Source: a virus (taxonomy: Duplodnaviria; Caudoviricetes). From it: a stretch of DNA of 58,065 nt. The first letter of the stretch is position 1; each line of letters opens with the position of its first letter. The notes under the pieces are model-generated. The model did not search any database and had not been told where the DNA came from. It worked only from the letters and a program-made list of their open reading frames with translations. Location of the stretch: positions 1 to 58,065 of the IMG/VR virus record IMGVR_UViG_3300027911_000015; one strand, 5' to 3'. A program made the translations under genes and the position numbers. Below, piece by piece: positions 1 through 58,065 of this stretch.

Positions 1-1652
1 CCAGTAGCACCCACCAGTCCACTATTAGGACCAACCCAGGCACCAGAGTTGTTTACAATCTGTGTTCCTGCAACATAGAAGCCTGCATTAGCCGTCACCG
101 TGCCTACTACGATAACATTACCTGTCTGTTTCACATTACCTGAAGAAGGAAGAGCATTGTTGGCAGTAGTGAATGCTGAGTTTGCTTGAAGAAAAGCAGC
201 AGCCGCATTATTCGTTACAGTCGTGATATTCGTATTCTGTGTAGCATCAACACCACCGATGAATGTATTCGCCGTGTCTGTATAAGTCTTAGCCGATGCC
301 AAAGTAGTAGAGTCGTTAGCCTGCAAGAAAGTGTTGGCTGTATCGGTATAAGACTTAGCCGAAGTCAATGTGGTAGAGTCATTACCTTGCAAGAAGGTAT
401 TTGCCGTGGCAATCAGTGTGTTCAGTGTGTTCGCTGCACTTGATGTAGCTGCATTGGCTGTGCTGGTCGATGTAAGTGAAGATGATAGGTTCAGAGCCAA
501 CAGAATCTTGGAGTAGCTAGCCGAACCCATATCCAGAATATCCCAGTAACCGCCAGCCTCATACCAGCGAATCGTAGCGTTGGCATTAGCACCACCTCCA
601 CGATACACATTGATTGTGCTGGTGATAGGAACGCCTGTGTTTGCTGAGATTGTGAATGCATTGCTGTTGTATACCGTAGTTCCGTTGATCTGGAAGTTTC
701 CACCAACCGTCAGGGCGCCGCTGATGACCGCCGAGTTCGCGGTGATGTTGTTAGCCTTGAATGTGGTTGCCAGCGATGCATCGAACGAGGTATTTACTAC
801 CTCATTGGTGCTGGTCATAGTTCCATTCACCGTGACATTGTTGTTGGCTGTCAGGTTATTGGTGAATGTGTTTCCTGTGACACTCAGAGTAGCCGTGTTG
901 ACCACTGAGTTTGCTTGCATCGTTCCAGCGAATGCTGTTCCTGTGACACTCAGCGTTGTGGTGTTCATTGCCGCATTGGCTTGGACATTGTTTGCTGTGA
1001 CCGTGACAGACAGTACGCCCGTGTTGGACACAAACGAACCTGCCGTGAGTGCCGTAGTGATCGTGGCAGTTCCATTGGAAACCAGATTTCCGACCCACGA
1101 GTTCTGAAGAATATTGATTGTATTGCCGCTGATATTGTATGATACGACAACATTGTTTGCCGTAGCATTACCAACTACCGTTGAGTTACCGCCAGCATAT
1201 GTGTTACCGATAACCGTCGTATTTCCGCTTACAGTGACATTACCACTGATCGTTTCATTACCACCAATCGTCACATTACCGCCAACGATTGTATTGTTAG
1301 ATACATTCAGACCAGTTCCGCTTGCGAGTGCAAGAATGACGCCGCCAACATTGATTTGACCTGATGCAGTAAGACTGAGTGCAGTGTTCGTGAAGTAGAC
1401 TTGCTTGTCCACTTGCATGTTGTTCTGAACATAGACAGATGAACCGACACCGGCGACCGACAGTTGACCAGCAACCGTGGCATTGTTAGCAACCGACAGA
1501 CCCAGTGTTGGGTCATTCAGATACAGTGTGCCGGTTGGCTTGATGTAGTTGTTTGCTGCGATATCGTTGTTTTCCTTGGCGAGCGCATTGATAGTGACCA
1601 TCTGGTCACCAAATGTGTTCGCATAGGAAAGAATCGTTACGGTGTTGGACAT
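1..1652 (-). CDS. Tail fibre-like structural protein (runs off the window start; missing from the ORF track)
   Basis: Manual translation from ATG at 1652 (TAATG overlap with upstream stop): MSNTVTILSYANTFGDQ... Open to the window edge, N/T/G/V-rich, GNxTxx repeats, TANTFLQxNDSTTL repeats, ends ...GLVGATG. Confidence 0.85.
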   Translation of the reverse strand, partial: MSNTVTILSYANTFGDQMVTINALAKENNDIAANNYIKPTGTLYLNDPTLGLSVANNATVAGQLSVAGVGSSVYVQNNMQVDKQVYFTNTALSLTASGQINVGGVILALASGTGLNVSNNTIVGGNVTIGGNETISGNVTVSGNTTVIGNTYAGGNSTVVGNATANNVVVSYNISGNTINILQNSWVGNLVSNGTATITTALTAGSFVSNTGVLSVTVTANNVQANAAMNTTTLSVTGTAFAGTMQANSVVNTATLSVTGNTFTNNLTANNNVTVNGTMTSTNEVVNTSFDASLATTFKANNITANSAVISGALTVGGNFQINGTTVYNSNAFTISANTGVPITSTINVYRGGGANANATIRWYEAGGYWDILDMGSASYSKILLALNLSSSLTSTSTANAATSSAANTLNTLIATANTFLQGNDSTTLTSAKSYTDTANTFLQANDSTTLASAKTYTDTANTFIGGVDATQNTNITTVTNNAAAAFLQANSAFTTANNALPSSGNVKQTGNVIVVGTVTANAGFYVAGTQIVNNSGAWVGPNSGLVGAT

Positions 1653-1885
1653 TATTCAGCCGCCTTTTGTGCTAGTAGTTGCTGGAGAAGGGCTTTGATA
1701 GTAACCACATCGCCTCTGATAGAAGCAACCTCATCCCGCACCTTATTTAGATCGTCTTTTTGCATCTTCAGAACTCTTTGCTTCGCCAAGTATTCTTCTT
1801 TGGCAACAGGATCTACATTAGATAGACCCATTGATTTGATATCACGGACGAAGGGGGTTCCCTCTACCTTTACGAAGTTGTTCAT
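1652..1885 (-). CDS. Small coiled-coil virion-region protein
   Basis: 77 aa; VKVEGTPFVRD N-terminus and heptad C-terminus; coupled to neighbours. Confidence 0.65.
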   Translation of the reverse strand: MNNFVKVEGTPFVRDIKSMGLSNVDPVAKEEYLAKQRVLKMQKDDLNKVRDEVASIRGDVVTIKALLQQLLAQKAAE

Positions 1886-1886
1886 A

Positions 1887-4800
1887 TTAGATTCCTGTGC
1901 CCGAAGGTAGTGCCAGTGCGCGCATATTTGTTAGAACTGGGACCATAGTGTTATCTGCGGTCGTCATAACAATTTTGAGAGCAAACTGGTTGAAGTTATT
2001 GAAGATCGTTCCTTGACTGTTTGTGTATGACACATTGTTATTTGCCACACCATTTACACCAGGTGCCGCTTCAAACTCAAGGAGATTGGTGCGATCTGTT
2101 GAGTAGCCGTTGGTGCCATTCACCAATGTCATCAGTTGCCATTGATTGGTTTCAAACGGTTGTGTATCATTACCCGCCTTCAACTTGTAGAACACATAGA
2201 TGTTCGTTCCCGAAGGACGATATGCTGTGAAGAACACGCGAAGGTCCTGTGAGTCGTTTCCTGGAGCCAGCGTCACCTTTTTCGTCAGATATCGGCAGAG
2301 AGCATTACCACCAGATGCCGAGAACTCCGACACCGCCACCACATTGGCACCAGAACCTGGCACCGTATTAGCATCTGAAATCGTGATCGTTGGTGCCTTC
2401 AGATATCCAGAACCACCAGTTGTGATTGAAACTGACTGAACAACACCGTTTGCCACGTTTGCCGTGGCGTATGCCTGGGTTCCACCAACAAGGTCAGGAG
2501 CCGAGATAGCAACCGTCGTATTGGAATTTGTAGAATCGTATCCTGTTCCACCGTTGACCAGTGTGATTACATTGTTAGACAGGCTCAGATTGTTGATGAT
2601 CCAGTCCAGATTGTATAGAGACATACCATCATCAGCAAGAACCGGCGACATTGTGTTATCTGTTGAACCCAGTGTTGCATACAGAACGAACGAGTTACTG
2701 CTGTTCGCTGTAAGTTGACGTGGACCCTTGCCATCTGCTAGATAGATATTGTCATATGTTGGCGAACCGTAGCGACCAGGAACAACAGGCAACTCTACGT
2801 CAGGAAGACCGGTCGATTGCAGTGTGGCTAGGAATGTATATGAAAGACTTGTTCCTGATGGAGAGAAGTCGGTCGTAGAGATATTGTATGCATCCGATTC
2901 TTTGTTTGCTCCTGTGACCTGCGAGACAGCCGCACTGACCAGTGTTGGATCATAGAATGCTGCCAAGTCCTGGTTACCCAACTTGCGGGTTGGGAGACCA
3001 TATGGAATCGTGAAAGCAATCTTCGGCGTCTTGGTCGTATCGAACACGCAGCGATCCAGAACGAACATCAGAGATTCGGCTTGGTTGGCTGTCCAAGTGA
3101 TCGAGTTCTGTGATTCGAACAGAGCACCAATGTAAGGAGCCGTTCCAATCTTCGTGATAGCCGTTGGTGTAGGATCTGAAGGAAGATTCTTGACAGATGA
3201 AGAGATAGCCGTAGCATTCTGAGCAGCCGCATATAGTTCGTAGTCAGCCGACTGTGAGTGCAGCATGAATGCATACAGAACACCTGGCTGGATGTATACA
3301 GGAGCAGGGAATGTGAATAGTGTGGCCGATGTTGGATCCAGATAGTGAGGTGTTGCCGAAACATTCACTTGGTCAGGAGTCATTGTGACTACCGAGTTAT
3401 CCAGTGTATCACCATCAGGATATCCATTCAGTGTATGAACGATAGACAGTGTGATTGGAGCCATCGATGATGTTGGCTTGCTGGCGAAGAATAACTTCAG
3501 TGAGGCAAGGAAACATCCATTAGGATAGTTCTTCGCATCGATCATGAAGGTCTGCGCGATAGGATCGAATGGGTTCTGAACATTCAGTGTATTGATAAGG
3601 TTCGATTGCTTTGCTGTAGCCGTGAAGGTATTCTTGGCAGCCGAAACAGAAGGAGAGAAATCGCTTCCGCTTGTCTTGCTCACCAGAGAAGATGCCGTAA
3701 ATGTAGCCTCTGCCCATGTCGTAGCCGATGCACCACCGTCCGTAGGAACAAGGCGATTGTCCACACGGAACACGCGGTCGCCTGTCTTGAAGGTTGAGTC
3801 GGGTAGGTTGAAGATTGCGGTAAAGATACCGTTTTCGTTTGTGGACAGTGAAGGCAGTCCAGAGCCATTCTTGACAGCAAGAAGATAGCTGGTGGTTGTT
3901 CCTGTCAGACTATATGACGATGTGACTGTTGAGTTGGTCTTGCTGTTGAATCCGATAGACACATCAACAGGAGCATCCAGCGTAGCAAGACGAGTTGAAC
4001 CCACATAGCTCACCACATTTGCAGTGAATGTCTTCGTGATCTTTCCGACATTACCCTTGTTGTCCTGCGTGACTCTGGTCGATGTGATATTGATCTTGGC
4101 GCCGTTGTAATAGTTATCAACACTTGATGCGAGAGCCGATAGACCGACGACAGTAGCTCCATTGAAGTAGTTTCCGCCGCCTGGCATCGCATAGTCTGTT
4201 CCGGCTGCGGTTGGGAATGTAGCAGGAGGATTGCACAGGTCGAAATAGATTGGACCACCAACAGGATTTCCTGGTCCTGTAATCGTACATGCAACAGAGC
4301 CAGGTCCACCGAAGTTGTATCCTGCACATTTGACCGTGTGTGTTCCTTGTGTGACTGTGATATTCGCTGTTGCCGCAGAGCCATATGTTGGAGCATGGAG
4401 AACTTGGACACCATCAATATAGAAATAACCATCATTGTCGCAAGAACCGAAAATCTCATAGGTGCCTGTATATGGGAAATATACGCTCCACGTTGAAATG
4501 AAGTTCGAGCCAGGAGCAGCCACAGGAGTATTCCATACGCCGTGACCGTTCAGATAAGCACAGTAGTTACCATTGCTCTGGCGATACAGACTTACTGTGT
4601 TGGATGATACGTCAGTGAATGAACCACCGACAGACGAGATACCACCAGAAAGGTGCACCGCCTGGGTGCCAGTGGTCGTAAGTTGACCCATCGCCGTATT
4701 CGACACATAGTTTCCGCTAGAGTTGAATAGAGCATTGGAAACAACCGAGTTGGTTGTCGTGTTTGTAAGACCTGTGTGGAAATCTGATGCGATATAAAGT

Positions 4801-5141
4801 CTGGTATTACTGGTTCCTGGATAGTTGTAGACCGATACGACAGTGGCAAACGCCTGATACGCAGAAGCCTCGTTGTTATAGTAAACCAGAACGTCATCTT
4901 CCTTGAAAGTTCCCTTCACATTCTGAAGTTCCAGTACGTTAGGCGATGACATATACTTGTCAACATTGACACCATCGAACCAGGTCGAAACTGGTGTATT
5001 CACCTTCATACCCTTGGCACGAATGACCAACTGTTGCGCCCGGATATACGGTTGAATAGAAATGTCGGTGATGAAACCGTTCGACTGGCTGTATGATGAG
5101 CCGAGTTGTTGGTTTACACTAGGAACAGAGGACAATGACAT
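1887..5141 (-). CDS. Large virion structural protein, C-terminal part of DUF4815/VrlC-like family, with PA14-like beta-sandwich
   Basis: PYIRAQ..GMK, DPIAQTF..GCFLASLKLFF motifs; YTGTYEIFGSCDNDGYFYIDG PA14-like segment; GGSGY repeats. Confidence 0.75.
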   Translation of the reverse strand: MSLSSVPSVNQQLGSSYSQSNGFITDISIQPYIRAQQLVIRAKGMKVNTPVSTWFDGVNVDKYMSSPNVLELQNVKGTFKEDDVLVYYNNEASAYQAFATVVSVYNYPGTSNTRLYIASDFHTGLTNTTTNSVVSNALFNSSGNYVSNTAMGQLTTTGTQAVHLSGGISSVGGSFTDVSSNTVSLYRQSNGNYCAYLNGHGVWNTPVAAPGSNFISTWSVYFPYTGTYEIFGSCDNDGYFYIDGVQVLHAPTYGSAATANITVTQGTHTVKCAGYNFGGPGSVACTITGPGNPVGGPIYFDLCNPPATFPTAAGTDYAMPGGGNYFNGATVVGLSALASSVDNYYNGAKINITSTRVTQDNKGNVGKITKTFTANVVSYVGSTRLATLDAPVDVSIGFNSKTNSTVTSSYSLTGTTTSYLLAVKNGSGLPSLSTNENGIFTAIFNLPDSTFKTGDRVFRVDNRLVPTDGGASATTWAEATFTASSLVSKTSGSDFSPSVSAAKNTFTATAKQSNLINTLNVQNPFDPIAQTFMIDAKNYPNGCFLASLKLFFASKPTSSMAPITLSIVHTLNGYPDGDTLDNSVVTMTPDQVNVSATPHYLDPTSATLFTFPAPVYIQPGVLYAFMLHSQSADYELYAAAQNATAISSSVKNLPSDPTPTAITKIGTAPYIGALFESQNSITWTANQAESLMFVLDRCVFDTTKTPKIAFTIPYGLPTRKLGNQDLAAFYDPTLVSAAVSQVTGANKESDAYNISTTDFSPSGTSLSYTFLATLQSTGLPDVELPVVPGRYGSPTYDNIYLADGKGPRQLTANSSNSFVLYATLGSTDNTMSPVLADDGMSLYNLDWIINNLSLSNNVITLVNGGTGYDSTNSNTTVAISAPDLVGGTQAYATANVANGVVQSVSITTGGSGYLKAPTITISDANTVPGSGANVVAVSEFSASGGNALCRYLTKKVTLAPGNDSQDLRVFFTAYRPSGTNIYVFYKLKAGNDTQPFETNQWQLMTLVNGTNGYSTDRTNLLEFEAAPGVNGVANNNVSYTNSQGTIFNNFNQFALKIVMTTADNTMVPVLTNMRALALPSGTGI

Positions 5142-5159
5142 ATCATTACACCTTTACGA

Positions 5160-8100
5160 TTAGAACAACTTGATAGATACATTTCGTGTAGTCTGACCAC
5201 CACCAACTCCTGCCAGACCAGCAACCGTATTGATTAGGGCTGCGGCAGTGATAGGCTTGACAATAGGCTGAGTTCCTGGAACCGACTGCCAGTTTCCTAC
5301 ATTCAGAACAGACAGACTGTTGTTTGCTGTTTGTTGAACTTGTAGGTTAGGATCAGTAATGACCGTATCAGGAGCCTTCGAGTTATCAACCCAGTTATCC
5401 ATTGGAGGATTCAGTTCAACGATGCCTTGGAACACTGGGTTCGAGAATGGGTTCACCGAAACCGTATTCGAAGCCAACTGCTGAACCACCACATTCGCTG
5501 TTGTATATGGCAGCGTGAAATAGTTCGTTGCCTTGTTCACCGTATTTATCTGGAATCCCAAGGTCGATGGAGAAGTTGCCGAACGGTTCATCGTGCTAAC
5601 TACAGCCACGGAATGTAGAGGATAGTTCGAAACCGTCTGTGCTGCCGACATTGTGCGGTTCAGTCTGTCGATTGCCACTGAGAAGTCTGGGTTCGAAGTA
5701 TCAGCCGTTCCATATGAACTGAAGTCATCAACAAGAATACCATTCTTGAATCGGTTTAGACCATTCGCATCAGGAACTTGAAGTCCCTGCGTGTTCTGTT
5801 CCAGCGTATTCAGACTGGTGTAGTATTCAATGTTATTGATGCGTGTCTGAAGATCCGAAATGTCACTCATTGTCCAACGACGATGCTGAACCTTTTCCAC
5901 GCTAAGGTTAGGAACCACACCCTTAGGTGCTTCAGAAGGAATGAATGCTGTATATGGATCGTGACTTAGCTTGGCAAGAATCAGAGAACCATCTGGTGCC
6001 GCAGGGAAGGCTGGATTGACCGATGGATTACCCTGAACGACCAAGAAGTTCTTATCCTTATTCAGAACCAGCAAGTCCTTGCGAGCCAGATAGTAAGCAT
6101 AGTTACTTGTAAAGTTCGTCAGGTCCTGTGGAAGATACGTTCCCGTATCGTTCGTTGATGGACTTGCTGAGTAATCGAATGCGAATGTCGCCGTTCCATT
6201 TACACGGGTAGGTCTGAAGTCGATACAATCGCGCAGTTGATAGAAGTTACCACCCGAACTTGTGAAGGTAGGAATCTGTGTGTATAGTTCGTTGACATAC
6301 GACATAAGTGAGAAATAACCATCACCACCCGTATGCTTATAGAAGTCGAAAATCACCAACAGATTACCTTGTGGCACAGGCGCACCAGGGTTCAACGTCA
6401 AGAATGCGTGGTCGTAATGTGAGTCCTTCTGACCATTGTTGAATGTGTAGTTCGAAGTCACATCATAGGTTGGATCCGAAAGCATAGCAAGCGTAGGACC
6501 AGCCGAAGAAGACTTCGTATCAATAATCTGGACGATATCCTTCACATCAGAAACATATAGTGATTGGTGAACACCAACACCGACGATAGCAGCATTCTTG
6601 ATATACACTTGTCCATTCGTCAAGTCAACATAGGTATTCGATGCAATGATACCGTCAGGACCTGTGTTGGCGATGACTGCTGTGTTTCCTGATACCAGCG
6701 TCTTGAGTTTCAGAATGTGCTGGTTGTTATCAGCATTCAGAACATTCATCTTGGCGATGACTGTGACTGTCAGAGGAGCCTTATATTTCGTTGAGGTCAA
6801 TGTCAGGATTTCAGAGTGTGTTCCGGAGATAGCGATTGTATTTCCTGACGTACTCCAATCCATGATTGAACCAGGATTTCCGTTGTTCGCCACGTCACCT
6901 GTGCTTACGCAGATGATCGTGTAGTTCTGCTTTACTGAATCAGCAGACAGTGTTCCTGTTCCGCCTTCGAAGCTAACCACACCCTGTAGAGAAACAGGCA
7001 GCGTGACCGACAGAGAACCGCCCGAGAACGCCTTGTTACGGAAAACTTCAGTGGAGTTATAGAAACCACCACCCAGTGTGCTTATATATGGTTGACCGAT
7101 CTGGAATACGAGTTCAGGTGCCGATGAGTTTTCATAGATCGCATCACCTGTTGGGACACCGCCGACCTTACCTTCGTTGTCGATGTTAGCCCATGCAGCC
7201 AAGTTCGTCGTTCCGCTAGCCGTGTTAGCGATTGTTTCAACATCCTTCGTGCCGAAGTGGAGAACGAACTGCGATGTGGTATCTGGTGTGAACGAGAACG
7301 GCGTATCCACCGTCGCAACATGAGAAGCATAACTTACAATCCTACGAACGTCACCAGCAGAAGTTCCCGAAGTGATCGTTAGTGTTACGCCATAATATGC
7401 GTTGGCGACACCCGAGAATGTTCCGTTTGTATCATAGAAAGTGATTGTGTTTGCCGTTCCCGATGCCGCGTTCGATCCCAACGTATTCGTCGTAATATCA
7501 TATACGTATGCCTTATACACATATGATGCCGTGTTAGCATTCGAACCATAGTGGTCGAACACCAGTCCGCGGATGTATCCAGAACCAGCCAGTGTCGATG
7601 CGTAGGTCGTCGTATTCGTAGAAACGACCGAACCGTTAGCAACCGTGTGAAGATCCACTGGCATACCCGTGGTCACGTCGAACACACCATTCGCTGAGTT
7701 CACGAAGAAATAGTTACCGTAGTCGGTAAATACTGGGTTGTTATTCTGTGCTACTGTGTTGCGTGAGCGAGTATTCGTTAGCTTCAGAGTAGACTGGTTC
7801 TCAGCGCGGTAACCATGAACATACGCGATACCGCTACCGATATTCAGATCGTATAGTGTAGATGTGGTATTTGATGATGGGGTGATGCTGAAATCGTTGA
7901 CGATGTAATCGCCGTTCGTTTCGAAGGTTCTCTTGGCGAAGTAGTCATCGATGACACCGTACACCGAACCGTCCACCATCTTGGTAATGATGCCGTTCTC
8001 GATACGGACCAGTTCAACGAAACCATCATCGTCACCAAGAGACAATGGACGGCTTTCCAGCGTAAGGATAATCTGATATCTGTCAGCACCAGGCGCCTGA

Positions 8101-8804
8101 TAGTTCGACGCACCGATAGCTGGATCAAGCAGGGACGGGTCTCCGATGTAGTCTTGAATCGTTTCTGTGATATTCAGACCAACACGGGCACTAGGAACAT
8201 TGGTATACTTGGAAAGAATGGCTGTCTGTGGGTTGACCTGAACGAATGTTCCGTTGGAGATATTGATACCGTCTGCGCGAGTGTAGTTGGACGCGATGTA
8301 GAACACACCTTGGGCGATAGAAACTACAGAACTGGCGCCAGTAGAGGCACTAGGAACAGCCTGAACCGCAGCGTTCGAAAGCACATCATAGATGACCTGG
8401 TTGTCGGTGAAGTGTGTTCCTGATTGGTAGGACAGGATGAAGGTAGGAGGGTCTCCACCAGTGGCACCAGCATCCACGGCGATGACGCGGGCTACGATGG
8501 TTCCGGTAGAATCTGTGACAAGGCGACCCAGGAATGTCTGAACATTGATAGGAGAACCGTTATATACTGTATTCAACTTGACATAGAAGCAGTTTAGGTT
8601 GGTCGTGACTTGACCACCAGTAACAGGTGAGTTCTGCTTGAAGATGTTATCTGCGAACTTGGTGATTTGGTCCTGAAGAATCGTCTGACCTTGGGTCAAC
8701 TCGCGAGCCTGAACAGCGAAACCCGGCTTGTAGAGGATACGATAGAAGTTCTTCGTAGGGTCAAAGTCATCAAAATATGGGCTAGAACTGAAATCTAATG
8801 CCAT
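5160..8804 (-). CDS. Large virion structural protein, DUF4815/VrlC-like N-terminal part
   Basis: PYFDDFDPTKNFYRILYKPGFAVQARELTQ start; APGADRY; RWTMSDI..RINNIEYYTSL..RFKNGILVDDF. Confidence 0.8.
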   Translation of the reverse strand: MALDFSSSPYFDDFDPTKNFYRILYKPGFAVQARELTQGQTILQDQITKFADNIFKQNSPVTGGQVTTNLNCFYVKLNTVYNGSPINVQTFLGRLVTDSTGTIVARVIAVDAGATGGDPPTFILSYQSGTHFTDNQVIYDVLSNAAVQAVPSASTGASSVVSIAQGVFYIASNYTRADGINISNGTFVQVNPQTAILSKYTNVPSARVGLNITETIQDYIGDPSLLDPAIGASNYQAPGADRYQIILTLESRPLSLGDDDGFVELVRIENGIITKMVDGSVYGVIDDYFAKRTFETNGDYIVNDFSITPSSNTTSTLYDLNIGSGIAYVHGYRAENQSTLKLTNTRSRNTVAQNNNPVFTDYGNYFFVNSANGVFDVTTGMPVDLHTVANGSVVSTNTTTYASTLAGSGYIRGLVFDHYGSNANTASYVYKAYVYDITTNTLGSNAASGTANTITFYDTNGTFSGVANAYYGVTLTITSGTSAGDVRRIVSYASHVATVDTPFSFTPDTTSQFVLHFGTKDVETIANTASGTTNLAAWANIDNEGKVGGVPTGDAIYENSSAPELVFQIGQPYISTLGGGFYNSTEVFRNKAFSGGSLSVTLPVSLQGVVSFEGGTGTLSADSVKQNYTIICVSTGDVANNGNPGSIMDWSTSGNTIAISGTHSEILTLTSTKYKAPLTVTVIAKMNVLNADNNQHILKLKTLVSGNTAVIANTGPDGIIASNTYVDLTNGQVYIKNAAIVGVGVHQSLYVSDVKDIVQIIDTKSSSAGPTLAMLSDPTYDVTSNYTFNNGQKDSHYDHAFLTLNPGAPVPQGNLLVIFDFYKHTGGDGYFSLMSYVNELYTQIPTFTSSGGNFYQLRDCIDFRPTRVNGTATFAFDYSASPSTNDTGTYLPQDLTNFTSNYAYYLARKDLLVLNKDKNFLVVQGNPSVNPAFPAAPDGSLILAKLSHDPYTAFIPSEAPKGVVPNLSVEKVQHRRWTMSDISDLQTRINNIEYYTSLNTLEQNTQGLQVPDANGLNRFKNGILVDDFSSYGTADTSNPDFSVAIDRLNRTMSAAQTVSNYPLHSVAVVSTMNRSATSPSTLGFQINTVNKATNYFTLPYTTANVVVQQLASNTVSVNPFSNPVFQGIVELNPPMDNWVDNSKAPDTVITDPNLQVQQTANNSLSVLNVGNWQSVPGTQPIVKPITAAALINTVAGLAGVGGGQTTRNVSIKLF

Positions 8805-8817
8805 GTTAGTATCCTAA

Positions 8818-10197
8818 TCAGAATTGAAGGACAAAGCGGAACTGTTCAATACCACTAGCACTTCTCTGGACTCCTGGTCGGTTTTCAACGAATGTGATAT
8901 AACCAGAGAACAGATTGAATGATGGCGTGCTGATAGTCAATATGGTTCTCGCTGTTCCTGATGTATTTCCGAACACCAGTGCGTTTGTTGTTGGTTGTCC
9001 AGTGATATTTATGAGGCTCAGCACATTGGTTGCGAGATTGAAATCCAACACCGTCGCCATAAAGGTAGCGGTATTTAGTGAGGCTCCTTGGTAAATCGTT
9101 TCACCCGACACGAAGGCTCCAAAGCCCGATGATACTGTAAGGTCGGTTGAGGTCTTGTAGATTGCTCCGTTGGCCGGATTCGGTTCGTTCAGCTTGTCTG
9201 TCGGATTCACAAGAAGACCTACTTGGTGATAAGTCACGTCCGTAGGAACCACACCACCTTCACCATCAGTAAACTCCACCGAATACATGGCGTTGAAACA
9301 ACCAAGTTCCAGTGCAGGATCGAATCCGTGACCACCCACAGGAGACACAGGTGCCTTCAGAACGGCTCCTGAACCTGTAGACGAAACAACCGAAGCATTG
9401 GCATACGTAAAGTTTGTGCCTGGGTTCGTCACGATGATATCCGTGATGACTCCGTTGGCGATGACAGGGGAAGCAACCACACCTGTTCCATCACCAGTAA
9501 CAACGATGGAGATAACTGAGTTCGTTGGGTCATATCCAGAACCACCGTTCACCACGTTGATTACGTCAATGCTTCCGATACCGGCAGGTTGATTTAGTGG
9601 GTCAGGGAAGGCATCCGACGGTGACACTGGAAGCCAGTTGGTATCCATGAACTTGATCTTACGACCCGCATCAATCGTAAACGAGTATTTCCATTTGTAA
9701 CCATCAGGACCTTGATAGATATTGTTCGTTGAGTATGTGCCAGGTTCAAAGAACGGTTCTGATGTAGAAAGAGCGCCTTTGTTATTGCTCAGACACTTGA
9801 ATACCTGGTCATACTTGTTCTTGACATAGAAGTGGTTGATTAGAGAACCGTCTGGGTTCCTCTGAAACATATCCACATGGTCATCATACGCAAAGAATAC
9901 TGTGTTTGCTGCCCAGTCCACACGTTCAATGACAGGATTGATATCGTTTGTGGTGATCTTCTTGACCGCGAAGATGTTTTTCCATAGCTTTTTCAGAGAA
10001 TATGTGTCTTGTGTAGGAGCAGGAGGCGATGTATCAACTGGCCATGGGTCGACCGTAGCCAGAAAACAATATGGCAAACGAAGGGGAATCGTTGGTTCCG
10101 ACATTGCCACTGCCACAGGAGAAAAGTATTCCTGTTGAACCAGAGACAACTGTTCACCGAATGTAAGTAAATTTTGCGTTTGGGTTGCCGTTGGCAT
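8818..10197 (-). CDS. gp8: Baseplate wedge subunit (T4 gp8-like)
   Basis: FYVKN..VFKCLSNN, DGYKWKY, GGHGFDPALELG, C-terminal ENR..R...EQFRFVLQF; synteny. Confidence 0.8.
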   Translation of the reverse strand: MPTATQTQNLLTFGEQLSLVQQEYFSPVAVAMSEPTIPLRLPYCFLATVDPWPVDTSPPAPTQDTYSLKKLWKNIFAVKKITTNDINPVIERVDWAANTVFFAYDDHVDMFQRNPDGSLINHFYVKNKYDQVFKCLSNNKGALSTSEPFFEPGTYSTNNIYQGPDGYKWKYSFTIDAGRKIKFMDTNWLPVSPSDAFPDPLNQPAGIGSIDVINVVNGGSGYDPTNSVISIVVTGDGTGVVASPVIANGVITDIIVTNPGTNFTYANASVVSSTGSGAVLKAPVSPVGGHGFDPALELGCFNAMYSVEFTDGEGGVVPTDVTYHQVGLLVNPTDKLNEPNPANGAIYKTSTDLTVSSGFGAFVSGETIYQGASLNTATFMATVLDFNLATNVLSLINITGQPTTNALVFGNTSGTARTILTISTPSFNLFSGYITFVENRPGVQRSASGIEQFRFVLQF

Positions 10198-10209
10198 TAT
10201 ATCATCCTA

Positions 10210-12006
10210 TTATTGGTAAGTGATTGCAACGCGACAGTTTGCAACCGTAGTATCAAATGCTGAATATTCCAACAATGCTGTTTGTCCACCCACCAGTGTT
10301 ACAGTTGTTGCACCTACAGTAGACCTCAATGCTGAGAGTCCGTGAGTGATTGTGTGGTTAGAACCACCGCCTGTTGATGTATTGGTGACCCATAGCTTGA
10401 CTGTTTTTCCTGCAATCAGGTTTGAAGGTGTAACAACCATGTTGGCAGCAATGTTGCAGCCTTGCAGTGCTGATTGCGTAAAGTCGAGCGTGATTGCTGT
10501 TTGTGAACCAGCAAAGACCACAGGGGGATTTACCACACCAACGTTTGAGGTCAGATTTCCTGTGACTATCAAATCTCCACCAAAGATTGTGCCTGATGTA
10601 TTGGCTAGAGCATTGTTGGCTTTTGTAAATGCCGCATTAGCCTGTATAAATGCTGATGTAGTATTTGTCGTAACTGCTGTAATATTGGTGTTCTGAGTAT
10701 TCTCAATGCCCTGGAAAAACGAAACATTAGATGATAGCCACGAAGTCACGTTAGAAACGTTGTTAGCATTCGTATTCGCAACACCAAATACCACATTCAC
10801 CTGCGAGAATGCTGCATTGGCTTGAGCAAAGGATGCCGTGATCGATGCGTTCTGAGTTACGTCCACGCCTTGGATTACAGTGATACTGGTGTTCTGTGCA
10901 GCATCCACACCCTGAATCGTTGTGATCGATGTGTTCTGAGTATTCTCAATGCCCTGGAAGAACGACACGTTTGACGCGAGCCACGAAGTAAGGTTAGAAA
11001 TGTTTGTATTCTGAGTAACATCTACACCCTGGATGATGGTGATAGAGTTGTTTTGCGCTACGTCCACACCTTGAATATTCGTGATAGAGGTATTCTGTGC
11101 ATTATCTACACCTTGAATCACTGTAATGCTGGTGTTCTGTGCAGTGTCGATGCCTTGAATATACGTATTGGCTGTGTTGGTGTAAGCCTGAGCCGTAGCA
11201 ATAGCAGCCGCAAGGGTGGTCGAGTCGTTGGCTTGCAGGAATGTATTGGCTGTGGTGGTGAATGCCTTGGCAGTAGTCAGTGTGGATGCGTCGTTAGCTT
11301 GCAACCAGGTGTTGGATGCATAGGCATAAGCATTTGCCGAGTTGGCGAGAGCGAAGGCTGCGTTTGCGTAGTTCGCTGAAGCAGCAGCGGTTGTTTGCAC
11401 TGTGCCATCAGCAAAAGTCAAGGTCGCAGCAGTGTTTGTGTCGAGAGAGTGACCAAGAACAATATCTTCGTGGAACAGAGCATAGTCGTTATTGAATACT
11501 GCAAAGGTGTTTACTGTGTTGGCACCTTGAATAACGAATACAATATTTCCTCCAGTCGCATAGGTTCCGAGAATCAGGTTTCCTGTTTCTGTCATTGGAG
11601 GAGTAACCGTCAGATATCCATCGTATGGTGTTTCAACCGTTTGGTTTGGGTCGTTGTGATTAGGACCAGCGATACCAAGGTCAAGGAATCCCATACCACC
11701 AGGAGTGCCGTTGTTCGCGGTCAGGATAATGTCTGCCGAAGCCAACGTGCCCATGCTGAAGTTCTGGAAGTTTACTTGTAACTGGTCGTTCACCGAACCA
11801 CCAAACTGCGCGATAGTATGTGGAAGAATGATCTGGTTATTTCCGACCACCAGGTTGTTGTTAGAGAACAGTCCAGCCGCCAACACCGTCATCGTCATCT
11901 TGCCGGTGGTGTTGGATGGAATATCAACTGCGGCAACCAGCGTGTTCGCTGTGTTAGAGTTGATTTGTGTGATTTCTGGGAGTTCTGATATCTTGACGCT
12001 GGAAAT
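10210..12006 (-). CDS. Fibre-like structural protein with 14-aa coiled-coil repeats; probable ATT start at 12006 (ORF track starts at 11898)
   Basis: AAGGAG SD, 7 nt, then in-frame ATT TCC AGC GTC AAG ATA TCA GAA CTC CCA (xSSVKISELP); QGVDxxQNTSITxI repeats. Confidence 0.75.
   Translation of the reverse strand: MSSVKISELPEITQINSNTANTLVAAVDIPSNTTGKMTMTVLAAGLFSNNNLVVGNNQIILPHTIAQFGGSVNDQLQVNFQNFSMGTLASADIILTANNGTPGGMGFLDLGIAGPNHNDPNQTVETPYDGYLTVTPPMTETGNLILGTYATGGNIVFVIQGANTVNTFAVFNNDYALFHEDIVLGHSLDTNTAATLTFADGTVQTTAAASANYANAAFALANSANAYAYASNTWLQANDASTLTTAKAFTTTANTFLQANDSTTLAAAIATAQAYTNTANTYIQGIDTAQNTSITVIQGVDNAQNTSITNIQGVDVAQNNSITIIQGVDVTQNTNISNLTSWLASNVSFFQGIENTQNTSITTIQGVDAAQNTSITVIQGVDVTQNASITASFAQANAAFSQVNVVFGVANTNANNVSNVTSWLSSNVSFFQGIENTQNTNITAVTTNTTSAFIQANAAFTKANNALANTSGTIFGGDLIVTGNLTSNVGVVNPPVVFAGSQTAITLDFTQSALQGCNIAANMVVTPSNLIAGKTVKLWVTNTSTGGGSNHTITHGLSALRSTVGATTVTLVGGQTALLEYSAFDTTVANCRVAITYQ
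10688..11180 (-). repeat. Coding tandem repeats (42-nt/14-aa QGVDxxQNxSITxI) plus a duplicated SWLxSNVSFFQGIENTQNT block
   Basis: Identical 29-mer gtgttctgagtattctcaatgccctggaa at 10688 and 10931 (243 nt apart). Confidence 0.8.
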
Positions 12007-12018
12007 TTTGGCTCTCCT

Positions 12019-12672
12019 TTATTTTCTCTTGTATGGTTTCTGTAAGAAGGGAGTATCATCACCTTCATATCTACATTGCCATCCTTTGTAATGTCTTCTT
12101 TGACCCTTTGCTACTTTACTCATAACACCTTGACTGATATTATATTCTCTACACAACTTTCTCAAGTTCTTTACCCTACTTATCTGACCCTCCGGACTCA
12201 TTACAATCCAATCCTTGGAGATAGCATCATATCCCGTATCAGACCTTTTCTTCCTTGGTTTTCCACCATTGTAGTTGGGTCTTGGTATTCCTTTATTAGC
12301 CTCGGATATTTTTCTTCCAGTTTCCTTTGAAACCATCCTTCCGACACAGTTTTTGTTACCTAAGTTGACTTTACGTAGTATTTCTCTAACCGCATCCGTG
12401 TGTCTCAATCCTGAAACGCCGTCACCACCATCAGTTAGATTTCTGAGTATTCCTGTGTCAATATCCTTGCGGCCATACCATCTAATCATGCGGCGTTCAA
12501 TAGCCAGGGCGCCGATTTCTGTTAGTTTACTTTCCAATATGAGTATACGTCCCTTATCTTTTGGCACTAAGATTTCGTTCTTGTCTTTTCTCCAAGCCCT
12601 GTTTCCCTTACCTTTACCAATATAATAAGGAGTTCCGTCTTTTCTCATATAAGCATAAACATAGTATTCCAT
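12019..12672 (-). mobile_element. Free-standing GIY-YIG homing endonuclease with NUMOD3-like motifs
   Basis: YYVYAY..PYYIGKG..R; [10 protein letters not shown]; [14 protein letters not shown]; AT-richer than flanks. Confidence 0.85.
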
Positions 12673-12680
12673 ATCAACGC

Positions 12681-15467
12681 CTAGTCTAGTAGGATGAAAC
12701 TTCCACTCTCCGTCAACAGAGCTTCACCCGCTTCTGTGGTGAGACTTGGGAAATACTGCACTCCCACAGGACCGTAAATGACCACATTTCCTCCTGTAGC
12801 CACGAAGTTTCGTGCTACTGCCATCGTAGAGTTCGCATTCGAACCCCAGTTATTCGCAACGGTAATCACACCGTTAGTATAGTCAATCTGTGTTACTTTT
12901 TGCTGTGTGTTGTTAGCAATCAACACAGAGTCACCAACAAATACGATATCCTTGAGAGGATGCGTAGGGTCCGAATAGACTCCCATGTTGATGATATTGT
13001 ATGTTCCTGTCAAGGACTTGATATTTATCGTGTTGGAACCTGCATTTGCCGTAATATTTGCGACATTTCCATAGGTCAGCCAAGTATTGCTTCTCAGCGT
13101 AGCCGTATTATTAGCTGTGTCTATGGAAACAACGGTTCCACGAATCTTGTATCCGCTAACATCCGCCGTGGCTGCCACCACAGAAGTGTTGACATTCAAG
13201 AATCCTGCGATATTGGCACCCGACAGATTTCCAAAGACGATGATGTTGTTACTCTTATTCGTGAAGTCGGTCGTCATTGTGACCGTAGATGCATTGGCAC
13301 CTGTATAGTAAGGCAACGGAAGACCAGAGTTCAGAGCGTTCTGGATAGCCAAATCAACATCGCTCTGTGACTTCATGGCAAACACACCGATGACCTTGGT
13401 TCCTGTTGGATGAAGCAGATTCAATAAGATATCACGGTATTTCGCGATTTCCTTTTCCACGGTCAAACGATAGGTGAAGTTGTTGTAATCTTCACTTTCC
13501 AGAACACTGAATGAACTTAGTTGACCTTGTGTGGTCAGATAGGTTCCCTGTCCAATAACCAGACCGTTCTTGAACGATGCCGTAGCCTGAGCGGTTCCGT
13601 CGCCATACACGATAGAACCGTTCGCAGAGTAACCACCCACATAGTTTGGAACCACATTCAGGTGGATATTACGACCGTTAGCCACCAAAGGTAGGGCAGG
13701 ATTCAGTGTTCCTGTGTAGTTGTATACACGGAGACTATACACTGAGTTTGCTGGGTTCACATCAGGAGACAGTAAGGTAATCGAGTCTACTGATGCCTGG
13801 AATGAGTTTGTGTTGATGTTCGCACCCTGGAACATCGTGTCTTGGTTATCAGGGATTAGCAGCAGAGACACATTAGACACCGCGATATCCTGAACCACCA
13901 ACGAAACATTCGGTGTCGCAATGTAATCCTCGCCGTTGTTCGTCAGGGTAATGCTTGTAATAGCACCGATACGGTCGACGATAGGAGTAAAGGTTGCTCC
14001 TGTTCCTAGAATATTTGTGACTGTCAGAACCGCATTGGCACCATTGGCTGAAGATACTGTCAGCGTAGGAAGACCAGTTGGTGTGTATCCCATACCACCA
14101 AGAGGGAAGTAGCGACCGTCATTTGTATTGACATATGCCGTGGTCAGAATGGCTCCGTTAGCATCCACGGTTACCACATTAGCCGACACACCGTATCCCG
14201 TGCCACCTACGAAGTTGATCTTGTCATTAGCAGCGTATCCTGTGCCAGCATTGATGATCTGTATGGGAGCCAGGATACCCAGTGTCTCCAGATCAGCATT
14301 GGTAAATGCGTCCGTGGGATATACAGACTCCGCGGAGACCACAGGAACTTTCGTGATTCCACCGCCACCATTTTCCACGATAACCGATGAGATTGGATAT
14401 GTGGTGAAGGAAAGGAACGAGAGGGCATTCAGAAGTGTTGTGTTTGCATTGGAAACCGCAATGTTAGAAAAGTTGTAGTTCGTATTTCCAATCAACACAT
14501 TCTTCTTGAAACTGATTGTGTCCTGTGGGATCAGGCTTACATTCGCGTCCTTCACAGGATTCGTATCAACAGAACCGACAATGGCAAGAGCCGTAGGAGC
14601 ATTCTGAATATTGATAATCGTATTTGGATTTGGACGATATCCAAAACCACCATTCAGAACCGTGATACGCTGAATGGATCCTGATGTGGTAGTTCCAACT
14701 ACAGCCTTCGCACCAACGCCCGTAGGACTATTCAGACCACCATACACAACTACGGGATTTCCTGGTTGATATAGAAGACCTCGATGATTTGGATTGATTG
14801 TGATCTGTGAAATCTGACCCACAATCTTGGCACGAAGAACATTTCCGCCAAACAGAACATCTTGATTGTTATTGTCTACGACACGAACAAACTCACCTGA
14901 CTGGAATAGACGTTCAATGTTTGAAACGAAAACCTCGGTCTTGTTTCCTGCCAGAACCGAGTTTTCAATCGTAGCAATAGTCTTGGTGGTTTCACCAAAC
15001 AGTCTATAGTTGTTGATCGACAACCACTTCGGATCAATCGTTGATAGCTTGACAGACTTGGTGATGAACCAAATACCATCAGATGCGCGAAGAACATTGT
15101 CTCTCGTATAGAAGATTTCAGCATCAGAGTTGTATAGAACACGGAAGAGGAACTGATATGATGCCGGCGTTCCCTTTGATTGATATAGCTGTCTCGCCAA
15201 CTTGACTACGCGAGCCTTGGAGACCAGCGCATCTTCAGGAAAGTAGGGAAGGAAATCGTTGATGTAATAGTTGATGAAGTCAGTGGTTGTTTTGTCAATG
15301 TCATCATAGTTCAGGATGTTCTTCGCCTGCGCCGTCATTCCACCCGTTGTTTCCATCCACTCATAGTATGCCTGAACGAAAGCAACGAACTTGGAATAGT
15401 CCGGATTGTCCCTGATGAATTGTGGGAGTTGTGAAGGAATGAGCAGAGAAGTTGCAGCCGTTACCAT
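12681..15467 (-). CDS. gp7: Baseplate wedge initiator (T4 gp7-like)
   Basis: [48 protein letters not shown]; position after gp6. Confidence 0.75.
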
Positions 15468-15644
15468 TTATTTTCCTAGCATTGCCATTGATAGTCCTAC
15501 ATTAGCGATGGCATACGAGAAATATGCCAGCGACCATCCCCACTTATGCCCTATTGCGTGCGCAACGGCAACGCCCAGATAGATAGCACCCACTCCAAGG
15601 TTCAGAATCACTCCAACCATCAACGAGTCCATTTTGTTTCCCAT
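15468..15644 (-). CDS. Small two-TM membrane protein (54-58 aa), not in the ORF track
   Basis: MGNKMDSLMVGVILNLGVGAIYLGVAVAHAIGHKWGWSLAYFSYAIANVGLSMAMLGK; fills the gp6-gp7 gap. Confidence 0.65.
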   Translation of the reverse strand: MGNKMDSLMVGVILNLGVGAIYLGVAVAHAIGHKWGWSLAYFSYAIANVGLSMAMLGK

Positions 15645-15646
15645 AG

Positions 15647-17737
15647 TTACTTACGCGATTTTGCTGTTACACTCACAGTCACCGCAGTAGGATCGAAAGG
15701 ATCCACCGTGATGATCTTGTTATATGTTGAAGAAATAATCGTTGACTGTGGGTTCACTGTGATAGCCAGTTGTCCCAGGTCATTGTCAACACCATAAGGA
15801 GCAAATGATTTCAGTGTGACGATACCATTTACATAGTCAACCGTTCCTACATTTTCCAGGAAGATGGTCTTGACATTCTTACTGTTGTTATAGAACATGC
15901 GCAGTGTTCCGAACTGTCCTTCCAGTGTCACATTGAGAGCACCAAGGCGTCCCGTAGAATCGCTAGGTGCATTCGTAACCGTAGCGATAGCACTGGTATA
16001 TCCTGTTCCTGGGTTCGTCACTGTGATTGACTTGATGTTACCCGCAGCATTCAGAACAGCGACCGCAGTGGCTCCTGTTCCATCACCCAGGATAGTCACT
16101 GTAGGTGGAACAGAGTATCCGAATCCTGGATTCAGAACCGAGATAGATGCCACACCGCCTGTTGTTACAGGGACTTCTTCGATGTAGATACCATCAATGA
16201 TGTTCGACAGATTCGTTGGATCGCGATATTGAATCGCAGGAGAACTGTTGATTCCGCTTGTCAGCATACCTCTTTGCAGAGGAACACCATAATCGAATGT
16301 GTATGTAGCTGGCACAGTGAGGCTAGGATAGAACTTCTTTTGCAACTGGATTTCCGCCTCATTTGCCACGATTGATGGATCCGTATACTTCACCGCATTG
16401 TTCAGGTCTGTAGCTGAGAAGGTGGAGTTGAATGTGTTCAGTGTAGACAGAGCAAAGTTGTTGATCGAATTTGCGATGGCTGTCTGTAGCTGTGGTGCCG
16501 TGAGAATCGTCTTGGTTGAATCATACAGAACATTCGCACCAATCTTGATGTAAGTGTAATCAGGATCCAAAAGGGTAGGAACCACTGTAAGAACCGAGAT
16601 TGGCTTGATAACATCGGTAATCAGGCGTTGTTTCTGTGTGTCTGTGAGGGTATAGGCACCGGCAGGCTTCAGTGAAATGAATACCTGTCCATACACAGGA
16701 GGATTGTTTTCTTCTCCGCCCCACACATTTACTGCATCAAACGAGTATCCCAGTGTGTTTTGTTGGATGAGCGTGATATAGTCATCCTTCGTAACCGCAC
16801 GACCTTGAGCAGAGTATGCCTTGGGTGCCGTGAACTTGATAGAGTCGATTGTTTCAGCAGCCGAACCAGCGTCAGCTTGCACTAGAGGAGTTACTGTGAT
16901 ATTCGAGAAACCGGAGATTGGATTCTGAACGACGAAGTTGTTTGCTCCTGCCGCCGCTGTTCCACTGGTCGACAGATAGCTGATAGTGATATAGTTTCCA
17001 TCTGTCAGAGCAGAACCCAGAACACCATCACCGAAGTAAATCTGGTATTGCCCATTAGGACCTTCTTGAAGGAAATACACATTGGAAGTTCCTGTCAGTG
17101 CCAGGACCGACGATGCTGCTGTAAACACCGTTTGTACATTGGATGAACTGGTTGTTTGGACCACCACGGACAATGTTGATGTATCGATGTTCGTATCTGG
17201 AATCGTAAAGATGGAATCTGGATTGTTCAGTGTATCAGCAGTGAAGTTCATTGTGATAAACTCACCCTGCTTGATTTCAATATTGGTGAATGTGGCCACC
17301 GTGTTTACTGTAGAAACCGTTGAGTCATTGACAACCACGAAAGGATAGTTTACGTTGTCGATAGGTTCTGATTGGAGGGTTGTTCCCTTTTGCAGGGTCA
17401 ATGATGATGTTGTGACTCCACGCACCGTGATATCAACGAAAGCCGTAGGACACACAGCAGACTTCGGCGTATAGTTCAGGAGTTTTGCATGAGACACCAC
17501 AGAATCTCTCTGTGATGCGGTGTCCAGAAACATTTCATTGCCGACCATATTCAGATAGAAGGCATTGTAGTGGGTGTTGTAAGCCAGCAAATCAACCAGA
17601 ATGTTCAGTGCAGAACCCTCAAAGTTATAGTCCTGATAGGGATTACCTGGCAATCCTTTCAGATACGCCAGGAAGTTCTGCTTGATCTGGTCAAAGTCCA
17701 GTTCAGTAAGTTGGAGCGAAGAGTTTGCTGAAGCCAT
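15647..17737 (-). CDS. gp6: Baseplate wedge subunit (T4 gp6-like)
   Basis: LDFDQIK, DYNFEGSAL, EMFLDTA, IYFGDGVLG, QGRAVT.DDY, WGGEE. Confidence 0.92.
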   Translation of the reverse strand: MASANSSLQLTELDFDQIKQNFLAYLKGLPGNPYQDYNFEGSALNILVDLLAYNTHYNAFYLNMVGNEMFLDTASQRDSVVSHAKLLNYTPKSAVCPTAFVDITVRGVTTSSLTLQKGTTLQSEPIDNVNYPFVVVNDSTVSTVNTVATFTNIEIKQGEFITMNFTADTLNNPDSIFTIPDTNIDTSTLSVVVQTTSSSNVQTVFTAASSVLALTGTSNVYFLQEGPNGQYQIYFGDGVLGSALTDGNYITISYLSTSGTAAAGANNFVVQNPISGFSNITVTPLVQADAGSAAETIDSIKFTAPKAYSAQGRAVTKDDYITLIQQNTLGYSFDAVNVWGGEENNPPVYGQVFISLKPAGAYTLTDTQKQRLITDVIKPISVLTVVPTLLDPDYTYIKIGANVLYDSTKTILTAPQLQTAIANSINNFALSTLNTFNSTFSATDLNNAVKYTDPSIVANEAEIQLQKKFYPSLTVPATYTFDYGVPLQRGMLTSGINSSPAIQYRDPTNLSNIIDGIYIEEVPVTTGGVASISVLNPGFGYSVPPTVTILGDGTGATAVAVLNAAGNIKSITVTNPGTGYTSAIATVTNAPSDSTGRLGALNVTLEGQFGTLRMFYNNSKNVKTIFLENVGTVDYVNGIVTLKSFAPYGVDNDLGQLAITVNPQSTIISSTYNKIITVDPFDPTAVTVSVTAKSRK

Positions 17738-18129
17738 TAGCGGAGTCTCTCAAGAAGAAAGTTTATTGTTACGGGGTCCGGTTGATTGACAATATAAAAT
17801 GTCAACGTTGCTGTATAACTGTTTTGGTCGGGGTTTACTTGCACCACGACCGAATCAAGTGTCACACGCGGCTCAAAGTTCTTGATCGTATCTTGTATTT
17901 CCCTTTGCAGATAGTTCGCTGTCAGTGGAGAAATAGGCTCAAACAACATTTTCTGCACATTGGACCCAACGTTGGGTTGAAATGGACGCTCGTAGTGGTT
18001 CGTAAGTATCAGATTACGGACCGCACGAATCACCGCCAGGTCTCCAACAGAGAGAACCAGATCGTGCTTGACAGGATGAGGATTGAACCTCAAGTCCATG
18101 TCTGAATATGTTCTTTGTGTGTTTGCCAT
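17737..18129 (-). CDS. gp25: Baseplate wedge subunit / sheath initiator (T4 gp25-like)
   Basis: AVRNLILT..ERPFQPNVGS, IKNFEPRV. Confidence 0.92.
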   Translation of the reverse strand: MANTQRTYSDMDLRFNPHPVKHDLVLSVGDLAVIRAVRNLILTNHYERPFQPNVGSNVQKMLFEPISPLTANYLQREIQDTIKNFEPRVTLDSVVVQVNPDQNSYTATLTFYIVNQPDPVTINFLLERLR

Positions 18130-18135
18130 ATCTTC

Positions 18136-18143
18136 TATTTATA
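18136..18143 (-). promoter_or_regulatory. T4-type late promoter TATAAATA
   Basis: Exact TATAAATA 6 nt upstream of the gp25 ATG. Confidence 0.75.
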
Positions 18144-18150
18144 GTGTGTT

Positions 18151-19965
18151 TTATACCGTTCGGATGAGTCCATACTGAAGTCTTTGTAGGGTCGAATCGT
18201 CATTTCTCACTCCAACCGATCCGCCTGAACCACCTCGGCTTGGTGCCGGTGGTGCCATCGTAGTCTTGTTCACTACGATTGGAGGAGACTGCATACCTCC
18301 TGCCACAGGCAACGTCATTGCTACATGAGAATCCTGAGCCGCGTTTAGTCTGTTTGTCGTTGGTGCAGGAACAGGAGCCGCCGGTGTTGCTTTGGGCATT
18401 GTGCCGAATCTACTGGTCTTTTGGTTTTGCACAGGGGATGCTGTTGGTGTCCCTGGAACCCTTGATACTCCAGGAATAGGCACGGCCTCTGTAGACTTCT
18501 TATCATTCATGAAGAAGTCATACATTTTTTCTGCGCCCCACTCACCAATCTTATCGCCACCCAGCAATGATGCTGCTACACCACCGAGGCTTCCTACAAT
18601 CGTTCCGACTCCTGGAAACACAGCCGAGCCCAATAGTCCACCAATGATAGGGAGGGCACCTGATGCCAAAACTCCTCCAAGAGCCTTGACGATTTCTTTC
18701 TTCATATCCATTTGTTCGCCTGCTTCTGCACGCGCCATGATATCCTGGATTCTCATAATTGCATCCACACCACCAGCAATCAGACCGATACCAGGGATAG
18801 ACTTCATGAAACCAAGTAGTTTTCCTAGACCCTTCAACATCTTACCACCGGCACCTGCGACTCTAGATACCTTGGTTGCCGTGTTCGCAACCTTAGCCAT
18901 CTTGGAACCCTCTTCTACTGCCGTAGCAGATTCGGCCACCGTGCTTCCTGTTTTTGCACCTTGAACCAATGCCTCAGGGGCACCCCTAGCAGCCTTCGCG
19001 GCCGCGGCGGCCCCGGCTCCTACTCCAAATAAACCAAGAGCCTTCGCACCGATACGACCCATGAACTTGAGAGCCTTGCTGCCGTATTTTAGTATGCCTT
19101 TTCCTAATCTACTAATCAGACCGATACCTTTACCTAACATACCACCGCCAGGGAGAAGGTTGGCTAACATAGGCAATAGTCCGGCGAGTCCTCCGCCACC
19201 CCTTTCATTGCCTGTTGCCGCAGGAATAGTTTCTCCTCCGACCTTATGCATCATAGGAACGCCGCGTTCGTCTTTGTTGAACTGACTTGCGATTTCCCTC
19301 AGGCGTTTATCTTCTTCGAACTTGTCATGAATCAACTTGTAAATCTTCTCCAAAACATCAACAGCCGTCTCCTTGTTTGGTCCCATAGGAGTAGCAGTAA
19401 GGTCTGTAGGTGAAGGAGGAACCAGGGAGTTGGTGTCTTGTCTTGCTTTGCGAGCAGAAGCCTTCATTCCTGTGACATGAGCAATATCTTCAGGGGCATA
19501 TCCGAATGCCTTGCCTAGCGATGTGGCAAGGAGGTTGCCTAGTGGAAGAGATTTCGCCATACGCAATGGAAGAGACTTGAATCTCTGCTTGCGGGCTTGG
19601 AATCGTTCTGCAATTTCAGCACCGATAGCGCCGCCAAGTCCTTTTCCTTCCATCATCCTCTGTGCAGCGATATCACCGAATGATTTCTTTCCTGTTCTTT
19701 CTGCTGCGGCCAATCCGCCTTCGGCTTCAGGCATTACACTGGGCTTAGCTTTCTTCTTTCCAGCAAGGGTCTGTAGTTTCTGAGCAGCTTCAGGAAGAGG
19801 ACGTTCAACCGAACTCTGAACACCAAATTTTGCATCCAAGGCATCCGCAACTTCCTTCTTGACAGGCTTTGGGTCACCCTTTCTGTCCATAGGGAACCAC
19901 TGACTCACTGCGGGGTCAAAGATATAGTTTTCGCCTTGAAAGGTCTTGATTAGTGCGCTTGCCAT
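18151..19965 (-). CDS. Tape measure / baseplate hub protein (T4 gp29-like)
   Basis: 604 aa, G/A/L/K-rich amphipathic segments; follows gp26/gp51. Confidence 0.65.
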   Translation of the reverse strand: MASALIKTFQGENYIFDPAVSQWFPMDRKGDPKPVKKEVADALDAKFGVQSSVERPLPEAAQKLQTLAGKKKAKPSVMPEAEGGLAAAERTGKKSFGDIAAQRMMEGKGLGGAIGAEIAERFQARKQRFKSLPLRMAKSLPLGNLLATSLGKAFGYAPEDIAHVTGMKASARKARQDTNSLVPPSPTDLTATPMGPNKETAVDVLEKIYKLIHDKFEEDKRLREIASQFNKDERGVPMMHKVGGETIPAATGNERGGGGLAGLLPMLANLLPGGGMLGKGIGLISRLGKGILKYGSKALKFMGRIGAKALGLFGVGAGAAAAAKAARGAPEALVQGAKTGSTVAESATAVEEGSKMAKVANTATKVSRVAGAGGKMLKGLGKLLGFMKSIPGIGLIAGGVDAIMRIQDIMARAEAGEQMDMKKEIVKALGGVLASGALPIIGGLLGSAVFPGVGTIVGSLGGVAASLLGGDKIGEWGAEKMYDFFMNDKKSTEAVPIPGVSRVPGTPTASPVQNQKTSRFGTMPKATPAAPVPAPTTNRLNAAQDSHVAMTLPVAGGMQSPPIVVNKTTMAPPAPSRGGSGGSVGVRNDDSTLQRLQYGLIRTV

Positions 19966-20178
19966 TTATTTTTTCCTATTCTTCTTGGCTTGCTGTTGTT
20001 GCCTTAGCTTTTCGTTCTCTTCTTCGATATACTTTATCAAAAGAGATACGTAAATATCCCTTTCCCACGGAACCATATTCTCTATCTCCGTCAAGGACCA
20101 CTTATGGTGCTGCAATAGATTGAAGTTCGTTCTGTAAAGATTTGCAAGCGTATCGTTAGAGAACGTTATGCGAAAAAA
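19966..20178 (-). CDS. gp51: gp51-like tail/baseplate assembly chaperone segment; no start codon, probably reached by -1 frameshift from gp26
   Basis: FFRITFSNDTLANLYRTNFNLLQHHKWSLTEIENMVPWERDIYVSLLIKYIEEEN...; absent from the ORF track. Confidence 0.8.
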   Translation of the reverse strand, partial: FFRITFSNDTLANLYRTNFNLLQHHKWSLTEIENMVPWERDIYVSLLIKYIEEENEKLRQQQQAKKNRKK

Positions 20179-20888
20179 CCATCTAAGCCTTGTACCGTAA
20201 TACTATGGTCGAATCCGCACTTCCCACACCTGATATTCAGAACCTTCTTCAAAGAAGGCAGAGAATCAAAGTATGTATCAATCTTTTCAAATGACTCGGC
20301 ACTCAGAGATTGTAAGAATGCCATCATTTCTTCTTTCGTTGTTTCTTTCGCATAATACATTTGGTCATCGTCAAAGACATAATCAACACATCCAGCGACC
20401 AACTCAAAAGCCACATCGGATGCCGATTCCACACTATTCAGCTTCTCAATGATAGAGAACTCTGGATAGTTGAACTTGATTCCAATCTTATCAGTAACCT
20501 TTACAATATCATTATATTTGTCTAGTCCATCCACTTTGATATCCAGTAAATCAACTTTGTGTTCCATCATGTGACCACACTTGTTGCCTTCAACCAGGTT
20601 TTCGCAGCGATACTTCAAGTCTACGATTTCACCAACAGACCTTGCGCGAATATTCAAAAAGAAAAACTCCACATCAACTAAAGGAATCTTGTTGATATCC
20701 AAATCGCTCAATGTGCAGTTATTCAGAATTTGCTTTACTGCACGTTCCATGGAATCCTTGTCTCCTGATTCCATTGCCATCATCAGCAATTTCTGTTCTT
20801 TCACCAAGAACGGTCTAAACGTAACTTCCTTCTTCGAAAGAGGAAGAGTCAAAACATAAGTCGGAAATTCAATTTTTGGCAATGCCAT
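20166..20888 (-). CDS. gp26: Baseplate hub assembly chaperone (T4 gp26-like)
   Basis: MALPKI..FRPFLVKEQKLL, IRARSVGE, Cys pairs, ends GLDGFFA. Confidence 0.88.
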   Translation of the reverse strand: MALPKIEFPTYVLTLPLSKKEVTFRPFLVKEQKLLMMAMESGDKDSMERAVKQILNNCTLSDLDINKIPLVDVEFFFLNIRARSVGEIVDLKYRCENLVEGNKCGHMMEHKVDLLDIKVDGLDKYNDIVKVTDKIGIKFNYPEFSIIEKLNSVESASDVAFELVAGCVDYVFDDDQMYYAKETTKEEMMAFLQSLSAESFEKIDTYFDSLPSLKKVLNIRCGKCGFDHSITVQGLDGFFA

Positions 20889-20902
20889 GATTATTCACCT
20901 CA

Positions 20903-21622
20903 TTAGAATCTAGCGATTGATGTTACTCCATAAGGAACATTAGGTAGTTGAACTCGGGTTTGTGGTCCACCATTTTGCAATAGCGAACTCTGCAATTCTT
21001 GGTTTGGATTTCCACCCTTTATTGGATTACTTATCTGGTTCGAAAGGTCTGATTGTGTTGTCAATACCTTGAATGGTGTTGTATCTGTCAGGACTTCCCA
21101 ATAGAAATATGCGAATGTGATTGTCAGTCTGTGGTGGTTATCGTCACTCCAATTCAAATCCAACTGATTCATTGAGTGAGGAAATGCATCGACCAGCCTT
21201 ACTGCATATACCAATTGGTCTGATACGTCATACTGGTTGATAACGATATCTGCTGTGTATGTTTTTCTTCCTGATTCATCGATCTTGTATTCCATGTCCC
21301 AGTTGCGTGTGGGACTGATCTTCTCGAACCAGATATCAAACAGTGACTTCTCTTTCATGTCCGAGCCGACAATGAATGTCAGAGTAACGTCCTGGAATTG
21401 AACTTGGTTTGGATAGCGTTCGATAGGACCATAGATCCGCTGGTCGTGGGTGTTGAGGGTCTTACCTGGAAACTCCGCCGATTCGCAACGAAGGGTCATC
21501 GTCCTGTCGCCAATACCTGCGAGGGTTGCAATCGTAAACGGAATATTCAACTGCACATTGAATCTGTTGGTGCGGCTGATATCGTTGGTGAAACTACTGA
21601 TGAATTCGTAGATTTCTGGCAT
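20903..21622 (-). CDS. gp54: Tail tube initiator / tube-like protein (T4 gp54/gp19 family)
   Basis: RTNRFNV, RCESAEFPG, LVDAFP..LNW..LTITFAY. Confidence 0.75.
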   Translation of the reverse strand: MPEIYEFISSFTNDISRTNRFNVQLNIPFTIATLAGIGDRTMTLRCESAEFPGKTLNTHDQRIYGPIERYPNQVQFQDVTLTFIVGSDMKEKSLFDIWFEKISPTRNWDMEYKIDESGRKTYTADIVINQYDVSDQLVYAVRLVDAFPHSMNQLDLNWSDDNHHRLTITFAYFYWEVLTDTTPFKVLTTQSDLSNQISNPIKGGNPNQELQSSLLQNGGPQTRVQLPNVPYGVTSIARF

Positions 21623-21630
21623 TATTGTTC

Positions 21631-22218
21631 CTATGTGATCTTTCTGACCGACTCTTCTTGTACCACAGTAGCCGGCTTCTTCCTAAACTGCTCCACTGGA
21701 AGGAAACAGGCTACCTCCCACTCATCTGGAGTTACCAAGAGGGGCCTGCTACCCATGTTAGTTACCAGATACCTCTTGATACAGGGCTTGAAAGCCTTCA
21801 GACTCCGAGTGTTCTTCAGTATGTTGTATGTCACGCGGAGTCGTTCCTGGTCGTTCCTAGGCGAATCCTCCGCATAGTCCATCAGCATATCCATGAAAGA
21901 CGCTCTCAACATGACAGGTAGGTAATGAAGGTTCAAACCTAGGAAACCATCCGTATACTTTTCGAGGATGATTACCAGCGGGAAGGTATCATAGTACGGT
22001 AACTTGTTCGCCAGCTTCGGATCGTAGTAGAAAAAGTAGAGTTTTCCGACCATTCCTCCCTGTGCCCGATTGCCTTCTTTAGCAATCGAATTCGCCATTC
22101 TGGCACCACCACGAAGTTCATCTGTCTTTCGGCTCAACCAACGAACAGAATCAGCGGAGAATCGTTGATATCCGAGTTGACCTCTTTGCTGTGCTAATGT
22201 TGTAAGTTTGGATGCCAT
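21631..22218 (-). CDS. gp2: DNA end protector protein (T4 gp2-like)
   Basis: YDPK..LPYYDTFPL, GFLGLNLHYLP, PCIKRYL. Confidence 0.92.
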   Translation of the reverse strand: MASKLTTLAQQRGQLGYQRFSADSVRWLSRKTDELRGGARMANSIAKEGNRAQGGMVGKLYFFYYDPKLANKLPYYDTFPLVIILEKYTDGFLGLNLHYLPVMLRASFMDMLMDYAEDSPRNDQERLRVTYNILKNTRSLKAFKPCIKRYLVTNMGSRPLLVTPDEWEVACFLPVEQFRKKPATVVQEESVRKIT

Positions 22219-22225
22219 GTGGTAT

Positions 22226-22660
22226 TTATCTGATACCCAGATCCTTTTCCGTGATGATTTTGAACTCCCAACCTCTGTCCTTACAGTATTCTGTGGCTGC
22301 CGCCCATTTTGCCTGATTGATTCCGTATGTGGTGACCTCAGAAATGTAGCGTTTAGTGACCCGTTTTCTTACTTTCGGCTCAACCGTCTGGTTCTCCGGC
22401 TTGATTTCGACCACATAGGTTCTCGGAATACCATCCTTCATGACTTTGATAATCATGTCTGGGAAGTAGCGATGCTGCCTTCCGTCCACAGGCGATATAT
22501 ACGGAATAACCAGTTCCTCTGAACCCCAGGCGAGAATGTCAGGGTTTTCATCAAAGAATCGCATTACTCTTAGTTCCCACGTGGACCTCCAAAAGATTTT
22601 CTGGTGGTCTCCAATATACTTTTGTGGATTTCGTGGTCGGAATCGTCCTGAGTACGCCAT
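22226..22660 (-). CDS. gp4: Head completion nuclease (T4 gp4-like, TnsA-N fold); start moved to MAYSG
   Basis: YSGRFRPRNPQKY.GD, RSTWE, WGSEE, RYFPD, VEIKP, NQAKW. Confidence 0.92.
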   Translation of the reverse strand: MAYSGRFRPRNPQKYIGDHQKIFWRSTWELRVMRFFDENPDILAWGSEELVIPYISPVDGRQHRYFPDMIIKVMKDGIPRTYVVEIKPENQTVEPKVRKRVTKRYISEVTTYGINQAKWAAATEYCKDRGWEFKIITEKDLGIR

Positions 22661-22696
22661 ATAAATAGTCCATAATATCAATCCACTGTATTTATC
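22660..22696. promoter_or_regulatory. Overlapping face-to-face late promoter motifs: TATAAATA (+, 22660-22667, for gp48) and GATAAATA (-, 22689-22696, for gp4)
   Basis: Motifs seen in the 47-nt gap between divergent genes. Confidence 0.6.
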
Positions 22697-22707
22697 AAAG
22701 GTCTCCA

Positions 22708-23769
22708 ATGCCAGCAATCAGCGTTCAGCCCACAGGAACCAAGCCAACATCCAGCGCAAGTCCAAAAGGACCCTTGGCGAAACTGTACAATTCAGACAAG
22801 TATGATTTCACCAGCAGGACCTACCCTATCGACCTAGCTTCAGATGGTCGAGGTCACTATGTAAATTTCTATATCAATGTGAATAACTCATCTGAGTATC
22901 TGAAGAAGAACAAATGGGTCATTGTAAACCAGAAAAGTTCGGCACAACAAGGCCAGCAAGTTCGTCCAGGACAGCAATTGGTTTCTGGAAACTTCACAGG
23001 TGTTCCTTTCGGTGAGACATTGAACACTGCCAAGAATACTGTCAACAGCATTCAGCAGGCGGTTGTTGGTCGCAATACCAAGAGAATCACACAGGCAATT
23101 TCCATGTATATGCCAGATTCACAGGTCGTGGCAACATACAACTTTGATTGGCAAAGCAGCAGTCTTACCGAGGCACTCGGAAATCTAGGTTTCGGTGCCC
23201 AGGCCATGAAGTCATTGACCAATGTGGATACAGGTTCCATTAAAGGTGCGTTGAATAGCGTAGCCACAGATCCTTTTTATGCTGAACTTGCTGGTAAGAT
23301 AGGTTCTACCGTTGGTCTGACAGGAAACAATGCCGGCGACTTCTTGATGTATGCCAGTGGACATGCTTCCAACCCGCAACTTGAAGTCCTTTTCCGAGGC
23401 ATCGGCTTCCGTGAATTTCAATTCGTGTTCTTCATGTCACCAAAGAGTCCTCAGGAAGCACAGAATTGCCTTGACATTATCAAGACTTTCAAGTTCCATG
23501 CATCACCAGAATTATCAACGCAAAGTCGTTACTGGATCATGCCATCTGAATTTGATATTCAATTCATTCACAATGGCCCCAACGGTGCTGAAGAGAATAC
23601 CAATATCCACAAGATTTCAACTTGCATCATCACCAATATAGATGTGAACTACGCTCAGAATGGTGTATGGTCTACTTTCTATGACGGTGTTCCAACACAA
23701 ATCATGTTGACACTCCAGTTTAAGGAAGTCGAACAGATCACACGTCAACGTATCGATCAAGGATATTGA
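22708..23769 (+). CDS. gp48: Baseplate tail tube cap (T4 gp48-like)
   Basis: ISMYMP, NPQLEVLFRG..FREFQF.F..PKS.QEA..II.TFK, LTLQFKE. Confidence 0.88.
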   Translation: MPAISVQPTGTKPTSSASPKGPLAKLYNSDKYDFTSRTYPIDLASDGRGHYVNFYINVNNSSEYLKKNKWVIVNQKSSAQQGQQVRPGQQLVSGNFTGVPFGETLNTAKNTVNSIQQAVVGRNTKRITQAISMYMPDSQVVATYNFDWQSSSLTEALGNLGFGAQAMKSLTNVDTGSIKGALNSVATDPFYAELAGKIGSTVGLTGNNAGDFLMYASGHASNPQLEVLFRGIGFREFQFVFFMSPKSPQEAQNCLDIIKTFKFHASPELSTQSRYWIMPSEFDIQFIHNGPNGAEENTNIHKISTCIITNIDVNYAQNGVWSTFYDGVPTQIMLTLQFKEVEQITRQRIDQGY

Positions 23770-23770
23770 T

Positions 23771-24391
23771 ATGTCAAGATACTTCAACTATTTCCCAAAA
23801 CTGATTTCCTCACAAAACAATTCTGCGCAGATTGTCACCAACATCATCGCCAGGGTTGAAGAGTTGAATTCACTAAAGAATAACTCCCTTGTATACTATC
23901 AATACAGTATCCAAGAAAGTGATACGCCAGAAATCATTGCAGACAAGTATTATGGTGATCCCGAAAAGCATTGGATTATCCTGTTGACAAACGATATTCA
24001 GGATCCATTCTTCGATTGGCCAATGCCTTACCAAATCTTCGCTGATTATGTGGAGAATAAGTATCTTCCTATGGCCAATACGATGGCAGGTCAGACAGGC
24101 ACCGCCTGGGCACAATCCAATATCCAAGCATACCAGAAGGTCATCAGTAGCACCGATGCAGCCTCGGGCAACACCACCGTTCGAACCTATTCCGTTGACG
24201 CGAACACCTATAACACCATCGTATCTCAGACAATCACCACTGCATTGAACACAGTCAAGATTGACAAATCAACCTTGTCTTACTATGACTATGAAGTGAA
24301 TCTGAATGAATCGAAAAGAACTATCTTCTTGCTGAATAGTTCGTATGTGGACCAAATCATGAACGAGTTGATTACTCTGATGGGTCAATAA
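23771..24391 (+). CDS. gp53: Baseplate wedge subunit (T4 gp53-like, LysM-like)
   Basis: YFNYFP, DTPEIIADKYYGD..HWIILLTN..DP..DWP, YEVNLNESKR. Confidence 0.9.
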   Translation: MSRYFNYFPKLISSQNNSAQIVTNIIARVEELNSLKNNSLVYYQYSIQESDTPEIIADKYYGDPEKHWIILLTNDIQDPFFDWPMPYQIFADYVENKYLPMANTMAGQTGTAWAQSNIQAYQKVISSTDAASGNTTVRTYSVDANTYNTIVSQTITTALNTVKIDKSTLSYYDYEVNLNESKRTIFLLNSSYVDQIMNELITLMGQ

Positions 24392-24912
24392 TGGAAAAAC
24401 TGACCTACGAACAAGCCCGCAGTATCATTGAAGATGGAGACATTGTATTTTTCCATGGGTTTCTATCAATCAAACACCCCATCGAAAGCACGATTCGCAT
24501 TGTGACGAGTTCTCCGTTTACGCATGTGAATATTGCATTCTGGGTTGAGATTGCTGGTCAGCGTAGGTTGATGGCGGTTGAGGCACAAGGAGGCACCAAG
24601 CGCCGTATCATCAACATGAGCCACTATTCAGACAAGCCGATGACCGTAGTGAAAGGTCTGAAGCCTTGGAATGACATTGCATCCGATGCCTTGAGTCGCA
24701 TCGAGATTCAGAGATATAGTTATGTGACCGCAGTATACGCAGGACTACGGGATTTCTCCATGCACCGCCTTGGTGCAAAGTTGCCCAAGATGCAGCATCC
24801 AGGTGAAATTTGTTCCGAATTCTGCGCAAGAATGTCCGGTCTCCCTGAAACAGACCTTAGTCCTGGTGCCCTGTATGCGGCATTGATGATGGTTACAACT
24901 GAGAAGAAATAA
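24391..24912 (+). CDS. Permuted NlpC/P60 (YiiX/YebB-like papain-fold) hydrolase
   Basis: GDIVFF..SPFTHV (His first), VEAQGG, YSY, ICSEF (Cys last). Confidence 0.75.
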   Translation: MEKLTYEQARSIIEDGDIVFFHGFLSIKHPIESTIRIVTSSPFTHVNIAFWVEIAGQRRLMAVEAQGGTKRRIINMSHYSDKPMTVVKGLKPWNDIASDALSRIEIQRYSYVTAVYAGLRDFSMHRLGAKLPKMQHPGEICSEFCARMSGLPETDLSPGALYAALMMVTTEKK

Positions 24913-26273
24913 TGGCTGAACAAAAAGGTATTTTGTATCCACAGGATTTTGTCTTATTGGATTGTCGCATAGTCACGGCACTAGGACAACCATTGGATAT
25001 CAAGCCTATCGTTCTTGAACTGAATCTGTTTGAGGACCTTTATGCTTCCTATGTGTCTGGCTCAGTTGTTATCTCCGATGCCGGCTCGATCATCAACAAC
25101 TACAATATATCAGGAAATGAATTTCTGATATTGTCTTTCGGCAAGCCCAGTGATACCGACACAATCAAAAGAACATTCCGTGTCTATAAAGTAGACAACC
25201 GAAGAATGTTGCAAGACCAGAATGAAATGTATACACTGCATTTCTGTTCAGAAGAAGTGGTCCTGTCCGAGCAATACAAGATAAGCAGATCATATGTTGG
25301 AAGCAGTATTGGTTCCATCGTCAATGATATTCTTGCTAACATACTGAAGGTTGATCCAAAGAAGATCAACAACATTGAAACAACCAGAGGCATGTATGAG
25401 TTTATCATTCCGAACATGAAGCCTCTGGAAGCCATGAGTTGGTTGTCCACCTATGCTATCTCGTCCTCTCCTAAGACCACAGGATCACCATATCTCTTCT
25501 TCGAGAACAAGGCAGGATTCAATTTTCAATCCCTGCAATCCTTGGTTCAACAGAATGCTGTTCGTTCATATCAATATCGTCCCAAGAATCTGAATGATCC
25601 AACAGATGCCCGTGTCAAGGACCTTGCCGCGGATCTTGTCAATGTTTTGTCTTATGAACACATCAACAATTTTGATATGATCGAATCGATTATGAATGGA
25701 ACATTTGCCAATCAACTTTTGTCCATTGATCCGATCCTTCGCAAATCCACAATAACGAATTTCGATTATGCGAAGTATCTACCAAAGAGTTCGTCCCTAA
25801 ACAAGTATGGCATCCTTAGCAATGCGAAGAATCGTTTCGGTGACACAGCGAATCAAACACCCGAGGCAGTCTATAAGGTCGTCACGACCAACACAGGTCA
25901 AAACAGGGACCCATATATACTAAATCATCAGCCATCAATCAAAGATATCAACGTAGAGACATTCATTCCATACAGAACGTCACAGATTGCGCAGATGAAC
26001 ACTCACAGGATACGTATCTCCATTCCTGGCGACCCAACTATCAAGGTAGGTGATGTAATCATTTTCACGTATCCCGAAATGGAATCCCGAGACACTGGTC
26101 GGAATGATGATAGATACTATAGTGGAAGTTTCTTGGTCACTGCCCTGAGACACCAGATCAACCAAGAAAACAAGTTTGTGTCACTGCTTGAGATTTCTAA
26201 AGAGAGTTCTCCCACAGCAATGCAGAGTTTTGATAATACTCTGCCTGCTTGGAAGACAATGAGGAATTCATAA
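24912..26273 (+). CDS. Baseplate hub protein (gp27/VgrG-like position)
   Basis: LFEDLY..SGSVVISD, FIIPNMKP, YLFFEN..GFNF, IPGD..IKVGDVI, YSGSFLVTALRH; precedes gp5. Confidence 0.7.
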   Translation: MAEQKGILYPQDFVLLDCRIVTALGQPLDIKPIVLELNLFEDLYASYVSGSVVISDAGSIINNYNISGNEFLILSFGKPSDTDTIKRTFRVYKVDNRRMLQDQNEMYTLHFCSEEVVLSEQYKISRSYVGSSIGSIVNDILANILKVDPKKINNIETTRGMYEFIIPNMKPLEAMSWLSTYAISSSPKTTGSPYLFFENKAGFNFQSLQSLVQQNAVRSYQYRPKNLNDPTDARVKDLAADLVNVLSYEHINNFDMIESIMNGTFANQLLSIDPILRKSTITNFDYAKYLPKSSSLNKYGILSNAKNRFGDTANQTPEAVYKVVTTNTGQNRDPYILNHQPSIKDINVETFIPYRTSQIAQMNTHRIRISIPGDPTIKVGDVIIFTYPEMESRDTGRNDDRYYSGSFLVTALRHQINQENKFVSLLEISKESSPTAMQSFDNTLPAWKTMRNS

Positions 26274-28204
26274 TGTATCAGAAGAACCATATAGGAAAAT
26301 CAGGATTTGTTTGGTGGTATGGCGTGGTGGAGAATCGCAACGATCCTCTATTCCTCGGTCGCTGCCAGATCCGTATCTATGGTTACCACTCCGACGATCT
26401 GACACAGATACCTTCCGCGGACCTTCCTTGGGCCCAGCCAGTAATTCCTCCCAACGCATCCAAGACCTTCAGTGCGCCACAAGAAGGTGAAATGATCGTT
26501 GGATTCTTTGCGGATGATGAGTCTGCCCAGATGCCGGTATATCTCGGCGTACTACCAGGTATACCAAGCCAGGCAGCGAATCAGTCGAAGGGCTTCAATG
26601 ATTTACGTGTCAAGGAACAATTGGACAACGCTCCAGTTAAGCCGGTGTCTCGTTTGCTTACGGGCACCGATGGAGTCCTGGTCAAGACGGAGAATCGAAC
26701 CCCATATCCCCGCGACATTGACGTTCCTACCACCAGTCAATTGGCTATCAACGAAAGCACAGCAAACACGGTCATTGACTTTCGGTTGAAGAATTGGGTG
26801 CAGGTAGATTCGGTCAACGGTTCAACATGGAAAGAACCGGTCACAGGATATAACACTCTATATCCATTCAACTCGACCTTCGAGTCGGAGTCCGGACACG
26901 TAATTCAGGTAGATGATACGCCAGGTAATGAGCGAATCATGTTCGCTCATAGGACAGGCACCACCACAGAATACTACAATTCTGGAACAAAATTGGATAA
27001 GGTGGTCAAAGACAACTACACTATCGTACACGGTTCCGATTTCGTTTATGTGCAGGGCAAAGTCGTTCTTACATGCGATAACGTTGCCCACATCCGCATC
27101 AAGGGTGCCGCAGTCATTGAGATTGATGGTGATGTAGATTGGAAGGTGGGTGGTAATATGAATCTGACCGTCGGAAAGAATCTAAATATCAAGACGGCTC
27201 AAGATGTGAACTTTGATGTTGGTGGCAACATTGAGCAGGTGACACAAGGTTCTTTCCATGCTCAAGCAGGAAGTACATTTGATGTTCTCGCCACAGGAAT
27301 TGTTTCTTTAGATGGCGCTATAGTTATGATCGATCCTCTGGATCTATCAGGAGGCGGATCACCTGGTGCCACTGCCGCCGGCATTGAAAGTCCTAATGGA
27401 TATAATAATCCACCTGAAGTCACACCAACACCAGAAAAAATCAAGCCCGTCAAGTATCCAAAGCCGGCTGTTCCTGCGGCGATATTGCCACCAACTGATG
27501 CGACAAAACCGGAGAATGCTATGGTATCAGATACACCACAACCCGCCGCAAATACGACCGACTTCCTATCAAGTTCAACCGATATTTGCTTTACATTGCC
27601 TATGATGCAGGCCGCAACCTTTGGAACCACTCCTGTTTCCATGCTCAACAAGTATCTGCCTGGTCTGAACAAGCTATGCACGAAATACGGAATCAATACG
27701 CCACTCCGCAAATCGCATTTCCTTGCTCAGATTGCTCATGAGTCTGGAGGTTTCTATACGACCGAAGAGAATCTGAACTATGATGCAGCAGGACTTATCC
27801 GCACATGGCCAACCCTGTTTGATGCCACGACAGCACCACTGTATGCCCACCAACCCATGAAGATTGCCAATCGTGCCTATGCTAATCGTATGGGTAATGG
27901 TGATGAGGCTTCGGGCGATGGATGGTTGTATCATGGCCGTGGATTGATCCAGCTTACGGGTCACGACAACTATGTCCGCTTCGCCAATGCCATTGGCATG
28001 TCACTTGCTGATGCGATTGCATATCTACAAACACCCGATGGTGCTGTAGAGTCCGCCGGATGGTTCTGGGCATCCCGTTCAATCAATCTTGCTGCGGATA
28101 ACAATGATATCAATACCGTAACGAAATTGGTGAATGGAGGTCTGAATGGAATCCAAGACCGTATCAACCGATTCGACGCAGTATATCCACTGACCCAGCA
28201 ATAA
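26273..28204 (+). CDS. gp5: Baseplate central spike gp5 fused to a C-terminal GH19 (lysozyme-like) domain; ATG at 26273
   Basis: WWYGVVENRNDP.FLGR..R, YPFN..ESGH..DDTPG.ER..HRTG, beta-helix repeats; HFLAQIAHESG..EENLNY..YHGRGLIQLTG..NY..INTVTKLVNGG. Confidence 0.9.
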   Translation: MYQKNHIGKSGFVWWYGVVENRNDPLFLGRCQIRIYGYHSDDLTQIPSADLPWAQPVIPPNASKTFSAPQEGEMIVGFFADDESAQMPVYLGVLPGIPSQAANQSKGFNDLRVKEQLDNAPVKPVSRLLTGTDGVLVKTENRTPYPRDIDVPTTSQLAINESTANTVIDFRLKNWVQVDSVNGSTWKEPVTGYNTLYPFNSTFESESGHVIQVDDTPGNERIMFAHRTGTTTEYYNSGTKLDKVVKDNYTIVHGSDFVYVQGKVVLTCDNVAHIRIKGAAVIEIDGDVDWKVGGNMNLTVGKNLNIKTAQDVNFDVGGNIEQVTQGSFHAQAGSTFDVLATGIVSLDGAIVMIDPLDLSGGGSPGATAAGIESPNGYNNPPEVTPTPEKIKPVKYPKPAVPAAILPPTDATKPENAMVSDTPQPAANTTDFLSSSTDICFTLPMMQAATFGTTPVSMLNKYLPGLNKLCTKYGINTPLRKSHFLAQIAHESGGFYTTEENLNYDAAGLIRTWPTLFDATTAPLYAHQPMKIANRAYANRMGNGDEASGDGWLYHGRGLIQLTGHDNYVRFANAIGMSLADAIAYLQTPDGAVESAGWFWASRSINLAADNNDINTVTKLVNGGLNGIQDRINRFDAVYPLTQQ

Positions 28205-28205
28205 T

Positions 28206-28233
28206 AAAAAAAGCCCTCGCAAGAGGGCTTTTT
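28206..28233. terminator. Bidirectional intrinsic terminator between convergent gp5 and gp32
   Basis: aaaaaaagccctc-gcaa-gagggcttttt. Confidence 0.9.
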
Positions 28234-28283
28234 AGTTGGATAACGACACTTTCACGTCATCCTTAGTGGTCCAACGACATTGA

Positions 28284-29180
28284 TTACTCGTCGTTAGCCA
28301 GCCTGTCAAAGAACTTGAGGTCTTCATCATCATCAGAAGTACCAACGATATCAGCATCAGATACCGCAGGCTTGGCAGTAGGTAGCTTACCCTGCTTGGC
28401 TTGTTCCACGGTTGTCTGTGGACGTTGCGTGCCATCACCATTCAGACCAAGAACCTTGTCAAGACGAGCCTTGAGGGCATCGTAGGACTTGAAGTTCTTT
28501 TCTGTGACCAGATCCTTCAGAGGATATTCGGACTTCCAAATCTTTTCCATCTTAGCGTCATCGGCAAGCAGGGGACCTGCATCAGCGAATTCACTCTTAT
28601 CGTAGTTCGGATATCCTTCAACCTTACGAATCTTCAGCTTGAAGTTCGCACCAGTCCACATATCGAATGGGTTGATAGGCGTTTCATCTTCAAACTCAGG
28701 ATTCATGGCGCTGGTGATCTTTTCGAAAATCTTCTTTCCGAACTTGAACAGGAACACCTTGCCATTGTTTTCTGGGTGCTTAGGATCTTCCACGATATAC
28801 ACGTTGGCAATGTAGGACAGCTTGCGCTTTTGCTTACGTGCGATTTCCTTGTTAGCTTCGACACCAGAATTCCAAAGAGTGCTGTTGTACTCCGAAACTG
28901 GGTCGTTCTTATTAAGGGTGGTCAGTGAGTTTTCGATGTACCATCCGCCTGGGCCTTGGAAACCATGCGAGAACATCTTGACCCACGGAAGGGCGTCATC
29001 ACCATCAACTTCGGGAGCAGGAAGGAAACGGATTACAGCATAACCGTTACCAGCCTTATCAACTTCAGGCTTCCAGAAATTTTCTTCCTTGGATTGACCT
29101 TCGCCTTGATTGAGTGCTTCGACTGCCTTGGTGAGTTTTTCGAGACTTGAGGACTTCTTGAGGTTTTGAAATGCAGACAT
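28284..29180 (-). CDS. gp32: Single-stranded DNA-binding protein (T4 gp32-like)
   Basis: DKAGNGYAVIRFLPA, HGFQGPGGWYIENSLTT, GANFKLKIRKVEGY.NYDKSEF, acidic tail. Confidence 0.96.
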   Translation of the reverse strand: MSAFQNLKKSSSLEKLTKAVEALNQGEGQSKEENFWKPEVDKAGNGYAVIRFLPAPEVDGDDALPWVKMFSHGFQGPGGWYIENSLTTLNKNDPVSEYNSTLWNSGVEANKEIARKQKRKLSYIANVYIVEDPKHPENNGKVFLFKFGKKIFEKITSAMNPEFEDETPINPFDMWTGANFKLKIRKVEGYPNYDKSEFADAGPLLADDAKMEKIWKSEYPLKDLVTEKNFKSYDALKARLDKVLGLNGDGTQRPQTTVEQAKQGKLPTAKPAVSDADIVGTSDDDEDLKFFDRLANDE

Positions 29181-29260
29181 ATTATTACTCCTTTGTATCG
29201 TATTGTCGTTGTATTACGGATTATCCACGGTATTCATAATATAGATTTATTTAGGCTCCG

Positions 29261-29581
29261 TTAGGACCTATATGCGATGTTTTTTACGGTAGTTGGTTCG
29301 GTAGGATAAACTCTACCATTTTCTGCCGACTTTCTAGCTTCGTAATTATCGACCACACATCGTTGAAATTCCCTCTTGCAACATTCTAACATACCGACCA
29401 CATCGTTCATGTCGGAATACCGCATAGTAAGGGGATTGTAAACTTGGTTGATTAGTTCCGAGATAGCATAGTTCATTTGGCCTTCCCGACCCGAATGCAT
29501 ATTCTTGTCACGAATCGCCTGAGCGAGTTTCGTAATTTCTGGAAGAAGGGAATCCCGAAGGTCTTGTGAAATATAAGGCAT
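29261..29581 (-). CDS. Conserved phage hypothetical protein (MPYI..R..G.MNY.I..Y...N...G.LEC.K.EF.R...YE.K...NG type)
   Basis: ATG at 29581 behind GGAG; recognisable phage family pattern. Confidence 0.7.
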   Translation of the reverse strand: MPYISQDLRDSLLPEITKLAQAIRDKNMHSGREGQMNYAISELINQVYNPLTMRYSDMNDVVGMLECCKREFQRCVVDNYEARKSAENGRVYPTEPTTVKNIAYRS

Positions 29582-29582
29582 A

Positions 29583-30287
29583 TTAGTCTCCCAGTTGAGT
29601 CTTGAAGAATTCATAACGATTGAGGCGGGATTCGTGTGTTTCCTTCACGATATCCACACACCTCTTGCATAGCATAGGACTCACCTTCGACACATAATGA
29701 GTCTTGTGCTTTTCTTCCACTTCACCGCACATGGAGCAAAGGTAGTGGTTACCCGACCTGCGATTACCATACTTGTCTCGCTTGAGAATACCAGGATAGT
29801 AGAATTGCAGGTTGTTGAGGTAGCAATGTAGTTCTTCGAAGGTATTGAAAATCTTGGTGGTCTCCGCCTGCATCCAGCCAGGGACTTCCTTCAGGTCACC
29901 ATACGAGTTCACCATGAACACCGGCATGTCCATCATGAACGCTTCGTGAACCTCTGAGGTCGTTCCGGCACCTCGGCGCACAGATTCATCGTAGTAGATG
30001 ATGAGGGCATCAGTGTCGAACTTCAGAAGATTGATATCAGTTTCGATGAAGTGTACGCGAAGATTCGACTTGAATTGAAGGTGGTCGGTCTTAGAGTCAT
30101 AGTGATAGAGTTCTCCGTGAGCCTTAGCGTAGGCGATATCCAATGCTGCGATATCGATAGGGTAGTAACCCATCTCCTTCAGTTGAGGAGAAATCTCTGC
30201 GCGCCAACCTGTGCCCATGTTCTTGGCGAACTGCATTCCCCCACTGAGGTAGATCGAGCCATTAGGATACTTTTGATTATCTATCAT
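29583..30287 (-). CDS. Nucleoside 2-deoxyribosyltransferase-like / nucleotide N-glycosidase with C-terminal Zn ribbon
   Basis: IYLSGGM..WR, D..LL..DALIIY, GAGTTSEV..A; CSMC and CKRC. Confidence 0.7.
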   Translation of the reverse strand: MIDNQKYPNGSIYLSGGMQFAKNMGTGWRAEISPQLKEMGYYPIDIAALDIAYAKAHGELYHYDSKTDHLQFKSNLRVHFIETDINLLKFDTDALIIYYDESVRRGAGTTSEVHEAFMMDMPVFMVNSYGDLKEVPGWMQAETTKIFNTFEELHCYLNNLQFYYPGILKRDKYGNRRSGNHYLCSMCGEVEEKHKTHYVSKVSPMLCKRCVDIVKETHESRLNRYEFFKTQLGD

Positions 30288-30987
30288 TTTCCCTCACCTT
30301 CGTTTTTACAATTTCCTTGAACTTCATTTTATCATAGTTCACGAAAGGAGTATACTTCCTGATCCTTCTATACCAATCAGGAAAGATAATGTCATCATCT
30401 ACCTTCCGTTTCCACATGGGGAGGAAATCCATGAGGTCGTTCAGTATCACTACGGTTTCAATACTGATTCTACCACCCATCAATTCAGACAGCAATACAG
30501 GAAAGGTTCCATACGGAACTTTCAGCCAATCTACAGGTCTCCATTGCGTCAACATATAGTCCAAATCGTTGGAGAATCCATAGGTCAGCGATTGGACTCT
30601 CTTTTGCCATGCATTGTAATTAGACGCAGCATCGTCATTGAGTAGGTCACCTACCCATAGCTTATCGTTGATGATGAAATTGGAAACGAAGAAATTCTTG
30701 GCATCTTCCGCAGTGGTATACTTGCGAGAGAGTTTGTAGAAGAAATATTTGTGGCGGGAGTTCAGGAAAGAATCTTGCTTGTTCTTGGTCTTTCCGTTGT
30801 ACTTGAAGAAATCGTAGGAGTCGGTGGAGAAATGGAGTTTCAGTGCATTGAATAGACAGTAGGTCTCCCATCCACCGAATTCCTTGGGAGCCGTACTGAC
30901 GAAATCACTCTCCTTGCACTTGCAATTGAAAGTTAGTCCGCAGTAGTCACATTCCTGGTCAAACTCATCATCAGAAAGAATGCTCAT
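30277..30987 (-). CDS. gp59: Helicase loader (T4 gp59-like)
   Basis: ALKLHF...YDFFKYNGK, FFYKLSRK, FFVSNF, ISIETVVIL, KYTPF. Confidence 0.92.
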   Translation of the reverse strand: MSILSDDEFDQECDYCGLTFNCKCKESDFVSTAPKEFGGWETYCLFNALKLHFSTDSYDFFKYNGKTKNKQDSFLNSRHKYFFYKLSRKYTTAEDAKNFFVSNFIINDKLWVGDLLNDDAASNYNAWQKRVQSLTYGFSNDLDYMLTQWRPVDWLKVPYGTFPVLLSELMGGRISIETVVILNDLMDFLPMWKRKVDDDIIFPDWYRRIRKYTPFVNYDKMKFKEIVKTKVRENDR

Positions 30988-31595
30988 ACTTTATTTTTAC
31001 AATTATCGAAATGCCACCTAAACATGCCTGATCCTTTACCTGTAAATCCACAAATAGGACACGTATGAATTCTGTTTCCTATTATTTTACCTCCAATTTT
31101 CCCACCTATTTTTCCACCTTTTATTCCTCCTTTTTTACCCATGGAGGAGTACATTTCTGTAGTTGTATTTGCGGCCTTTCTTTTTCCGTTTTGTATGCGG
31201 TGTTCTTTTGTTATGACCTTTATACCCTTTTGTCCGCCTCGAACTTTGGCTTCTTTTGGAACACATCTTGCGGCCATTGCTTGGTGTTTTTTGTCTGTGA
31301 AGAATCTACGAAAAACGACCTTTGCTTCTTCTGAGGACATACCACACGAACTTTTTGTATTATTCATACATTGGGGTTGTCCGAAAACCTCAGAAATATA
31401 TTTTTCTTCTAATATTTTCAATTCTTCTTCAGAATTAGCAAATGACAATATCTCTCTTTTTAATTCAGATTTATCCTTTATACTTTTGATCCACAATCCA
31501 GAACCTAAGTATCCATCATCCATATTATTGGTCGAATGTCTGCCTCGGTAATATTTACCATTTATATGTGTAGTTTGATATATGAAGTGTATCAT
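30984..31595 (-). mobile_element. GIY-YIG (Seg-like) homing endonuclease with GGKI repeats and C-terminal C2HC zinc finger
   Basis: FIYQTT..NGKYYRGRHST..DDGYLGSG; GGKIGGKIGGK; CPICG..MFRWHFDNCK; low GC. Confidence 0.8.
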
Positions 31596-31819
31596 TCTTT
31601 GAAATGTAGACTACTGGTTTTCTTGAGTAGGTTGTTTTCTTCCGCTTCTTCGCGAATCTTAGCCTTCAAGGTAGGCGATAGCAGAGTCGCAGCGACTTCC
31701 ACTTCCAATCCCGTGACAGAACAGTGGTGCAGGATGGCATCCATCAGACCACACTTGAGTTCCCTCGATAGGTTCTCTATCATGAAACTGAAGGTCTTAA
31801 TTTCGTCGCGGGTTGGCAT
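31592..31819 (-). CDS. gp33: Late transcription coactivator (T4 gp33-like)
   Basis: FS..IE..MDAILHHC....EVE.AA.L.S..LK.KI..EA..N.L; T4 order 33-59-32. Confidence 0.88.
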   Translation of the reverse strand: MPTRDEIKTFSFMIENLSRELKCGLMDAILHHCSVTGLEVEVAATLLSPTLKAKIREEAEENNLLKKTSSLHFKE

Positions 31820-31827
31820 ATTACCTC

Positions 31828-32439
31828 TTATAGAATCGTGCTGGTGTAGAAAACGTGTCTACCAATGACCACGAACTGTTTCACGTTGGTCCATTGAGGA
31901 TTTACGTAGGAAGCATGGTAGAACAGAACATTGTATTTCGCTAGTGTAACGTGTGCCACGCCCTTTGTCAAGACATTCTTGGCAATCCACTTCGATTCTT
32001 CCCAATTGTAATAGTTCATCGAGCCAGGTTCGTGATGTTCACCGACCCAGGAGAACTGGTATACCTTGTTTCCTTCCAAGTCTGTTGTGGATTGGTATAC
32101 CACGGCACATATTGTTCCTGGGTATCCCTTCGTGTGCGTCCGATTCATGGTAACCTGAGCTACTGCCAGTTTACCTTCCATCGGTTCATTGCCTGCCTCA
32201 TAGTAGATATTGAGTGCCAGACATTCGATCTGTTTGCGTTCTTCGGCCTTTCTGTCACCGTATTCCTCTACAACCTTCGTGACCAGCTTATCTCTTTCTT
32301 GTGCTTCATGGTGTTGCGCGTGGCTTGTCATCGCCTTTTCGTATTGGTTCTGTGCAAAAAAGGTTGCGCCAGTCAAAAAGACCATGAGTCCTACGGTCAA
32401 AAGGAATGAATTGAGATACTGTTTAATTCGATTAAACAT
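31828..32439 (-). CDS. SleB/CwlJ-family cell wall hydrolase with N-terminal anchor
   Basis: CLALNIYYEAGNEP.EGK.AVAQV..NR, ICAVVYQ, QFSW, FYHA.YV.P.W, IGRHVFY. Confidence 0.9.
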   Translation of the reverse strand: MFNRIKQYLNSFLLTVGLMVFLTGATFFAQNQYEKAMTSHAQHHEAQERDKLVTKVVEEYGDRKAEERKQIECLALNIYYEAGNEPMEGKLAVAQVTMNRTHTKGYPGTICAVVYQSTTDLEGNKVYQFSWVGEHHEPGSMNYYNWEESKWIAKNVLTKGVAHVTLAKYNVLFYHASYVNPQWTNVKQFVVIGRHVFYTSTIL

Positions 32440-32510
32440 GATACTCCCTTGGTTGGTTTTTATTATTCGAACTTTGTTGAATTACTTGATACCATGATGG
32501 TAGTTGAAAC

Positions 32511-32850
32511 GCCAGTTTATGAGGAGCGTGGAAAACTGGCAAAACCCCGGAGTAATTTAGGCTGCGAGAGCCATTTCCTCAAAGAAAACGCTTTCGTTTG
32601 CGTTTAACGTTTTTGCGCTGTTTAACGTGAGTGCTTCACGATTCTCCGTATCGTTACTCGTCGCCCAATCGAAGCCTGGTCGTCCCCATTAGGAAGCATT
32701 TTAGTTTCAGATGCACAGTGGCGGGTCTGACTCCGGACACTTTCGCTTGCCTTTCGGCCCTAAAATGCTTTCTGGTGGAGACGGCGGGAATCGAACCCGC
32801 GTCTTGGACACCTTTCTCTCAACTTCCTTCCCCTAACGGGGTCTTTCGAA
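32511..32850 (-). ncRNA. ssrA: Circularly permuted (two-piece) tmRNA gene; outer ends approximate
   Basis: Acceptor piece ends GCGGG-TTCGATT-CCCGC-CGTCTCC-ACCA at 32773; 85-nt intervening segment; coding piece begins GGGGACG at 32687 (G3.U70 pair); tag frame 32601-32557 = ANESVFFEEMALAA*. Confidence 0.93.
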
Positions 32851-32857
32851 TACTGAA

Positions 32858-32957
32858 TCTCCGCGAGGAATTGAACCTCACGTAACCCTTCTTCCTGGCC
32901 TGCCTTCACCTTTGCGTCGGTGTTGGCTATCGGTGTTCCAGTGTAGTTACTCGGAGA
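32858..32957 (-). ncRNA. Unclassified tRNA-like structured RNA
   Basis: TCTCCG/CGGAGA closing stem stacked on T-arm TGAGG-TTCAATT-CCTCG; GTAAC/GTTAC helix enclosing nested stems; fills the intergenic gap. Confidence 0.6.
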
Positions 32958-32962
32958 AAAAC

Positions 32963-33376
32963 TTACGAGTGGATTTCACCCTTCTTGTCAATCTGCTCGA
33001 ACATCTTCTTCATCTTATCATCAGCCCATGCCATGACTTCTTGCTCATTGTTCTGAATCTCTTTGACCAACTCACCCTTCACATAAGGAGACAATTCGGT
33101 CTTTCTTGTTTCTTCGGCCAGATTCTTGACGCCTGCCACGAAACACCTCTTCGAGAGGTCTTGAATAATCTCTTCGTTCACACCACCAAGTTCGTGGAAT
33201 GTTCCCACTGTAGCCGACTGTAGGCAGCCGAGGTGATATGCAGTAACTCTATGGAAAAATACCATCTCCTGTAGAGTGACCCTGACTTCCTGAGGGGGAG
33301 AAGGTGCTTTTTCTTCCGCAGGAAACACAGAGAATGCAACGAAACCTAGTAATGCAGCAACCAATAGTTTCTTCAA
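32963..33376 (-). CDS. Secreted/periplasmic hypothetical protein; probable TTG start at 33376
   Basis: MKKLLVAALLGFVAFSVFPA signal-peptide pattern after GGGGG; the ORF-track ATG lies inside the promoter. Confidence 0.6.
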   Translation of the reverse strand: MKKLLVAALLGFVAFSVFPAEEKAPSPPQEVRVTLQEMVFFHRVTAYHLGCLQSATVGTFHELGGVNEEIIQDLSKRCFVAGVKNLAEETRKTELSPYVKGELVKEIQNNEQEVMAWADDKMKKMFEQIDKKGEIHS

Positions 33377-33403
33377 TTTACCCCCTACGCTGTCTGAATT
33401 GTT

Positions 33404-33432
33404 ACTATACATGAACCTGTAGTGGAAGTCAA
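33404..33432 (-). promoter_or_regulatory. Sigma70-type promoter TTGACT-N17-TATAGT
   Basis: Near-consensus; would drive the secreted protein, the tRNA-like element and the tmRNA. Confidence 0.7.
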
Positions 33433-33569
33433 TCCGTTTCAGGTAGTTTTTGAATCTTGCGAAGGTAATTTACCGAATATCTGTCCTTCGAATTACCTTT
33501 CCACCGATTTTGTGTACACATGGTACACTTCACGGTCCTCTTGCACTTCTTTCTCTTGAAATTTGCCAT
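33429..33569 (-). CDS. 46-aa basic Cys-containing protein (not in the ORF track)
   Basis: MANFKRKKCKRTVKCTMCTQNRWKGNSKDRYSVNYLRKIQKLPETD. Confidence 0.65.
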   Translation of the reverse strand: MANFKRKKCKRTVKCTMCTQNRWKGNSKDRYSVNYLRKIQKLPETD

Positions 33570-33576
33570 AGTTCTC

Positions 33577-33584
33577 TATTTATA
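33577..33584 (-). promoter_or_regulatory. T4-type late promoter TATAAATA
   Basis: Exact match 7 nt upstream of the ATG at 33569. Confidence 0.65.
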
Positions 33585-34239
33585 CCGAAAGGGACTCCTT
33601 GTAGATTTTGATTGATTCCAGCAGGTATTCCACATGGTCCTCTGTCTTTTCGATGAAAACCTGAGGCTTTTCACCAGTTACACCCATGAGAATCACGATT
33701 TGAGGCACCTCCACCCCCACCAACTCTTCAATCATGTATGAATATGCACAACATTGAGCGAAATAGTCAAGGACATACTCTCTTTTCTTGTGCTTGCGTG
33801 CGGTCTTGAAGTCAATGATGGACAACACACCATCATAATGAGCCACGCAGTCCACTCGTCCAGCCAACTGTAGAGCCTTCGAATACACCGCCTGTTCCTC
33901 ATACCAAATATCAGAGATTCGATTGAGGTGCGGCTTGATATCCAGAAACATTTCCTTCGCGTCTGGCATAGAGGTTCGCAAAGGCTTGTTGTTCAGATAG
34001 TCCTCGCATAAGGCGTGCATACCTGTGCCACGTCCTGATGCTGTCTTGATAATCTTGCGGGCTTCATCCTCACCCACCCTCTTTTTCCAGTCAATGATGC
34101 CTTGTTTCTTGCGAACACCAAGGACGGTGGTTACGGAAGGAACGCGAGAACCGTCCGGCAACGTATAGAAACGTTTACCGGACGGTAGGGTTTGCGATGG
34201 GATATCTTCGAGTATCAGGGGCGGACAATGATGAAACAT
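33580..34239 (-). CDS. PD-(D/E)XK exonuclease
   Basis: PSVTTVL, RGTGMH..CE.YL, AGRVDC..IIDFKT, YFAQ..AY. Confidence 0.88.
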   Translation of the reverse strand: MFHHCPPLILEDIPSQTLPSGKRFYTLPDGSRVPSVTTVLGVRKKQGIIDWKKRVGEDEARKIIKTASGRGTGMHALCEDYLNNKPLRTSMPDAKEMFLDIKPHLNRISDIWYEEQAVYSKALQLAGRVDCVAHYDGVLSIIDFKTARKHKKREYVLDYFAQCCAYSYMIEELVGVEVPQIVILMGVTGEKPQVFIEKTEDHVEYLLESIKIYKESLSV

Positions 34240-34245
34240 GATGTG

Positions 34246-34965
34246 TTAGAAACCTAACTTCTCCTTTTGCATGAGGTATTCACGAACAAATCCGGAACGG
34301 ACCACATCTTCCATACCAAAGGTGATGTGTGAGGTATTATCGATGCGGTCAAGAATCTGAACTGCTTGACCGAAACCCGATGATTCCTTTTTCGTATTCA
34401 AGTCCGTCTGTCTATAATCACCACAGAGAATGAATCGGCAATTCTCGCCAACGCGAGTCAACACCGTGTCAATTTCGTGGAATGTAGCCGATTGAAACTC
34501 ATCAAAGAACAGAATGGAATCGGTGAATGTCAGTCCTCGCAGAAAACTCGTGGTCTGAAACTGCACGATTTCCTTATGTAGCAGGAAATGCCACGCATCA
34601 CCGCGTCCAACCAGTTCATTGACAATCTGAATGTAAGGGTCTTGATAAATCTTCGACTTTTCTTCCAAAGTCCCCGGGACAAAACCTAGATCGCGGGATG
34701 GTACTGCCGACCGTATGATAACGATTCGGTTGTAATATGATTTGTCTTGCAACAGGTCATTCAGAGCAAGATACATTGCAAGGAAGGATTTGCCTGTTCC
34801 TGCACAACCTGACATGACTATGTTATTGCCTTTACTGTATTCTTGAAACGCTCTCTCCTGATTCCTTGTTAGCGGAGAGATTTTTTTGAGGGAGAAATGC
34901 TGTTTTTGTGCTTCGACCGCGGCTGTCTTCATTGCCTTGCCGCTTCCCTTTCGTGGTGATGCCAT
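34246..34965 (-). CDS. phoH: PhoH-family ATPase (start moved to MASPRK)
   Basis: GCAGTGKS, LGFVPG.LEEK, FLRGLTF, DEFQ, TRVG, GD..Q.D, DVVRSG. Confidence 0.95.
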   Translation of the reverse strand: MASPRKGSGKAMKTAAVEAQKQHFSLKKISPLTRNQERAFQEYSKGNNIVMSGCAGTGKSFLAMYLALNDLLQDKSYYNRIVIIRSAVPSRDLGFVPGTLEEKSKIYQDPYIQIVNELVGRGDAWHFLLHKEIVQFQTTSFLRGLTFTDSILFFDEFQSATFHEIDTVLTRVGENCRFILCGDYRQTDLNTKKESSGFGQAVQILDRIDNTSHITFGMEDVVRSGFVREYLMQKEKLGF

Positions 34966-35032
34966 TATTGCTCCTGTTATTATTGATGGGAAACAATTAC
35001 GAAGATGGCCTCCTTTCTCGAATACTACGTTG

Positions 35033-35314
35033 TTACCACTCTCTTGACGCCTTATGCTTATGTCCTTGGACCAGGGTGTTTCCAGGAACATTTCTCTTGA
35101 TTCTCTCGATGACACCCTTTTCGAAGGCATCATTGGCTTTGGTTACACCAGGTAAATCCATTCTCATCGGGTCACCAAGACCTGGCATTGTCTCTGTCGA
35201 ATGATACTGCTCCAGATCAGGATTGGCAACCTTGAATTGGTCAAGTTCCGACATACGCATGGTATGTTCGGTAATATCACCAGTAGTTACATTGCGAAAG
35301 GTATACGTGGGCAT
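35033..35314 (-). CDS. FmdB-like putative regulatory protein (Cys ligands absent)
   Basis: MPTYTF....TG...E..M.MSE pattern typical of T4-like phages upstream of phoH. Confidence 0.6.
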   Translation of the reverse strand: MPTYTFRNVTTGDITEHTMRMSELDQFKVANPDLEQYHSTETMPGLGDPMRMDLPGVTKANDAFEKGVIERIKRNVPGNTLVQGHKHKASREW

Positions 35315-35323
35315 TTTTGCTCC

Positions 35324-36781
35324 TTAGGTCCAAACTCGGAAATTCTCAAATGAACAGGGGTTCTTTGCATCATATTCACGATAGAACAATGAATTCTTGT
35401 CTTGATTAGGTCTCCAATCAGTCTTTTCGAAAGCAATGGGACCCAGATATGGATCAGCATACTTCAGAATGAAATCGTAAGGCATCGCCTCAGGCTCCAC
35501 ATAGCCACGATCTGGATTCTGGATTGCCCAGATGATTCCACCAAGCAATGCAGCACCAACTTGAATAGCCGTGGCGTTTTCACCAGGCACCAATTCGCGG
35601 GCTTCTTCGATACTCAACTGCGAGCCGTGCCATACTGCGAAATCATCGCCAATGAGCAATACGCCCAGTTCATCCATACCACCAACGATTTCGTCCTTGG
35701 CTATCCGAGTTTTGGATTGCAGATCAAGTTCACGGCCGCGAAGTTCATGGACAGATGCGATTGCAGCATCGCATGGCTGGTACACGTAGTATACAGAGGG
35801 ACGGAATTTGCCATCTTCTGTCTCGAAATACTGCGACATTGTGATGGATTCGCTGTGCTGTATACAAAACCCATTGTAACTTCCTCCTTGTGGAACCCAT
35901 GACTTCATGAGTACGGATAGACCTGGTTGTTTTAGATATGCGGCAGTGCCTTGTGATTCACCGTTTTCTGGCTTCTTGTTTTCGTGTGTTCCCCAGCCCA
36001 TTTCAGCAGGAGCCCGACCTTCGGCCCAGAATCCTTCGCAGGACCAGGTGTTCACGAATTCATTCTTTTCCTTTGGCTTATCAATTACCTGTGTGTCTCG
36101 TTCAGCAATATGAATCACCTTGACACCCAAATCACGCATTAGTTCCGCCCAACCTTCCTTGCTATAAGGAGGTAGGACATGATCTAGATCCTTGCGACCC
36201 TCTGCCAGTTTCAGCAAAGCCCGCTTGGTCAACTGCGTGACAAGACCAGGATTGGCTCCATTCGTTACAACCGCTGTCGCAGCATTCGGATACTCTGCGG
36301 CCATTTCACACACCACGGCGTGTGTATGGAAGAGAGTGCGGTCAGCAAGTTCGGGAATCTTTTCATCAGGCTCGGTGCCCCAACGTTCCAGTGAGGTGTT
36401 GGTATAGTGTACACCATTTTCCAGGCACCACTTGATGATGGATTGCGCTTCAATATTCAATGACACATCAATGACAAAGCCACCCTCTTCAGTATACTTC
36501 TTGAGGGTGGCTTCCAGATTACCAGGGAGAATTTCCTTACGGACATACTTGACGCCGTTATCACCGTTACGCTTGGTGAATACGTCCTTGTGGTCGTCCT
36601 TTTCAAGGACCGTGATTTGCGATGGCGAACGTGCGACGTGTTTGATTACAAGAGGAAGAATACATTGACCCACCGAACCATATCCGAGGATCAGGATCTT
36701 CTTGTCGTATTTTACAAACTTGTCTTTGTCAACGATTGCTTCGACCAATGCGGTCTTGAAGGCGCTATATGGCTTGCGCAT
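35324..36781 (-). CDS. hss: Homospermidine synthase
   Basis: ILGYGSVG, GANPGLV, IHIAERDTQ, EFVNTWS.EGF..EG..PAE.GWGTHE, H.ESIT, RPSVYYVY.PCD.A..S..E, GMDELGVL, NAT.IQV. Confidence 0.93.
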   Translation of the reverse strand: MRKPYSAFKTALVEAIVDKDKFVKYDKKILILGYGSVGQCILPLVIKHVARSPSQITVLEKDDHKDVFTKRNGDNGVKYVRKEILPGNLEATLKKYTEEGGFVIDVSLNIEAQSIIKWCLENGVHYTNTSLERWGTEPDEKIPELADRTLFHTHAVVCEMAAEYPNAATAVVTNGANPGLVTQLTKRALLKLAEGRKDLDHVLPPYSKEGWAELMRDLGVKVIHIAERDTQVIDKPKEKNEFVNTWSCEGFWAEGRAPAEMGWGTHENKKPENGESQGTAAYLKQPGLSVLMKSWVPQGGSYNGFCIQHSESITMSQYFETEDGKFRPSVYYVYQPCDAAIASVHELRGRELDLQSKTRIAKDEIVGGMDELGVLLIGDDFAVWHGSQLSIEEARELVPGENATAIQVGAALLGGIIWAIQNPDRGYVEPEAMPYDFILKYADPYLGPIAFEKTDWRPNQDKNSLFYREYDAKNPCSFENFRVWT

Positions 36782-36819
36782 GGTTACTCCGAAGGAAGGA
36801 AATTGATATATCCTTCTAT

Positions 36820-37128
36820 TTATTCGGCTTGGTCACCGAACTTCGGGATTTCCACAGATCCATCCGCCTTAGCCTTACCCTTCTTGGTCGGGAACTTCTT
36901 TTCGATAAGGGCAGCGTGACTCGCGCAACTCTCAGGAGTAGCAGGTTCCATAGCAAGTTGCAGGAATTGAGAGAAGTTATCCGTCACGCGGAGAGGAACA
37001 AGGGCGCCGTCCGTAAAGAAGATATCGCATCCTCCTTCCAACAGAGGGGCAATTTCTCTCACAGCATCAAGATTGATGATAACAACACTACCCTTGTGCT
37101 TCGAAAATACTTTGACCATGAAACTCAT
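36820..37128 (-). CDS. Hypothetical protein
   Basis: 102-aa ORF coupled to neighbours. Confidence 0.6.
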   Translation of the reverse strand: MSFMVKVFSKHKGSVVIINLDAVREIAPLLEGGCDIFFTDGALVPLRVTDNFSQFLQLAMEPATPESCASHAALIEKKFPTKKGKAKADGSVEIPKFGDQAE

Positions 37129-37337
37129 TATTTCTGCTCCTTCTTTGCTTGTTTACGGGCGGCTTTGCCGAAAAATTCATCTTCACTATATGGGATGCGG
37201 TTGGCTGCTTCTTCCGCAATTTCAGCGGCGATAAACTGCTCCCGTAAATCGGAACGATATTGACCTGAAAAATTAGCCAGCATTCTCTTGCTTGATTGAC
37301 TGAGTTTGAAGTGACTGTCCCGATTTACGCTTTTCAT
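37128..37337 (-). CDS. Hypothetical basic protein (start MKSVNR)
   Basis: ATGA overlap with upstream stop. Confidence 0.55.
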   Translation of the reverse strand: MKSVNRDSHFKLSQSSKRMLANFSGQYRSDLREQFIAAEIAEEAANRIPYSEDEFFGKAARKQAKKEQK

Positions 37338-37564
37338 TTCACGATCCCTTTCATATATGTATATACTGCTCCAACAATAACCAATACTGCCAAAATCTTC
37401 CACAGCAAACGAAATCCACAATCGCTGTAATAAACCATTTCCATCTTGGCGAGGTCACGATTCGCCAACATGCGGGCATCAGGGTCCTCACCGAGTGAAT
37501 TGACAATCTCAGAGTAGACCTTGTATCTCTGTCGTGCCTTCCAGTAGTAGTAGAGGGAAAGCAT
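37334..37564 (-). CDS. Hypothetical membrane protein (start MLSLYY)
   Basis: C-terminal hydrophobic helix. Confidence 0.55.
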   Translation of the reverse strand: MLSLYYYWKARQRYKVYSEIVNSLGEDPDARMLANRDLAKMEMVYYSDCGFRLLWKILAVLVIVGAVYTYMKGIVK

Positions 37565-37565
37565 A

Positions 37566-38105
37566 TTAGTCCCACAAAGAAGAAAAGTGCTTTCCAAATA
37601 GTTCAAATCCTTCCTGGATCTTCTGTTCCATGGCAATATGTCCTTCTTGGTCATATTTGCCATTTACGAAATATTTCGATTCCCATTCGTCATCCATCTT
37701 GGATTCGAAAGAGAAAATCATCTTGTCAAGAATTTCATCCCAGGACTTGATGGCGACTTCCATCGCTGCCTCATTGGGATTACCATATTCGTCGGTCCAC
37801 TCAGGTCCTTCAGGCACCACAGACATTGGAATGCCGTGCTTGGTCGCCTTCAGTTGTTTCAACATAGGCACAATGATAGGTGCGAGGGTGCTATCCATAG
37901 ACCACGTATCATAGACATGAATCTTCACCTTCACAGTACGATTACGCTTTTTGTGGATCCATTGGCAAAGGTCATCTACCTTCGTTTCAGAAAGCCATGA
38001 ACCGATCTTGTAGCAGCGATCCTCAGATACACCAACCTTTTGAAGGAGGCCGGCAATCTGAAATGGGCCAATCCAGTTGATGTATTTCCCGATGTATACG
38101 CGCAT
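37566..38105 (-). CDS. Conserved phage hypothetical protein
   Basis: YDTWSMDSTLA.II.PML.QLK..KHG.P, WDEILDKMIFSFE, GFELFGKHF..LWD. Confidence 0.75.
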   Translation of the reverse strand: MRVYIGKYINWIGPFQIAGLLQKVGVSEDRCYKIGSWLSETKVDDLCQWIHKKRNRTVKVKIHVYDTWSMDSTLAPIIVPMLKQLKATKHGIPMSVVPEGPEWTDEYGNPNEAAMEVAIKSWDEILDKMIFSFESKMDDEWESKYFVNGKYDQEGHIAMEQKIQEGFELFGKHFSSLWD

Positions 38106-38305
38106 TATCTCTTCTCTCTCGTCACTGATGCAATTTGTTCCACAGGCAAAGGAAGCCCGTAGTCCTCAATCTGTTTTTCCATAATGAGGATAACGCGAGT
38201 GCATTTGGACAAAACGAACGCACGATCCAGTTCACCAAGAACCTGGTTACGTTCAATGTCCTTGTTTATTTCTTCGATGAACTTCTCGATTACTATGTTA
38301 CTCAT
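38105..38305 (-). CDS. Hypothetical protein (start MSNIVI)
   Basis: GGAG upstream; coupled. Confidence 0.5.
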   Translation of the reverse strand: MSNIVIEKFIEEINKDIERNQVLGELDRAFVLSKCTRVILIMEKQIEDYGLPLPVEQIASVTREKR

Positions 38306-38441
38306 TCTTTTCTCCATGCACAGGAACATACTTTACTTTGTATAGCTTTCCTTGGAAAACAAAGGTGTCTCCATGTTTCAGAGGAAAGCGAAAGCCTACC
38401 TGCATCATGGCTTTCCTGATGGGTGAACAGTAGGCTTTCAT
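38298..38441 (-). CDS. 47-aa hypothetical protein (not in the ORF track)
   Basis: MKAYCSPIRKAMMQVGFRFPLKHGDTFVFQGKLYKVKYVPVHGEKNE; ATGA overlap. Confidence 0.5.
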   Translation of the reverse strand: MKAYCSPIRKAMMQVGFRFPLKHGDTFVFQGKLYKVKYVPVHGEKNE

Positions 38442-39286
38442 AGTTCCACAAATTGAAGTTCGAAGGAATCGGCAATAAGTTCATGACCGATATACCCACG
38501 AGGGTTCGAAACGACCCAAGTATCACCGACTTGGTATTGCTGTCGATGGTGCATGTGACCATGGACCCAGCACTTGATTTGCGGATTATCAAGGATCAAC
38601 TCCGAAAAATCCGACGCATAGCCGAAATTCATGTTGACCATGTGTGCATACTTCGGATTGATAGACTTGAAGGTAGGAGCGTGGTGGGTCACCACGAAAA
38701 CCTTCTTGTCCTTGTTCGCATCAAGTGTCTTGGTTAGTTCAGCAATGAAAAGAGAATTGTCCTCCATTGCATCCCTGGTCGTAAACATGGAAGGTCGGCT
38801 CTTTTGAACCTTTTCTCCAGTCTCAACCTGTGTGGTCCAGAATGTAACGTCTGGCTTATTGCTATTCTTGACGCACTGGAAATCGTTCATCAACCGACCC
38901 ACATCCCAAAGGATGGTGTCGTTTCCCTTGTTCATGTCAGTCCACATGGTTCCACCAAAGAACACCACATCATCGATGACATGCGATTGCTTGTCGAGGA
39001 AATGCAGGTTAGGATAGAATCCCGTGGCGTGCCGAAGGGTTTCAACGGTCTTGCCGAAATCCCCATGGTAATGCTCATGGTTACCCATGACATAGATGAC
39101 CTGAGGAAACTCAGAGCAAACTTGTCCAAGGAAATCAACGTATCTCTTACGGAGAGGACCGTCACGGGTGAAATCATCGGCAACAAAAATATCCCCTGCC
39201 AGAACAAGAACGTCGGCATCATGTTCGTTTTTTGGGTAGATCGGACCAAATTCGAGGTGAACGTCCGAGCAAAAATCAACCTTCAT
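38438..39286 (-). CDS. Calcineurin-like metallophosphoesterase
   Basis: SDVHLE, LAGDI, GNHEHY, THHAP, HGHMH, NPRGY. Confidence 0.92.
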   Translation of the reverse strand: MKVDFCSDVHLEFGPIYPKNEHDADVLVLAGDIFVADDFTRDGPLRKRYVDFLGQVCSEFPQVIYVMGNHEHYHGDFGKTVETLRHATGFYPNLHFLDKQSHVIDDVVFFGGTMWTDMNKGNDTILWDVGRLMNDFQCVKNSNKPDVTFWTTQVETGEKVQKSRPSMFTTRDAMEDNSLFIAELTKTLDANKDKKVFVVTHHAPTFKSINPKYAHMVNMNFGYASDFSELILDNPQIKCWVHGHMHHRQQYQVGDTWVVSNPRGYIGHELIADSFELQFVEL

Positions 39287-39310
39287 TTCAATACTCCTAG
39301 TCGAAACCAC

Positions 39311-39345
39311 ATTATATACCAATAGTGGCAGGTAGTCAATACCTG
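39311..39345 (-). promoter_or_regulatory. Sigma70-type promoter TTGACT-N17-TATAAT with a palindrome over the -35
   Basis: -35 at 39334-39339, -10 at 39311-39316; CAGGTA-N5-TACCTG at 39329-39345. Confidence 0.8.
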
Positions 39346-39363
39346 AAAATCATTATTACCGAA

Positions 39364-39960
39364 TCAGTATCGGTTACATTTACTTGCGTTTTCTTTTGCG
39401 GTAAGTATCTGAAGGTTCCAGGGAACATGTAGTCCTCGAACTCCTTCTCCTTGCAACGGAACTATATGGTCGACCTCATGAGGTATACCAGTTTCTTCGG
39501 TAATCCAAACAGCACAATGGTAAATCCATTCAATATCTATTAGTTGGTCTTTTGATAGCCAGGGTGGAGTCGCTTGGATTTTTGCGGCGCTTCTTTTTGC
39601 TTTTCGTGCGTTTATTTGTCCTCTATTATTTTCGCGATATATTTTTTTCTTTTCCCGAAGTTCTTCTTTATGGGTTTCCCTATATTTTTTCATTCTCTGG
39701 CGATATGGTTCTTTATCTTCTCTATATTTTTCCTTACTGTATTCGCTTCTTTCCTCTTTATGTGTTTCATAATAGCGTTTATTTCTAGCGTTTTCTTGTT
39801 CTCGATTCAATATATGTTTCAATCTCCTTCTTTCACGAATAGTTTCTTTATTTCTTTCCCTATATTCTTTACTTTTGATAAACAGTTCGGCTTTTTTGGA
39901 TTCCCTATATCTCTTATTATATTCTTTCATATAAAGTTGTCGGCCGGTTGGAATATCCAT
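39364..39960 (-). mobile_element. HNH homing endonuclease (charged helical N-terminus, C-terminal HNH)
   Basis: ATPPWL..IY, HEVDHIVPLQG..V.GLHVPWNLQIL...EN.SK.N; low GC. Confidence 0.88.
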
Positions 39961-39961
39961 T

Positions 39962-40216
39962 TTACTTATCATTTCCTGTATTGGAAGGAGTTTTTTGTGT
40001 GATTTGTTTACCTGCTATAATCACAGAACAACCAGCCAACATTTTTAATGTGGATTCGGCATATTCATTCAGTGTAGGTATAGTTCCGTGGTGAATCATC
40101 CAAAAAACATACATATGAAAGGCAATGAAGGTAATACCTGATGCGACCTTAGCCCAACACAACGCAGCGTTATCATCTTCACTGAATATTTCGAATAGTC
40201 TTGAACCGAATCCCAT
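39962..40216 (-). CDS. Small two-TM membrane protein
   Basis: Two hydrophobic segments. Confidence 0.55.
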   Translation of the reverse strand: MGFGSRLFEIFSEDDNAALCWAKVASGITFIAFHMYVFWMIHHGTIPTLNEYAESTLKMLAGCSVIIAGKQITQKTPSNTGNDK

Positions 40217-40218
40217 GA

Positions 40219-41220
40219 TTATCTCCTGTTGAATGCCATAACCGCGGGACTATTTAGATACCATTTATGGGCAGAATTTATGATTGTGCTGATTTCAGAA
40301 AACCTTGGTGTCCATCCAATCGTGTTCCATGCGAGGTCACCATTGGCCACCAGGAATGCTGGGTCACCTGGTCTCCGTTCCCTAACGCAAACATCAACAG
40401 GTCCTATGTTCTTCTCAACATAATCCAGAATTTCCAGGTTGGAAAAACCCTTTGATGTTCCGAGATTGAATGTGTAATGTGTTGGTTGGTTTGTCATGAG
40501 GTTTCTCATGAACAGCAAGGCTCTCACATGAGCCCTTGCAATGTCCCATACGTGAATATAGTCACGAACACAGGTTCCATCCGGTGTATCGTAGTCGGTG
40601 CCGTATAGTGTGAACGTCCTATCAAACAACTTGGCTTCAAGTATTCTTGCTACGATATGGGTGGCTCCAAGTTCCTGTCCAAGGTCATAACTGAATGGCT
40701 CGGCTCCGGCTGCATTGAAGAAACGAAACGCGACGTATGGAATTCCATATGCTTTGTTGTAATCCTCAAGGACTTTTTCGATCATCAACTTCGTATTGCC
40801 ATAAGGATTTGTTGGTTTCGTAACGGCATCCTCTCTTAAAGAGGGCCAACATTCACCGTATACGGCAGCCGAAGATGAAAACAGAACAACAGGACGTTTC
40901 TTGTTTCTTCTGATGGCATCCATCATCATGATGGTTTTCGACACATTGTTGAGGTAATAGTTCGATGGATCAACGACCGAAGGACCCACAAGGGAAGTTC
41001 CTGCGCAATGAACCACACAATCAATGTCGTTTTCCTCGAACAGTTGCAACACATCTTCGCAGGAATAATCCTCTTCGATGAAGTTATCCACACCAAACAA
41101 GGCATGTGCCCTGAAGATCCGATCAACCACCGTGATATAGGCATCAGGGAAATGGTTGCGCATAGCCCTGACAATATGGCTGCCAATGTATCCTGTTCCT
41201 CCTGTTACGACAATATTCAT
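40219..41220 (-). CDS. galE: UDP-glucose 4-epimerase (GalE-like SDR)
   Basis: VTGGTGYIGSH, FSSSAAVYG, YGNTK, RFFNAAGA, GTDYDTPDGTCVRDYIHV, RRPGDP. Confidence 0.92.
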   Translation of the reverse strand: MNIVVTGGTGYIGSHIVRAMRNHFPDAYITVVDRIFRAHALFGVDNFIEEDYSCEDVLQLFEENDIDCVVHCAGTSLVGPSVVDPSNYYLNNVSKTIMMMDAIRRNKKRPVVLFSSSAAVYGECWPSLREDAVTKPTNPYGNTKLMIEKVLEDYNKAYGIPYVAFRFFNAAGAEPFSYDLGQELGATHIVARILEAKLFDRTFTLYGTDYDTPDGTCVRDYIHVWDIARAHVRALLFMRNLMTNQPTHYTFNLGTSKGFSNLEILDYVEKNIGPVDVCVRERRPGDPAFLVANGDLAWNTIGWTPRFSEISTIINSAHKWYLNSPAVMAFNRR

Positions 41221-41558
41221 TTCATCACCTTCCACAGTTCATGCTCTCGCCATTCCTTCACGAAACTCTTAGGTGCCGCAAAGGTTCTTGCCACGAAAAC
41301 TATATCGAGGTGCGCTCCATCATAGGCTTTCGTAAACTCTATGCAATCACTCTTGTATAGTTCATAGGCCAATCTGTTACATAGTTCCCTTTTCATGTCT
41401 TCATCAGAAACTTTTGCGTTACTCAACTCCATTGGACCCATGTTCATACGAACCATCACCATCTTGCCTTCGACTTTTCGGTCGGTTGTGTCCACTGTTT
41501 TCTGCGGAGTATCGTCGAACATTTCGCGAAACTTTTGGGTGTGAATGTCTATGCCCAT
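41217..41558 (-). CDS. Hypothetical protein
   Basis: 113-aa ORF in operon. Confidence 0.55.
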   Translation of the reverse strand: MGIDIHTQKFREMFDDTPQKTVDTTDRKVEGKMVMVRMNMGPMELSNAKVSDEDMKRELCNRLAYELYKSDCIEFTKAYDGAHLDIVFVARTFAAPKSFVKEWREHELWKVMK

Positions 41559-42346
41559 CTGTATCCCCTTTCAAGGAACTTGTGTTCCCGATAGCGATAT
41601 GATTTTCCCGATGAGGCAGCAGGGTTCTGCAAAACCAATCTCTTATCAATACACGCCAGATATTCATCCATGGATATCCACAACTTATTCGTCCCAATGT
41701 CATACCATGGCATACAGTGTAGGAAATCAAATGACTTGCGGATTTCGTCGGGTGTTCCACACATGCAGGTCACATACTGAAACTTGTCTATGCAGGTGAT
41801 GGCTTTGTCGGTTATTAGTTTGTTGTTTGGTGCATCTATGCTCTCGGCATATTCATCCGTGCATTCAGCAATCAGGTCGTCATTATTTTTCAACAGATCC
41901 ACTACATCATTTGCTGTCAGACGGTTCATGAAATAAACATCGATATCGTTAGGTTTATATCCTTGCAACAGTGACGCAATGGCGCCTCCCGAAATGAACA
42001 TCAACGAAGGATTCATCCGATCCGTGAGGTATTTCATCGAAGGGGAAATAGCGCACATTTCTTTCAATACCTGTTTCACACCCAAAAGTAGACTTTTATC
42101 AGAATCACTGAACTCTAATGGGTGTTTGTTATGCGCAGTGACGACCAGGTTTCTGCATCGGCCTCTCCAATCAACATGAGTGACCGAATTGCTCTTATTG
42201 GCCTCATAGAATGCCCGGATATCGAAATTGGGATTCTTGGTGTGTTCCAGATAGGCGTTCAGCAAGACCGTGGCTTGGTGGCCGCCACAGAATGGATCCG
42301 CAACGGCATCTTCGATCTTCTTCAGCAGGTCTTGATTTAGATGCAT
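41549..42346 (-). CDS. Nucleotidyltransferase (class II CCA/poly(A) polymerase head-like)
   Basis: FISGGAIASLL.G..PNDIDVYF; SFDFLHC; K..ERGY. Confidence 0.65.
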   Translation of the reverse strand: MHLNQDLLKKIEDAVADPFCGGHQATVLLNAYLEHTKNPNFDIRAFYEANKSNSVTHVDWRGRCRNLVVTAHNKHPLEFSDSDKSLLLGVKQVLKEMCAISPSMKYLTDRMNPSLMFISGGAIASLLQGYKPNDIDVYFMNRLTANDVVDLLKNNDDLIAECTDEYAESIDAPNNKLITDKAITCIDKFQYVTCMCGTPDEIRKSFDFLHCMPWYDIGTNKLWISMDEYLACIDKRLVLQNPAASSGKSYRYREHKFLERGYRWA

Positions 42347-42984
42347 AGCATCAGCAGATTTTCTTCTTCGGGAGTGAGAGCATTCATGATATACGTGAAG
42401 TTGGTGGGCATCGCCTTCCATACACGCTCAATGTTGTATGGTTCGAATCCGGGACGATACCACTTGCGCTCCTGTCGGATGATCCGATAGAACTTGACGT
42501 AGGCATTGGCCTTCTGTGTGTAGGTGTCAACGTCGATTGGTAGTTTATACTCTTCAATACACTTGGCGGATCGTTCCTCGCAATCCGCTTCCAGCCACAT
42601 GCACATATGGATGGCTGTATCCAAGACTTCATTGGTCGGTTCAATCTGTCGGCCAATCCACGCATCAATGATATTATAGGGTTCTTCGCCGTTGATCTTG
42701 GCGTCAACCCAACCAGGAATCTTTTCGTGCCACTGGTGCATGTGGTTGTATTCGTGGACGAGGATAGGCAGCCAATCTTCAATGGGCTTGCCGATAGCTA
42801 CAGCAAGTTCAGGACCTTCATCTTCACCTTCACCGTCGGAGAAATATCCATTCACCTTGACCAGACCCAGTTCATCACCATAGGCGATATGGGTGTCATT
42901 CTCAAGCCGGCACCTTACACCGAACTTCTTGCAGTCCTCTCCGACCTTCTTGATGAACTTTTCAACCGACTTGTGGTGTTGCAT
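42337..42984 (-). CDS. Putative zinc metallopeptidase (HExxH)
   Basis: ILVHEYNHMHQW plus downstream LEADCE. Confidence 0.55.
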   Translation of the reverse strand: MQHHKSVEKFIKKVGEDCKKFGVRCRLENDTHIAYGDELGLVKVNGYFSDGEGEDEGPELAVAIGKPIEDWLPILVHEYNHMHQWHEKIPGWVDAKINGEEPYNIIDAWIGRQIEPTNEVLDTAIHMCMWLEADCEERSAKCIEEYKLPIDVDTYTQKANAYVKFYRIIRQERKWYRPGFEPYNIERVWKAMPTNFTYIMNALTPEEENLLMLCI

Positions 42985-43855
42985 TCTTCATCTCCCAAAA
43001 CTTCTCGTAGGTCACGCGGAATCCAGCGGCATTCCTGTGTCCGCCACCTCCATACTGCTTGGCAATCTCCGACACATCAACTACCTTGGTGTCATTCGAA
43101 CGGAGCGAAAACTCCACGCCATTCGGCTTGAAATAGAAACAACATCCGAAAGGTTGTGTTTCACAAAGGATATGTCCTGCATCCGATGAAAGGGTGTATG
43201 GCAGGTTCGCACATTTCAGAACATAGCCGCCGACATTGATATCGGTGTATACAACGTCCAGCATTTCCTTGATATCTTTGAAGTGCTTTCGTTCCAGCGC
43301 AGCACCTTCATTCTCCAGTTGTCTGATTCCTGCCGCGCTCTGGGTCATCAGTTCGTCCCAGTTCTCGAACGTATAGTCATAGGAGAATACTGCCGCGTTG
43401 ATTTCACGGGTTCCTTGCAGTTTGAATCTCCACAGGTCACGATCTTCGATATGACGCAGCATCGTGGGAGGTTCTTCATTCGGAAAGAAATAGTTCCACG
43501 CAATCATGGCACCCGAATGGTCATTGTCGAATCGTGTGATATACCACGGTGCCTCAAGACCCGCAAGATCCTCGATGGCTGTCTTGTGGTGGTCAAGGTG
43601 AATGACAGCAGAGGCTTCGTCAATGATCTTTTGCATGACAGGCCTCTTGTAACTGAAATCGACCATGTAAACGATGGCACCCTTGGTATCGGGAGGGTCA
43701 ACCTGATATACGCCAGGATAATATTCGATTGTCATGGGAACCGAAAGTTCCTTCTTTCGTTTCTCAAGATATCTCCGGCAAACCCAGGCTCCTGAGAATC
43801 CGTCAGCACATTTTCCGTGGTAGATGACCACGACACGTTGGGGCTTGGGTAGCAT
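42962..43855 (-). CDS. DHH/DHHA1 phosphoesterase
   Basis: YH..C.DG, VDF, LDHH, SGA, IEDRDLW, FSLRS, GGGGH..AAGF. Confidence 0.92.
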   Translation of the reverse strand: MLPKPQRVVVIYHGKCADGFSGAWVCRRYLEKRKKELSVPMTIEYYPGVYQVDPPDTKGAIVYMVDFSYKRPVMQKIIDEASAVIHLDHHKTAIEDLAGLEAPWYITRFDNDHSGAMIAWNYFFPNEEPPTMLRHIEDRDLWRFKLQGTREINAAVFSYDYTFENWDELMTQSAAGIRQLENEGAALERKHFKDIKEMLDVVYTDINVGGYVLKCANLPYTLSSDAGHILCETQPFGCCFYFKPNGVEFSLRSNDTKVVDVSEIAKQYGGGGHRNAAGFRVTYEKFWEMKNATPQVG

Positions 43856-43879
43856 TATGACTCCAGATGAGAATGGTTC

Positions 43880-44140
43880 TTACTTTTGGCTTGGAAATGG
43901 TGTGTCATCTAAGATCAAGCGGCTTTCCCGGATAGATCCTGGCGTGTCCTGGTGAGTCGCCGGCCACTGGAAGAACCCGACTCCAGTGATTTCCTCGTAT
44001 ACCTTTCGCATATCACTGCGAAGTACCTGCTTCTGATTCTCATCCATCAATCCGAAGGAATGGTCAAAACGGAGACACATTGAGTCTATTAAAGCCTCAG
44101 GAGGAACAATAGGTATAGTTACAAAAGAATCCGATTTCAT
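43880..44140 (-). CDS. Hypothetical protein
   Basis: SMCLRFDHSFGL..MRKVYEEI.G.GF pattern; coupled. Confidence 0.6.
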   Translation of the reverse strand: MKSDSFVTIPIVPPEALIDSMCLRFDHSFGLMDENQKQVLRSDMRKVYEEITGVGFFQWPATHQDTPGSIRESRLILDDTPFPSQK

Positions 44141-44658
44141 TTATTTTCCTTGCAATTTTCGAAGTGCCAACGGTACATGCCTCCTTTGCCTGTTTTGTTA
44201 CAATAAGGGCAAGTGACCACCTTTTGGAATATGTGGGTTCCTTCCTCCACTCTCTTCCTGCTATTTTTTCTCTGAATATTTCCACCTAAGAAATGGTGCT
44301 TACCATCAGCAACTATCTTCCTTTGTATTTCACCTCCTAGTAAATGGTGTTTACCTGAGGCAACATGTTTCCTTTGTATTTCACCTCCAAGTAGGTGATG
44401 GGTTCCGTTGACAACTCTTTCTCTATTCTTGACTCCACTTTTTCTTCCTGCAATGACAGCCAAATCATGAAAAAACTCTTCTTTTCCTATTGTGCCTGAT
44501 AAGGCCTTCCAAGCAACTTTATCTTCCAGGTTTCCATATTGTTCGAATAGTTTTCGGTGTGCCTCTGCATGTTCTTCGACCGTAAGTTCCACCAGGTTGG
44601 AAGGATCATCCGTTCCACCCATATAAACAGGAATAATATGGTGCCAGTGCTTTATCAT
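44137..44658 (-). mobile_element. HNH homing endonuclease with 17-aa repeats and C2HC finger
   Basis: HHIIP..MGG.DDPSNLV.LT.EEH..AH; three G(T/K)HH(L/F)LGG.IQRK repeats; CPYC..MYRWHFENCK. Confidence 0.82.
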
Positions 44659-44858
44659 TGAGGAGAATGTAAGTAAATGAAAAGATATTCCACCAACGTC
44701 AATCCAATGATACTACCAAGGCAGATACCAACACCAAGGATTACTTGCTTGCGCATATCACGGACGAAAACGAAGGTAAGGATGAGTCCAAGGACCATAC
44801 CAATGAAAAAACTATTGCACCAGTGGACAACAGTTTGAAAACTTTGCATATCGGTCAT
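44655..44858 (-). CDS. Small membrane protein
   Basis: Two hydrophobic helices; GGAG SD. Confidence 0.55.
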   Translation of the reverse strand: MTDMQSFQTVVHWCNSFFIGMVLGLILTFVFVRDMRKQVILGVGICLGSIIGLTLVEYLFIYLHSPQ

Positions 44859-45217
44859 AGATATCTCCAATCACCCTTAGGGGATTTCTGCCAATCAATG
44901 TCGAAAAACCACTTCACCATCTTGCGTTGAAACCAGTTGGGTTGTTGTCCTTCCTGGACAACCACACCCAAACCATATTTTCCACCGATTGTGAATCTCC
45001 ATGGAAGTTTAGGTTGTGGGGAAATCGTGAATCCGCCTGTCGTGGATACAAACTGTTCGGTATTTGCAGAACCCAAATATGTGTTCGCCACTTCATCATC
45101 TTTCATCATTCTCTCCTTTTGCTTTCCTCTTCCGTGCTTGATATGAGGATCCTTATGAAATACCATGTTATGGTCCGAGTATTCATAACCCTCTTCGTTA
45201 TTCGGTGTAGGGTTCAT
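44855..45217 (-). CDS. Hypothetical protein
   Basis: C-terminal PNWFQR.M..WFF..W motif. Confidence 0.55.
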   Translation of the reverse strand: MNPTPNNEEGYEYSDHNMVFHKDPHIKHGRGKQKERMMKDDEVANTYLGSANTEQFVSTTGGFTISPQPKLPWRFTIGGKYGLGVVVQEGQQPNWFQRKMVKWFFDIDWQKSPKGDWRYL

Positions 45218-45446
45218 AGGTCTTTTCGAAAATGTGGGGTTTCACGGGCCAGCATTCACCCTCGATTCCTGTGACAATCCAATCACCTTTAGAAACTCGA
45301 TGCGGACCTTCCAGTGTATGGATGATAGGAAACAGGTCTCTAAATCCAGGAGTTATTTCAATATCAGCCAACACCACGGCAGGGTGGTCACCAACCTTGA
45401 ACCATTGAACCGCCTCTACTGGGATTCTCTTCTTGACGTATCTCAT
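45198..45446 (-). CDS. Conserved small phage protein (EAVQW..TLEG..GDWIV.G..GE..P.KP.IF..TY family)
   Basis: Recognisable widespread phage motif set. Confidence 0.75.
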   Translation of the reverse strand: MRYVKKRIPVEAVQWFKVGDHPAVVLADIEITPGFRDLFPIIHTLEGPHRVSKGDWIVTGIEGECWPVKPHIFEKTYEPYTE

Positions 45447-45616
45447 TGGCTTCCCTTCGGAACACAGACGAGGTGTAGTTCACCAGAGCCTCGGTGTTCG
45501 TTCATCTTCTTGATGACCGATACAGCATTCTCACAGGCTGCCTGGTCATTGAACTCCTGCATCGTAATCACAGGTTGATAGACATTGAACCACACAAGGA
45601 GGATCCAGTGCATCAT
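45443..45616 (-). CDS. Small secreted-type protein with two Cys (not in the ORF track)
   Basis: MMHWILLVWFNV..QEFNDQAACE..VCVPK. Confidence 0.55.
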   Translation of the reverse strand: MMHWILLVWFNVYQPVITMQEFNDQAACENAVSVIKKMNEHRGSGELHLVCVPKGSQ

Positions 45617-45837
45617 GGCCTCACGAACCGACCAGTGGACGGTGTAGCAAGATACTTCTTCTTGAGGTCTTGATATGCCCTACGAACGTGACCACGAGGA
45701 TACTTCATGGTTGTTGGTCGAATAAACTCAACCACTTCACCCTTTTCATCCCGCTTGAATACGCCTTGGAATACAGAATGATCGATATCCGTATGGTCAA
45801 GGTCCTCAAGGGTCCTGTAAATAAACTTCTTCATCAT
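45613..45837 (-). CDS. Hypothetical protein (start MMKKFI)
   Basis: Coupled ORF. Confidence 0.5.
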   Translation of the reverse strand: MMKKFIYRTLEDLDHTDIDHSVFQGVFKRDEKGEVVEFIRPTTMKYPRGHVRRAYQDLKKKYLATPSTGRFVRP

Positions 45838-45844
45838 GCGAGCC

Positions 45845-46030
45845 TTACTTCCCCTCATTATCGTTCTCCTTGTCATCACACATTGGGCAATCACACTTCT
45901 TCTTGAAAAGACTATCTAGCAATCTTGGATCCATAACCCACATGATACAGAACAGGGCACCAAAACACACAAACATTAGGAGAAAAACTTCAACCATCGC
46001 GAACAGTATTAGTGAAATCAGTGCGTTCAT
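45845..46030 (-). CDS. Small membrane protein with CxCxxC tail
   Basis: Hydrophobic N-terminus, CDCPMC. Confidence 0.5.
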   Translation of the reverse strand: MNALISLILFAMVEVFLLMFVCFGALFCIMWVMDPRLLDSLFKKKCDCPMCDDKENDNEGK

Positions 46031-46032
46031 GA

Positions 46033-46269
46033 TTATTCTCCGAATTCATCGTAGTCTGGTCGTTCTTGGTATTGTAGCGTATGGACGGCCCAAGTCAAGC
46101 GAAGAACCACCATTACCAAGAACATCTTCCAATAACCTGTTGGATGTATTCCATCAATCATTCCTACCAAAGCATTATTCCATGCCAAGGTAGCCATACC
46201 TGATAGGATGAACAGCAGGACAAAATAGAAAAATACCTGGATGATTGTGGTGATTGTTGATGCCTTCAT
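46033..46269 (-). CDS. Small two-TM membrane protein
   Basis: GAGG SD; two hydrophobic helices. Confidence 0.6.
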   Translation of the reverse strand: MKASTITTIIQVFFYFVLLFILSGMATLAWNNALVGMIDGIHPTGYWKMFLVMVVLRLTWAVHTLQYQERPDYDEFGE

Positions 46270-46292
46270 GATATAGTTACCTCTCAGTTGAA

Positions 46293-47783
46293 TTAGAATC
46301 CGCCCCTTCGAACGTCTACAGTATAGTTCTCAAGTTCTTTACCTTCGGGATCCCGAGTCTGCATCTTTACCTCATATCCCCACAGGTTGCTGAAATGCCA
46401 CAAGGTATACAACGCATCGGTATGTTCCAGTGAATGTCTGCGAGTAGTATAGTGTTGGAGTTGGACATGTCGGTCTCCCCACACATCCACGTCCATCACC
46501 TGAATATTTGGAATAAAGTTGTTCGCGTTTTGCTGATATGAGAGGGCTTCCCTCACCTCTTTATACCCTCTATCGTCATGAATCGATTGCACGATCATCT
46601 TCGGGAATCCATCATCGTCAAGGACATGGAACAGCCTGAAATCTCGAATAACCTTGGGTGACAGGTATTGCATGATGAATGATTCGTCCTTGAAATCATA
46701 TGCCGCGTGTTTCAGTGTGTTGATCCAATCACCGTTGCCAGCCCATTCAGGGAACCACTCCCTATCTTCGGCAGTAGGATTCGTGGCGATACGCTTGATA
46801 TCCTGGAACATTGCGAATCCCAATGCATATGGATTCAACTGCGCCATGGGATGCTGATAGGTCACTCCTGTATGCGAATGCAGGAACTCCATCATGAATC
46901 CATCGGTCACCAGACCACGGTCATACATTTCATTGACGATGGTGTAATGCCAGAATGTGGCCCATCCTTCATTCATCGTCTTGGTCAGCATTTGCGGATA
47001 GAAATACTGGGCCACCTTGCGGACGATCCGAATGACTTCACGCTTCCATGGTTCAAGATTTGGAGCATTCTTCTCAATGAAGTAGAGAAGGTTTTCTTCT
47101 GGTTCCTCGACGGACCTGGGTTGCATAGGAGCTTGATTGGCACCACCAACAGGCACCGTTCTCCACATATCATCGAAGTGTTCTTGGTCGAACTTGTCAC
47201 GGTCCTTCTTCAGTTGTTCCAGAACCGTCTTGGACTTCTTGGCGGGCCTCTTGTATCGGTCTACACCATTCTGCCTCAGCGCATGGGCAGAATCAAGTAC
47301 ATTAGCGACCTCATCGGCACCATACTTCTCTTCGTATTCGGCAATCTTGCTCTTTGCGTAATCCAGGAAATCGATGATAGCCTCTGCATCCGTCCACTGC
47401 TTAAAGAGGTGGTTATTCTTGAAGAAGTTATTGTGTCCGATGCAGGCATGAGCCATGACCAACGTTTGCATGGCCATCGTGTTCTCTTCCATCAGATATG
47501 AAATGCATGGATTGGAATTGATGACGATTTCATAGGCAAGGCCCATATCACCACGCTTGTATCTCTCCTGATTGCTCACGAACTCCTTGCCGAACGACCA
47601 GTGTGAATAGTAGATCGGCATGCCGACGGCCGCATAGGCATCCAGCATTTGTTCGGCTGATATGATTTCAATTTGATTGGGATAGTAATCAAGACCGAAG
47701 TCCTTGGCGATCTTCTCGATTTCGATGTATGTGTCATCGATTTCGTTCGCCGTCCAATCCTTGCAAGAATCAATCTTCTTCAT
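46293..47783 (-). CDS. ycgB: SpoVR/YcgB family protein
   Basis: YPNQIEII..QM.DAY..GMP..Y.HWSFGK, GLAYEIVINSNPCISYLME, HAC.GHN.FFK, MNEGWATFWH, NPYALG. Confidence 0.95.
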   Translation of the reverse strand: MKKIDSCKDWTANEIDDTYIEIEKIAKDFGLDYYPNQIEIISAEQMLDAYAAVGMPIYYSHWSFGKEFVSNQERYKRGDMGLAYEIVINSNPCISYLMEENTMAMQTLVMAHACIGHNNFFKNNHLFKQWTDAEAIIDFLDYAKSKIAEYEEKYGADEVANVLDSAHALRQNGVDRYKRPAKKSKTVLEQLKKDRDKFDQEHFDDMWRTVPVGGANQAPMQPRSVEEPEENLLYFIEKNAPNLEPWKREVIRIVRKVAQYFYPQMLTKTMNEGWATFWHYTIVNEMYDRGLVTDGFMMEFLHSHTGVTYQHPMAQLNPYALGFAMFQDIKRIATNPTAEDREWFPEWAGNGDWINTLKHAAYDFKDESFIMQYLSPKVIRDFRLFHVLDDDGFPKMIVQSIHDDRGYKEVREALSYQQNANNFIPNIQVMDVDVWGDRHVQLQHYTTRRHSLEHTDALYTLWHFSNLWGYEVKMQTRDPEGKELENYTVDVRRGGF

Positions 47784-49132
47784 TGTTTAGCCTTGCGTTC
47801 GAACAACTTGATGAATGATGGATATACATCCTTATCCGATGTGGACAATGCCATTCCCAAGTTGGTGTGTGATTGCGCAATCTTCTCGTAGAGTGGCCAT
47901 AGACCATCCGAGGTCGAAGAGTGCATACCCCAACTCGTATTTTTGTATAGTTGCGAACCGTGATAGTGCGGATCCGCCTGAATGTATGCGAAGTATTGCA
48001 CGATTGGAAGAAGTTTCTTGGTCAGAATGTCCTCAACCTCAAGATTATCTTCGGAGTAGTTATCACCGTCAGAGGCTTGGGCAACATACACATTCCATTG
48101 TTGGAGTGGATATCGTTCCTGAATCGTATCATAGGTCAGTTGGAGGGCCCTTGATACCACCGTGCCTCCTGATTCCTTCGAGTGATAGAACTCATGTTCA
48201 TCAACCTCTTCGGCGTCCGTGTGGTGGCGAATATATACGATTTCGACACGTTCATAGTTCTTTACAAGGAAGAGATACAACAGAAGGAAGAATGTCTTGG
48301 ACATTTTCTTCTTCTCTTCGTCCATTGAACCCGACACGTCAAGAATACAGAACATCACCGCTTGGACAGTAGGAACAGGCACCTTCGTATAGTTGGTGAA
48401 ACGGAGGTCCATTGGGTCAATGAAGGGAACAGCCTTTACACGGCGCTTGAGTGTTTCAATCTGTTTGCAAAGGTCCTCACGTTCCTGTTTTTGTCGGGCA
48501 GCACGTTCGATATCAAGTGAACAATCATGGACACTATGATCCATATCGTACAACTTTTGTTCCGCTTCCTTCAGTTTCTTGGCAAGGGCAGCCCGCAGAC
48601 CGAATCTACGGCCCTTGGCTTGGCGCATTGAGCGAACGATATTCAGTTGGGATGGAGGACCTTCAGAGACATAGCCAGATCGGTGCTTCTCTTCTTCATT
48701 GACCTTGGCAATGGTGCGTTTGAATAGATCGGGAAGTTCGCAGTTCTCAAAGAAGATATCAAGGAACTCTTCTTTCGTCAAGGTGAACTCGAAAGAGTCC
48801 TCACCTTCACCATCCTTGCCTCCCTTGTTTCCTTTTCCCTTACCCTGTTGAGGACGGTCGATTTGGTCACCTGGCACATACTCTTCATTGCCTGGTGCTA
48901 CGATGTGGTGTTCACCAATCGACCTATCATGATGGAAATGAGGCTCTTTGAGGTCCTTTGTTGGGATCTTGACCTTGCCCTTACCATCAGCAAGGTCTTT
49001 CAGATCCGTATCCGAAATGGACTTCCTTACGGCATCCTTCAGGTGTTCTCTCACACGCCCAACAAACTTGCGGCGATTCTCGGAGGATTTACCCTTATTG
49101 TTCAGCCGACGGTCAATGATCGTGTGTGCCAT
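47780..49132 (-). CDS. yeaH: YeaH/YhbH (DUF444) vWA-domain protein (start MAHTIIDRR)
   Basis: IIDRRLN, PGNEEY..GD.I.RP, GEGEDSF.F.L, AVMFCILDVSGSM (MIDAS), IRHHT.A.EVDE, SDGDN. Confidence 0.95.
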   Translation of the reverse strand: MAHTIIDRRLNNKGKSSENRRKFVGRVREHLKDAVRKSISDTDLKDLADGKGKVKIPTKDLKEPHFHHDRSIGEHHIVAPGNEEYVPGDQIDRPQQGKGKGNKGGKDGEGEDSFEFTLTKEEFLDIFFENCELPDLFKRTIAKVNEEEKHRSGYVSEGPPSQLNIVRSMRQAKGRRFGLRAALAKKLKEAEQKLYDMDHSVHDCSLDIERAARQKQEREDLCKQIETLKRRVKAVPFIDPMDLRFTNYTKVPVPTVQAVMFCILDVSGSMDEEKKKMSKTFFLLLYLFLVKNYERVEIVYIRHHTDAEEVDEHEFYHSKESGGTVVSRALQLTYDTIQERYPLQQWNVYVAQASDGDNYSEDNLEVEDILTKKLLPIVQYFAYIQADPHYHGSQLYKNTSWGMHSSTSDGLWPLYEKIAQSHTNLGMALSTSDKDVYPSFIKLFERKAKQ

Positions 49133-49143
49133 TAGGTTTCCGA

Positions 49144-51081
49144 TCAGTGGTTCTTGCGGAACCTCATATACCATTCGACAAGCAACCGAACCTGCTTCTC
49201 GGTGTAACCCTTGCTCATCATACGATCCACGAAGTTCTTATGCTTCGTATCTTCTTCGTTGGTTGCTTTCTTGTTGAAGGAGATAACGGGAAGAAGTTCC
49301 TCTGTGTTCGCAAACATCTTCTTTTCGATAACGTTGCGAAGTTTCTCATATGAAGTCCATGCAGGGTTCTTGCCACCGTTGTTCTTCGATGCGCGAAGGA
49401 CAAAGTTCACGACCTCATTACGGAAATCCTTAGGATTGTCGATCTTGGCAGGCTTCTCGATCTTCTCCAGTTCGGCATTCAGTGCATCGCGGTCGAACAT
49501 TTCGTTCGTATCAGGATCACGGAAGTCCGCATTCTGAATCCATGCATCGGCGTATGTAATGTAACGGTCGAAGAGATTCTGACCATATTCCGAATACGAT
49601 TCGAGATATGCCTTTTGGATTTCGTCCGAAAGGAACTCGGCGTACTTCGGCGTAAGCACCGAGCGAATGAACTTCAGATATTCTTCCTGTGTATCCTTCG
49701 GCAGACGTTCTTCGTAAATCTGCTTTTCGAGAATATACATCAGGTGAATAGGATTGGCAGCGACTTCGCCCTTATCATAATTGAATGTCTTGGACAGGAT
49801 CTTGAAGGCGAAACGAGTGGACATTCCATCCATTCCTTCGGTCACACCAGCATCGTCACGATACTCTTGCAGTGACTTGGCATGAGGGTCCTTATCCTTC
49901 AGGTTCTTGCCGTCATAGATTTCCAGTTTAGAATATAGTGCCGAGTTAGCGGGCACCTTCAGTCGGCTGAGGACACAGAATTTGGCCAACGTATCGAATG
50001 TTCCTGGTGCGCAAACGGCTTCCTTCAGTGAGGAGTTTTCGATCAACTTCTTGTAGATATCAACCTCTTCAGTAACACGGAGGCAATACGGAACCTTGAC
50101 AATCGAAATACGGTCAATAAAGGCTTCGTTGCGGTTGTTGTTGCGGAAGGCTTCCCATTCCGACTCGTTCGAGTGGGCGATGATGATACCATGGAAAGGC
50201 ATCGCAGCGAATCCCTCTGTGCCGTTATAGTGACCTTCTTGCGTGGCGGTCAGGAGAGGGTTCAGTGACTTGATGTTCGTCTTGAAGATTTCAGCATAGT
50301 CCACAAGGCCTTGGCCCGTAACGTTCAGGGCACCAGAGTATGAATAGGCATCAGGATCGGCTTGCGAGAAATCTTCCAGCTTGCGAATGTCCACCTTACC
50401 AACGAGGGATGAAATGTCCTGGTTGTTTTCGTCACCAGGTTCGGCCTTGGCAACACCGATGCGAAGGAGTTGCGAGGGCCAGACCTTGACGATCTTGAAT
50501 TGGGTGATATCGCCTTCGAACTCTTGGAGCCTCTTGGATGCCCATGGCGACATGATGGGTCGCAGCGTCTTGCGGGGAATACCGAACTGGTCCTCAAGCA
50601 TAGGACCATCCTGTTCACCGTCGAAGAGTCCAAACGGCGATTCATAGAGAGGAGAAATCTGGTCGCCAGCCTTCAGTGTATAGAAGGGAACCTTTTCGAA
50701 AAGGTCCTTCAGACGTTCAACGATGGACGACTTGCCGCCTCCAACAGGACCCAGGAGATAAAGAATCTGCTTGCGTTCTTCAAGTCCTTGTTCGGCTCTG
50801 CGAAGGAAGGACACAATATCTTCGATGGTTGTCTCAAGACCGTAGAAATCAGCGAAGGCCTTGTATACATGGATCTTGCGATTCATGAAGATCCGAGAAA
50901 GGCGTTCGTTCTTCGAAGTATCCACCAGTTCGGGTTCACCGATAGCGGACAGCAAACGAGCCGCAGGCGAAGCATACATGGTCGGATCCGTCTTGCATTG
51001 CTCCAGAAAGTCCTGGACGGACATTTCATGTGCAGTGCGCGAAGCGTAACGGGTCTTGTACTTGCCGAAGATATCGCTCAT
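49144..51081 (-). CDS. prkA: PrkA/YeaG AAA+ ATPase (serine kinase/protease family)
   Basis: GLEERKQILYLLGPVGGGKS, EPGDENNQDIS.LVGKVDIR, LLTATQEG.Y, AHSNE.EW, NEAFIDR, GMSTRFAFKILS. Confidence 0.96.
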   Translation of the reverse strand: MSDIFGKYKTRYASRTAHEMSVQDFLEQCKTDPTMYASPAARLLSAIGEPELVDTSKNERLSRIFMNRKIHVYKAFADFYGLETTIEDIVSFLRRAEQGLEERKQILYLLGPVGGGKSSIVERLKDLFEKVPFYTLKAGDQISPLYESPFGLFDGEQDGPMLEDQFGIPRKTLRPIMSPWASKRLQEFEGDITQFKIVKVWPSQLLRIGVAKAEPGDENNQDISSLVGKVDIRKLEDFSQADPDAYSYSGALNVTGQGLVDYAEIFKTNIKSLNPLLTATQEGHYNGTEGFAAMPFHGIIIAHSNESEWEAFRNNNRNEAFIDRISIVKVPYCLRVTEEVDIYKKLIENSSLKEAVCAPGTFDTLAKFCVLSRLKVPANSALYSKLEIYDGKNLKDKDPHAKSLQEYRDDAGVTEGMDGMSTRFAFKILSKTFNYDKGEVAANPIHLMYILEKQIYEERLPKDTQEEYLKFIRSVLTPKYAEFLSDEIQKAYLESYSEYGQNLFDRYITYADAWIQNADFRDPDTNEMFDRDALNAELEKIEKPAKIDNPKDFRNEVVNFVLRASKNNGGKNPAWTSYEKLRNVIEKKMFANTEELLPVISFNKKATNEEDTKHKNFVDRMMSKGYTEKQVRLLVEWYMRFRKNH

Positions 51082-51096
51082 TTATTCTTCTCCTTG

Positions 51097-51372
51097 TTAC
51101 TTTGTTTGGGGCTGCGAAACGTATTTAGCGCGGGCAATCTCTTCTTCCCTCAAGGACATATGCAAAAGAATGTTACCTAGATCCTTGATTTTGTCACCTG
51201 AAATGTTGAATCGCATGGTGTTCTGCGATACCGTGCCATTCTTTCCTATTGTTTCATAGGACAGTTTGATGTTGAACTTGTTCGAATAATGATGGTCAAG
51301 GGTCGCATACAGTTCAATACGATGGTCATCGCCCTTATCGATCACGTAATGGAAATCCAAATTTTGGTGCAT
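51097..51372 (-). CDS. Hypothetical protein
   Basis: GGAG SD, 91 aa. Confidence 0.6.
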   Translation of the reverse strand: MHQNLDFHYVIDKGDDHRIELYATLDHHYSNKFNIKLSYETIGKNGTVSQNTMRFNISGDKIKDLGNILLHMSLREEEIARAKYVSQPQTK

Positions 51373-51380
51373 GTCTTCTC

Positions 51381-51587
51381 CTATGCCATCAAAGATACGA
51401 GGTGGTTCCTCAACATATCTTCGTAGTTATCCAGGTGTTTCAGGGCTTCCACGGCAGTAGGAAGATCCACTGTGCCATTGTATAGGTCTACCGAATTTTC
51501 TATGGTATGATTCAGTTCACTCATCTTATGGGTGATTTCGATGATTTCGCGCATCGTGATTTCGCGCGCCGTCACATGCTTAGACAT
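51381..51587 (-). CDS. Hypothetical protein (start MSKHVT)
   Basis: GGAGG SD. Confidence 0.55.
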   Translation of the reverse strand: MSKHVTAREITMREIIEITHKMSELNHTIENSVDLYNGTVDLPTAVEALKHLDNYEDMLRNHLVSLMA

Positions 51588-51900
51588 TTGGGCCTCCACA
51601 CATATTGCCCGCATAGGAAGGACCCACCTCACGTTTCACCTTTTCGAACAGGTGCCACATTAGATGACCATCTTGTTGGGTCCCGATATACTCATGGACT
51701 TGGTCCCAAGTGTCATCGAATTGCTGGCCTGTTGCGATGATTGCAAAATCCCTTTGTTCCGATACACTGGTTACCGTATCACATAACATATACACGACGG
51801 GGTTGTTATCTTGGATCTGAAATGAAAGAACTTTTGCTCCTTTCGGCAAAAACAACGAGGTCCACCCGTAATACAAACCATACTTGTAGATCACTTTCAT
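51580..51900 (-). CDS. Conserved phage hypothetical protein
   Basis: IYKY.L..LPKGAKVLS..Q..TG..YIGT.Q..WHLFE pattern. Confidence 0.7.
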   Translation of the reverse strand: MKVIYKYGLYYGWTSLFLPKGAKVLSFQIQDNNPVVYMLCDTVTSVSEQRDFAIIATGQQFDDTWDQVHEYIGTQQDGHLMWHLFEKVKREVGPSYAGNMCGGPNV

Positions 51901-52214
51901 TTCATCGCGTCCCTGATTTGGTCGGAGATAGGATTTCCGAATTGGTCGTTGATTCCTTCGAACATGAGGGCAAGGCCTTCACAGGCATCCTTCATCAGTT
52001 GAAGGGCTTCATGAGAGAATAGTGGATCGAGTGCGAGGTCGCGATGGGCGTTGATAACATCCGTCAACATTTGGTGTGGATCATTGTAGTTTTCATTGGT
52101 GACAGCAATCATGGCCTCGGCTTCAGCGAGAAGTTCACCTTTCCACTTATTGTGGTTCTCGTCTTCCATCATTTGCCGAACTTCTTCGGATGTATGTAAT
52201 GTGTGAAATCCCAT
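51897..52214 (-). CDS. Hypothetical protein (start MGFHTL)
   Basis: Coupled ORF. Confidence 0.55.
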   Translation of the reverse strand: MGFHTLHTSEEVRQMMEDENHNKWKGELLAEAEAMIAVTNENYNDPHQMLTDVINAHRDLALDPLFSHEALQLMKDACEGLALMFEGINDQFGNPISDQIRDAMK

Positions 52215-52215
52215 T

Positions 52216-52431
52216 TTAGTCCGCCTTTTTCCGTTTCTTTCGCGTAACATGCAGTTCAACCGAATCATCGATGTATACTGCTACGTATTCCTTCGGTGGT
52301 GTCCAAGAAGCGCCGTCTTTCGGCATTTCCCTGAATAGATCCGTCACGATCATAGGTTGATTTAGGTCGGGTCCAAGGAGAAACTCCAGGTCCCTCTTAT
52401 CAACGTAGCCGATAAGTTTAGAGGACGGCAT
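52216..52431 (-). CDS. Hypothetical protein (start MPSSKL)
   Basis: Coupled ORF. Confidence 0.5.
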   Translation of the reverse strand: MPSSKLIGYVDKRDLEFLLGPDLNQPMIVTDLFREMPKDGASWTPPKEYVAVYIDDSVELHVTRKKRKKAD

Positions 52432-52585
52432 CGTTCTGTCCGCCAACGAACACGGCAAGAATCAGTGCATTGGCGCGGGCTGGTGACATGCCGCCGTCCA
52501 CCAATTCGTTGAAAAGTTCAAGTGCCGATGCATCGGCTTTGCCATCAGGGACGGCACGAAACGGAAGCGGCTTGAAGTTTTTCAT
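52418..52585 (-). CDS. Hypothetical protein (start MKNFKP)
   Basis: AAGGA SD. Confidence 0.5.
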   Translation of the reverse strand: MKNFKPLPFRAVPDGKADASALELFNELVDGGMSPARANALILAVFVGGQNDAVL

Positions 52586-52586
52586 A

Positions 52587-53051
52587 TTATTCCTTTGGTT
52601 TGAGTGCTTCGCGTAGAGAATTGATTTCATCACGCATTGCCTTGACAGCATCAGGCAACTTCGATACGAAAGGTTCCAAGTGTGCTGAGCCGGTGTCATC
52701 GAGATACACATCATAGTCGCAATGCTCTGCGATGGCAAGAAGAATCGAACGATACCAATCTGCATTACGAGCGTACTGGGCTGCGGTATCTTCCCAAGGA
52801 TTGTAGGAACAATCTTGAGGATTCCAGGTAGTCCGGTATTCAGGAGGCAGGTCCTCGAAGGAATCTACCGATTGGTAGCGATCTTGATCGGTCTGTTTAC
52901 AATCACATGGAGTATTCATGTCATGCCAACCATCCGACACTCCCCCATGCGGAGCCTTACACTGGTTTGCGAAGGCGTGGGTTGTTCCACCCACCACACC
53001 ACACGAACCTGGCTTATCGCCCTTGCAACCTTCACATTTACCTTCGCACAT
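52587..53051 (-). CDS. Hypothetical protein with Cys-rich N-terminus
   Basis: MCEGKCEGCK..C..C..CDC; GAGG SD. Confidence 0.6.
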   Translation of the reverse strand: MCEGKCEGCKGDKPGSCGVVGGTTHAFANQCKAPHGGVSDGWHDMNTPCDCKQTDQDRYQSVDSFEDLPPEYRTTWNPQDCSYNPWEDTAAQYARNADWYRSILLAIAEHCDYDVYLDDTGSAHLEPFVSKLPDAVKAMRDEINSLREALKPKE

Positions 53052-53052
53052 A

Positions 53053-53601
53053 TTAGACCTCTCGTTTCATTTTGCATTTGTCGAAATGCCTTTGGAACAT
53101 ACTTGGTCCCTTGCCTGATACGTTACAGTGAGGACAAGTATGAACTCTATTTCCTGTTAGGTATCCACCTTTTCTTCCTGCCGCAGTTTTTTCTTCTGCA
53201 CTCATACTATTCAATCCTTTTTGATAGCCAACTATACAGCCTATCTTTCCTGCTTTGGATCTATTTTCAAAAGTGCCATTTTTTCCACCAATCTTTCCTC
53301 CGATCTTACCTCCTATTTTTCCTGCTTTTGACCTCTGTTCGCGTGTCGTCTTAGCGTGCATTATGGATATGTTTTTTGATCCATTATTTTTTCCATTCTC
53401 TATTTGTTTCAGTTCAATCAAATCTTGACCTGAAATCATGCCGCTAAGTCCTAACCATGCTACCTTATCTTCCCATTGCCCAAATGCTATCCAACGAACA
53501 TGGTGGATTTGGGCATGAGCCTCCAACGATACCTCAAGAATGTTGGAAGGATCATCGGTTCCTCCTAAGTGCTTAGGTATTAGATGATGCTTATGTCTCA
53601 T
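53053..53601 (-). mobile_element. HNH homing endonuclease with GGKI repeats and C2HC finger
   Basis: HHLIPKHLGGTDDPSN..H...H; GKIGGKIGGKIGGK; CPHC..MFQRHFDKCK. Confidence 0.8.
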
Positions 53602-55442
53602 ACAGTAACAGGTTCTCCATTCATGATCTGGTCGATTTGTCGTGCATCGAGAGTTTCATATTGGAGTAGAGCCTGCGTCATTGCTTCAACCTTGTCTCTG
53701 TTTTCCAGAATGAGGAGTTTGGCTTTATGGTATTGTTCTTCAAGAATACGGCGAATCTCAGCATCAATGTCCTGCATTGTCTTTTCGGACACGTTGCGGG
53801 TCTGCGTCACACTGCGCCCAAGGAAAACTTCCCCTTGATTCTCCGCATAAACCATGACACCAAGTTTTTCGGTCATGCCGTATTTTGTAACAATATCTCT
53901 CGCCATATCGGTGGCACGTTGGAAATCACTGCTTGCTCCTGTTGTGATTTGTCCCATGAAAACTTCTTCACAAATACGGCCAGCACATAGAATAGCAATC
54001 TTATCGAGCATGTATTTCAGATCATACGTATGTCTGTCCGCGGAAGGGAGTTGCATTGTGACTCCCAGTGCCCGACCACGGGGGATGATCGTGACCTTAT
54101 GCACAGGATCAGTTTTTTCGACCAACCTTGCAACAATGGCGTGACCAGATTCGTGCACGGCAGTATTCTTCAGGTCATCAGGATCCAGAACCATCGAGCG
54201 CCGTTCAGTCCCCATCATGATCTTGTCCTTGGCCTTTTCGAAGTCCTGCATTTCCACCACCTGCGCATTACGGCGCGCCCCCATCAGTGCGGCCTCATTG
54301 ACCAGATTGGCCAAATCCGCGCCACTAAACCCTGGTGTTCCACGGGCCAGCACCTTCACATCCACTGTGGGTGACACAGGAACCCCCTTCATATGTACCA
54401 GTAGGATCTGTTCCCTTCCCTTAATGTCCGGCAATGAAACAGTAACCTGCCTGTCAAACCGTCCTGGACGAAGGAGGGCAGGGTCCAGCACGTCTGGTCG
54501 ATTGGTCGCTGCGATGACGATAATGGTCTGGTCGGTAGAGAATCCGTCCATTTCCACGAGGATCTGGTTCAGGGTTTGCTCGCGTTCATCGTTACCTCCA
54601 CCTACCCCTGCTCCACGTTGGCGTCCAACCGCATCGATTTCGTCAATAAAGATGATACAGGGGGCATGTTTCTTGGCTTGGGCGAACAGGTCACGAACCC
54701 GAGCAGCGCCAACACCGACGAACATTTCAACGAAGTCGGAGCCCGAGATATGCATGAATGGAACACCAGCCTCACCTGCAATGGCCTTGGCGAGCAGTGT
54801 CTTACCCGTGCCAGGTGACCCTACCATGAGGGCACCACGAGGGATGCGACCGCCGAGTTTCGAGAATCGCGTAGGGTCCTTCAGGAAATCCACGAACTCC
54901 TTGACTTCTTCCTTGGCCTCATCGCAACCCGCAACATCGGTGAATCGTGTCTTGACTTGATCGGGCTCCAGCTTCTTACCCGTGGACTTGCCGAAACTCA
55001 TGGCACCACCAGCACCACGTCCACCCATACGGCGCATGAGCCAGATCCACACAATGACCAGAAGGAGAACAGGACCGAACACCCAGAATACATTGCCGAG
55101 GGACGAGGGCTCAGGTGCAGGGATGTATTCGAGATTGACCTTATGGACACTCAGGGCTTCCATCACCACCTTATCGCCCGAAGGAACAATGGTCGTGATT
55201 TCAGACTTGTCTTTCTCCTTGGCAAAGATGCCCGTGGATCCCGCGCGCAGTTCTTCGAGTTTGGCAGAGACAACCTTATCTGCGTTCACCTCAGTGATAA
55301 ACTGCGTGTAGGTGACCTCGCGAGGAGTAATGTGGGTGTGACTGATAGCTTCTTTCCTCAAGTAATGTGCAATAGCAAAGACAGCAATTGCGGAAACAAA
55401 AAGGATTGCCACTTTAATCTGTAGGTCACTTGGCTTTTTCAT
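53598..55442 (-). CDS. ftsH: ATP-dependent zinc metalloprotease FtsH (full length, two TM)
   Basis: [61 protein letters not shown]. Confidence 0.97.
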
Positions 55443-55965
55443 CAATATTCCTTTTCTTACAGTTATCGAAATGGTATCTTTTCATATTGCGAATACTCTT
55501 CATACCACAATGAGGACATTCTAACATCTTGGCATTTTTCTTTAGAAGATGATGTACCCCTTCCTCAACCAATTTCCTATGTATTTTTCCTCCGACCAAA
55601 ACATTTCTTCCTTCTTCTATCAATTTACGCTGAAGTTCTCCTCCAAGGAAATGATGAGTACCTTCTTTTGATCTTTTCAGTGCATGATATCTTTGAAACC
55701 CACTATCTAAGAAATGATGGGTACCTTCTTCAACTCTTTTCTGGCATAATTCTTTACTATGTTTAGTATACACCTCATGTAAGATTTCTTCTTTTCCTAT
55801 TTGGCCGCTTAATCCTTTCCAAGCAACCTCATCTTCCCAATGGCCGTATTGTTCCCACAGCAATCGATGGGCTTCGGCATGTTCCTCTATTGTAAGTTCT
55901 ACGAGGTTGGAGGGATCGTCTGTGCCTCCCATGTGCTTAGGAATGATGTGGTGTGTATGTTTCAT
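55426..55965 (-). mobile_element. HNH homing endonuclease with EGTHHFL repeats and C2HC finger
   Basis: HHIIPKHMGGTDDPSNLVELT.EEH..AH; four EGxHxxL repeats; CPHC..MKRYHFDNCK. Confidence 0.82.
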
Positions 55966-55974
55966 AAACCACTA

Positions 55975-56088
55975 TTACTTCTTCAGTCCCTTGAACAACA
56001 GATATCCTATCGCTACTGCCATGCCAATGAGGATCAGGCGAGATACGAAATAAAGCGTGGCGAAAATAACTAGGGCTACTCCGTGCAT
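55975..56088 (-). CDS. 37-aa membrane peptide (not in the ORF track)
   Basis: MHGVALVIFATLYFVSRLILIGMAVAIGYLLFKGLKK; GGAGG SD. Confidence 0.5.
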   Translation of the reverse strand: MHGVALVIFATLYFVSRLILIGMAVAIGYLLFKGLKK

Positions 56089-56270
56089 GGTTCCTCCGGC
56101 ATCCAGATGATCGATACGATGAACTTTCCCTTTTGAAGACCGTATTCATCCTGAGGAATATCGTCCACAACAGGATTGTAATCCGGTTCGAATGCATCGG
56201 CTATATCTTGGTCAAGGTCATACAGCGATTCGCCGTCATATTCCTTTTGAAACACTACGATATGAGGCAT
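56076..56270 (-). CDS. Small acidic hypothetical protein
   Basis: GAGG SD, 64 aa. Confidence 0.6.
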   Translation of the reverse strand: MPHIVVFQKEYDGESLYDLDQDIADAFEPDYNPVVDDIPQDEYGLQKGKFIVSIIWMPEEPCTE

Positions 56271-56272
56271 GA

Positions 56273-56416
56273 TTATACTTCCTCTCCGTAAACCGGCTCA
56301 ACAGCAAGGACCGATGCATCATCGAATACGAGAGCGATCCGGTCAGCCTCAATAATGGCCTCTTCTTGCGTTACACAATCAAGATAAATGTCCAAGGTGA
56401 TACGATATTCACTCAT
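56273..56416 (-). CDS. 47-aa acidic hypothetical protein (not in the ORF track)
   Basis: MSEYRITLDIYLDCVTQEEAIIEADRIALVFDDASVLAVEPVYGEEV; AAGGAG SD. Confidence 0.6.
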   Translation of the reverse strand: MSEYRITLDIYLDCVTQEEAIIEADRIALVFDDASVLAVEPVYGEEV

Positions 56417-56418
56417 GA

Positions 56419-56631
56419 TTACTCCTTCACTCCATGTTCAGTGACCACGGCGACCTTGGTGACCTGATAATCGTTCCAATCACCTAGACTATACAACTTC
56501 TGGCCGCCTTCTCCCGACACGAAATCTCTTTCGAGCAGGTTCTTGATTTCACCAGGTGTATACTCGGTGTGACCTTCCATCATTTCGATTTCGAACTCCA
56601 TCGTAATGACCATCTTCTTGCTTGTTTCCAT
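56419..56631 (-). CDS. Small acidic hypothetical protein
   Basis: AAGGAG SD. Confidence 0.6.
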   Translation of the reverse strand: METSKKMVITMEFEIEMMEGHTEYTPGEIKNLLERDFVSGEGGQKLYSLGDWNDYQVTKVAVVTEHGVKE

Positions 56632-56633
56632 GA

Positions 56634-57125
56634 TTACTCCTTGATATTTCCACGAAGGTATGATTTGATTGTCTTTGCCCTCTTGCTGAATCCGTTGGGA
56701 TAAATCTCGTGTCTGCTATTTCCACTCACACAGTTTTCGTCGTATTCATACACACCAACACATTTGCTACTTTTGTGCGCGCTATGTTTCTTCATTTGCG
56801 TGTAGATGTGTGACAATGTATCTCCATCAGACACGAAATCATCAACGATGAGGTAGTTTTTGATGGTCGTCAGACTAGGATCACACCTTTGCAACAGATA
56901 TTCGACCTTGTCTCCATGTGACTTCTCTCCTTCCTTCCGCACCATGATGATGGGCATATTGAGTAGATAGGCAAGAGGAAATGCGATGGCGGCACCCGAT
57001 GACCCACAGAATACGAGGGCATCAACCTTGAGTTTTCCAATGAGGGTGAGAATGTCGTCCTGGGCCTCCTTGACCATTTTCTCATAGGAGCCAAGGGTGC
57101 CGGATGACCAACCGTAAAAAGCCAT
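56634..57125 (-). CDS. Type I phosphoribosyltransferase (PyrE/Apt-like)
   Basis: GSSGAAIA, VRK.GEKSHG, PRPP-binding LIVDDFVSDGDT. Confidence 0.85.
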   Translation of the reverse strand: MAFYGWSSGTLGSYEKMVKEAQDDILTLIGKLKVDALVFCGSSGAAIAFPLAYLLNMPIIMVRKEGEKSHGDKVEYLLQRCDPSLTTIKNYLIVDDFVSDGDTLSHIYTQMKKHSAHKSSKCVGVYEYDENCVSGNSRHEIYPNGFSKRAKTIKSYLRGNIKE

Positions 57126-57131
57126 GATATA

Positions 57132-57305
57132 TTATTTGCGGTCAGGGTCAGTGAGAACGGAAATCCATGCCAGTGCCAGGCAGAGGATGGCGGCAGTAAG
57201 GCAGATGCCGGACATTAGAATGTCAATGTAGTGCAGGTAGTTGCCAATCATGCCGAAGGCGAAGGCGATGACACCGAAACAGAGGCCTAGTTTGGTCTGG
57301 CTCAT
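57132..57305 (-). CDS. 57-aa two-TM membrane protein (not in the ORF track)
   Basis: MSQTKLGLCFGVIAFAFGMIG..GICLTAAILCLALAWISVLTDPDRK; ATGA overlap. Confidence 0.55.
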   Translation of the reverse strand: MSQTKLGLCFGVIAFAFGMIGNYLHYIDILMSGICLTAAILCLALAWISVLTDPDRK

Positions 57306-57484
57306 TTCTTGCCAATGCCGATTTGGGTGGCGGTGATGACAGGAATCCCAAGGGGTCCTGCTTCCGCCCCGATAGCGAAAGAGTTACCTTCTTCGTCCCA
57401 CACCACAACTTCATTGATGGCATGGGCGTTCACGAAGGTAATACGGGCTCCAACAAGGGCTTGAAAGCCCCGCTTGTTTTGCAC
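57302..57484 (-). CDS. Hypothetical protein (GTG start)
   Basis: AGGAG SD. Confidence 0.55.
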   Translation of the reverse strand: MQNKRGFQALVGARITFVNAHAINEVVVWDEEGNSFAIGAEAGPLGIPVITATQIGIGKK

Positions 57485-57493
57485 GGTTGTCTC

Positions 57494-57691
57494 CTACTTG
57501 AGAATGTTGCGAACAGCAGTGACGAAATCGAACATAAGAAACGCGAAGATGGTGACGGCAACCACAGGAGCGAACAGAAAGAGGATGACGAAGGTCATAA
57601 CACTATGAGGCTCGCCCTTGTTGGTGAAAGAATGTAGCGTAGCGGCCGCGAAGATAAGACACGCAAGAATATAGAGGGCGGCGACTTCCAT
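57494..57691 (-). CDS. Small two-TM membrane protein
   Basis: GGAG SD; hydrophobic. Confidence 0.6.
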   Translation of the reverse strand: MEVAALYILACLIFAAATLHSFTNKGEPHSVMTFVILFLFAPVVAVTIFAFLMFDFVTAVRNILK

Positions 57692-57692
57692 G

Positions 57693-57782
57693 TTAGCTCC
57701 AGATTACGGCGACGAAGATAAACACAATGATTAGTGCCATCGCGGTCATTACAACTAGGTTGAACTTATCAGGATCTTTCAT
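57693..57782 (-). CDS. 29-aa single-TM peptide (not in the ORF track)
   Basis: MKDPDKFNLVVMTAMALIIVFIFVAVIWS; GGAGG SD, ATGA overlap. Confidence 0.5.
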   Translation of the reverse strand: MKDPDKFNLVVMTAMALIIVFIFVAVIWS

Positions 57783-57988
57783 GCTTCCTCCTCGTTGACG
57801 GTCACATCGCCTGTGAAGGTGGAGACCAACTTGTAGACACGAATAACATCCAGGGGATGCCACTTTTCGATGAGGTCGATGGCCATGTCCTTGGCGTGGG
57901 CTTCGTCATTGGTTTCGCCAATGAACTCACGTTCGCCACCAAGATCCTCTTCCAGTTCCCGAACGATGATATACTTGTGGTTGCTCAT
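57779..57988 (-). CDS. Acidic early hypothetical protein (start MSNHKY)
   Basis: GAGGAG SD. Confidence 0.6.
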   Translation of the reverse strand: MSNHKYIIVRELEEDLGGEREFIGETNDEAHAKDMAIDLIEKWHPLDVIRVYKLVSTFTGDVTVNEEEA

Positions 57989-58015
57989 AGTGTTACTCCT
58001 CAATCGAATATGATG

Positions 58016-58043
58016 AGTATATCAGATACCGTCGGCGTGTCAA
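58016..58043 (-). promoter_or_regulatory. Sigma70-type early promoter TTGACA-N16-TATACT with extended -10 TG and A-rich upstream tract
   Basis: -35 at 58038-58043, -10 at 58016-58021. Confidence 0.75.
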
Positions 58044-58065
58044 CAAGTTTTTTCATTCTTACCGA

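Follow-up and report, generated by a model that had tools for sequence, protein, structure and literature searches.

A two-piece tmRNA has been described in the Methylophilales phage Melnitz (Buchholz et al. 2022, PMC9004378). According to the same report, application of ARAGORN to 18,146 phage genomes yielded 53 two-piece tmRNAs, 50 of which were from aquatic phages, and a permuted tmRNA occurs in 17 of 47 Melnitz-like contigs (PMC9004378). The Rfam model RF04321 was built in 2025 as a merger of the alpha, beta, and cyano models, and phage tmRNA sequences were counted as 79 in the corresponding publication (PMC11915505). One-piece tmRNAs are described for mycobacteriophages of the Bxz1 group and for Bacillus phage G, while DS6A is described to harbor a TLD-only RNA (PMC4131195). 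All of these are phage-borne ssrA genes like the one presented here, but they have the standard or a truncated form and belong to unrelated phages with Gram-positive hosts. With regard to bacteria, Keiler, Shapiro and Williams reportedly described the two-piece tmRNA of Caulobacter in 2000, and the family beta_tmRNA (RF01850) represents the two-piece tmRNA of Rhodocyclales-type betaproteobacteria.

The gene studied here is located on a stretch of 58,065 nt (the window), a linear IMG/VR virus record with a CheckV completeness estimate of 34%. The window is a genome fragment of a T4-like, virulent-type myovirus and encodes baseplate wedge and hub proteins, gp32, gp59, PhoH, and a gp33-type coactivator. 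The listed sequencing runs containing the stretch are freshwater metagenome DNA, and none is recorded as RNA. The isolate phages nearest by gp32 are cyanomyophages, whose partial matches reach about 65% identity; gp32 of Melnitz is 53.6% identical to that of the window over its full length. No SmpB gene was found in the 58-kb window and no integrase family among 28 ORF scans (27 distinct ORFs of the window). ARAGORN predicted one gene in the entire window, namely a permuted tmRNA on the minus strand (32466-32866) with the tag ANESVFFEEMALAA, and no tRNA; the domain order was reported as 'Permuted', with the 3' tRNA domain ahead of the 5' domain. Correspondingly, the only Rfam family at gathering level in the window was RF04321 (tmRNA_permuted), which matched at 32557-32829 with 108.3 bits (cut-off 47, E = 3.2e-20) over model positions 1-213 of 213. 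The first-pass annotation of this DNA had proposed a phage-borne, circularly permuted two-piece tmRNA and had suggested a run of ARAGORN, which returned a permuted tmRNA with the same tag. The ARAGORN call, the RF04321 score of 108.3 bits, the T4-like genes, and the covariation described below all support this proposal, and reading through the minus-strand sequence showed that all of its coordinates were correct. The parts of the gene and its surroundings are as follows.

32466-32866, minus strand: permuted tmRNA gene (ssrA), span given by ARAGORN; comparison supports roughly 32851-32510
32773-32851, minus strand: acceptor piece, with the encoded CCA as 3' end at 32773 and an approximate 5' end (sequence, ARAGORN, family alignment)
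32848-32851, minus strand: predicted acceptor-piece strand of P2b, ATTC, pairing with GAAT (by eye)
32830-32841, minus strand: local hairpin CCCC-GTTA-GGGG within an insertion of about 20 nt that separates P2b from the remainder of the acceptor piece
32804-32810, minus strand: acceptor-piece strand of P2a, TGTCCAA, pairing 7/7 with TTGGGCG
32784-32800, minus strand: T arm GCGGG-TTCGATT-CCCGC (sequence, covariation)
32777-32783, minus strand: acceptor 3' strand CGTCTCC, followed by the discriminator A at 32776 and CCA to 32773 (sequence, covariation)
32688-32772, minus strand: intervening segment of 85 nt, presumably removed on maturation
32770-32760 with 32704-32694, minus strand: closing stem of the intervening segment, AAGCATTTTAG with CTAAAATGCTT
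32681-32687, minus strand: acceptor 5' strand GGGGACG, predicted 5' end of the coding piece and putative RNase P site
32669-32680, minus strand: D-loop analogue ACCAGGCTTCGA in the tRNA-like domain, aligned to the RF04321 consensus with posterior 9 or *
32662-32668, minus strand: coding-piece strand of P2a, TTGGGCG (pairing, covariation)
32641-32644, minus strand: predicted coding-piece strand of P2b, GAAT (4 bp)
32626-32640, minus strand: hairpin CGTGA-AGCAC-TCACG at the PK1 position, upstream of the resume codon; RF04321 and RF01850 model a hairpin here
32557-32601, minus strand: tag frame (ARAGORN) with the resume codon GCA at 32601-32599, 14 codons (ANESVFFEEMALAA), and the stop codon TAA at 32559-32557
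32511-32549, minus strand: 3' pseudoknot region, CGGGG at 32549-32545 and then a hairpin with a 14-nt loop beginning TCCACG
32540-32533 with 32518-32511, minus strand: 3' hairpin, GCCAGTTT with AAACTGGC
28284-29180: gp32
30277-30987: gp59 helicase loader
31592-31819, minus strand: gp33-like late-transcription coactivator (PF16805, 57.9 bits)
31828-32439, minus strand: cell-wall hydrolase gene directly downstream of ssrA (PF07486, 73.6 bits; phrog_938)
32963-33412, minus strand: ORF of 149 aa directly upstream of ssrA, of no known family
33404-33432, minus strand: putative sigma-70-like promoter TTGACT-17-TATAGT, upstream of the 149-aa ORF (consensus scan, 10/12 matches)
33580-34239: PD-(D/E)XK nuclease
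34246-35133: PhoH

The tmRNA fills a gap of 523 nt between the 149-aa ORF, for which no PHROG match, no Pfam match, and no relatives in viral_contigs were found, and the cell-wall hydrolase gene. The locus order in the window is PhoH, PD-(D/E)XK nuclease, ORF, ssrA, gp33, gp59, and gp32, so that ssrA is flanked on the same strand by PhoH and the nuclease on one side and by gp33, gp59, and gp32 on the other. Melnitz (MZ577097.1), a T4-like aquatic myophage of the Kyanoviridae, carries its annotated SsrA gene (45984-46436), a permuted two-piece gene like that of the window, in the same slot: PhoH, PDDEXK nuclease, two small ORFs, ssrA, late-transcription coactivator, helicase loader, and gp32, the gp33 coactivator being the next forward-strand gene after SsrA. 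The two genes reach similar scores with RF04321 (113.4 bits for Melnitz and 108.3 for the window) and share the 3' hairpin and pseudoknot motif. They differ, however, in several respects. The Melnitz gene passes alpha_tmRNA (106.7 bits), whereas that of the window scores best with beta_tmRNA; the T loop is of the alpha type in Melnitz (GGCAGTA) and canonical in the window (TTCGATT); and the intervening segment has a length of 142 nt in the former and 85 nt in the latter. In addition, a glutamine riboswitch directly follows the Melnitz gene, while none occurs in the window at Rfam gathering level.

On the minus strand, the gene has the permuted order of acceptor piece (T arm, 3' acceptor strand, CCA), intervening segment, and coding piece. 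The alanine identity elements are complete (7-pair acceptor stem, G3.U70, A73, and CCA), and the T arm consists of a 5-bp stem and a loop of the TTCGANT type. To compare the gene with its relatives, we used gp32 as query, which yielded 80 related IMG/VR loci that were examined for tmRNA with ARAGORN. In 30 of the 80 loci, ARAGORN identified a permuted tmRNA upstream of gp32, and two more (L005 and L006) were recognized by homology; as many of the remaining loci are short, absence of the tmRNA is not implied there. All of these tmRNA genes are located on the gp32 strand, 1.9-6.1 kb upstream of gp32. L005 and L006 are the loci with the closest gp32 (78%) and harbor a clear homologue of the tmRNA that was missed by ARAGORN and, in L005, reaches 96.7 bits with RF04321. 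In these two genes the acceptor stem is GGGCCCG/CGGGTCC with G3.U70 kept, P2a is ATCGGA/TCCGGT, and the T loop is non-canonical (GGCAGTG). The differences between the window and L005 are compensatory in the acceptor stem, P2a, the PK1-position hairpin, and the 3' hairpin.

Helix conservation was scored on a family alignment of 31 rows comprising the window, L005, 28 other loci, and Melnitz, using 32 pairs in total from the acceptor stem, T stem, P2a, P2b, and the stem of the intervening segment. Pairing was observed in 97.1% of the cells compared to 77.4% in shuffles, and dropped to 40-49% when the registers were slid by 1-3 positions. Both-side, i.e. compensatory, changes occurred at 25 of the 32 pairs. 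None of 500 shuffles matched any of the five observed measures; as the rows are related to one another and also served to define the helices, this figure is not a probability. Stronger evidence comes from the compensatory changes and the slid controls. The 7-bp acceptor stem with G3.U70 and A73, as read in the first-pass annotation, is paired at all seven positions in 31/31 sequences; three positions covary, and the third pair is an invariant G.U throughout (31/31). The T stem is fully paired in 31/31 sequences, with covariation at 4 of 5 pairs. The previously noted pairing of TTGGGCG with TGTCCAA, P2a, is complete in the window (7/7) and 99.5% paired in the family, and all 7 pairs are altered on both sides. 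Of the intervening-segment stem, 7 pairs were tested; these were 94% paired across the family, with covariation at 6 of them. The interior of the segment is unconserved, and segment lengths in the family range from 28 to 142 nt. The window itself is fully paired in the acceptor stem (7/7), T stem (5/5), P2a (7/7), and intervening-segment stem (7/7). Taken together, the single ARAGORN call, the RF04321 match (E = 3.2e-20), and the helix covariation in 31 sequences place the structure far beyond chance.

P2b is paired 6/6 with compensatory changes in 24 relatives, while the window, L005, and four others have the shorter form ATTC/GAAT. By eye, the alignments display an ATTCG/GAGAAT pairing common to L018, L026, L049, L071, and L005; since just 4 bp are formed in the window, P2b is a predicted assignment there. 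The sequence GG..TTCGA of the D-loop analogue is nearly invariant across the family alignment. The insertion hairpin CCCC-loop-GGGG occurs only in the window and in L005 and L006, with the same stem and a loop of GTTA and ATATT, respectively (by eye); it is present in the MFE fold of the precursor, and a scan of viral_contigs for this 5' hairpin motif returned L005 and L006 only. The PK1-position hairpin has 5 bp with one compensatory change compared to L005 (CGTCA/TGACG), and no second stem was established. Column-wise pair counts were out of register for the PK1-position and 3' hairpins, and the 3' hairpin was recounted sequence by sequence.

Neither exact nor degenerate motif scans yielded closer relatives in viral_contigs. 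With INPHARED blastn, the window gene gave matches of about 40 nt in the T arm to three records, two of Caulobacter phage CcrPW and one of Tunturiibacter phage Tunturi_4. Among other family members, the gene of L060 matched six Pseudomonas phage records over about 70 nt and that of L024 had zero matches. At this sensitivity, no isolate phage with a close copy of the window gene was found. The 31 nt of T arm and acceptor strand match at least 120 genome loci, and the ARAGORN calls among the matches listed are all one-piece tmRNAs from many phyla; this strand was thus uninformative for inferring the host.

The resume codon GCA and the tag had likewise been proposed before, and both agree with the ARAGORN prediction, with the frame kept in relatives. 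The tag of the window has 14 residues and ends with ALAA, the usual degradation signal; relatives commonly have tags of 10 residues with a different middle part. All 30 ARAGORN tags in gp32-linked loci end with AA followed by the stop codon, and 29 of them start with AN. The tag of L005 and L006, ANDSVYTKELALAA, was read by eye and, in line with the ARAGORN-called tags, starts with AN and ends with AA (here ALAA); frame, length, and stop are kept relative to the window, with 2 synonymous and 5 replacement changes.

The first-pass annotation had further suggested a second inter-piece helix, AAGACCCCG (32845-32837) with CGGGGTTTT (32549-32541). The complementarity is real, yet within the family only the window and L005/L006 possess the 5' partner, and there is zero covariation, which does not support such a helix. 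Its 3' partner, in contrast, belongs to a motif, GRGKTTT, that is kept in 31/31 family rows. An unconstrained two-strand MFE fold forms the 9-bp inter-piece helix and misses the covariation-proven P2a; because P2a is missing from this fold, we weighed it neither way. In 31/31 sequences, GRGKTTT is followed by a hairpin of 7-9 bp with a loop of 14-16 nt, the stems of which vary yet stay paired. By eye, the start of the loop co-varies with GRGG: GAGG or GGGG occurs with CCTT, AGGG with TCCT, and GAGT with ACTT. This pattern reads as an H-type pseudoknot, and the same 3' motif is found in bacterial alpha and beta genes. The hairpin that had been noted as closing the gene is present and paired at 32540-32511; it is stem 2 of the conserved pseudoknot, no T run follows, and the terminator scan was negative. 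As the pseudoknot pattern is conserved, we concluded that the hairpin is a structural part of the coding piece. Consensus scans revealed no terminator-like site after ssrA and no promoter-like site directly upstream of it. The nearest promoter-like site is that before the 149-aa ORF (33404-33432), a possible source of a read-through transcript spanning ssrA.

With the lineage-specific Rfam models, a check that had also been proposed, the window remained below all three cut-offs: 61.9 bits for beta_tmRNA (RF01850, cut-off 84), 32.6 for alpha_tmRNA (RF01849, cut-off 50), and 31.3 for cyano_tmRNA (RF01851, cut-off 70), the latter match being confined to the tRNA-like domain. The best lineage model was beta_tmRNA, both in the window and in 19/19 relatives scanned. 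Of these relatives, 16 pass its cut-off with 85.7-196.2 bits, while L026 (80.6), L018 (72.5), and L005 (45) do not. The gene of the window is thus beta-like, but it is not a beta_tmRNA member under the Rfam threshold.

Bacteria with beta_tmRNA share with the window the gene order, the break point, P2a, P2b, and the PK1-position hairpin, and have a similar resume context; the tags ANDERFALAA and ANDEKFALAA are common to some relatives of the window and Rhodocyclales-type bacteria. In contrast to the Rhodocyclales-type beta genes, the window has a tag of 14 instead of 10 residues, carries the hairpin insertion of about 20 nt in the acceptor piece, and lacks a terminal GC-rich terminator hairpin. 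Its intervening segment has 85 nt compared to 24-41 nt in six Rhodocyclales-clade rows, and CCA is fully encoded, whereas these six rows read CCACCC or CCACCT. Genes of the alpha_tmRNA type resemble the window in their permuted order and in their long tags (13-14 residues, ANDN...LAA), and their 3' motif, GGGG and a hairpin with a CAACAGAA-like loop, also occurs in parts of the phage family. The window does not have the alpha consensus T loop, GGCgGUA, while L005 has GGCAGTG. The canonical T loop of the window thus faces an alpha-type loop in its sister L005, and the cut-off of the alpha model is exceeded by Melnitz, that of the beta model by most relatives.

A quick maximum-likelihood tree was calculated from 72 rows, i.e. 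30 phage rows, the window, and 41 bacterial permuted genes; the bacterial rows were limited to at most two per genus label, with a fetch pattern that favours short intervening segments, and cyanobacterial, SAR11, and Methylophilaceae genes were left out. The window and L005 are sisters (SH-aLRT 100) within an all-phage clade of 21 rows (SH-aLRT 95), and a second phage clade comprises 10 rows (SH-aLRT 91). A separate clade (SH-aLRT 98) unites the Rhodocyclales-type genes, and the phage genes are not nested inside. The backbone of the tree is unresolved, and Melnitz is placed on a long branch. Advenella and Pelistega seem to have no ssrA other than a phage-like permuted gene.

The first-pass annotation had left undecided whether this phage form is a catalogued or an independent permutation. 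The window and its phage family have the same break point and the same order of pieces as the bacterial alpha and beta genes compared, and we therefore place the gene within a phage-borne family, as a divergent member with beta-like character, and do not regard it as a separate permutation. Measured by that annotation's own standard, novelty does not hold either, as phage two-piece tmRNAs are published (PMC9004378), the slot is shared with SsrA of Melnitz, and the family mostly passes beta_tmRNA. Among the titles and abstract openings of the literature searched, no freshwater beta-like phage tmRNA family was found; the supplementary tables of PMC9004378 and PMC11915505 could already include such genes.

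The sequence comparisons are best explained by a real and probably functional permuted ssrA gene in a T4-like, lytic phage of freshwater, one that groups with a phage-borne family nearest to the beta type and does not represent a new permutation; we consider this account likely. The gene would be transcribed as one precursor, in which the intervening segment would fold as a hairpin prolonging the acceptor stem. Host RNase P would then cleave 5' of GGGGACG, before G32687, and host 3' processing would trim the RNA to the encoded CCA at A32773, resulting in an acceptor and a coding piece joined via the acceptor stem, P2a, and P2b. The complex could be charged by the host alanyl-tRNA synthetase through G3.U70 and A73 and brought to stalled ribosomes by host SmpB and EF-Tu; delivery by the host SmpB is proposed because the window lacks an SmpB gene, and compatibility with host SmpB and AlaRS is assumed. 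Translation would resume at GCA and append ANESVFFEEMALAA, and ALAA would mark the product for proteolysis. A likely benefit for the phage may be that ribosomes are kept free amid broken or stop-less mRNAs during infection; a benefit in ribosome availability while mRNAs are degraded is also raised in PMC9004378.

The RNA might instead be made but serve the phage mainly as a decoy or modulator that absorbs host SmpB, AlaRS, or EF-Tu, or that swaps the host tag for a phage tag; it would thereby dampen or redirect trans-translation and proteolysis in the host and not simply contribute rescue capacity. The tmRNA of mycobacteriophage DS6A is described as reduced to the tRNA-like domain, and a similar molecule as inhibiting tmRNA, perhaps by titrating SmpB (PMC4131195, PMC11915505); moreover, selective tagging of host proteins was raised as a possibility by Buchholz et al. 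(PMC9004378), and the middle of the 14-residue tag is unlike that of the common 10-residue tags of relatives. However, the full coding piece, the resume codon, the frame, and the ALAA end are conserved although a pure decoy would not need them, and the tag end is an ordinary, unaltered degradation signal. We regard this role as unlikely. The intactness of the gene also bears on the idea that it is a decaying relic, acquired from the host or another phage and out of use: every helix tested has remained intact in the window, the differences to L005 are compensatory in four helices, and the tag frame is open, with the same 14 codons and the AN- and -ALAA ends in the sister gene. Such decay is therefore very improbable to us, even though none of the three lineage-specific models reaches its cut-off in the window, an additional hairpin is inserted, and consensus scans gave no promoter-like or terminator-like site of its own, and although the presence of a permuted tmRNA in 17 of 47 Melnitz-like contigs (PMC9004378) implies that phages of this group can do without the gene.

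A chance tRNA-like structure or an attachment-site fragment of a host ssrA, as opposed to a whole gene, would be in line with the ssrA fragments found in temperate phages, for which ssrA is a common integration site (PMC9004378), and with the 31 nt of T arm and acceptor strand that are identical to many bacterial one-piece tmRNAs. But the window contains the acceptor as well as the coding piece, including the tag frame and the 3' pseudoknot, matches RF04321 with E = 3.2e-20, and derives from a virulent-type T4-like phage with no integrase family in 27 distinct ORFs scanned. This explanation is contradicted by the ARAGORN call, the RF04321 match, and the helix covariation, and its probability is close to nil.

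Phage two-piece tmRNAs at the same slot are already known, and what is new here is a divergent, uncultured freshwater example; no new question is opened by the gene of the window. Standard tools may miss such genes, as ARAGORN misses L005 and L006 and the three lineage models fail on the window, while the merged model RF04321 finds both. We give no more than an outside chance to the broader notion that the phage permuted ssrA genes at the T4-like aquatic locus form clades of their own that mix lineage-diagnostic features of bacteria. The permutations of Alphaproteobacteria and Betaproteobacteria are regarded as independent events; if phages swap parts of ssrA and carry the permuted form between classes, these permutations may not all be separate. 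The gene adds a freshwater case to the phage two-piece tmRNAs described in 2022, holds a fixed slot in this phage group, and has helices that are under clear selection.

The nearest relatives of the window's permuted tmRNA gene lie in L005 and L006, the IMG/VR loci with the gp32 closest to that of the window:
1500-1860, tmRNA gene of L005, nearest relative
5524-5881, tmRNA gene of L006, nearest relative
Neither gene was called by ARAGORN. Both carry the T loop GGCAGTG, which resembles the alpha type of the alpha_tmRNA consensus and is similar to the GGCAGTA of Melnitz, a Methylophilales phage with an annotated permuted SsrA. The window gene, otherwise homologous to the two, has the T loop TTCGATT. 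Because the sister genes differ in T-loop type, their sequences hint at an exchange of the T arm.

CCACCA is encoded in 30 of the 31 phage alignment rows, and the phage row L062 reads CCACCG. Among the bacterial rows compared, CCACCA is also encoded in three alpha rows, two Alcaligenaceae rows, L300 and L208. All six Rhodocyclales-clade genes compared, including L232 (labelled Cupriavidus), read CCACCC or CCACCT, and the final A of CCA is therefore not encoded. Inspection of the phage-family alignment A2 by eye revealed a promoter-like TTGAC(A/T)-spacer-TATAGT/TATAAT adjoining the acceptor piece 5' in the phage loci L012, L070, L071 and L074 and in Melnitz; by the same inspection of the flanks, this sequence was absent directly 5' of the acceptor piece in the window and L005.

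Two further window genes were considered:
30984-31595, minus strand, 203-aa ORF with a homing-endonuclease PHROG match (phrog_314), between gp33 and gp59
35324-36781, minus strand, 485-aa ORF with both saccharopine dehydrogenase domains (PF03435, PF16653)
As the equivalent of the first stretch in L005 and L006 is approximately 370 bases shorter and lacks a phrog_314-type ORF, the homing-endonuclease-like ORF is probably a mobile insertion. The second ORF, also conserved in L006, is possibly an auxiliary metabolic gene.

Unannotated matches to the tmRNA acceptor piece or T arm also occur in several Pseudomonas phages of about 93 kb (PaMx31, SM1 and others) and at one position in a Caulobacter phage:
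MH588545.1 140777-140818, Caulobacter phage CcrPW
These may represent unannotated tmRNA or tRNA-like genes. An unannotated T-arm match was likewise observed at 43869-43909 in the Tunturiibacter (Acidobacteria) phage Tunturi_4. According to ARAGORN, the Acidobacteriaceae MAGs L208 and L270 contain permuted tmRNAs with 28-residue tags, and these genes belong to none of the three groups alpha, beta and cyano.

The MAG L300, labelled Cupriavidus, harbors a phage-like permuted tmRNA (tag ANDEKFALAA) together with a standard tmRNA of 216 bits. Possible sources of the permuted copy are a prophage, a second allele, and phage DNA that was binned with this MAG. The Alcaligenaceae loci L220 and L246 (Advenella) and L255 and L256 (Pelistega) have permuted tmRNAs with the tag ANDESYALAA, and the sequence surrounding their PK1-position hairpin is identical to that of several phage family members. 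Since no standard tmRNA scored above cut-off in the three genomes searched (L220, L246 and L255), the permuted gene may be the sole ssrA of these Advenella and Pelistega genomes.

Follow-up and report, generated by a model that had tools for sequence, protein, structure and literature searches.

Sequence comparison indicates that the tRNA-shaped element lying directly upstream of a phage tmRNA gene is real, and that it belongs to a set of nine or more related tRNA-shaped RNA genes of conserved structure in uncultivated phages. These genes make up a conserved and previously undescribed family of ∼100-113 nt, located inside phage tRNA/tmRNA gene arrays. We favor, with a probability of about 0.6, the proposal that the element is a small tRNA-shaped non-coding RNA gene, which would be cut out by tRNA-processing enzymes to give an RNA acting in trans. 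The original prediction of a new tRNA-like non-coding RNA is upheld, in that eight homologues keep the fold by compensatory changes and none of the nine copies is recognised by Rfam or ARAGORN. Our search of the literature returned no description of the RNA family or of a tRNA-like element upstream of a tmRNA; supplementary tables, namely the phage YrlA lists of PMC4201824 and the tmRNA tables of PMC11915505, were outside its scope.

The element and its surroundings

The window, by which we mean the whole stretch of 58,065 nt that was analysed, is a viral record with a completeness estimate of 34%. The phage is T4-like, with gp32, a gp59-type loader, baseplate wedge proteins and PhoH present. 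On the minus strand, positions 32957 to 32858 read TCTCCG-A-GTAAC-...-GTTAC-G-TGAGG-TTCAATT-CCTCG-CGGAGA. At minimum free energy (-32.9 kcal/mol, z = -2.83) these 100 nt form a three-way junction, in which a closing stem of 6 bp meets a canonical T arm and a single long arm; none of 200 shuffled sequences was equally stable. Both the exact reading and this fold agree with the earlier description of an acceptor-like stem on a canonical T arm with one long irregular arm. The long arm takes the place of both the D arm and the anticodon arm, and comprises the helices GUAAC/GUUAC, CUGG/CCAG, CC/GG and GCC/GGC and the apical hairpin CACC-GACGCAAA-GGUG. The T arm has the canonical 5-bp stem and UUCRANN loop. 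The closing stem, in contrast to the 7-bp acceptor stem and 12-bp stack of tRNA, has 6 bp and gives an 11-bp stack with the T stem. The absence of an encoded CCA and of a G3.U70 pair had been noted correctly, since TTCA follows the closing stem and the pair at position 3 is U-A.

A pattern consisting of a 5-bp T stem, a TTCRA.. loop and a 6-bp closing strand directly after it has a single site on the two strands of the window, which is the element. The same pattern had one site in 7 of 40 block-shuffled windows (mean 0.175). The residual doubt on the structure being real is removed by the compensatory changes seen in the homologues.

Table 1. Coordinates of the element, its parts and the neighbouring features in the window
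Feature	Position	Strand	Basis
tRNA-shaped RNA element	32858..32957	minus	sequence, fold, covariance model, covariation across 9 members
Covariance-model match to the element	32959..32856	minus	model R2
Closing (acceptor-like) stem, 5′ strand UCUCCG, pairs with CGGAGA 32863-32858	32952..32957	minus	sequence, fold, covariation
Stem S1, 5′ strand GUAAC, pairs with GUUAC 32886-32882	32946..32950	minus	fold, model alignment
Conserved 5′ core: UACA, CUGG (P2), AACA, CC (P3), GAUA, GCC (P4)	32925..32945	minus	alignments
Variable apical hairpin AA-CACC-GACGCAAA-GGUG-AA	32905..32924	minus	fold; different in each member
Conserved 3′ core: GGC, A, GG, CCAG, GAAG, then AAG	32888..32904	minus	alignments
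T arm UGAGG-UUCAAUU-CCUCG, canonical T loop	32864..32880	minus	sequence, fold, covariation
Closing stem, 3′ strand CGGAGA	32858..32863	minus	sequence, fold, covariation
3-nt spacer UUC (TTC) from element to start of tmRNA acceptor piece	32855..32857	minus	L229 alignment
tmRNA acceptor piece; T arm GCGGG-TTCGATT-CCCGC 32800-32784, then GTCTCC-A-CCA ending 32773	32773..32854	minus	RF04321, ARAGORN, L229/L115 homology
tmRNA intervening segment, removed on two-piece maturation	32688..32772	minus	Rfam alignment
tmRNA coding piece; 5′ GGGGACG (G3.U70 with acceptor piece); tag frame ANESVFFEEMALAA and stop, 32601-32557	32466..32687	minus	ARAGORN, Rfam
Upstream ORF, 149 aa as listed	32963..33412	minus	ORF list
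Sigma-70-like promoter match TTGACT-17-TATAGT, 10/12	33404..33432	minus	consensus match only

The tmRNA beside the element is a permuted two-piece gene, with a match to Rfam RF04321 at 32829..32557 (108.3 bits) and an ARAGORN tmRNA* call at 32866..32466, the sole RNA gene that this program called in the whole window. ARAGORN found no tRNA in the window, and the Rfam tRNA model had no match there at E ≤ 10. When Rfam 15 was searched over 32400-33100 at E ≤ 10, only tmRNA models matched, none of them on the element itself. The YrlA and Y RNA models, whose inclusion had been suggested as a check, likewise had no match, either here (32400-33100, E ≤ 10) or in the regions of the eight other members (E ≤ 1). 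None of the nine members overlaps an Rfam match and none is called a tRNA by ARAGORN. The statement that the element fits neither tRNA nor tmRNA holds: it departs from tRNA as described above, it has no G3.U70, CCA or tag frame as in the tRNA-like domain of tmRNA, and the tmRNA models match the neighbouring gene only. A glutamine riboswitch has been described in the 3′ domain of Melnitz ssrA (PMC9004378); no glnA-type Rfam match was found here.

The stop codon of the upstream ORF lies 5 nt before the element. Read from the sequence, the start of this ORF is more likely the in-frame TTG near 33376, with a signal-peptide-like translation (MKKLLVAALLGF...). No PHROG or Pfam family was found for the 149-aa product, and the two flanking proteins (149 aa and 203 aa) had no relatives in viral contigs. 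The sigma-70-like site precedes the upstream ORF, and a scan with the same type of consensus gave no promoter-like site between this ORF and the tmRNA. No tRNA-processing enzyme was present among the window proteins scanned.

Homologues and covariation

Eight homologues were identified in other viral contigs. Three of them (L313, L314 and L315) came from a scan with a 22-mer probe, 32946-32925, from the conserved 5′ half of the long arm, and have the same architecture as the window element with different stems; the other five came from covariance-model searches of whole records. Two covariance models were used, R1 and R2, the latter seeded with four sequences including that of the window. Over ∼3.0 Mb of loci, R1 matched only the window, L313, L314 and L315, at 98-109 bits. 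The score of R2 on the window (103.7 bits, E 2e-23) is high by construction, the window being one of its four seeds, and it is therefore the five more diverged non-seed members recovered by R2 from 252 whole records (G064, G166, G180, G227 and G244, at 36-53 bits) that provide independent support for the family.

The family is rare, with five new members in 249 further whole records searched. They are distributed as 0/50 gp32 relatives, 1/99 tRNA-pair records and 4/100 tmRNA-survey records; the complete records behind L211-L228 and L279-L308 lie outside this R2 count. Each member record has one copy. No family member was present in 50,697 deposited phage genomes, on which the 100-nt query gave two chance matches at E ≤ 10 and a 1001-nt query only a 41-nt T-arm match. 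Two pattern scans of prokaryote genome contigs returned 0 and then 7 pattern matches, none of the seven matching R1, and a strict three-part pattern had no match in metagenome contigs. By blastn, the element had no match in 129 tmRNA loci, in all collected loci or in 50 whole related records.

The lead to the 22-mer probe came from X2, one of two DNA runs compared with the window, in which one 151-nt contig of depth 3.3 matches only 32882-32951, that is, the single A and the whole long arm, with 10 other letters and 3 gaps. The differences listed (four substitutions and two insertions) all fall at 32911-32919 in the apical loop, and the 5′ half has none of those listed. Beyond 32951 the contig is unlike the window; in the RNA sense it resembles the 3′ end of a different acceptor piece (...CUCCACCA then AAAGCAC...), and a 21-mer from this flank had no match in viral contigs. 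The variant is a single low-depth contig and was treated as a lead only, the parts of the stretch that run X2 leaves uncovered being uninterpretable.

Covariation was assessed on alignments of four, five and nine sequences. In these, 91.0%, 90.4% and 88.6% of cells are paired, respectively, percentages that are inflated since the pairs were counted on model-fitted alignments, which lean to structure. The number of pairs changed on both sides rises from 13 to 17 to 19 of the 25. For nine sequences the shuffles have 69.6% of cells paired and slid controls reach at most 46.5%, and none of 500 shuffles attains any of five measures; the corresponding counts are 0/500 for five sequences and 0/500 for four, with 1/500 on one of the five measures in the latter case. 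Changes on both sides are seen in all 6 pairs of the closing stem, all 5 pairs of S1 (93.3% of cells paired) and all 5 pairs of the T stem across the nine members. The covariance model from homologues that had been recommended as a check has been built, and none of the eight homologues abuts a tmRNA. The earlier account had named a decayed tRNA pseudogene and, jointly with the absence of a discrete transcript, a lack of covariation as grounds for abandoning the idea; the nine copies with compensatory changes speak against a pseudogene and do show covariation.

The sequence of the junction behaves in the opposite manner to the stems, and together with the T loop stays constant while the stems change completely. 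Near-invariant in all nine members are UACA-CUGGAA (kept throughout with one C-to-G change), CCAGGAAG, a GG just 5′ of the 3′ strand of S1 and the T-loop UUC(A/G)A, although these invariants derive from nine sequences of few independent lineages, for several of which the search probe or model was itself taken from the core. A single change, C-G to G.U, interrupts the invariance of P2 (CUGG/CCAG). Conservation of the inner part (CACCGAUAGCC ... GGCAGG) is limited to the subgroup of the window, where the 14-mer GGCAGGCCAGGAAG (32904-32891) is identical in all four members though it lies outside the probe. The apical hairpin is free to vary. The window copy has every feature by which we define the family, namely the closing stem, S1, the junction UACA/CUGG..CCAG/GAAG..GG, the T arm and the location in an RNA-gene array.

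Between the closing stem and S1 there are 0-3 nt, with no D-loop analogue. Five members were read base by base (the window copy, L313, L314, L315 and L330); none of them encodes CCA, and in four a U directly follows the closing stem. Read by eye, the stack of closing stem and T stem measures 11 bp in the window and L313, 12-13 bp in L314 and 15 bp in L315; the last is misregistered by the model, its closing stem having 11 bp by eye. Because this stack is not the fixed 12 bp of tRNAs, recognition of the element by RNase P is not assured.

Genomic neighbourhoods and the relation to tmRNA

A tRNA-array location was found for 7/8 homologues, and six of the eight have a same-strand tRNA gene within 30 nt. 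The L314 member (record G052) lies 5 nt after a tRNA-Ser and 3 nt before a tRNA found only by Rfam, inside an array of 16 tRNAs; this record is T4-like, and has a permuted tmRNA 6 kb away. The L315 member is similarly placed, 4 nt after a tRNA-Thr and 3 nt before a tRNA-Gly. Those of L333, L334, L335 and L336 are 10-26 nt from a same-strand tRNA, that of L330 is 108 nt from a tRNA-Met in a tRNA-rich stretch, and that of L313 is between two protein genes. Only the window copy abuts a tmRNA (0/8 homologues). Since seven of the eight homologues are near tRNA genes, the family belongs to tRNA arrays and is not tmRNA-specific. No neighbouring protein gene is common to the members that would hint at a partner. 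Homing-endonuclease-like ORFs occur in the same regions as members.

The closest gp32 relatives, L229 and L230 (78% identity), are syntenic and have a homologous tmRNA, and the element is absent from both. Their similarity to the window begins at AGTATTCGAAAGACCCC, which corresponds to 32854, and the stop codon of their upstream ORF abuts it. The conserved start of the acceptor piece is therefore 32854, only TTC (32857-32855) separating it from the element, and since the similarity starts at this point in relatives without the element, we place the element just outside the tmRNA gene, 3 nt upstream, as a lineage-specific addition. As the closest relative phage has the same tmRNA without it, the element is dispensable for tmRNA maturation. 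From comparison with L115 and L152, in which one compensatory change is seen, AUUC (32851-32848) is the outer helix strand of the acceptor piece. An insertion within the acceptor piece was considered as an explanation of the element and was dropped after the L229 and L115 alignments. A pattern scan of contigs for the tmRNA sublineage returned only two L115-type loci, both without the element.

In a biased scan that required an upstream T loop, 10 loci were found. In 8 of them the acceptor piece is immediately preceded by a tRNA (Met, Arg, Leu or Thr), and 2 (L107 and L110) have a degenerate tRNA-like remnant upstream of the tmRNA. At two loci, L109 and L184, a tRNA-Asn fills the tmRNA intervening segment. 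These tRNAs that directly flank other phage permuted tmRNAs, or fill their intervening segment, offer a processing precedent. In an unbiased scan for permuted tmRNAs (at least 120 stretches, with 118 new loci among the matches listed), a tRNA within 130 nt upstream was present in only 2/118 of the new loci among the matches listed. A T-arm scan of the permuted tmRNA loci revealed only two further, doubtful upstream sites. Among 80 gp32-relative loci, ARAGORN called a tmRNA in 30 and a tRNA in none, and ahead of the tmRNA there is mostly an ORF stop directly adjoining it, or a promoter. An upstream tRNA as a general rule for phage permuted tmRNAs was rejected on these counts. Nonetheless, tRNA genes or tRNA-shaped modules do occur directly before, inside and after phage two-piece tmRNA genes, which bears on how the two pieces are excised from longer transcripts.

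Proposed role, alternatives and comparison with known RNAs

According to the proposal that we favor, the element would be transcribed within a polycistronic precursor, running from the promoter-like site through the upstream ORF and the element into the tmRNA. RNase P would cut at the 5′ side of the closing stem, a cut of the RNase Z/BN or RNase E type followed by trimming would form the 3′ side, and excision would release a stable RNA. In the window phage the 3′ cut of the element would also create, as a by-product, the 5′ end of the acceptor piece 3 nt downstream; maturation of two-piece tmRNA is regarded in a review as probably helped by RNase P and tRNase Z (PMC3985003). The released RNA may then act in trans via its invariant junction, most likely as a platform or decoy for a protein that recognises tRNA-shaped RNAs, and one may speculate that the conserved GG docks on the T loop as G18-G19 do in tRNA.

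A more specific version, which we put forward tentatively and regard as distinctly less probable than the general proposal, is that of a trans-acting phage RNA whose tRNA disguise (closing stem and T arm, possibly with a GG/T-loop elbow) gives it entry into the host tRNA and ribosome-rescue machinery, where the junction would capture a specific host or phage protein. Candidate partners are a tRNA-targeting defence nuclease, a tRNA-modifying or tRNA-processing enzyme and a component of the tmRNA-SmpB pathway. Of the decoy targets suggested earlier (anticodon nucleases, SmpB and EF-Tu), the sequence speaks against EF-Tu and anticodon nucleases, and likewise against an alanylation decoy, in that it has no CCA, no G3.U70 and no anticodon arm. 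If this trans reading were true, the family would be a new class of phage counter-defence or takeover RNA, alongside the GOLLD- and ROOL-type RNAs in tRNA islands.

Four other explanations were weighed, and we rank them in the order of cis-acting punctuation only, a mobile module, a tRNA pseudogene and a part of the tmRNA. The first, which we think unlikely, is that the element is a processing spacer that only attracts tRNA-processing nucleases, so that mRNA is parted from tmRNA here, and tRNAs from one another elsewhere, while what is excised has no function of its own. In its favor is the local arrangement, with only 3 nt separating the element from the acceptor piece and no promoter-like site found from the upstream ORF to the tmRNA; tRNAs hold the same position in other phage tmRNA loci or, as the tRNA-Asn genes of L109 and L184, lie in the intervening segment, and the X2 contig puts a long-arm homologue just after an acceptor-piece CCA. 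However, tRNA arrays need no extra punctuation because the neighbouring tRNAs supply the cleavage sites, and yet 6/8 homologues are found there. For a spacer, too, the closing stem and T arm would suffice, yet it is the non-tRNA junction that is conserved most strongly. Finally, the closest relative phage and most relatives do without the element, and the 2/118 count of the unbiased scan, among the matches listed, holds for tRNAs directly upstream. Of the earlier suggestion that the element is a punctuation mark generating the 5′ end of the tmRNA, what survives is a plausible local side effect in the window phage; as the purpose of the element it is weakened by the absence of homologues abutting a tmRNA, by the closest relative tmRNA without an element and by that count.

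Somewhat less probable still is a selfish or mobile RNA-gene module that enters RNA-gene islands (tRNA arrays, or the leader or intervening segment of tmRNA) and is merely tolerated. The sporadic distribution over the three record sets would be expected of such a module, and each member has different flanks; the X2 contig, which matches the 5′ half of the long arm exactly and is unrelated beyond 32951, is consistent with it, as are the homing-endonuclease-like ORFs of the same regions. On the other hand, each record has one copy, no common transposase or integrase was found, and no terminal repeats or target duplications were noticed, although these were not searched for systematically. Moreover, the compensatory changes by which the stems have diverged point to selection acting on the RNA fold over a long time, and not to a spread of recent date.

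A decaying tRNA pseudogene that keeps its acceptor and T arms by chance, without function, is very improbable and has been largely refuted by the covariation. Such remnants are present upstream of other phage tmRNAs (in L107 and L110, a closing stem and GGTTCGAATCC with a poor T stem), and ARAGORN and Rfam give the element no tRNA score; but neutral decay would not produce nine copies in different phages with the same non-tRNA architecture, compensatory changes in three helices and an invariant junction. Least probable of all is that the element is part of the tmRNA itself, with an acceptor piece beginning at ∼32959 and an extended helix 2 in which UUCUCCG and GUUAC of the element are paired to the coding-piece words CGGAGAA and GUAAC: by our own reading the coding piece does have CGAGUAAC-GAUA-CGGAGAA, the same words as the 5′ CGAGUAAC and 3′ CGGAGA of the element and in a fitting order, and the Rfam alignment is without an outermost helix on the acceptor side, but L229/L115 homology puts the outer helix strand at AUUC, downstream of the element, L229 has the same CGGAGAAU-type segment without an element, the eight homologues are not beside a tmRNA and fold alone, and by our estimate an 8-mer in common is expected ∼0.4 times by chance for these lengths.

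The nearest analogues of the element are T4 species 1 RNA (rnaC) and the YrlA Y RNAs. Species 1 RNA is cut by RNase P. By our own fold of the annotated 139 nt (z -4.57), it resembles the element in having a canonical T arm, CCGGG-UUCGAAU-CCCGG, beside the 3′ strand of a closing stem that pairs the RNA end to end. Again there are long non-tRNA arms where tRNA has its D and anticodon arms, and again the RNA has no encoded CCA, no Rfam family and no tRNA score. Unlike the element, rnaC has two long arms and lacks the UACA/CUGG..CCAG/GAAG..GG junction. R1 matches nothing at E ≤ 1 in the T4 tRNA region (L312), and there is no sequence relation to rnaC. Species 1 RNA and rnaD are described as small stable RNAs from the tRNA region of a T4-type phage whose function is still open (PMC3014915, PMC9697503).

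YrlA Y RNAs are described as tRNA mimics bound by Ro60/Rsr, some of them phage-encoded, with a canonical T arm in the tRNA-like module, and cutting by RNase P as well as attachment of CCA are reported for YrlA of M. smegmatis (PMC4201824). The segment UGG-AACA-CCGA of the element loosely recalls the Ro-binding motif of YrlA (GGUCCGA / GNCGAAN0-1G). The topology differs, however. YrlA has its ends in the Ro-binding stem, a capped stem-loop for an ‘acceptor’, and a D arm; the element has no D arm, and its ends belong to the stem stacked on the T arm. The TROVE (Ro60) domain PF05731 was not found in G000, G051, G052, G053 or G064, all of which are fragments, 2-34% complete.

The tRNA-like domain of tmRNA shares with the element a topology in which a single long helix accompanies an acceptor-type stem and a T arm and the D arm is reduced, but differs from it by its G3.U70, CCA, D-loop analogue and tag frame. 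A CDS-less tmRNA-like RNA of a mycobacteriophage has been reported to inhibit host tmRNA (PMC11915505).

The principle of punctuation is seen at phage tmRNA loci in which tRNAs lie beside or inside the tmRNA gene. Punctuation by tRNAs or tRNA-like elements is found in tRNA operons, mitochondrial transcripts and mascRNA-type elements. As in these systems, the element is a tRNA-shaped module between two gene products, where cuts of the RNase P/Z type would separate them. In contrast to them, most members of the family stand amid ordinary tRNAs, a setting that calls for no additional signal, and the tRNA-like part is not the conserved one.

GOLLD and ROOL resemble the family as structured phage or prophage RNAs with open function that lie beside tRNA genes and occur in lake phage genomes, and a GOLLD RNA (RF02032, 202 bits) is located 107 nt upstream of the L335 member; no GOLLD match was found in the other eight member regions scanned. 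They differ from the family in being hundreds of nucleotides long and not tRNA-shaped. T4 RNA C and D, GOLLD and ROOL are examples of structured RNAs, hidden in phage tRNA islands, whose roles have been open for decades. To these our finding adds a compact family (∼105 nt) that covaries clearly, keeps its non-tRNA junction invariant and occupies a defined position in tRNA/tmRNA precursors, a class of RNA gene that is missed in annotation by ARAGORN and Rfam and is small enough for direct biochemistry.

Variation at the tmRNA locus

In the DNA sequencing run X2, contigs covering the flanks at window positions 32300-32524 and 33059-33500 showed no differences from the window, and the contigs broke between 32524 and 33059. 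One contig matched the window up to 32574 and then diverged into other sequence; read in the frame of the window, it would specify a shorter tag with the end ...ANEQMALAA. This suggests that the tmRNA cassette exists in a variant form at the strain level.

The tmRNA of the two closest relatives by gp32 (L229, at ~1500-1800, and L230) was not called by ARAGORN. Its T-loop region is aberrant, with GCGGGGGGCAGTGCCTCGCC replacing GCGGGTTCGATTCCCGCC, and it keeps the acceptor stem with G3.U70 and has a tag frame. Within the nearest tmRNA sublineage (loci L115, L152, L309 and L310), the leader position is taken by a small hydrophobic ORF (MCDQTGDF...KELL*), and the acceptor piece begins within the stop codon of this ORF or overlaps it at its 5' end.

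RNAs adjoining phage permuted tmRNAs or tRNAs

In L101 and L103-L106 (which are identical loci), L010, L102, L108 and L084, a tRNA is located 20-30 nt 5' of the acceptor piece of the permuted phage tmRNA. These tRNAs are canonical or near-canonical; they comprise Met, Arg, Leu and Gly-like tRNAs and a Met-like one whose variable arm is long. A TTGACA/TATAAT promoter lies immediately 5' of the tRNA in the L101-type loci and L010, and at the latter locus the tRNA-like sequence and the tmRNA have the acceptor 5' strand GGGCCUG in common. At two further loci, L109 (1865-1937) and L184, the intervening segment of the permuted tmRNA is occupied by a complete tRNA-Asn(GUU) gene, flanked by the acceptor-piece CCA on one side and the coding-piece GGGG on the other; an additional tRNA-Thr is found immediately upstream.

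Other structured or tRNA-like elements lie outside the nine-member family. Loci L107 and L110 carry a degenerate, ARAGORN-negative tRNA-like remnant ~70 nt 5' of the acceptor piece, comprising an 8-bp closing stem (AUCCGGU../..ACCGGAU) plus GGUUCGAAUCC, with the T stem almost absent. A structured leader of ~90 nt precedes the tmRNA at L276:2811-2899 and is identical in L277. Its sequence is unrelated to the element and matched neither family covariance model (R1 or R2); it folds (z -2.4) into a 9-10 bp closing stem, ACACACUAU/AUAGUGUGU, and an adjoining hairpin, GUAGG-UGGGAAU-CCUAC. The ARAGORN-negative tRNA-like element at L070:10279-10383, 18 nt 5' of a four-tRNA run, combines a closing stem of 14 bp with a hairpin containing UUCGAUU; it lacks the family core and scored only 19 bits with R1.

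Gene neighbours of the family and of the window tmRNA

A GOLLD RNA (RF02032, 202 bits) occupies L335:931-1394, and a tRNA-Lys falls within the match; the family member of this locus follows 107 nt downstream of the GOLLD RNA, and a tRNA-Ile 231 nt downstream. The tRNA at L327:1617-1687 (positions 5320-5390 of the whole record, G052) lies 3 nt downstream of its family member; it reaches 43 bits with Rfam and is not called by ARAGORN. ORFs similar to the homing-endonuclease-like ORF of the window occur in the G052 tRNA array (L326:3771-4442) and in L313.

FtsH-like, PrkA / DUF444 / SpoVR and homing-endonuclease-like genes of the window
Feature	Position	Strand	Remarks
FtsH-like protease	53598-55445	-	FtsH_ext, AAA and Peptidase_M41 domains
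PrkA / DUF444 / SpoVR trio	46293-51081	-	
Homing-endonuclease-like ORF	30984-31595	-	phrog_314; 0.9 kb downstream of tmRNA

The window phage may carry both the tagging and the degrading parts, because in E. coli FtsH is among the proteases that degrade SsrA-tagged proteins.
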